Below are positions 1 through 28,484 of a stretch of 28,484 nt of DNA, one piece after another. Position 1 is the first letter of the stretch. Each line of letters begins with the position of its first letter. Both the position numbers and the translations under genes were made by a program. The notes under the pieces were generated by a model. The model did not search any database. It was given only the letters and a program-made list of their open reading frames with translations, and was not told the origin of the DNA. The stretch lies in NCBI GenBank assembly GCA_046757025.1, contig JBHHXN010000055.1:1-28484 (forward strand). The letters run 5' to 3'. The DNA is from a bacterium. Its GTDB lineage: Bacteria > Zhuqueibacterota > Zhuqueibacteria > Oceanimicrobiales > Oceanimicrobiaceae.

Positions 1-116
1 AGACAATGAAAATGCCCAGGTAAGAATTTACCAAATTGTGAGGGAATGAATTTTAAAATTGTTTCCAGCAGTTCTAATAATTCATTTTAAGACAGAGCCT
101 TTAATCATACCGTAGC

Positions 117-290
117 ACACCATCGCGAACGATAAACACTAATTTGCGCTGATCGCGAATCAGGATGGCGCCCGGCTCGGTGCCGAGGGTATCCGCGTGC
201 CAGTGCAACTGGCACTCCGCCAACGGCAGCCGCAACACCTGCCCGCCCTTACGCTGGCACCTCCGCAGAACTTAAGAGGCAACACGAGCC
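117..290 (-). ncRNA. Candidate structured non-coding RNA: 117-nt rod (174-290) with a 6S-like closing stem, plus a second hairpin domain (117-171)
   Basis: GC-rich intergenic block. On the minus strand 5' GGCUCG-UGUUG pairs with 3' CGGCAC-CGAGCC. Inner stems are UCUGCG/CGCGGA, GUGCCAG/CUGGCAC and GGCAG/CUGCC. The second domain is closed by GCGCCAUC/GAUGGUGU and contains CUGAU-UCGCG-AUCAG. A sigma70-like promoter lies directly upstream. Family not identified. Confidence 0.45.
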
Positions 291-298
291 ATGAATCA

Positions 299-326
299 CT
301 TATAGCAGCGTGGTAATTACTATCAA
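299..326 (-). promoter_or_regulatory. Sigma70-type promoter with extended -10, driving the RNA candidate
   Basis: Minus strand TTGATA-N16-TATAAG with TGn before the -10 box. Predicted start at about 292-290 coincides with the 5' end of the closing stem. Confidence 0.5.
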
Positions 327-328
327 CC

Positions 329-2167
329 CTATTTCTTACCCGTCTCCTCAAGGTCTTCTTTTTGCTCATTCAACCAGCTTTTTCGGATAGCGGCCTGGAG
401 TTTGGAGGGTTTCTCAAGCTCATTGATTTCATATTTGTCGGGCTGTGCTTCGGCGAGGGGCACATCAAAATGGCGTAGCCGGTGGCGGCGAAAAACCGTC
501 ACCTGCACCGTATCCCCGGGCTGATAATTTTTCAGCAGCAGCTCGAGGTTGCTCTGGTGCGCACGCCGGCCGTCGATGGCCAGCAGAATATCGCCCAGGT
601 CCAGGCCCGCAGCAAAAGCGGGGGAGTCGGGAACGACGTTGCGAATTTTGGTCTCTTTCTCGTCACCCGAAGTCGAAATACCTAAATAAACCCCAGGGCC
701 TTTTTCATTTTGAGTGAGTTGTAACTCCAGGCCGGCGTGGTTCAAAAAACGGTTGTAATCGATTTCAGCAGTCCCGTGCACATAATCCGCAAAAAACGTT
801 TCGAAACGGCTACCTGCCACCTGTTCCACGGCCAACTGCATGCCGTTCTCCGGCACACCGCGATCTTTCTTCGCATAATTGCGGTAGAGAAAACGCATGA
901 CGTCATTCAAAGATTTTTTGTTTTTGGTGCGGTGACGGATTTCCAGATCCAGCAGCAGACCCAATATGTTGCCTTTGGTATAAAACGAATAGTAGGTATT
1001 GGGCGGGGCGTGGCCCATGCTTTTAGTCCAACTGTCCCAGCTCACCATGTCCACGCTCATAACCTTTCGACCGTAAGTATTTTGGAATCTCCTGATTGTG
1101 CTGGCCCAGTTTTCCAAATACTTTTTCTTTTTAGTCAACTGCGTTCGAACCAACGTCAGCCCGCCAAAGTAGCTAGTCAATCCTTCGTAAATCCACATCG
1201 TGGTGGTGTAATTTTCTTTGGAATAATCGGGCAGATAGATGGCTTCAGGTCGAATCCGCTCTACGTTCCAAAGATGAAAAAACTCGTGCGATGTCACCCC
1301 CAAAAAGCCGTTGTAAAATCTTTCGTTGTCGAAATCGGCTGGACCGACCACGATGGAAGTAGCATTTTTATGCTCTACTCCGTGTCCAAACCGATAGGGC
1401 AAAAGGTGGTACATAAACAGGTAATACTTGCACGGCATCTCCTGCATAATGGCAATCTGCTCCACCACGATTTTTCTCACATCTTCTACCACTTGAGTTG
1501 AATCGAAGTTGCCTTCGCCCTGTAAGGCCAAATCATAGTTCACCCCGTCCACGGTAAACGACAGCAATTTGAAAGAGGGGCTGATGAGAATGGGCGCATC
1601 CACCAGCTCATGATAGTTGGGACTGACGAAAGCGCCTAAGCTTTGGTCCAATTCCAAAGCCGCTGCGATTTTCCAGTCCGCCGGCTTTTCAATGGCCAGA
1701 GACACCGGCTGCATTTGCTGACCGGCAACGTACATCAAACAGGTGATGGGATTGATATACGCTTCCGAATCATCGAGATAGCTGGAGCCGGCGTCCAAAT
1801 GCCGGGCATAATAGCGGTATTTCACGCACACATTTTGCGACCGCGTTTTGGTTACACGCCAGCCGCTTTTGTCGATCTTCACAAACGGCAGCGGATTACC
1901 CTTGCCGTCTGTGACTTCGAAATCGATGACATTTTTTGCGTAATTCTGGATGATGTAACGGCCCGGCCGCCAGGCGGGAATGCGCACTTCCAGCGAGGTG
2001 GTATCCAGGTCGGTGACGGTCAGCTCCACCTTCAGCAAATGGGCATGCGGCTGCTGCCAGCTCAACCGGTAGGCGATGCCGGGGGTTTCGGCCAGGCACC
2101 AACTGCACAGCATGAACATAATTGAAAATACGAGCAGTAAATTTGAGAAAAGTGATTTTGTGTTCAT
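329..2167 (-). CDS. M61 family (glycyl aminopeptidase-like) zinc metallopeptidase with C-terminal PDZ domain, exported
   Basis: 612 aa; signal peptide; PAWRPGRY N-terminal motif; HEFFH zinc motif, downstream YEGLTSY and YTKG; PDZ-like VVPDSPAFAAGL...GDILLAIDG. Confidence 0.93.
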   Translation of the reverse strand: MNTKSLFSNLLLVFSIMFMLCSWCLAETPGIAYRLSWQQPHAHLLKVELTVTDLDTTSLEVRIPAWRPGRYIIQNYAKNVIDFEVTDGKGNPLPFVKIDKSGWRVTKTRSQNVCVKYRYYARHLDAGSSYLDDSEAYINPITCLMYVAGQQMQPVSLAIEKPADWKIAAALELDQSLGAFVSPNYHELVDAPILISPSFKLLSFTVDGVNYDLALQGEGNFDSTQVVEDVRKIVVEQIAIMQEMPCKYYLFMYHLLPYRFGHGVEHKNATSIVVGPADFDNERFYNGFLGVTSHEFFHLWNVERIRPEAIYLPDYSKENYTTTMWIYEGLTSYFGGLTLVRTQLTKKKKYLENWASTIRRFQNTYGRKVMSVDMVSWDSWTKSMGHAPPNTYYSFYTKGNILGLLLDLEIRHRTKNKKSLNDVMRFLYRNYAKKDRGVPENGMQLAVEQVAGSRFETFFADYVHGTAEIDYNRFLNHAGLELQLTQNEKGPGVYLGISTSGDEKETKIRNVVPDSPAFAAGLDLGDILLAIDGRRAHQSNLELLLKNYQPGDTVQVTVFRRHRLRHFDVPLAEAQPDKYEINELEKPSKLQAAIRKSWLNEQKEDLEETGKK

Positions 2168-2187
2168 TTTGCCTCTATTTTTAATGC

Positions 2188-2343
2188 GTGCCTGAACGGT
2201 AACGATCCCTCTTTTACCCGAAGGCTTACCGGCCGAGGGTGAAATCCTGCCTCGCTCGGCGAAGCCTGTCCTGAGCTTTGTCGAAGGAACACCTTCGCAT
2301 AAGAGATTTTTGATCGCGTATTTTCGAGTTTTGGTTTAAACAC
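2188..2343. mobile_element. MITE-like element, family A copy 1
   Basis: Ends GTGCCTGAACG ... GTTTAAACAC; collinear over its whole length with 13232-13386; internal TCCTGAGCTTTGTCGAAGG motif; flanks TAATGC/TAATTA (degenerate duplication). Confidence 0.7.
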
Positions 2344-2411
2344 TAATTACCACTGTGACAAATTTTGAAACCCGGCTTCAAAGCCAGGAGTCGGATTTCA
2401 ACGCCATTTCA

Positions 2412-2438
2412 TTCATCCTTCGACTAGCTCAGGATGAA
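2412..2438. repeat. REP-like palindrome (CCTTCGACNAGCTCAGGA family)
   Basis: TTCATCCT-TCGACTAGCTC-AGGATGAA; reverse orientation of the motif at 2269-2287 and 13311-13329. Confidence 0.7.
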
Positions 2439-2494
2439 GATAAATGTGCGAGATTTCTAAAACTGTGATTTTCCAGATCGTTTGAAATGGCGGC

Positions 2495-2794
2495 TCAGTC
2501 GCCGGCATTCTTCTCATCTGTCCACTTTTGCAGCACTTCCACGATTTTCCGGGCCTGTGCCGCACTTGAGATATTAAACTTGCTTTGTTGACGGTAAACG
2601 CCCTGCATCTTGCGATAGCGTCGAATGGTGTACTTGTCATCGGAATAGCTTTTACCCTGCGCATTCCAATCCTGGTACTTGAAAATGATCGTGGTCCAGG
2701 CACCTTTGGACAGCACCACTTTGTCTAATTCTCTGACGATTTCAACGCCGTCTTCCTCGTAAGTAATGGTGAGGTCATCGATGGTTTCTGCCAT
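2495..2794 (-). CDS. Conserved-looking hypothetical protein (99 aa)
   Basis: MAETIDDLTITYEEDG...LSKGAWTTIIFKYQDW...RRYRK...SKFNISS; natural composition, co-oriented with neighbours. ATG at 2794 preferred over TTG at 2806. Confidence 0.8.
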   Translation of the reverse strand: MAETIDDLTITYEEDGVEIVRELDKVVLSKGAWTTIIFKYQDWNAQGKSYSDDKYTIRRYRKMQGVYRQQSKFNISSAAQARKIVEVLQKWTDEKNAGD

Positions 2795-2854
2795 GGTTTT
2801 TTGCAATAAGTTAAAGTTAAACGGTTGATTCAGTTGAAGGGATTAAATTTATTT

Positions 2855-2978
2855 GTAACTGTTCAGCCTCTTTTGTCATCCTGCTGGGATCTTGTTTGTT
2901 TTTTAGCTCTTAATTGTTTAGCTAAATAATTCTCAGACTCAAAAAAGATTCTTCCAGAATGACCGGCTGAACAGTTAC
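2855..2978. mobile_element. 124-bp MITE with IS66-type ends
   Basis: Perfect 14-bp terminal inverted repeats GTAACTGTTCAGCC / GGCTGAACAGTTAC and a perfect 8-bp direct repeat ATTTATTT at 2847-2854 and 2979-2986. GTAA termini with an 8-bp duplication are typical of IS66. No transposase. Confidence 0.85.
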
Positions 2979-3030
2979 ATTTATTTGAAATACTCTGGTG
3001 AAAAATCGTGTGTTTATCAAATCAAAAAGA

Positions 3031-3579
3031 TCAAATTTTGTCCTGCAATATTTCCGAACGCGGTTGTGGAATCACGACTTTATTTACCAGCAAGCCTTTG
3101 CTGCGAATGTATTCTGCGCCGGCTTCTACCGCCGACGTGACCGCGGCCACATCGCCGGTGAGGGTGACGTACCCTTTGCCGCCGATGGCCATGGCCAGAT
3201 GAATTTCCATCAGATGGACGTCCGCCGCTTTCACCGCGGCGTCGGCGGCTTCGATGATGGAAGCCACAGAAAAGGTCTCGATGATGCCCAAGGCGCCGGT
3301 CTGTTCGATCACCCGGGTGCCGCTGATGGCGGGAAAAACCTCCGGATGCACGTTGGGAATGGTGAGCTCGTCCACGATGGTGTCGCCGCCGATCTCCAGA
3401 CCAGCGGCAATGCTGGAGTTCACGGCCGCGGTGTCGCCGGCCACCATCACCATAAATTTGCCCGGACAGATGGTGCGGTTAAACACGATCTCCACATCGG
3501 CCGTTTTGAGCATCGCATCCGCCACTTCGTAGCCTTTGGCGATGGAAGTGAGTTCTATCAGACCGATTGCATTTTCCAT
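3031..3579 (-). CDS. pduT: Tandem-domain BMC shell protein (BMC-T), PduT-like
   Basis: AIGLIELTSIAKG...TICPGKF (PduT Fe-S ligand Cys retained); second BMC domain ALGIIETFSVAS...AIGGKGY...VIPQP. Confidence 0.92.
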   Translation of the reverse strand: MENAIGLIELTSIAKGYEVADAMLKTADVEIVFNRTICPGKFMVMVAGDTAAVNSSIAAGLEIGGDTIVDELTIPNVHPEVFPAISGTRVIEQTGALGIIETFSVASIIEAADAAVKAADVHLMEIHLAMAIGGKGYVTLTGDVAAVTSAVEAGAEYIRSKGLLVNKVVIPQPRSEILQDKI

Positions 3580-3621
3580 GACGTTCCTTTTATTGATTTG
3601 TTTTTTGAAACCAGGTGCAAT

Positions 3622-4947
3622 TCAACTTTTGCTAATAACCACAAAATCATTCACCGATTTGACGATTCCAGAAATACTGGCATGGATGGGCACGCCCAAT
3701 TGCGCCGGCGGCGCTTCCGCCAGCACCTGGCCCTTTTGCACCTTTTGTCCTTCCTGGACAATGGGATTCGGCGCTGCTCCAAACGACGGCTGCAGGGGGA
3801 TGGCCACTTCCGCGGGCTCCTCGATTGCCCTCGAGAACGGCGCTTCGGCGGTAAACGCCCCTAAACCTAATTTTCGGGCGAGCCGCTTGGATGGCACGCT
3901 GCGATGCGCTTTCAAAGGGTGTACCCCGGTGGTGAGGTTTTGCAGCTGCTCGGGACTCAACCATTTGTCGTGCTTTTTCAAATCGCGTTTGGTGACCACA
4001 CACACGTTTCTGGGATCCAGATCCTCGGGACAGGCCCAGAGCGAACAGATGTTGCATTCGCAGCAAGCCTGCGCCCAGTGCGTCAGAGACTCGCTCATTT
4101 CGCCGGTGGTCAAAAGCGAGCGCATCACCAGGTGCGGTTTGATGGGATAGCCCAACAAATAGCGCGGGCACATTTCCGTGCACAGACTGCACTGATCGCA
4201 GGCGGATTTACCGATGCGTTTGTAAGTTTGCTCGGACTGCGCTTTCCTTTCAGCGAGTTTGGACTCCCGCGCCAGTACGATAAATCCACTTGAGGTGCGG
4301 CTGACCGGCGTGTTCAAATCACTCACCACCCGTCCCATCATGGGACCGCCGTCGATGAGCACGAAATCCGCCATGGTGGCGTCGCCAGCCCGGGCAAGCG
4401 CTTCGCCATATCGCATCCCTATCGGAAACCAGGCCGTCAGCGGCTGCCGCACGTGCCCGTGGATGGTCATCATGGTGTGGGTTACGGGATGACCTTTTAC
4501 GGCGTGGTGAATATTATGCAGGGTTTCGACGTTTTGCACCACGACGCCTACCTGCAGCGGAATGCCGCCCGCGGGAATTCGGCGCCCGGTGCTGTGGTAA
4601 ACCACTTCGTACTCATCACCGGAAGGATAGACGTCTTCCATTTCAAAGATCGAAATCCCGGCCGGCAGGTCGGTAGAAAGGGCACCGATGGCGCGGCGGT
4701 TTTTGCTTTTTATGGCGACGATGCCTTTGCCGGCGCCCACCTGCTGCATCACTTGTAGCAGCCCATCCAGAATTTCACGAGCGTAGTTTTCCATCAACAC
4801 GTTATCTTTGTAAAACATCGGTTCGCATTCGGCGCCGTTGGCGATGACGATCTCCGCTTTGGATTCGATTTTTTTGTAGGTTGGGAAGCCGGCCCCACCC
4901 GCTCCGACAACGCCTGCATCCCGTACCAATTGTACCAGATCAGTCAT
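3622..4947 (-). CDS. pduS: PduS-like (RnfC-related) FMN/[4Fe-4S] oxidoreductase
   Basis: GVVGAGGAGFPT, NGAECEP, YPSGDE, SLBB GGPMMG, Fe-S motifs CDQCSLCTEMCP and CCECNICSLWACP, C-terminal IHASISG hybrid domain; adjacent to pduT. Confidence 0.88.
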   Translation of the reverse strand: MTDLVQLVRDAGVVGAGGAGFPTYKKIESKAEIVIANGAECEPMFYKDNVLMENYAREILDGLLQVMQQVGAGKGIVAIKSKNRRAIGALSTDLPAGISIFEMEDVYPSGDEYEVVYHSTGRRIPAGGIPLQVGVVVQNVETLHNIHHAVKGHPVTHTMMTIHGHVRQPLTAWFPIGMRYGEALARAGDATMADFVLIDGGPMMGRVVSDLNTPVSRTSSGFIVLARESKLAERKAQSEQTYKRIGKSACDQCSLCTEMCPRYLLGYPIKPHLVMRSLLTTGEMSESLTHWAQACCECNICSLWACPEDLDPRNVCVVTKRDLKKHDKWLSPEQLQNLTTGVHPLKAHRSVPSKRLARKLGLGAFTAEAPFSRAIEEPAEVAIPLQPSFGAAPNPIVQEGQKVQKGQVLAEAPPAQLGVPIHASISGIVKSVNDFVVISKS

Positions 4948-5081
4948 ATTTAAAATTTTATTGTGTTGTGAACCGAAAGTTTAAATTATCTTTATTCTAT
5001 TATCCCGTAAAACTTTATTTTTTAACAAAGTTTCGGAGCGGACTCCCGTTGCCAAATATCGGTACCGCGTGAAAGCCATTT

Positions 5082-5234
5082 ACGCGGAGATGCGAAAGAC
5101 GCAGAGGTTCGCAGAGTTTTTGATTTCAATAAGCGAAAAGCATTTTGACCATTCCAAACGACCAGACTTATAGTTATTATTTTGATTCTTTCTTCTTTCT
5201 CTTTGCTCCTCTGCTCCCTCAGCGTGCTCTGCGT
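5082..5234. repeat. Inverted pair of GCAGAG/CTCTGC-type REP-like repeats in the pduS upstream region
   Basis: ACGCGGAG..GACGCAGAGGTTCGCAGAG (5082-5116) faces CTTTGCTCCTCTGCTCCCTCAGCGTGCTCTGCGT (5201-5234) across an AT-rich spacer. Confidence 0.55.
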
Positions 5235-5410
5235 TTCATATTTTGATGGCGGCTTGGCAGCGCTGCGTCCGCCAGTGGTAATAATTTGGTTACGGCTCCC
5301 CCGGGTTTGGAATTCTCAAAATAATTTGAGTCGTTGCATTCCGCTTGCATGTTTATTTTGATCACAAAGGAGTGAAATTATCGTCAAGGTAAGCTCAGAA
5401 TACAGTTGCT

Positions 5411-5438
5411 AAGATACGATTCAAAATGAAATAATCAA
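5411..5438 (-). promoter_or_regulatory. Possible sigma70 promoter for pduST
   Basis: Minus strand TTGATT-N16-TATCTT, about 460 bp upstream of pduS. Confidence 0.3.
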
Positions 5439-5503
5439 GGAAAAATGACGAGCCGCTACAAAATCTCTGGGAAGATCCAGAAGGTGCTGTGTAGGCAGCA
5501 TTC

Positions 5504-6232
5504 TCACTTTGATGTCTGCAGGGGTACGATGAATTGCTTATCAAAAGGCGAAGTGATACGCAAGCCCGCCCGTTCGTAAACCGTGGCCGGAATGCCGATA
5601 TCCGCCAGAAAGAGCTGGCCGCACTTTTCAGGCAGCAAACCGGTTTTGGGCAAAGCCAGAGTCAGGGTCCAGCGGGCATTTATGCAGACGCCCGGGGTCT
5701 CTGCCGTAGTGGCATCTAGTCCCGAAGGCACATCCAACGACAAAATCGGCGCCGGCTGACGGTTTGCCCACTGAATGGTTTCCGCGGCCCGACCAGCGGC
5801 AGCGCCTTTCAAGTTGTAGCCGATCACGGCGTCGAGGATCAAATCCGCAGGTTCGTCATGTAAATTCTCAATGGCCATCTCCTCACCGGCCGTGGCTTGA
5901 AAAACCTGTCGCTGGAATTCCGCCACGGAATTCAACCGCTGCGGATGTGTGATACTCAAACCGACTTTCAAGCCGCGGTTGGCCAGATGCCGGGCGGCAC
6001 AAATTCCACCACCGCCGTTACCACCGGTTCCCGCCAGAACCCGGATTCGGGCGTTTTTCCAGGATTCTCCGAGAAAATTCATCGCCAGACTGGCGAGACT
6101 GCGGCCGGCGTTTTCCATCATCTGAAAAAGATTGGGGCCCAACTCCGTAATAGCCAAACGGTCAATTTCGCGCATTTTCTCGCGGGTGACGGCCGGAATA
6201 GGGAGGCCGATTTTTGTATAAAATACTTTCAT
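5504..6232 (-). CDS. nnrE: NAD(P)H-hydrate epimerase (stand-alone YjeF N-terminal domain)
   Basis: MREIDR, MMENAG, GTGGNGGGG, ILDAVIG, SLDVPSG and LADIGIP motifs; no dehydratase domain. Confidence 0.9.
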   Translation of the reverse strand: MKVFYTKIGLPIPAVTREKMREIDRLAITELGPNLFQMMENAGRSLASLAMNFLGESWKNARIRVLAGTGGNGGGGICAARHLANRGLKVGLSITHPQRLNSVAEFQRQVFQATAGEEMAIENLHDEPADLILDAVIGYNLKGAAAGRAAETIQWANRQPAPILSLDVPSGLDATTAETPGVCINARWTLTLALPKTGLLPEKCGQLFLADIGIPATVYERAGLRITSPFDKQFIVPLQTSK

Positions 6233-6553
6233 ATTCAAAAAGATAAAAATCTGATCGCCGTTAATCTCAAATCACAAACTTTTTCTGCCTAAAGAAAATT
6301 TAAGTTGGTTTTATTCACGTACTTTTTTCAGCGGGAATCCCAGCTAACAAGTGTGAATAAGGTATGTCTGCAGAAAACAAGCAGAATTGGCAGAGACCGT
6401 CAGTTTTATTTACAAAGCATGAATCACTTGTCCGGGTGCCACTCCCGGTACTTTTTCCAAAGGAAAATCGAACACGGTTCTTAAACAACTCCTCTTCACA
6501 GTCTGTTTGATCGAGACGCCGAGGACCGGCTCAACACTTCAAAACAAATCGCT

Positions 6554-9355
6554 TCACACACTCAGCCGGCGTTTTTTTCGTGATTTACGATCCAGCTCTT
6601 TTCTCACCTGGATGGCAAGTATTTTAGGACTGATGGGCTTGGAAATGAAGGCGCCGGCGCCCAGGCGCAGGGCCTCTTTTACTTTGTTGGACCTGGCATA
6701 ACCGGAAAGAATGATGGCTTTCTGATGCTGGTTCATTTCCAGAATACGGCGGTAGGCTTCCACCCCGTCGATGCCATCCATGATCATATCGATGATGAGC
6801 AAATCATACGAGCGTTTTTTGACATGGTTGACTGCGCTTTCCCCGCTGGAAGCGGAATGTACTTTGTAACCCAGTCGTTTCAAAAGCTGGCTGGCTACTC
6901 GCCGCTGAATAGGATCGTCATCCACCACCAGAATCGATTCGCTGCCGCCTTTTGATTGCTCTACCACCCTGGCCAACTCTTTTCCATATTTCCTGGAAAC
7001 GGGTAGATAGATGGAGAAAGTCGTGCCTTTATTTTTCTGAGAATCTACTAAAATATAACCGTGATGATCCTCAATGATGCCGTGCACCACACTCAGTCCC
7101 AGCCCGGAGCCCCGTTCACGATCCATGCATTTGGTGGTAAAAAACGGATCGAAGATTTTACCTAACACGTCGGAAGACATGCCGACGCCGGTATCGGTGA
7201 TTTTCAGCAAGACGTATTCCCCTCTGGCAATGCATGCGTACCCTCGCAGCGGTTTTTCCAGGTAGGCGTTTTCAGTGCTAATGGTTAACACGCCGCTACC
7301 GGGCATGGCTTCTTTGGCATTGCTGATCAAATTGACCAGGGCACGTGTCAGTTGGGCCACTCCGCCTTTGATTATAAACAAATCCGGCGCCAGGTTCTCC
7401 CGTATGGTAATGTCTTTCGACAGATTGTTGGCCATCACTACTTTGTGAACCAGCGTATTCAAATCGATGGGTTCCATGGTGTAATGACCGCGTCGGCCCA
7501 GGGCTAATAATTGCTGGTTGATCTCGGCAATTTTCGTGGCGGAATCTTCCATTTCATCCAGCATGTCGGATATCGCAGCCGAGTTTTCCAACTCCTCCCG
7601 AATGAGCGTCGGGTAGGCGGCAAGCGGCGACAGCAGATTGTTGAAATCGTGTGCAATCTGGCCGGCTACGCGGCCGGCCGTTTCCAAACGCTGCGCGCGC
7701 GCCAACTCTTCCTGCAAAAATTTGCGTTCTGTGATATCGGTGAAAAAACATAAATTGGCGGATTGGCCTTCCCAGTTAATGAAAACGACGTTGATATCCA
7801 TCCATTTGATGTGGCCATTTTTATCCACGAGTCTGTATGAATTGATGATGGATTCCTTGTCATTTTGTTGTTTTTTGCTGATATGCAGGGAAATGATGCT
7901 CTGATCTTGCGGATGAAACAGATCGATAAATGGTTTGGCAGCTAATTCTTCTTTTGAATAGCCGGTTAAGCTGAGTAGTTTGGGATTAAAGAATTTAATT
8001 TGACCATTCTGAACGATCAGAATAATTTCATTGGTATTTTGTACCACCATTTTGTATAATTCTTCGGAATGTCGCAGTGCCTCTTCCGCTAGTTTGCGCT
8101 CGGTGATGTCGGCAATTAAACCGTCATAGGCGATCAGATTGCCGCGTTCATCAAATCGGGGTACGCGTGTGTTTCGCACCCAGCGCACGCTGCCGTCCTT
8201 GTGCAGAATGCGGTGCTCGATGATCTGCACATCTTCATCCGCCAGAATTTTTCGCGCGTGCTGGATCACCGCCACCCAGTCTTCTTCGTGCACCATGCGA
8301 TGCCAGAGATTCGGATCATTGTAATAATCCTCCGGTCGGTAGCCGGTGACCGCAATACAACCTGGACTGTGGATGGTTTCCACTTCTTTGCCATTTTTAA
8401 TTTTTACGGTGTAGATGTAATCGGTCACAGTTTCAAGCAATTTTCTGTAACGATCCTCGCTTCGGCGTAGAGCGGCTTCGGTATTTTTAAATAAGGTGAT
8501 ATCCCGCACGATGCCCGTAAACAATTTCTTCCTTTCCAACTGCAGTTCACTCACCGAGATAAGCAACGTAATCAATTGTCCATCTTTTCGTTTACCGGTC
8601 ACCTCCCGGCTGTATCCGATGATATTTTTTTTACCGGTTTTCAAATATTTCCGAATGTAACCATTGTGTTTTTCCTGGAATGGCGTGCTCATCAACATTT
8701 TGATATTCTGACCGATGATTTCCGCTTTTTTGTAGCCGAATATTTTTTCCGCCGCCGCGTTGAAGGAGGTGACTAAACCCTTGGCATCGATGATGATGAT
8801 GCCGTCGGCGGCCGTGTTCACAATGGCCTGATTCTGGGCTTCGCTTTCCCGTAAAGCTTCCTCTGTTCGTTTTCTTTCGGTGATGTCGATGCCCGAGCTC
8901 AAGGTGGCGACAGCTTTGCCCTTGTCATCCTTCAGCAGCGTATTATGCCAGGCGATCATTCTTTCCTCACCCATTTTGGTGGAAATGGGATTTTCAAAAT
9001 AACGCAACACTTCTACATCTCCAGAAACAAACGCATTAAATTTATTGCGCACTCGCGATCTGATATTGGCGGGTAAGAAATTGGTGAACCAGTTTTTTCC
9101 CACAATTTCGTTTTCTTCATAGCCCAGTAATTTACAGCCCATCTTGTTGATGAGTTTGACCTGACCTCTGCGGTTCAAAACTAAAAATATAACCTCGGCC
9201 ACTTCAAAATACCTTTGAGCGATTTCTTTTTCCTTTCTCAACGCCGCTTCATTGCGTTTGAATTCGGCTTCTACGCTTTTAAGCTGCTGAATTTTTTGCC
9301 GCAGAGTTAAGACTTCTTTGATAAGTTGTTCTTTGGATTTGTTTTGAAGTGCCAT
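6554..9355 (-). CDS. Cytoplasmic hybrid sensor kinase: 4 PAS, HisKA, HATPase, receiver
   Basis: Four PAS/PAC units ending in DITE/DITL; H-box AHDFNN; NAKEAM, DTGVG, FDPFFTT, GSGLGL; receiver VVDDD...IIDM...ISKP; no transmembrane helix. Confidence 0.95.
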   Translation of the reverse strand: MALQNKSKEQLIKEVLTLRQKIQQLKSVEAEFKRNEAALRKEKEIAQRYFEVAEVIFLVLNRRGQVKLINKMGCKLLGYEENEIVGKNWFTNFLPANIRSRVRNKFNAFVSGDVEVLRYFENPISTKMGEERMIAWHNTLLKDDKGKAVATLSSGIDITERKRTEEALRESEAQNQAIVNTAADGIIIIDAKGLVTSFNAAAEKIFGYKKAEIIGQNIKMLMSTPFQEKHNGYIRKYLKTGKKNIIGYSREVTGKRKDGQLITLLISVSELQLERKKLFTGIVRDITLFKNTEAALRRSEDRYRKLLETVTDYIYTVKIKNGKEVETIHSPGCIAVTGYRPEDYYNDPNLWHRMVHEEDWVAVIQHARKILADEDVQIIEHRILHKDGSVRWVRNTRVPRFDERGNLIAYDGLIADITERKLAEEALRHSEELYKMVVQNTNEIILIVQNGQIKFFNPKLLSLTGYSKEELAAKPFIDLFHPQDQSIISLHISKKQQNDKESIINSYRLVDKNGHIKWMDINVVFINWEGQSANLCFFTDITERKFLQEELARAQRLETAGRVAGQIAHDFNNLLSPLAAYPTLIREELENSAAISDMLDEMEDSATKIAEINQQLLALGRRGHYTMEPIDLNTLVHKVVMANNLSKDITIRENLAPDLFIIKGGVAQLTRALVNLISNAKEAMPGSGVLTISTENAYLEKPLRGYACIARGEYVLLKITDTGVGMSSDVLGKIFDPFFTTKCMDRERGSGLGLSVVHGIIEDHHGYILVDSQKNKGTTFSIYLPVSRKYGKELARVVEQSKGGSESILVVDDDPIQRRVASQLLKRLGYKVHSASSGESAVNHVKKRSYDLLIIDMIMDGIDGVEAYRRILEMNQHQKAIILSGYARSNKVKEALRLGAGAFISKPISPKILAIQVRKELDRKSRKKRRLSV

Positions 9356-9530
9356 GGGTTACATCCTGAGCGAAAGGTTTTTACTCCTCCCTCAATTGCA
9401 CAATACCATCAATTGAATTAAATAGGATCATCTTCCCACGCGGAATCGAAGGCCTCAGATAAATAGTTGAAAAAGTTATCATTATTTTGAAGAAAAAACA
9501 AGGAATGTTACAATTAATTCAACGAATAAT

Positions 9531-9962
9531 TCAACGGTTGACGTAAATGATCATGCGGGTGATATTACCGCCGTCGGAGACTTTTTTAAATTCGACCTCA
9601 TCGACCAGATTTTTGATCAAAAACATACCCCAGCCTCTAACATCATCACAGCCATTGATCTGATGTTCGATATTGGGATTTTTAGGCCGCTTTTTTAGTC
9701 CCTTGCCCTCATCCTTGACATCCACCTGCAGGCTTTTTTGACTCATCTTGAGTGTGACCATCACCATGGTGTCTTTTTTCAAACGATTTCCATGCTCCAT
9801 GGCGTTGGTACAAGCCTCTGAAATGGCGGTTTTTAAATCCTCGATTCGGCTTTGATGAAATCCCATGAGCCTGGCCACCGCGGCAGCGGAATCCATCGCC
9901 ACCTTTTCGTAGCCCAAAATAGATGGGATATGCACTTCGATATAGGTTGGTTTTGCAGCCAT
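9531..9962 (-). CDS. RsbW-like anti-sigma factor / serine kinase
   Basis: AISEACTNAMEHG, DEGKG and RGWGMFLIKNLVDEV motifs of the HATPase_c_2 family. Confidence 0.9.
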   Translation of the reverse strand: MAAKPTYIEVHIPSILGYEKVAMDSAAAVARLMGFHQSRIEDLKTAISEACTNAMEHGNRLKKDTMVMVTLKMSQKSLQVDVKDEGKGLKKRPKNPNIEHQINGCDDVRGWGMFLIKNLVDEVEFKKVSDGGNITRMIIYVNR

Positions 9963-9978
9963 AAGAATCGATTAATTT

Positions 9979-11490
9979 TTATATTATTTTTACAATAACC
10001 AGGGTAACGTCATCGTGAAAATTATTATCCTCACTGTACGCCTGCATGTCTGCCACCAGTTGCTCCACCATTTCTGTTGGTGATAAGCCGGCATGTTTGC
10101 TGATGGATGCAGCAAAACGTTCAAAGCCATAAGTCGCGGAATGACCGTTCATGGCATCCACGATGCCGTCGGTGTAAAAGATCAGGATATCGCCTTGCTG
10201 CATGTCAAAAGATAATTGCTCGTAGATGGTGGAGCGTACGATGCCCAGCGGAAAGCGATCGCTTTTTTCGGCTTGCGGCAAGAATGAAACCTGGCCGTCG
10301 CGCCAGATAAAGGGCATGGTTTGCCCCGCATTGGTATAAAGCAATTTGTACATCCGCGGATCGATGATGCCATAAAAAAGTGCTACAAACATGTGCGATT
10401 GCATATCTTTACTCAAGCGGTTATTCACCATATCCAGAACATCATCGGTGTGGCCTTTTTCTTCGGCAGCAAAGCGCACGGCGCTCATGGCTGCGGTCAT
10501 GACCATGGCGGCGGAAACGCCATGCCCGGAAACATCTCCCACCACGATGCCGAGTTTGCCGTCTTCAATTCCGAGGAAATCATAAAAATCGCCGCCCACT
10601 TCTTTGGCAGGTATGGATTTGGCGCTAATCTGCAAGCCGGCAATCTCCGGAAAGGTTTTCGGCAGCATTTGCGACTGCATTTCTCGTGCCACATTAAACT
10701 CATGCCACATGCGGGCATTTTCCCGCAATGAATGCACCATCTGCTCAAAGGATTGCGCCAGGATGCCGATTTCGTCATTCGATTTGTAATCGATGGAAAT
10801 GTCCCAGTTGCCCCTGGCCACCTCTCGGGTACTTTCCGTCAATCTTTGTACCGGTTTAAACATCTGGCGAATAATGAAATAGACCATGAGGATGCCCACA
10901 AAAATCACCAGCAGCACCACTTTGAGCGCGGTATTTTTCACTTCGTCCCGGCTGGCATAGACATCCTTTTCATAACCGGTGGCCAGAATGACCCAGTTCC
11001 AGGGTTTGAAATATTTAAAGTATCCGATCTTTTTTTCATTCTGCCGTCCCCGGGCTTCGGTTTGCTGGCGGTAGTAAGTGAAATTGCCGTAACCTTGTTT
11101 CAGCGAATCGTCCTGGGCGTCGATTTCATCGATGATGCCTTTGATGTGGGGAAAGCGAATATCATAATACAGCTTGGTGCCTACGTTGGACGGATGCACG
11201 ATCAGGATTCCCTTTTCATGGGCCGGCGTGTTCCCAAGCACCGAAATGTAACCGTCCTTCGAAACCTGAATTTCCGCTATTTTTTGTTTTAAATTTTGCG
11301 AAGGATTGGGAGACGATTTGTAATCGTGCTCACACAGAGAATAGGCATGCTCGGTTTTGGCTTTGATCAACTCTTTGGCCAATTTTTTGATCTCATTCTG
11401 GGAGGTGCGATAGCCCAAATACCCAGCAAACGCCACGGTGACGATAATGGTAAAGGTGACGATAAAAATGAGTTTGAGTTTAAGCGTCAT
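9979..11490 (-). CDS. Membrane sensor PP2C phosphatase (Cache-HAMP-SpoIIE, RsbU-like)
   Basis: Two TM helices around a Cache-like domain (LIVHP, YFKPWNWVI); HAMP (DEIGILAQSFEQM); SpoIIE motifs VGGDFYD, GDVSGHG, YTDGI, DDVT. Confidence 0.93.
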   Translation of the reverse strand: MTLKLKLIFIVTFTIIVTVAFAGYLGYRTSQNEIKKLAKELIKAKTEHAYSLCEHDYKSSPNPSQNLKQKIAEIQVSKDGYISVLGNTPAHEKGILIVHPSNVGTKLYYDIRFPHIKGIIDEIDAQDDSLKQGYGNFTYYRQQTEARGRQNEKKIGYFKYFKPWNWVILATGYEKDVYASRDEVKNTALKVVLLVIFVGILMVYFIIRQMFKPVQRLTESTREVARGNWDISIDYKSNDEIGILAQSFEQMVHSLRENARMWHEFNVAREMQSQMLPKTFPEIAGLQISAKSIPAKEVGGDFYDFLGIEDGKLGIVVGDVSGHGVSAAMVMTAAMSAVRFAAEEKGHTDDVLDMVNNRLSKDMQSHMFVALFYGIIDPRMYKLLYTNAGQTMPFIWRDGQVSFLPQAEKSDRFPLGIVRSTIYEQLSFDMQQGDILIFYTDGIVDAMNGHSATYGFERFAASISKHAGLSPTEMVEQLVADMQAYSEDNNFHDDVTLVIVKII

Positions 11491-11500
11491 CCGGTTTAGC

Positions 11501-13054
11501 TCAAGTTTGAGATAACGGTCGAATCCCCAGCCTGTCCAGTTTTTTCTGCAACCCCAGACGGCTGATGCCGAGCTTCCGCGCTACCTGACTTTTGTTCCAA
11601 TGATACTTCTCCAGGGCTTCCTGAATCAAATGCCGTTCCAGTTTATCGATAGCGCCTCGTAAAGAATCGGCGTTCATGGCGTTGGGCAGCTCGATGGCCG
11701 GCGCCGTTTGATAGATTTTCGGAGAGAGATCTTCCGGCTGGATGAGGGCGCCTTCTCCGGCCAGGGTGATGGCGCGCTCCACTTCGTTCTCTAATTCACG
11801 AATATTGCCCGGCCAGTCATATTCCATCATGATCTTTAATGCCCGGGTTGAGAAGCCTTTGATTTTCGTTTCAATAATCTCCTCGTACTTTTTTTGAAAA
11901 TGATTCACTAACAGCGGAATGTCATCCCGGCGCTTTCGAAGGGGCGGAATGTGTAGCTCCAGCACACTCAAACGAAAATAAAGATCCTCCCGAAATGTTT
12001 CCTTACGCATTTCCTGTTCCAAGTTTTTATTGGTAGCGACAATCACTCTCACATCCACAGATATTTCTTTTAAGCCCCCCACGCGCCGAAAGTTTCGTTC
12101 CTGCAGCACCCGCAAAATTTTCGCCTGGGAGCTTAACGGCATGTCGCCGATCTCATCGATAAATAAGGTTCCTCCGTCGGCCTGCTCAAAATAACCGATG
12201 TGCTTTCTGACGCCGGTGGCCACGCCGGCCTCGATGCCGAAAAGCTCCGATTCCACCAAGTTTTCCGGCATGGCGGTGCTGTTCACCGCCACAAACGCTT
12301 TGTCCTTGCGCGGGCTGAGATAATGGATGGATTTTGCCACCAGCTCCTTGCCGGTGCCGGTTTCACCGTAAATCAAAACATTGGTGGGACTTTTGGCGAC
12401 ATTTTTTATTTGCTGTAGAATTTTTTGTATGGCTTCGCTCTGGCCAATGATGCGCCCGCCTTCGTACTCCTTGAGCACTTCTTCGCGCAAGGCGATGTTC
12501 TCCAGCTGCAAGCGTTCCTTGGCGTCCTGAAGCTGCTCGTACAACTGCACGTTTTCCAGAGCCGTGGTGGTGTGAGTGGCCACCGCATCCAGCAGGGCGT
12601 GGTCTGCCTCGGTATAGTCTTCGCCGGACAATTTTTTTCCTAAAAACAAGCCGCCTAATATTCGGTCCCGGCCCAAACACTCTACCCAAACCGATTGCTC
12701 GGCAGTCAGTTCTCTTTTATTTTGCCGAGTGACATAATCCTGCACGATGGCTTTCTTTTTGTAGGCGTGTTTCGCATCAAAATTGGAACGCGCCAGCTCT
12801 TGTTCAAGGTCGGCATAAAGCTCGCTTCCGAAACCGCGGTCCGCCACCACCTTCCATTGGTGGTGATTGGAAGCATTCAGCGCCAGGCCGTACTCCACCC
12901 CAAACGTGCCCATTAAAATGTACAGCACTTCTTTGTAAATCTGCGCTCTCTCACGGCATTCGGTTAACGCATGCGCCACTTCGTATAGTGTTTGTAAATG
13001 AAAAACCCGGCGCTCCAGATCTTTTGCGGAAGGATGCATGTTTTTCATATTCAT
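11501..13054 (-). CDS. GAF-AAA+-HTH enhancer-binding protein (sigma54-activator family) with variant loop 1
   Basis: N-terminal GAF; GETGTGKE, ESELFG-IEA-GVATGV, LFIDE, FREDLYFRL, WPGNIREL, Fis-type HTH. Start uncertain (13060 TTG; 13054, 13048 or 13039 ATG). Confidence 0.92.
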   Translation of the reverse strand: MNMKNMHPSAKDLERRVFHLQTLYEVAHALTECRERAQIYKEVLYILMGTFGVEYGLALNASNHHQWKVVADRGFGSELYADLEQELARSNFDAKHAYKKKAIVQDYVTRQNKRELTAEQSVWVECLGRDRILGGLFLGKKLSGEDYTEADHALLDAVATHTTTALENVQLYEQLQDAKERLQLENIALREEVLKEYEGGRIIGQSEAIQKILQQIKNVAKSPTNVLIYGETGTGKELVAKSIHYLSPRKDKAFVAVNSTAMPENLVESELFGIEAGVATGVRKHIGYFEQADGGTLFIDEIGDMPLSSQAKILRVLQERNFRRVGGLKEISVDVRVIVATNKNLEQEMRKETFREDLYFRLSVLELHIPPLRKRRDDIPLLVNHFQKKYEEIIETKIKGFSTRALKIMMEYDWPGNIRELENEVERAITLAGEGALIQPEDLSPKIYQTAPAIELPNAMNADSLRGAIDKLERHLIQEALEKYHWNKSQVARKLGISRLGLQKKLDRLGIRPLSQT

Positions 13055-13231
13055 GTTCAAATCAATTAATGGGATTTACAGAACCTGCTATAACCAATAT
13101 TATGGCTTTCAAGTTCCGTAGAGTTTTTTTATACATCTTTTTTCGTTCTGACATTTTTCAAACGAGAAATCATGAATTAGAAAACTCTTTGATCTGGCTC
13201 GTATCCTGTAATATTAAATGGCGGCTAAATA

Positions 13232-13386
13232 ATGTCTGAACGAAAACGACTCTATCTTCCTGAAAGTCTCCTGTCCGAGGGTGAATTTCTGCTCAGCTCG
13301 GCGGGGCCTATCCTGAGCCTTGTCGAAGGGACGCCTTCGCGAAGAGGTATGTAAATCGCGCATTTCTCGAGTTTTCATTCAGACAC
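13232..13386. mobile_element. MITE-like element, family A copy 2
   Basis: TGTCTGAACGAAAAC / GTTTTCATTCAGACA inverted ends; TAAATA on both flanks (extendable to CTAAATAA); homologous to 2188-2343. Confidence 0.8.
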
Positions 13387-15107
13387 TAAATAAGGATTTC
13401 ATCGGCGTGCAACAGATCAGAAAATTGTTCATTTTTGATGGATTCCGAATTTTTGCGCGCGGCGGCCAAAGCGCTGACAATGTAACGATTGGCGATAAAT
13501 ATTTTGCGTTTGTTCGCTTCGGATTCTTCCAACAGTAAATAGCCTACGTAGAGGTAGCTATACATTTCCACTAGCTCTTTCGCGGCTACGTCCTGAAAAT
13601 GTTTATCCTTTTTATCCAAAACGAACTTCAAGCTGTCCAGAAACAGTTCGCGGATCTCTTTCAAATGATCCGCCAGTTTCTCGAGATTGCCTTTGTATAA
13701 TTTACTTTCTTTTTTGGTAAAATAATCCGCTAAAATATCGTTGACAACTGCGCCGATGGCCGCTACTATCTGCATTTGCGAAGTGCCTTCGTATATGTTG
13801 GTAATGCGGGCGTCTCGCACCAGGCGCTCAACGCTGAATTCCTTCATGTAGCCGGCGCCACCGTGAATCTGCAGAGCGTCGTAACAGATATGATTCGCCG
13901 ATTCGGTGAGCACGTATTTCGTCATGGGAGTGAGCAAAGCGGAAATTTTCGATATCTCCCTCAGACGGGCGTTTTCATCGGAAACCGGTTTTCCCAGCTC
14001 CTTCAATTCGTGAATGTGCTGCTCCAATTTGTGTTGCAGATCCACCCATTTCGACGTTGCGTAAAGAAGCGAACGGTTGCTCTCCAATGCCACGCGCATG
14101 TCGATGAGCATATTGGTGACCACTGGAATCTGGTAAATGGGTCGGCCAAATTGTTCCCGGGCTTTGGCATATTTCAGCGCTTCTTCATAAGCCGCCTGTG
14201 CGATGCCCAGCGCCTGAGCAGAAACCCCAAGGCGCGCGCCGTTCATCAAATCCATCACATATTTGATCAAACCGAATTTTCGTTTCCCCACCAATTGCGC
14301 CGGCGTGTCGTTAAATTGCAGCTCGCAGGTAGGCGAGCCGTGAATGCCCAATTTATGCTCGATTCTTCGGACTTTTACACTGTCATCGCCGTAGCAGACG
14401 AACAGACTCAATCCGCGACCGTCTTTGGTGCCCGCTTCGGATCGCGCCAAGACCAGCAAAATGTCGCCGCCGCCGTTGGTGATAAAACGCTTGACGCCGC
14501 GCAGCCGCCATTTGCCCGAGTCATCAAGATAGGCTTGCAGCTTCACCGCCTGCAAATCGGAGCCGGCATCCGGCTCGGTCAAAACCATGGCCCCGGTGCT
14601 TTTGCCGCTGGAAAATTTCGGTAAATATTCTGCCCGCTGGTCATCATCGCCAAATTTATGGATGGTTTCGGCGATATCCTGCAATCCAAACAGATTCATC
14701 AACGAGGCATCGGCTCGCGAAATCATCTCAATGGCCATCATGTAAATGGTGGCGGGGAAGTTGAGCCCGCCAAATTTTCGCGGCAAGGTCACCCCCATCA
14801 ACTCGGCCTGCGACAACTGCTCCAGCGCCTCCTGTGTGCCTCTGGCATAGCGCACCCGCCCGTTTTCGATAGCGGCTTCTTCAATATCGACTTCCCCAGC
14901 CCTGGGTGCCACAAAGTTACCGGCGATGTCGCCTACGATTTCTAACACTTTGCGATAATTATCCAGGGCGTCCTGATAGTCTTTCGGAGCATAATTATAT
15001 TCTTTCGCTTCCTCGAAATCATGTTCAGTTAACGCAACAATTTCTTCCAGATCCAAATAATCAAATTGAAAAAGCAGGTCCGGATTGTCAGTGAAAAAAT
15101 TTGGCAT
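13386..15107 (-). CDS. Acyl-CoA dehydrogenase (long form, ETF-linked)
   Basis: MVLTEPDAGSD, GVKRFITNG, KLGIHGSPT, MNGARL, REQFG, QIHGGAGY and IYEGTSQ motifs. Confidence 0.95.
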   Translation of the reverse strand: MPNFFTDNPDLLFQFDYLDLEEIVALTEHDFEEAKEYNYAPKDYQDALDNYRKVLEIVGDIAGNFVAPRAGEVDIEEAAIENGRVRYARGTQEALEQLSQAELMGVTLPRKFGGLNFPATIYMMAIEMISRADASLMNLFGLQDIAETIHKFGDDDQRAEYLPKFSSGKSTGAMVLTEPDAGSDLQAVKLQAYLDDSGKWRLRGVKRFITNGGGDILLVLARSEAGTKDGRGLSLFVCYGDDSVKVRRIEHKLGIHGSPTCELQFNDTPAQLVGKRKFGLIKYVMDLMNGARLGVSAQALGIAQAAYEEALKYAKAREQFGRPIYQIPVVTNMLIDMRVALESNRSLLYATSKWVDLQHKLEQHIHELKELGKPVSDENARLREISKISALLTPMTKYVLTESANHICYDALQIHGGAGYMKEFSVERLVRDARITNIYEGTSQMQIVAAIGAVVNDILADYFTKKESKLYKGNLEKLADHLKEIRELFLDSLKFVLDKKDKHFQDVAAKELVEMYSYLYVGYLLLEESEANKRKIFIANRYIVSALAAARKNSESIKNEQFSDLLHADEILI

Positions 15108-15120
15108 AATTTCCTCTGAA

Positions 15121-16140
15121 TTATTTTAACTTGTGTTTATAAACGTCGATAAATTTTGGAATCACTTCGACCGCGTCGCCCACGATGCCGTAATGGCAGA
15201 TGTCGAAAATGGGTGCTTCCGGGTCGGTGTTGATGGCGATGATCTTGTTGGAATCCTGCATGCCGGCGCGGTGCTGAATGGCGCCGGAGATGCCGCAGGC
15301 GATGTATAGCTTGGGGCGAACCGTCACGCCGGTTTGCCCAACCTGGCGATTGTGATCGATAAAGCCAGCGTCCACCGCCGCACGGCTGCCGGCCACTTCC
15401 CCGCCAAGCACATCTGCCAATTGATAAAGCAGATCGAATTTTTCTTTGCTGCCCATTCCGTAGCCCCCGGCCACGATGATGGGCGCAGCCTTCAAATTCA
15501 CTTTGTTTTCTTCCTGATGCCGTTCGATGATTTTGATGACGTCGTCCAGGTCATTTTTAATGTAAGGAATTTCGGTGATTTTGCCTTTTACCGGCGCGCT
15601 CAGAGGCGCCATCTCCATCACCCCTTCGCGCACGGTGGCCATTTGCACGGGATTGTCCGGCGTGATGATGGTGGCAATGATGTTGCCGCCAAAGGCCGGG
15701 CGAATTTGCAGCAAAAGCTGCGGATAATCCTGCTTCAGATAGGTCACGTCCGAAATTTGCAGATCCGTGCAGTCGGCGGTTAAACCACTTTTTGTAAATG
15801 ACGCCACTCGCGGCGCCAGGTCGCGCCCGATAAAGGTGGCGCCAAACAACACGATGCGCGGCCGGTGTTGGCTCACCAGCTCGCTCATGATGCGGCTGTA
15901 CGGCATGGTTTTATAGTCCTTCAAATCCGGATGGTCGATAAACAACACTTCGCGGGCGCCGAATTGAAAAGTTTTTTGCGCCACCGTTTGCATGTCATGC
16001 CCGATGACCACGGCTTTTAACGTCCCTTTCAGCTTCTCTGCTAACTTCCTGCCTTTGGAGAGCAGCTCAAAACTCACATCCGCGGGTTTTCCCGAACGCT
16101 GTTCCACAAAAACCCAGACTTCTTTCGATTCTTTTTTCAT
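15121..16140 (-). CDS. etfA: Electron transfer flavoprotein alpha subunit
   Basis: GLTADCT, RPAFGG, SRAAVDAG, QVGQTG, GISGAIQH and AINTDPEAPIF. Confidence 0.96.
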   Translation of the reverse strand: MKKESKEVWVFVEQRSGKPADVSFELLSKGRKLAEKLKGTLKAVVIGHDMQTVAQKTFQFGAREVLFIDHPDLKDYKTMPYSRIMSELVSQHRPRIVLFGATFIGRDLAPRVASFTKSGLTADCTDLQISDVTYLKQDYPQLLLQIRPAFGGNIIATIITPDNPVQMATVREGVMEMAPLSAPVKGKITEIPYIKNDLDDVIKIIERHQEENKVNLKAAPIIVAGGYGMGSKEKFDLLYQLADVLGGEVAGSRAAVDAGFIDHNRQVGQTGVTVRPKLYIACGISGAIQHRAGMQDSNKIIAINTDPEAPIFDICHYGIVGDAVEVIPKFIDVYKHKLK

Positions 16141-16159
16141 ACCTTGCCTTTACCCTCAT

Positions 16160-17050
16160 TTAACCAAAAATATGATCTTCCATTAACCGGTCCACTAAGT
16201 AATTGAGACCATCCTTGCTAGCGTCGATTTTTTCGTGCTCGCTGCCCGCCAGCACCACCGACTCCACTTTGTGTACTTTTGTGGGGGAACCTTTGATGCC
16301 GCATCGTTCGGCGTCGATTTCCAGATCGTCGACGGTGTACGTGGGGATGTACAAATTATTTTCCTGATATTCATGCACCAGATCGTCGATGTAAAGGAGC
16401 GAGTTTGCTTCGGTCATTTTTTCTAGCTCCAGCAGCGTACGCGTATTTTTGTACGCCATCACGCGTTTGGCTTTAAACGGTCTGGGGATGGCGGCGTCTT
16501 TGATCACCGTGATGAGCACGGGAATCGCGCACTCCAGAATCTCGTGTCCGCCATCGATCTTTCTTTTAATGGTGATTTTGTTTTTCTTTAAATCGATGAT
16601 TTCTTCGGCATACGTTACTTGCGGTAAGCCCAACTTCTCTGCGGTCTGCGGCCCCACCTGCGCGGTGTCGCCATCGATGGCCTGGCGTCCGCCAAAAATA
16701 AAATCGTACTGGCCGATTTTTTTGATGGCCTCGCTCAAAACGTACGAGGTTGCCAGGGTGTCGGCGCCCGCGAATTTGCGGTCGCTGATCAAAACCGCAT
16801 CGTCGGCACCCATGTAGAGACACTCGCGCAGCATATCGGACGCCTTTGGCGGGCCCATGGTCACGACCTTGACTTTGCCGCCATAGCGATCCCGTACCTG
16901 CAACGCCAGCTCCAGGGCCACCTTATCTTCGGGATTGAAAATGGCCGGCAGCTTGTTGCGGTTAACCGTGCCATCCTCTCGCATCACCTGACCGGATATA
17001 TTCGCCGTATCCGGTACCTGTTTCACTAACACGATAGAATTATAGCTCAT
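16160..17050 (-). CDS. etfB: Electron transfer flavoprotein beta subunit
   Basis: VKQVPD, NPED, TMGPP, FAGADTLAT, GRQAIDGDTAQVGP and GSPTKV. Confidence 0.96.
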   Translation of the reverse strand: MSYNSIVLVKQVPDTANISGQVMREDGTVNRNKLPAIFNPEDKVALELALQVRDRYGGKVKVVTMGPPKASDMLRECLYMGADDAVLISDRKFAGADTLATSYVLSEAIKKIGQYDFIFGGRQAIDGDTAQVGPQTAEKLGLPQVTYAEEIIDLKKNKITIKRKIDGGHEILECAIPVLITVIKDAAIPRPFKAKRVMAYKNTRTLLELEKMTEANSLLYIDDLVHEYQENNLYIPTYTVDDLEIDAERCGIKGSPTKVHKVESVVLAGSEHEKIDASKDGLNYLVDRLMEDHIFG

Positions 17051-17108
17051 TTCTCCCTCTGTTAAAAATTAATTATCCGTTCACTTTGCTGGGTAATATC
17101 CTGATTTA

Positions 17109-17169
17109 TTAGGCGCTTAGCGCCGTACATCGGCTAAGTTTTGTCGATATGTTTAAGCGACTAAACTCG
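17109..17169. repeat. 61-bp imperfect hairpin repeat, copy 1
   Basis: 49/61 identical without gaps to 18681-18741; ends TTAGGCGCTT / AAGCGACTAA. Confidence 0.8.
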
Positions 17170-17212
17170 CATATTGAAACCCATTTGCGGAATATGGGTT
17201 GCATACGATTCT

Positions 17213-17426
17213 GTGCCTGAACGAAACGTCTCATTTTGAGGGAGCCCGCGACCGAAGAATCTTTTCCTACGGTGTCTATATGTTCAGAAAATGAAACCTG
17301 TGCACGAATTTACCACTTTGGCATGTTCCCAAATTGGCTAGCATGAGATTCTTCGTCATGGAATTTATCATGAGCATATCGAAGGACGCCTCAAAATGAC
17401 AAAATGGGGAGTTTTCGTTTAAACAC
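17213..17426. mobile_element. MITE-like element, family A copy 3, with different internal cargo
   Basis: Ends GTGCCTGAACGAAAC / GTTTTCGTTTAAACAC; inside, a REP doublet TCATTTTGAG..CGAAGAATCT / AGATTCTTCG..CTCAAAATGAC; flanks GATTCT/GATTGA. Confidence 0.7.
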
Positions 17427-17440
17427 GATTGAATTTACAC

Positions 17441-17650
17441 TCATTCATCCAGCGTAAAACCGATTTTCACGGTGACTTGCCAGTGCATGACCCTTCCCTC
17501 TTTAATGCTTCCGCGCGTTTCTACCACCTGGAACCAACCCATCTTTCGAATGGTTTTGGATGCACGATTCAGGGCATTTTGCACCGCATCTTCGATGCTG
17601 GTAGTTGAGGTACCCGTCAATTCAATCATCTTGTACACGTGATCTTCCAT
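17441..17650 (-). CDS. Dodecin (flavin-binding protein)
   Basis: [11 protein letters not shown]...IEDAVQNA...WFQVVETRG...[17 protein letters not shown]. Confidence 0.95.
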
Positions 17651-17714
17651 CTTGCCTCCATTTCATTAAAATAGTATAATCCAGCAAAAAAACCTCAAAC
17701 TTGTAACTTGCAAC

Positions 17715-18524
17715 TTACCCCGTAATATCCTCTCCCCCATCCACACGAATGACGTTGCCTGTCATCCAGTAGTTTTCCTCTTGAGCTAAAACCGCGATGG
17801 CTTTGGCCACGTCCACCGGGGTAGTCAAGCGTCCGGAGGGATTGTTCTTCTTTGCCGTGGCCACCATCTCCTCGTGACCGGGTATTTTACGCAGAGCGGG
17901 TGTGTCAGTGACACCGGCTTGTATGGCATTCACGGTGATGCCGTAAGGCGCTAATTCCAGTGCGAGCTGTCGGGTGTGGGATTCCAACGCTGCTTTTGCT
18001 GCTGAAACCGCGCCATACGCCGGCCAGACTCGCCGGCTGCCGGAGCTGGTCATGGAAAAGATGCGGCCTCCTTTGCGCATGAGATCGCGAAAGATCAGAT
18101 CCTGTGCCCAGTGCACCAGGCTGTTGGCCATCACCTCCAGCGTCATATCGATTTGTGCACGGGTGATGGCTTCCTGAGGCTCCTCCGGAACAAATCGTTT
18201 CAAAGCACCGAATGCCAACGAATGCAGCAACACCCGGACCTGGGAATTGGCGCCACTTTTTTCCAGCTCATCTTTCATCTGGTTCAATGCCGACTTTCGC
18301 TGATACGGGTCCGAAGCGTTTATATTAAAAAACAGCGCCTGACGATCGTGTGATTTGATTTCGTTGATAATTTTCTCAGCATTGGGTAAGGTGGCTTTTC
18401 GATCCAGGTGAACACCGAAAATGTGAAAGCCGTGTTTCGCCAATTCAATGGCCGCGGCACCGCCAAATCCGCTGGAAGCACCCAGAATTAACGCCCAATG
18501 GTTTGTTGGTGATGAATTCCCCAA
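17715..18524 (-). CDS. SDR oxidoreductase, FabL-like enoyl-ACP reductase
   Basis: GASSGFG Rossmann motif, YGAVSAAK catalytic motif, AGVTDTPAL, TGNVIRVDGG; AGGAGG RBS before the TTG start. Confidence 0.85.
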   Translation of the reverse strand: MGNSSPTNHWALILGASSGFGGAAAIELAKHGFHIFGVHLDRKATLPNAEKIINEIKSHDRQALFFNINASDPYQRKSALNQMKDELEKSGANSQVRVLLHSLAFGALKRFVPEEPQEAITRAQIDMTLEVMANSLVHWAQDLIFRDLMRKGGRIFSMTSSGSRRVWPAYGAVSAAKAALESHTRQLALELAPYGITVNAIQAGVTDTPALRKIPGHEEMVATAKKNNPSGRLTTPVDVAKAIAVLAQEENYWMTGNVIRVDGGEDITG

Positions 18525-18562
18525 AATCCCTCCTGTATATAAAATGGGTAGTTTATCTACAA

Positions 18563-18581
18563 TTGTAAACTATGTTTACAA
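18563..18581. promoter_or_regulatory. Candidate repressor operator
   Basis: Perfect palindrome TTGTAAAC-TAT-GTTTACAA between the promoter and the RBS of the SDR gene. Confidence 0.55.
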
Positions 18582-18593
18582 AAATAAGGCTTA

Positions 18594-18622
18594 ATAATAA
18601 CGACCTTTTACGAAAATGTCAA
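18594..18622 (-). promoter_or_regulatory. Near-consensus sigma70 promoter of the SDR gene
   Basis: Minus strand TTGACA-N17-TATTAT. Confidence 0.75.
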
Positions 18623-18680
18623 GGAAATTTTAATGAAGATAGCGGTTAGAATTCTATAAAGGGGGTGTGGTGAGAGATTC

Positions 18681-18741
18681 TTAGGCGTTTAGTCCAGTAC
18701 ATCGACAAAGTTTTGTCAAAATATTGAAACGTCTAAACTCG
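18681..18741. repeat. 61-bp imperfect hairpin repeat, copy 2
   Basis: Homologous to 17109-17169; ends TTAGGCGTTT / AAACGTCTAA. Confidence 0.8.
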
Positions 18742-18801
18742 AATAGCGAAACCAAATTGAGGATGGAGGATTACGGAATTCGGAATGGTAGTGCCGTCCT
18801 G

Positions 18802-18837
18802 AAAAAAAAAGCCCGACTCGCGATCGGGCTTTTTTTT
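18802..18837. terminator. Intrinsic terminator (bidirectional form) after the lytic transglycosylase
   Basis: A9-GCCCGA-CTCGCGA-TCGGGC-T8. Confidence 0.9.
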
Positions 18838-18862
18838 AAAATAGGATATAAAGTAAACCGGG

Positions 18863-19531
18863 TTAATTTTTAAACTCGTCGTACAGTGACAGCACAGCCG
18901 GCACATAATTTTGAGTTTCCTCATAAAGAATGCCGTGCGCACGATTTTGTGCCACCCACATAGCGGCTCTTTTGCCGCCACCATTGTAAGCAGCCAGACC
19001 ACCATCGACGTCATACAACTCAATTAAACTCGAAAGGTATTTTGTCCCCAATCGAATGTTTATCACAGGGTCAAATAAAACCTCTTCCGGAGTTGTCCAT
19101 TTGATACCTTCTATTTGTGCTAAAAACTTGCCAGTGGCCGGCATCACTTGCATCAACCCCAAGGCCCCCACGGGTGAGACCACTTTGCTATCCCAGGTGA
19201 ACGCCGATTCATGGGTAATGGTGGCACAAATTAAATCCACGTCTAAATTTTCATACTTCATACTGGCCAGGCTGATCTCAGTAGCAATGGCGAACTTTTG
19301 AGATTCTGGCAAATCAGGGTTGTAGTGATTCAACACCGTCAGGACTTTTTCGATGTTTTCCTTGAACAAATTATCGATTTTCAAAAAAGAGTTCAACAAT
19401 TCCGTTTGCTTTTCGAGTTTTTGCACTTTATCGCCAATGGATTGAACAATAAAATAATGATGAACGCTACTCGCTGAGAAAGCAATGATTAATAACGATA
19501 CGGCTATAAATCTGGTTTTAGTTAAGTACAA
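18863..19531 (-). CDS. SLT-domain lytic transglycosylase with N-terminal anchor and coiled coil
   Basis: THES catalytic Glu, SPVGALGLMQVMPATG, AAYNGG, EETQNYV; GGAGGA RBS before TTG. Confidence 0.92.
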   Translation of the reverse strand: MYLTKTRFIAVSLLIIAFSASSVHHYFIVQSIGDKVQKLEKQTELLNSFLKIDNLFKENIEKVLTVLNHYNPDLPESQKFAIATEISLASMKYENLDVDLICATITHESAFTWDSKVVSPVGALGLMQVMPATGKFLAQIEGIKWTTPEEVLFDPVINIRLGTKYLSSLIELYDVDGGLAAYNGGGKRAAMWVAQNRAHGILYEETQNYVPAVLSLYDEFKN

Positions 19532-19689
19532 ATTTAATCCTCCACTCAGTTCAAAAAAACTTTTTATACGAAACCTGCTGCTTCCCTGCAGATGGCATCG
19601 GAAAATAAAACGACTAATTCAATGGCTACATACGCAGTTGTATCAAAAAGAGTTTCGTTTTATTACAAATATTTTGTCTCCGTTGCTCA

Positions 19690-22632
19690 TTAAAAATCGA
19701 CGCCGATAGAAAAATGTGTTTTAGGAGAAAGGAGTCCTGTTACCGGACTACGATATCTTTTGAAAGGAAAATCCCATCGTAATACCAACAGTCCACCTAA
19801 ATTGAATCGGATTCCCAGGCCATAAGACGTTTTAATATCGCTGAAATCATCAAATAAATTGAATGAGATGTTGTCTCTGTTTCTGTCCACTCCCCAAGCA
19901 TGCGCAGCGTCGAAAAAGGCGACGCCAGTGAGGAAATCGTACTGCAGGGGCAGATATGGGAACAACGGAAATCGGAATTCAACATTTTGAAAAAAGACAT
20001 TGGTACCGCTAATATCGCCGAAATCCGCTCCACGAAATGTGAACGGGCCGCCAATTCCAAATATTCTCTTATCGCGACCCAAATTGGTGCCAGCAGTTAT
20101 GCGATAGGCAACAGAATATCTGGGGATACTAATGGCGAAATATTTTCGATAATCTGCTATAATCGAAGTATATTGCAGGTCCCCGACGTTTTGAGCAATG
20201 GTCAATCGGGCGCGAGTACCTGAGATGGGCGCTGCAATTCCCCAGAACGCAGAGTCCCGCACCAAAGACACGTCAAAGCTGCTAAAAATGGCGTTGCTGC
20301 CGTTACGCGAGGTAGAACGGCCTGTGGTGAAATTGAATCCAACCACTTCACTGTTCACAAAAAACACGTCCGCGCCTAATTCGAGCCGTGTGAAAGTATC
20401 AAACGGCAGAGAAGCGCCTAATCCGAAACCTCGAAAAATTTGACTGACGAATGCGAAGTCTTCGTCATCGGTGGCCGTGAACACACCGAAATCATCTCTA
20501 AATTGGAACGCAGAAATTGCATAATTCAACCGATGCTTTTGGTTGAAGTAAGTCGCAATAATGGTGGATTCCAGAGGATCGCCAAACAATGCGGCCTGCA
20601 AAATCAAAGTTTTATCGCCAAGCATATCGCTAAACAAGAAGGCGGTTTGACCGGCGAAGCCAACATTGGTTGCAAAGGCGCCGCCGCCCACGATCAGATC
20701 CGGAGATAATTTGGAATTATAATCAGACAAGAGAAATTCGGAGCTATCACCAAGGGTATATTCAAAATATTTTTCATTTGAATCTTCCAGAGGCTCTAGA
20801 ACCAAAACCTCCGAACGGTCAATTTTTTCTTTTTCATACTCATCCAACGTGTAAATGTACCATCCGCCGTTTGAAAACGCACTAAAGGCCAGGCGCCCGG
20901 TTTCCGTGGCTAAACTGATGGCAGGGCTTTCGGTAATGATTCCGGCCACACCGGTAATAAAATTGGTGATTCGATAAATTTCCCGCGTCTCCAACTCGAT
21001 GGAATAGATGTTTGGAATGCCGCTCATATCCGAGATAAAATAAATTTCAGTGCCGTCCGCCGACCAGATTGGGTTGATATGATTGCCACCGGTTTCGGTC
21101 AGCATATCAAACGTACCCGTTTCGATATCATAAAGCGCAATGTTATATTCACCAAAAATCAATTCATCGATGTGGGTATTCGGTCCGCGGTCCGTGGTAA
21201 AGGCGATGGTTTTACCGTCCGGCGACCATTGCGGATGTAGATAAGAATATCTGTCGTGGGTCAGTTTCTGTAAATTGGCTCCATCTCGGTTAACCACGTA
21301 AAGATCCGATATACCGCCGTGAATACCCGAAAATACCATTCGCCCGCCGTCAGGAGACCAGCTTGGTGCAGCCATCCCAGTGAGTTCTTTAAATTTCAAC
21401 TTTTTCATTATTTTTTTCTTATTGGCATTCACGATGTAAATAGCGTCGTTGCCGCCGGCTTTGGAGACAAATGAAAAATAGTTACCGTCTGGCGACCAAT
21501 TCATGGAAGTGTTAAAATAGCGCAGGCTTTCGTAACTTTCACTGCTTCCGCTGCGGACAATTTTATGCATTTTGTCCTTATCTTCCAGACTCCGCAAAAA
21601 CATATTGAGCGTATAATCCTTATCGCCGATGTAAGCAAGACTGTTGCCATCGGGAGAAATCGCCGGCACGATGTTCAATCGTGTGCAATCAAGACAAGGA
21701 TCCGTCAGCGGTTCCGCGACTTCTTCCGGCTTTTTCAGCAAAACATTGGCCGGTAAATAGCGCGTTCTGGCATCATCCTGCCAGCGCTTGGAAAGCTCGT
21801 TCAAATCCAAACCTGTGTGCGCCTTAAACGCCCGATTCAAATCGCCGGTGGCGCGTGCGGTTTTAAATATCCGGCCGACCACTTCTTTGCCGTAGCGTTC
21901 ACCGACATAATACCAGATAGCCTGTCCCATTCGGTACACTCGGATATCAAACACCAGATTCATTTCCGGAATGGTCAACAGTGTGTTGTTCAGCACCGCA
22001 TCCCGCATCCACATGCGCGTGATGTTGTCCATTCCCACTGAAAGGTACTCTGCCATGCCCTCCATAAACCAGAGCGGGGGGTTGAATCTTCGCACCAGAT
22101 CGGCGGGGCCATCCGATAGTAAAATATCAAACTGAAAAGCGTGCACCATTTCGTGCGTCAAAACATGAATAAATTGCGCATACGAACCGGTGATGGGTAA
22201 AATCATCCGGCCCTTTAGCGACTCAGTGACACCCTGGGTGCCCTCACTGATGTAGCTTTGGATGGCGTTGGTTTGCTGAAAATCATTATGCGAAGCATAA
22301 AGCAACATCGGTATTTTTTGTTTGAATTTGTAATCGAGAACTTCGCTGAGATACGCGTAAGAACGTTCAGCTATCTCGGCCGCATCCATGGCCGCCTGGC
22401 GTTCTTCTTTATAATAATGAATATCAAAATGTTCCGTGTTGATGACCGACCAATCAAAAGATTTATATTGAACTTTGTTTTTTCCAAATCCAAATATATC
22501 TCCGAATTGTCCGAATGCTTCTGTTGCACTTACTGTGATGAAAAGCAGAGGTAGAACATACGCAACATTCATCCATCCATCATATTTTCTATTGAAAGTC
22601 ATTTTCAATTTGAAAAATATACTTTGTTGCAT
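19690..22632 (-). CDS. Omp85/BamA-family outer-membrane protein with N-terminal zincin-like domain and PD40 (TolB-like) propeller
   Basis: Signal peptide; HEMVH...WFMEGMAEY; repeated (W/I)SPDG motifs; barrel with loop-6 motif GGPFTFRG, NVEFRFP, AFFDAAHAW; terminal Phe; GGAGGA RBS. Confidence 0.88.
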   Translation of the reverse strand: MQQSIFFKLKMTFNRKYDGWMNVAYVLPLLFITVSATEAFGQFGDIFGFGKNKVQYKSFDWSVINTEHFDIHYYKEERQAAMDAAEIAERSYAYLSEVLDYKFKQKIPMLLYASHNDFQQTNAIQSYISEGTQGVTESLKGRMILPITGSYAQFIHVLTHEMVHAFQFDILLSDGPADLVRRFNPPLWFMEGMAEYLSVGMDNITRMWMRDAVLNNTLLTIPEMNLVFDIRVYRMGQAIWYYVGERYGKEVVGRIFKTARATGDLNRAFKAHTGLDLNELSKRWQDDARTRYLPANVLLKKPEEVAEPLTDPCLDCTRLNIVPAISPDGNSLAYIGDKDYTLNMFLRSLEDKDKMHKIVRSGSSESYESLRYFNTSMNWSPDGNYFSFVSKAGGNDAIYIVNANKKKIMKKLKFKELTGMAAPSWSPDGGRMVFSGIHGGISDLYVVNRDGANLQKLTHDRYSYLHPQWSPDGKTIAFTTDRGPNTHIDELIFGEYNIALYDIETGTFDMLTETGGNHINPIWSADGTEIYFISDMSGIPNIYSIELETREIYRITNFITGVAGIITESPAISLATETGRLAFSAFSNGGWYIYTLDEYEKEKIDRSEVLVLEPLEDSNEKYFEYTLGDSSEFLLSDYNSKLSPDLIVGGGAFATNVGFAGQTAFLFSDMLGDKTLILQAALFGDPLESTIIATYFNQKHRLNYAISAFQFRDDFGVFTATDDEDFAFVSQIFRGFGLGASLPFDTFTRLELGADVFFVNSEVVGFNFTTGRSTSRNGSNAIFSSFDVSLVRDSAFWGIAAPISGTRARLTIAQNVGDLQYTSIIADYRKYFAISIPRYSVAYRITAGTNLGRDKRIFGIGGPFTFRGADFGDISGTNVFFQNVEFRFPLFPYLPLQYDFLTGVAFFDAAHAWGVDRNRDNISFNLFDDFSDIKTSYGLGIRFNLGGLLVLRWDFPFKRYRSPVTGLLSPKTHFSIGVDF

Positions 22633-23053
22633 TTTAAAAGTCCTCCAAAAATAAAAAAGTTATTTCATCATTTTTAATGTATCAAAAAAAACTTAATAAT
22701 CCAAATCTTTATTCCAAAAATTCAACTGCAATTGAATTCCTGGTAATTACAACAAATTATACCTTTGAATAATTCATTTTATTCCATCCGTCCCACCAAC
22801 AAGCCGAAACAGGTGATCTTAATTACACTTTTCAATAATGACTTAAAAAATCAGATAAGGTTAACTGGCTATGTATCCTCTGTATTCAAATTTAAACCAG
22901 AACTTCTTTTCCGGGAGGGAATCGAAAGAACCGTTAATTGGGTCGAAGCTTTTTTACAATTGAGTGAAAGCTGCATCCGCGATATGGTTAATATCGGCAT
23001 CACCGAAACAATGTGAATAATTGACTTATCAAATTCTTTTAATAATTTTTTTC

Positions 23054-23070
23054 TGCTAAAATTATGCCAA
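23054..23070 (-). promoter_or_regulatory. Possible sigma54 (-24/-12) promoter facing the Omp85 gene
   Basis: Minus strand TTGGCATAATTTTAGCA has GG-N10-GC spacing; TAGC replaces consensus TTGC. Confidence 0.3.
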
Positions 23071-23102
23071 AAAAAAACGCCTGAATTATTTCAGGCGTTT
23101 TT
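23069..23102. terminator. Intrinsic terminator, stronger on the minus strand
   Basis: A9-CGCCTGAA-TTAT-TTCAGGCG-T5. Confidence 0.85.
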
Positions 23103-23281
23103 ACTTCACAGGTTGTGGCTTCATCTAACTCAATAAAGTAATCTATATTCAGGTTGTTCTTATCTTCATCAAGTGCATAATTTGGATACTGCGGCCCTCC
23201 ATCGATTTATCCCACCGCCGTAATTTATCTTGAGCATTGTTAATAATCAAATTCACGCCGAACCTTTTCAACCATAAGTTG

Positions 23282-23491
23282 TCAGGCCAGTGCCGGCTCA
23301 ATTTGATTTCTTTTAACCGGATAACCGGCTTTGAACTGCTCAGCGTACCCCTGGGCTATCCACAACATGATGGCTTCGCTGAAAGATACTTGCTCATGGC
23401 TTTGTTGCGACAAAGACATGCGAAAGCTTTCGATCTCCATCAATTGTAATGCCATGTAATCCGACTGTTTAAAATTATTATTTTTCATCAT
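23282..23491 (-). CDS. Small helical hypothetical protein (69 aa)
   Basis: AGGAGG RBS, downstream terminator, amphipathic helical pattern QLMEIESFR..LS.....VSFSEAIMLW...YAEQF; divergent from the TPR-CHAT genes. Confidence 0.75.
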   Translation of the reverse strand: MMKNNNFKQSDYMALQLMEIESFRMSLSQQSHEQVSFSEAIMLWIAQGYAEQFKAGYPVKRNQIEPALA

Positions 23492-23873
23492 TACCTCCTA
23501 ATTTCAATAGGAGCATCTATTTAATTTTAATAAATCACTTTTGTTGCAATTTATTTTAGCAAAAAATGTACCACACAATTTAATCCACAATCGGCAGGCA
23601 GGTAAAAGTGGGTATGTGATTGTTTTATCATTATTTATATAGTTATTGATTTCAGTAGGACTTTTTTGTGGCGGATTGATCTGTCTCAATACATGTGCAA
23701 AAATGAACCTTTTTATATCGATTTGAATCAAAGTTTAGTCAATTTGGCGAAATATATGTCATGACGATATTTAAAATATTTTTAGAAATTTTGGGAGTTT
23801 GAAGGCGAATTTGTTGTCATATATAGGTAGAGAGAGTATTCCTTTTTATCAAATGAAATGGGAGGACAAGCCA

Positions 23874-25094
23874 ATGAAATCATTTCAAATAATTCAATCT
23901 TTAGAATTAAAACTAAAAAAGACACGGCGCCTCACAGGGGATTGTGTTCAAATAACTGACACTGTTAAACAGGCATTCATCAGCATGAATGCCACTGCCC
24001 CAACAGATGCCGATATCGACGAACATTTTTTAACCAAATGTTACTTTCATGGCCCACCTGAGCTGGCTCAAAATGGCATCGTTCATTGTCAGCTTTCTAA
24101 TGATCTGGTTGAGTATTTTTTTGAGCTTCTGGATAAGAGTCTATTTGCTAAATTGCAAAACGATTTGAACTCCGCAAACGCGCATTTTGCTGAAGCGAAA
24201 AAACTCGCGGATACAGTTAACGATGCTTACCTCATAAGTGAGTACGAGCAGGCATATCAATTAAAGAAAGAAACCCTGAAAAAGAAATTGCAGATCCAAC
24301 TTTGTTATGAGTACGTTAACCGAACGCTCGAACGGGATAAAAACCAGGGACACGAGCTGATCAGCGCCGGTTTAGCGCTGGCCGAAGAAATCAAGGATAA
24401 AAAGCGCATATTGGATTTTCTTTGCAAATGTCATTATGTGCTTTATGAGTTAGAGAACTACCCGCGGGTTGCCTTGAATTTAGGGGATTTTATTATTTCA
24501 GAAGCTTCACCATACGAGCCGCATACACTCTGGAGTTATTTTCACAACGGCAATATTTTTCTGGATTTTAAGCAATTTGACGCAGCCAAAACCGCTTTTG
24601 AGCAGGCGCTGGAAATCGCGCTCAAAACAAACTTTCACTACGCCGTCATGACGCTGTTTGAACGATTGGCTTTAACTTATTTTAAGCTCGGTCATCCGAA
24701 CATCGCACTCAACTTTTATCATGAGTCCCTGAACCATTCGAAAAACCTGAAAATTCGGCATCATTTAAACATGAAAAATGAAGTCCGTTGTTTGATCGGA
24801 ATCGGCAACATCCATGCCGAAGCCGCAAAAAATCAAAAAGGAGCCGAAAAAAATACTGTCTGTGCCATCGCCGAGGATCACTATAAAACGGCCCTGGACA
24901 TTGCCAACCAGATTAACTATGCTGCTAACAAAGCAGCCGCCCTTTCGAGCCTGGGTGATCTCTACCGCATTAAAAATGGTGAAAGCGATCCAAATGCCAA
25001 AAAACTGCACAATTTAGCGGTTAAAATCCATTGCGACGAGCTTAAGTTAGACAACACCCTGGAACGCGTACAGTGGGATCAGCAGCATTCTTAG
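23874..25094 (+). CDS. TPR protein (406 aa), paralogue of the N-terminal part of the downstream CHAT protein
   Basis: GGAGGA RBS before ATG 23874; TPR-like units GNIFLDFKQFDAAKTAFEQALEIA, IGIGNIH, ALSSLGDLY; no signal peptide, no CHAT domain. Confidence 0.85.
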   Translation: MKSFQIIQSLELKLKKTRRLTGDCVQITDTVKQAFISMNATAPTDADIDEHFLTKCYFHGPPELAQNGIVHCQLSNDLVEYFFELLDKSLFAKLQNDLNSANAHFAEAKKLADTVNDAYLISEYEQAYQLKKETLKKKLQIQLCYEYVNRTLERDKNQGHELISAGLALAEEIKDKKRILDFLCKCHYVLYELENYPRVALNLGDFIISEASPYEPHTLWSYFHNGNIFLDFKQFDAAKTAFEQALEIALKTNFHYAVMTLFERLALTYFKLGHPNIALNFYHESLNHSKNLKIRHHLNMKNEVRCLIGIGNIHAEAAKNQKGAEKNTVCAIAEDHYKTALDIANQINYAANKAAALSSLGDLYRIKNGESDPNAKKLHNLAVKIHCDELKLDNTLERVQWDQQHS

Positions 25095-25184
25095 TGCGGC
25101 CTGTAAAATTATGCTTGAAATTCTTCAGTGTATTTGCTTATTTTCTACAAACGACCATTCAATTTCAAAACGGCAGGGTTACGC

Positions 25185-28100
25185 ATGACTAAAAAAATTG
25201 TCATGGCGCTTTTGGCTCTAACCATCTTTATTTTCATCATTTATCGACACCCACCAGTGGCCTCAATTGCGGATATTGAGGCCACGCTGAGCGCTCAAAA
25301 TCTCTCAGAAGATACCGTGGCCGGGCAGCTGAATGCGTTGACCCAGTGGGTCGAACATTTTCAGCTCGCAGATCACGATATTCAGGATGCAGAAAACGCT
25401 TTGCCAGACCGCACCTTTCGTTCTGAGCAAGACACCCGGCTCATGCAACAGATTGCGGCTTTGCATGTCCAAAAATCAACAGAGCAGGATTCACTTTTCT
25501 TTTTTCGCAACAGAATTCCTTTATACAGACTCTTTTTCAATATTTTGAATCACCACGTCTATCGCAATTTTTTAGAAGCGAATGAAGGGAGTGAAAACGA
25601 GGGCGAATGGCGCATCGCCGGCTGGATCGCCCAGCAGTTTGAACGCTTCACGAATTTCAGACTATTTCAAAAAGAAATGGCCTTTTATCAAAATCTGAAG
25701 GTCAATCATCTCAAATCCAAATTATTGATAGAATTTTATTATCGAAAAGTTTATAACTTGTTGGTTGAAAATCCCAAAATGGCGATGGCTTATATCGGCA
25801 CGAGTTTAAAGCTGGCGAAATCCATCGGCGACGAAAGAAGATATCTGGAATTCCTCGGTCAATTGCAATTTGTGCTGTACGAAAGTTTCGGTAGTACCAA
25901 TGCGGCATGGACGCTTGGGAATCACTTGCTACAAAAAACCGAAGTAATGGGGCACACCATGAACCAGGCACTGGCGCATTACTACAATGGCAACATTCTC
26001 ATTGATAAAGGATTGTTTCCCGAAGCATTAACCCAATTCGAATCCGCGCTGGCGATTTATTCAAAATTCGGGCATGCTTCCATGGTGACCACCCTTAATG
26101 AACGCATGGGCGTCGTAAATAGACACCTTGGCCGATTCGATGCCGCTTTAAAATTTTATGACAAGATGTACGAAATAAATAAAATTCTGAACGTACCGAC
26201 AGCCCGCAGTCATTATCTGACCGGGCGGGGTTTGGTGTACAAAGAAATGGGCAAGTACGGAAGCGCCGCCGATTTTTTCACAGAAAGCCTGCGGTTTGCT
26301 CAACAATCGCAGGACACCCTCAACGAAGCCGTCTCTTACCTCAATTTAGGCGAGCTGTATTTCGATTTAGGGGATTATGACCGCTCCCTGGAATTTCATG
26401 AGCGCGGACTGGAAAGATTGCTTGCAAAGGAAAATCCCCATCTGATCACACATGCCTGGAGTCAAATAGCAGAGATTCATCTCCAGAACCATGAAATTGA
26501 GAAAGCACGCGCGGCCATAGCCAACACGCTAGCGCGACTTGCCAAATCCGATTTCGGACTTTTGAAAGCTAAAACCTATTTAAATACGGGCCAGCTTCAG
26601 CTCCAAATCGACGATTTCCAGCAGGCGTTGAAATCGTTCAATTCCGGACTGGAGATTTTCGTGCAATTTGAATTTGTGAAAGGCCAGATCGAAGCTTTAA
26701 ACTTAATAGCTGAAACACATCGACGTGCAAACAAGCCAGAATTGGCCTTGCAAAGCCTGAACACTGCTCGGTCACGGTACGACCGATTTCCACAACCCGC
26801 ATATCAGTGGGAGTGGCATTTCATCGCTGGTAAAATTCAAAAGGATTTGAATCATACAGCAGAATCGGAAAAAGAACTGCTCAAATCGATTCAACTGCTG
26901 GACGACCTTACTCTGGAGCTCAACAGCCATCAACAACGATTGACCTTTTCCCAAAAAATTCAACCGGTCTTCGAAGACATGATCTTGCTAAAAGTGGCAC
27001 AAAAAGATGCGGAGGATGCGTTTTATTTCACGGAGAAAAAACGCGCCCAGGTGTTCAAGCTGACCTTACAAAATACGCAGGAAAAAAAATCAAACGCTCG
27101 AACGGTGGCTCCCAGCCTGGCGCAGCAGTCAAGCTTTCCAACCACCGAAGCCTCTTCCCAATTCATTGATGATTTGCGATCTAAATTAAATGCCAGGGCT
27201 TGTGTCATTGTGTATGAAATCACCGAAAAGGATCTCGTTATCTGGGTGATCAGCCGACAAATCTTCAAGGCTGTCAAAGTACCCATTACGCGTAAAAAGC
27301 TGGAGAATTGGTTAACCGAATTTAGAGCCTGTACCTTCCCCGAAAATTTATCAACTCCCGCACAGATGGAAGAGACCTACTACCGGTCGAGAGCATTGGG
27401 AAAACGGTTTTATGAAAACTTAATCGCACCCATTGCCGAGGAAATTTCCAATGCGGAGCTCATTTATATCGTGGCAGACGAAGCGTTAAATTATCTGCCA
27501 TTCGCAGCCATAGTCACCCCTAACGAGGATTATTTGATCAAGCAGCATGCTTTTGCCTTGATTCAGAGTGCTGAAATTTTAAGTCGTCGCCTTTTCAAAT
27601 TTACACCGGAAAAAGTCCCTTCCATGAGCTTTCCCAGGTTGCTGGCAATTTCGGCTGATGAAAAATTAAAATACGCTTACGATGAAGTGAAAAAGGTCAC
27701 CGACATGCAGGCCGGCGCGGAATTGCTCATTGGCAGCGCGGTGACTGAAAAATCCGTCCGAAAGAAATTGGCGGAAGATTTTGGCATTTTCTTATTTTCC
27801 AGTCACAGCCAAATCGATGAAAAAGCGCCCTATTTTTCTTCTTTGATTGTCAATAAAGAGGCCGGACAGGCGAGCGATGAGAAAAATGACGGTTTGTTGA
27901 TGATTCATGAAATTCAAAATCTAAACTTGCAAAAAATGCGGCTGGTATTTCTTTCTTCCTGTGAAAGCGCTTCGGGCAAGCTGTATTTTGGCGAAGGGAT
28001 TGTCAGTATGCAACGCGCCTTCATGATGGCAGGCGCGCAAACGGTCATCGCGAATCTGTGGCAGATTGCGGATAAAAGCGCGAAAAATCTCACCGTCGAT

Positions 28101-28259
28101 TTTTACAAAATGTGGTTTAGCGGGAAATACACAAAAGCAGAAGCCCTGCGACAGGCTCAGCTTCACACCATCGCCTGGCTGCGCACCTATCCGCTTGCCA
28201 ACAAGCTGCCTCATCCATATTACTGGGCACCCGTTACCCTGGCGGGAGCATTCAATTAA
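25185..28259 (+). CDS. TPR-CHAT domain protein (caspase/separase-like protease) with N-terminal hydrophobic anchor
   Basis: MTKKIVMALLALTIFIFII; long TPR array; CHAT motifs LNYLPFAA, FSSHS (His), DGLL, LSSCES (Cys), GEGIVSMQRAFMMAGA, LWQIAD, HPYYWA. Alternative GTG start at 25128. Confidence 0.93.
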   Translation: MTKKIVMALLALTIFIFIIYRHPPVASIADIEATLSAQNLSEDTVAGQLNALTQWVEHFQLADHDIQDAENALPDRTFRSEQDTRLMQQIAALHVQKSTEQDSLFFFRNRIPLYRLFFNILNHHVYRNFLEANEGSENEGEWRIAGWIAQQFERFTNFRLFQKEMAFYQNLKVNHLKSKLLIEFYYRKVYNLLVENPKMAMAYIGTSLKLAKSIGDERRYLEFLGQLQFVLYESFGSTNAAWTLGNHLLQKTEVMGHTMNQALAHYYNGNILIDKGLFPEALTQFESALAIYSKFGHASMVTTLNERMGVVNRHLGRFDAALKFYDKMYEINKILNVPTARSHYLTGRGLVYKEMGKYGSAADFFTESLRFAQQSQDTLNEAVSYLNLGELYFDLGDYDRSLEFHERGLERLLAKENPHLITHAWSQIAEIHLQNHEIEKARAAIANTLARLAKSDFGLLKAKTYLNTGQLQLQIDDFQQALKSFNSGLEIFVQFEFVKGQIEALNLIAETHRRANKPELALQSLNTARSRYDRFPQPAYQWEWHFIAGKIQKDLNHTAESEKELLKSIQLLDDLTLELNSHQQRLTFSQKIQPVFEDMILLKVAQKDAEDAFYFTEKKRAQVFKLTLQNTQEKKSNARTVAPSLAQQSSFPTTEASSQFIDDLRSKLNARACVIVYEITEKDLVIWVISRQIFKAVKVPITRKKLENWLTEFRACTFPENLSTPAQMEETYYRSRALGKRFYENLIAPIAEEISNAELIYIVADEALNYLPFAAIVTPNEDYLIKQHAFALIQSAEILSRRLFKFTPEKVPSMSFPRLLAISADEKLKYAYDEVKKVTDMQAGAELLIGSAVTEKSVRKKLAEDFGIFLFSSHSQIDEKAPYFSSLIVNKEAGQASDEKNDGLLMIHEIQNLNLQKMRLVFLSSCESASGKLYFGEGIVSMQRAFMMAGAQTVIANLWQIADKSAKNLTVDFYKMWFSGKYTKAEALRQAQLHTIAWLRTYPLANKLPHPYYWAPVTLAGAFN

Positions 28260-28285
28260 TCACACAAATAAAAATGGAGGTTAAA

Positions 28286-28366
28286 ATGATCTTGAAAAAT
28301 AAACTCGATTATTTTCCAGAACTGGCCGATCCGAGAGACGGACCGGGCGGAGATCCCTTTAGTTAG
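28286..28366 (+). CDS. 26-aa peptide MILKNKLDYFPELADPRDGPGGDPFS
   Basis: GGAGG 5 nt before ATG, 26 nt after the CHAT stop; ends in tandem stops TAG TGA; below the ORF-track size cutoff. Confidence 0.6.
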   Translation: MILKNKLDYFPELADPRDGPGGDPFS

Positions 28367-28392
28367 TGATTGACTGAAAAGTCCATATTTCT

Positions 28393-28484
28393 TCACCCTG
28401 AGCCCTTCGACAAGCTCAGGATAAACTGCGTCGAAGGGTGATAAGCTGTTGTTTTTAAGTCATGCTTCGACTCCGCTCAGCATG
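28393..28484. repeat. Nested REP-like palindromes (runs to the window edge)
   Basis: Outer TCACCCTGAGC...GTCGAAGGGTGA encloses a reversed CCCTTCGACAAGCTCAGGA; followed by GTCATGCTTCGACTCCGCTCAGCATG. Confidence 0.75.

Follow-up and report, generated by a model that had tools for sequence, protein, structure and literature searches.

Three genes near the end of the window (the whole 28,484-nt stretch analyzed here), conserved as a group in a family of uncultured bacteria, may well be the half that reads the signal in a split, DdvA-like proteolytic ECF sigma switch gated by a leaderless peptide. We hold this reading, which is drawn from sequence comparisons, with moderate confidence. It is based on the co-occurrence of the trio, a peptide conserved as coding sequence, the membrane anchor and His-Cys pair of the protease, a promoter-like motif common to the cassette and an anti-sigma gene, and a sigma/anti-sigma pair that co-occurs with the cassette (Table 1).

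Table 1. Coordinates of the cassette genes, the predicted promoter, and the neighboring divergent gene
Feature	Positions	Strand	Remarks
69-aa gene, divergent	23282..23491	-	fixed site-marking neighbor, outside the cassette
Predicted ECF-type promoter	23790..23826	+	GGGAG-N17-TGTC-ATATA; ~50 to 85 nt 5' of the TPR start
TPR-only protein gene	23874..25094	+	406 aa
TPR-CHAT gene	25185..28259	+	1024 aa from ATG 25185; Pfam CHAT E 6.5e-50
Small ORF	28286..28366	+	26 aa; preceded by GGAGG

The three genes are co-oriented and closely spaced, as the earlier note had described, with intergenic gaps of 90 nt (TPR/TPR-CHAT) and 26 nt (TPR-CHAT/small ORF). The "AT-richer block" of that note held in part: both large genes lie below the genome ORF median GC content of 0.495, but the low GC content is mostly that of the spacer (0.334). 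The CHAT gene (0.453) is level with the adjoining Omp85-like gene (0.454) and the TPR gene (0.421) with the SLT gene (0.420), and the GC content of the cassette tracks that of the host. PADLOC returned one generic TPR match at the locus and nothing more specific, Rfam gave no match over positions 22600 to 28484, and the scan for sigma-70 promoters and terminators stayed close to chance level.

TPR-CHAT proteins are widespread. The product of the second gene is a CHAT (clan CD) domain protein with a His-Cys dyad and is predicted to be a cysteine protease. It matches PF12770 with 170.6 bits (cut-off, 24), the CHAT domain following the TPRs, and the His and Cys residues previously reported as retained (His874 and Cys926) are invariant in all 14 aligned relatives. 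An N-terminal hydrophobic segment, on which the earlier note was silent, is found in 14 of the 14 aligned TPR-CHAT proteins (residues 1 to 19 in the protein studied here), and lipoprotein-box cysteines, judged by eye, are present in orthologues L027, L010, L029, and L035. Since the chain begins with a membrane anchor, the protease is predicted to be periplasmic; its location outside the inner membrane is predicted from the basic N terminus, the hydrophobic segment, and the four lipoprotein boxes. The structure model matches the folds of separase (E 1.6e-16), DdvA (8rot; E 3.5e-15), and Csx29 (E 3.4e-14), with separase-securin among the best matches. When the CHAT domain was compared with PDB sequences by phmmer, no match was significant, so the likeness to DdvA and Csx29 is one of fold only. 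No zf-HC2 match was found in the TPR-CHAT chain, which opens with the hydrophobic segment; zf-HC2 is encoded by a separate gene. A word-indexed homologue search found two proteins only.

The first gene encodes a paralogue of the protease, as had been claimed (30% identity over 240 aa; E 5e-21). It is a duplicate of the protease N-terminal TPR region with ~70 N-terminal residues of its own. The protein has no TM segment or signal and is predicted to be cytoplasmic. Its structure model (pLDDT 90.5) is entirely helical and is matched best by LGN and then by Rap TPR solenoids (E 6e-5 to 2e-4), one of them in a Rap-Phr complex; the sole fold matches of residues 1 to 135 are generic helical/TPR look-alikes. 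No HTH match was found in Pfam. A degenerate zinc-finger anti-sigma at the N terminus was considered and dropped, as the Cys/His residues are not conserved. The TPR-only protein occurs in 10 of 20 family genomes and, across 125 genomes of the class, is confined to this family; it has 15 near-full-length clusters among 1.84 billion representatives.

The earlier note's statement that no ECF sigma gene is in view is right for the surroundings of the cassette, but a candidate ECF sigma/anti-sigma pair lies elsewhere in the genome (C9:53223-55287; locus L272), unlinked to the cassette. Judging from sequence, the cassette most likely has an ECF sigma/anti-sigma partner in trans. The anti-sigma gene of this pair encodes a zinc-finger (zf-HC2)/TM/TPR protein, and the candidate sigma shows a weak TIGR02937 match that is below the cut-off (E 5.6e-6). 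The pair is present in 11 of 12 cassette genomes and in 2 of 9 others (Fisher p 0.002, the genomes being kin and not independent). One of these two others, G018, retains a remnant of the CHAT C terminus and a site resembling the promoter where the cassette is missing, which favors the split switch. The pair was not found in G017 despite the trio there, and the two motif sites that were read gave no explanation. The unlinked anti-sigmas group in a single clade (SH-aLRT 91), for which the tree leaves the sister operon type unresolved, and no CHAT-sized ORF was found beside them in 12 regions, several of which are cut off by the end of a contig. Among the operon-borne relatives that score best with these anti-sigmas are those from operons with the closest sister CHATs. 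These nearest sister CHATs are encoded together with an ECF sigma and a zf-HC2/TM/TPR anti-sigma, with no TPR-only protein, and the gene after the CHAT gene encodes a 2-TM protein that opens with DPxSGPPP, DPxTGPPP, or similar Pro/Gly motifs, often in two to three copies. The distance correlation between CHAT and sigma (0.59) was no higher than that between CHAT and an unrelated sigma-adjacent gene (0.63), and a mirror-distance test in six to eight genomes gave no co-evolution signal above kinship.

A bipartite promoter-like motif is common to the cassette and the anti-sigma gene. It is matched in 8 of 10 TPR upstream regions, and with a matrix from seven relatives, own genome excluded, the cassette site ranks first in the genome (30.4 bits; shuffle maxima, 20 to 22). 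The same motif lies 5' of the anti-sigma gene at C9:54028; among 13 loci, the motif before the anti-sigma gene ranks first among upstream regions in 11 and second in 2. The pattern has 37 matches in 15 of 21 genomes and the reversed pattern has 3. With a pooled matrix, the cassette site drops to rank 8, and local shuffles gave seven and two sites above 18 bits versus 18 real ones. In G006 and G004, the TPR gene is preceded by a weak copy of the motif or by none. In several sister operons, the motif also stands 3' of the stop codon of the sigma gene. It occurs as well in G003, G007, G013, G016, and G017, all genomes in which no pair was found, and as a weak copy (3.7 bits) in the C79 sigma operon of the same genome. 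The motif is thus not specific to the pair, and a related sigma could therefore be the reader. The lack of the pair in G017, the motif in pair-less genomes, the weak C79 copy, the weak or missing motif in G006 and G004, the pooled-matrix rank and local-shuffle counts, and the distance correlation count against the split switch.

The 26-aa ORF with a strong ribosome binding site, as it had been described, stands above chance: the ribosome binding site and ATG are kept in a 12-sequence DNA alignment. Its core is DPRDGPGGDP, and DPxxG[PS]G is common to 14 orthologous peptides (13 first aligned and one found later). In the codons for Asp, Pro, Gly, and Gly, the first two bases do not vary (12 of 12 sequences), while the commonest third base occurs in 8, 4, 3, and 6 of 12, respectively; by this codon pattern, it is the protein sequence of the core that is conserved. 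A DNA-level pattern for DPRDG-x-G matched once each in 8 of 21 family genomes (reversed pattern, 0); seven of these matches were peptides already in the set, and the eighth was a new one that follows a CHAT tail. The motif expression used as a control, which was composed after the peptides were known, had no match at 111 distant CHAT loci (947 small ORFs) and matched 3 of 3746 small ORFs in the own genome. Two of the 13 close loci gave no motif match; one (L073) ends 5 nt past the stop codon, and the other (L133) is a short fragment. The peptide gene lies 3' of both genes in 10 loci and between them in 4, and therefore travels with both genes in either order. The peptide had no match in Pfam, NCBIfam, or PADLOC, and tblastn revealed no paralogue in the genome. 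Its core resembles the motif fused in the sister 2-TM proteins and may be homologous to it, the likeness being short and of low complexity. That the ORF is a vestige of this membrane protein, or chance, with no role of its own, is scarcely credible: it does look like the N-terminal motif without the membrane part, but the ribosome binding site is strong, the core variation is dominated by wobble positions, and the ORF is kept in two gene positions and in all 11 complete cassettes.

In RRNPP systems such as Rap-Phr, a TPR solenoid gene neighbors a gene for a small peptide whose C-terminal core is conserved. The cassette shares this arrangement, though in a diderm host, and a related loop can be envisaged, in which the peptide would be exported and matured by the periplasmic CHAT protease while the cytoplasmic TPR protein would serve as a receptor that relays by protein contact. 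The Rap matches, the ~70 own residues of the TPR protein, and the peptides, with their variable N termini and C-terminal core, are consistent with such a loop. We nevertheless consider it quite unlikely. The 26-aa peptide contains no hydrophobic segment and thus no export leader, and the shortest peptide has 18 aa, whereas RRNPP propeptides are exported with a signal sequence; no oligopeptide importer or exporter was seen in the loci, the TPR protein has no HTH match, and LGN outscores Rap. Moreover, the TPR protein is a derivative of the protease next to it, the sister operons lack it, and the anti-sigma link would be left unaccounted for.

In the split switch that we prefer, the TPR-CHAT protease would face the periplasm and, as a site-1 protease, would cut the periplasmic TPR part of the unlinked anti-sigma, a step that follows the role proposed, not shown, for DdvA. 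The released sigma would transcribe the cassette (positive feedback), the anti-sigma gene (negative feedback), and about ten further loci, several of them for secreted or envelope proteins. The DPxxGxG core of the peptide would bind the N-terminal TPR region of the protease, the part that was duplicated, and the cytoplasmic TPR copy would retain the peptide inside the cell and set the threshold. Without a leader, the peptide would have to enter the periplasm via membrane damage, neighbor lysis, or some exporter. The missing leader and the lack of an exporter gene adjoining any cassette locus count against the split switch with a periplasmic protease. It is conceivable, though unlikely, that these compartments are the gate itself: the peptide and its decoy, the TPR copy, would be held in the cytoplasm and the caspase-like receptor-protease in the periplasm, and only a breach of the inner membrane or the lysis of kin would fire the sigma regulon in trans.

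The same circuit and promoter could also serve the opposite end, with the peptide acting as a securin-like pseudo-substrate inhibitor or as a substrate of the protease that shuts off the response, and with the TPR copy titrating or chaperoning it. The separase-securin fold match favors this, as do the Pro/Gly-rich core, which could withstand cleavage, and the acidic residues before DP in most peptides, which loosely recall a separase motif quoted in a passage of PMC11506125; PCi, as described in part of 10.1101/2023.06.23.546230, is a known co-encoded inhibitor of a caspase-like protease. We regard this role as unlikely, since the compartment mismatch holds equally, 3 of 13 aligned peptides have another residue in place of the Arg of DPRD, which speaks against a fixed P1-Arg site, and the tandem motif copies in the sister proteins better suit a released signal.

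The association of TPR, TPR-CHAT, and small ORF recurs, the peptide being present in 11 of 11 family genomes that have both large genes. As the gene order recurs, the CHAT loci were not found to lack the partner and a small ORF, which the earlier note had named as speaking against its trio. Its proposal, read as a self-contained or a defense unit, gained no support: the products are predicted in different compartments, with a likely ECF partner in trans, and the cassette occupies a fixed site, has host-like GC content, and drew a generic PADLOC match only. A stand-alone antiphage or cell death module, in which activated CHAT would cut some effector under the control of the TPR protein and the peptide, is highly unlikely. 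Patchy presence (12 of 21 family genomes), fast evolution (mean identity, 32%), the defense roles of characterized CHAT proteases, and one predicted regulon site before a tail sheath/tube/Pvc16 cluster would suit such a module, but the site lies beside housekeeping-type genes, no effector gene is seen in the loci, and the protease tree (a quick tree) roughly parallels that of the neighbor gene, though weakly resolved. The sigma regulon may nonetheless have a defensive purpose. The cassette looks inherited with losses and not like a mobile island. The 69-aa divergent gene is present in 19 of 20 family genomes, including trio-less ones, and was dropped as a candidate system part.

The closest known system is DdvA/DdvS of Myxococcus xanthus, which, in the passages concerned of PMC11506125 and PMC6061681, likewise has a membrane-anchored TPR-CHAT protein (periplasmic, as is predicted here) with a His-Cys dyad, a zinc-binding anti-sigma domain, and an ECF sigma whose release by proteolysis is proposed. 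There, anti-sigma and protease form one chain, and an adjacent ECF sigma stands over a CBASS/CRISPR island, whereas here they are separate unlinked genes, a peptide and a TPR duplicate are co-encoded, and neither sigma nor defense genes, CRISPR and CBASS included, were seen beside the cassette in the window and cassette loci. Allosterically gated (TPR-)CHAT proteases with a downstream sigma are also found in the craspase Csx29/Csx30/CASP-sigma and SAVED-CHAT/PCaspase/PCi systems, the latter with a co-encoded inhibitor (10.1101/2023.06.23.546230, in part). Those are CRISPR linked and triggered by RNA or cyclic oligoadenylate, and craspases are termed cytoplasmic in a passage of PMC11506125, in contrast to the predicted export and the peptide here. 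No Cas7-11 or Csx30/31 genes were found in the window or cassette loci, and the protease, unlike Csx29, has an N-terminal anchor. In the ECF54 context, too, an ECF sigma has CHAT and other peptidases nearby and proteolytic control is proposed, for sigmas without an anti-sigma; the passage concerned mentions neither a peptide nor a TPR copy (PMC8999054). The main text of the ECF reclassification preprint does not contain "CHAT", and the listings and abstract openings from literature searches, several of them swamped by unrelated uses of "chat" and thin in subscription journals, held no paper on a peptide-gated CHAT protease or on the locus.

According to a passage of PMC11506125, it is not known what signal activates DdvA, the sole studied periplasmic case. 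The cassette offers candidates for the ligand (26 residues), the substrate, and the promoter, together with 14 natural sequence variants, and so makes the question of the activating signal testable with one synthetic peptide and a small set of purified proteins. The compartment-gated version, if true, would amount to damage signaling by a peptide in bacteria. It would then also stand, with its peptide free, for a wider family that otherwise carries the motif in tandem copies on a 2-TM protein next to a membrane-bound HExxH protease. If the split switch is true, its design would be new: peptide signaling via a protease, in a lineage of diderms, with a decoy that arose when part of a gene was duplicated.

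The cassette of TPR protein gene, TPR-CHAT protease gene, and peptide ORF (see the table below) is real and conserved. ORF calls, a domain scan, and an alignment bore out the three ORFs, their spacing, the ribosome binding site, and the His-Cys pair described in the earlier note, and sequence comparison confirmed the TPR protein as a partial paralogue of the protease: positions 74 to 366 map to the N-terminal TPR region of the protease (residues 113 to 398; family profile). The AT-richness reported there lies mainly in the spacer; across six relatives, the GC content of the CHAT gene (0.34 to 0.53) tracks that of the neighboring gene. The window, contig C55, belongs to a 5.96-Mb genome (94.8% complete) that probably comes from KSB1/Zhuqueibacterota, a group of the FCB superphylum (PMC11683472).

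A profile search identified the TPR protein family in this genome and in 10 of the 20 other genomes of the bacterial family, and in no other family among the 125 genomes of the class searched. Protease and small ORF recur in all 11 genomes; the core of the small ORF reads DPxxG[PSEQ]G, or DSRGSSG in a single case. Three further peptides, from G020 and two metagenome loci, bring the total to 14; the peptide is encoded downstream of CHAT in 10 cases and between the TPR and CHAT genes in 4. The core shows a coding signature (codon-position pattern in the DNA alignment), and motif controls were clean for a motif that was itself defined on the same peptides. In a quick tree, the peptide-type proteases form a single clade (SH-aLRT, 100) separate from operon-borne relatives. 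A second CHAT copy, in G019, stops at a contig edge. Genomes G117 and G121, which are unpublished, underlie none of the claims. The core of the REP-like repeat that follows the peptide ORF has 27 exact and 146 loose copies in the genome.

Ahead of the cassette lies a divergent 69-aa gene, detected in 19 of the 20 family genomes and with a paralogue on contig C197. This gene directly adjoins an M16-like peptidase gene in G001, G002, G005, G014, G016, and G018 and a symporter-like gene in G007 (labels by motif reading); other genes are found there in G003 and G013. In G018, the stretch from the 68-aa gene to the peptidase gene contains a decayed cassette, of which a promoter-like site, a 29-aa ORF containing DDKPGDS...PFDP, and the final ~50 CHAT codons are left. 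G011 carries the trio at a different site with the ECF-type motif retained. The history looks like inheritance with repeated loss, on weakly resolved trees. In three relatives, a second ORF, ending in TQRAA or TQKAA, follows the 68-aa gene.

Features of the cassette region and of related loci
Feature	Location	Strand	Remarks
TPR protein gene	window 23874-25094	+	
TPR-CHAT protease gene	window 25185-28259	+	His874/Cys926
Peptide ORF	window 28286-28366	+	26 aa
ECF-type motif	window 23790-23826		predicted promoter
68-69-aa neighbor gene	window 23282-23491	-	DUF4032-like (weak lead); mostly non-polar tail, e.g., EPALA
TGGTAC-N5-TTGC	window 23559-23575		conserved ahead of 68-69-aa gene; sigma-54-like
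Tandem-BMC shell gene and adjoining RnfC/Complex1_51K-type Fe-S gene	window 3031-4947	-	microcompartment-like (domain scan)
REP-like palindromic repeat	window ~28400-28484		3' of peptide ORF
65-67-aa ORF (TQRAA/TQKAA)	L028:6606-6803; L029:1793-1996; L221:1951-2151 (G018)	all -	locus reading
Sigma/anti-sigma pair	C9:53223-55287		
TPR protein of G017	L023:9101-10048		315 aa; ~90 internal residues missing
2-TM-anchored HExxH protein	L030:6892-8136; L037:4120-5412; relatives		unannotated; sister operons
Fusion protein	L241:6651-11053		1330 aa
Tail-gene cluster	L356 (C32:6000-16500)		

Alignment of the spacers upstream of the TPR gene revealed a bipartite motif, GGGAG/GAGAG-N17-TGTC-TATA, whose shape reads as ECF type. 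With a matrix built without this genome, the window's site ranked first in it. The earlier note had seen no ECF sigma partner; none lies beside the cassette, but the third match falls on unlinked contig C9, between genes for a divergent candidate ECF-like sigma and a zf-HC2/TM/TPR anti-sigma, with no CHAT gene adjoining the pair. In 12 other genomes of the family, orthologous pairs lie at one fixed site, with the motif ahead of the anti-sigma gene. The pair was found in 11 of 12 cassette genomes, this one included, versus 2 of 9 without the cassette. This count covers related genomes, among them G007 (76% complete), G016 (70% complete), and G001 and G005, which have weak sigma matches. The exception is G017, a cassette genome where the pair was not found; its TPR protein is shortened. 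Family-wide, the motif gave 37 matches versus 3 for the reversed pattern. It also occurs in genomes where the pair was not detected, and a related sigma may therefore share it. Further strong sites in this genome precede genes for a GWxTD protein and a CBM60/FlgD-Ig protein, and another lies ~450 nt ahead of an S13 carboxypeptidase gene. At L356, the motif lies ahead of a sigma-54 activator gene, after which come genes for phage-tail sheath, gp19 tube, and Pvc16 proteins; the cluster resembles a contractile injection system. The predicted targets include a secreted-looking 376-aa protein, which by eye seems to have the motif in G016 as well.

The next-closest CHAT operons (sister operons) encode, in order, an ECF sigma, a zf-HC2/TM/TPR anti-sigma, a 2-TM protein with an HExxH-type C-terminal domain, a small helical protein, an anchored TPR-CHAT protein, and a short 2-TM protein. 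The HExxH-type domain, which has no Pfam name, contains HEFAH in both sequences read. This protein is a candidate second protease of the cascade; its 2-TM part resembles DUF5676 at 20 to 23 bits, under the 27.6 cut-off. The short 2-TM protein starts with DPKSGPPP, DPQTGPPP, DPQSGPPP, DSKGGPP, or a different Pro/Gly run, frequently as two or three copies; judged by eye from the charges, this end would be cytoplasmic. The free peptide resembles this motif minus the membrane part. Upstream of one sister operon (L032, in G056) lie genes that we take to be cas1- and cas6-like. Sigma-like and anti-sigma-like neighbors were found at four of the six further CHAT loci of the window's genome (C83, C91, C260, C79, C10, and C19).

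A hydrophobic segment is present near the N terminus in 14 of 14 aligned proteases, closed in four orthologues by a lipoprotein-type Cys (by eye), and none was detected in the nine TPR proteins checked or in the peptide. A periplasm-facing protease is therefore predicted, with the TPR protein and peptide remaining in the cytoplasm; this split of predicted compartments is the main puzzle. The L241 protein has a DdvA-like layout, with one TM segment linking a soluble domain to TPR-CHAT. Downstream of it is a 2-TM protein containing two EPPPGSKGGGP repeats.

The cassette and the unlinked sigma/anti-sigma genes could form a split DdvA-like switch, a proposal with about even chances of being right, whose enzymatic and binding steps are all inferred. 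The anchored protease would act as site-1 enzyme on the unlinked anti-sigma, and its N-terminal TPR region would bind the peptide core as a ligand. The TPR-only duplicate would retain the peptide in the cytoplasm, and the sigma would drive expression of the cassette as well as of the anti-sigma that inhibits the sigma. In the aligned anti-sigma linkers, a near-invariant R-x-x-G ~30 residues beyond the TM segment and then a looser R-G/S are candidate cut sites.

If this mechanism holds, the mode of action would be like that of DdvA/DdvS. On testable features, however, the window's protease is not a DdvA-type protein, and the cassette is a member of neither the Craspase nor the RRNPP systems. 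A literature search, with subscription journals thinly covered, found nothing on a peptide, TPR duplicate, and CHAT protease arranged with an unlinked sigma. The leaderless peptide, the TPR duplicate, and the separation from the sigma set this cassette apart.
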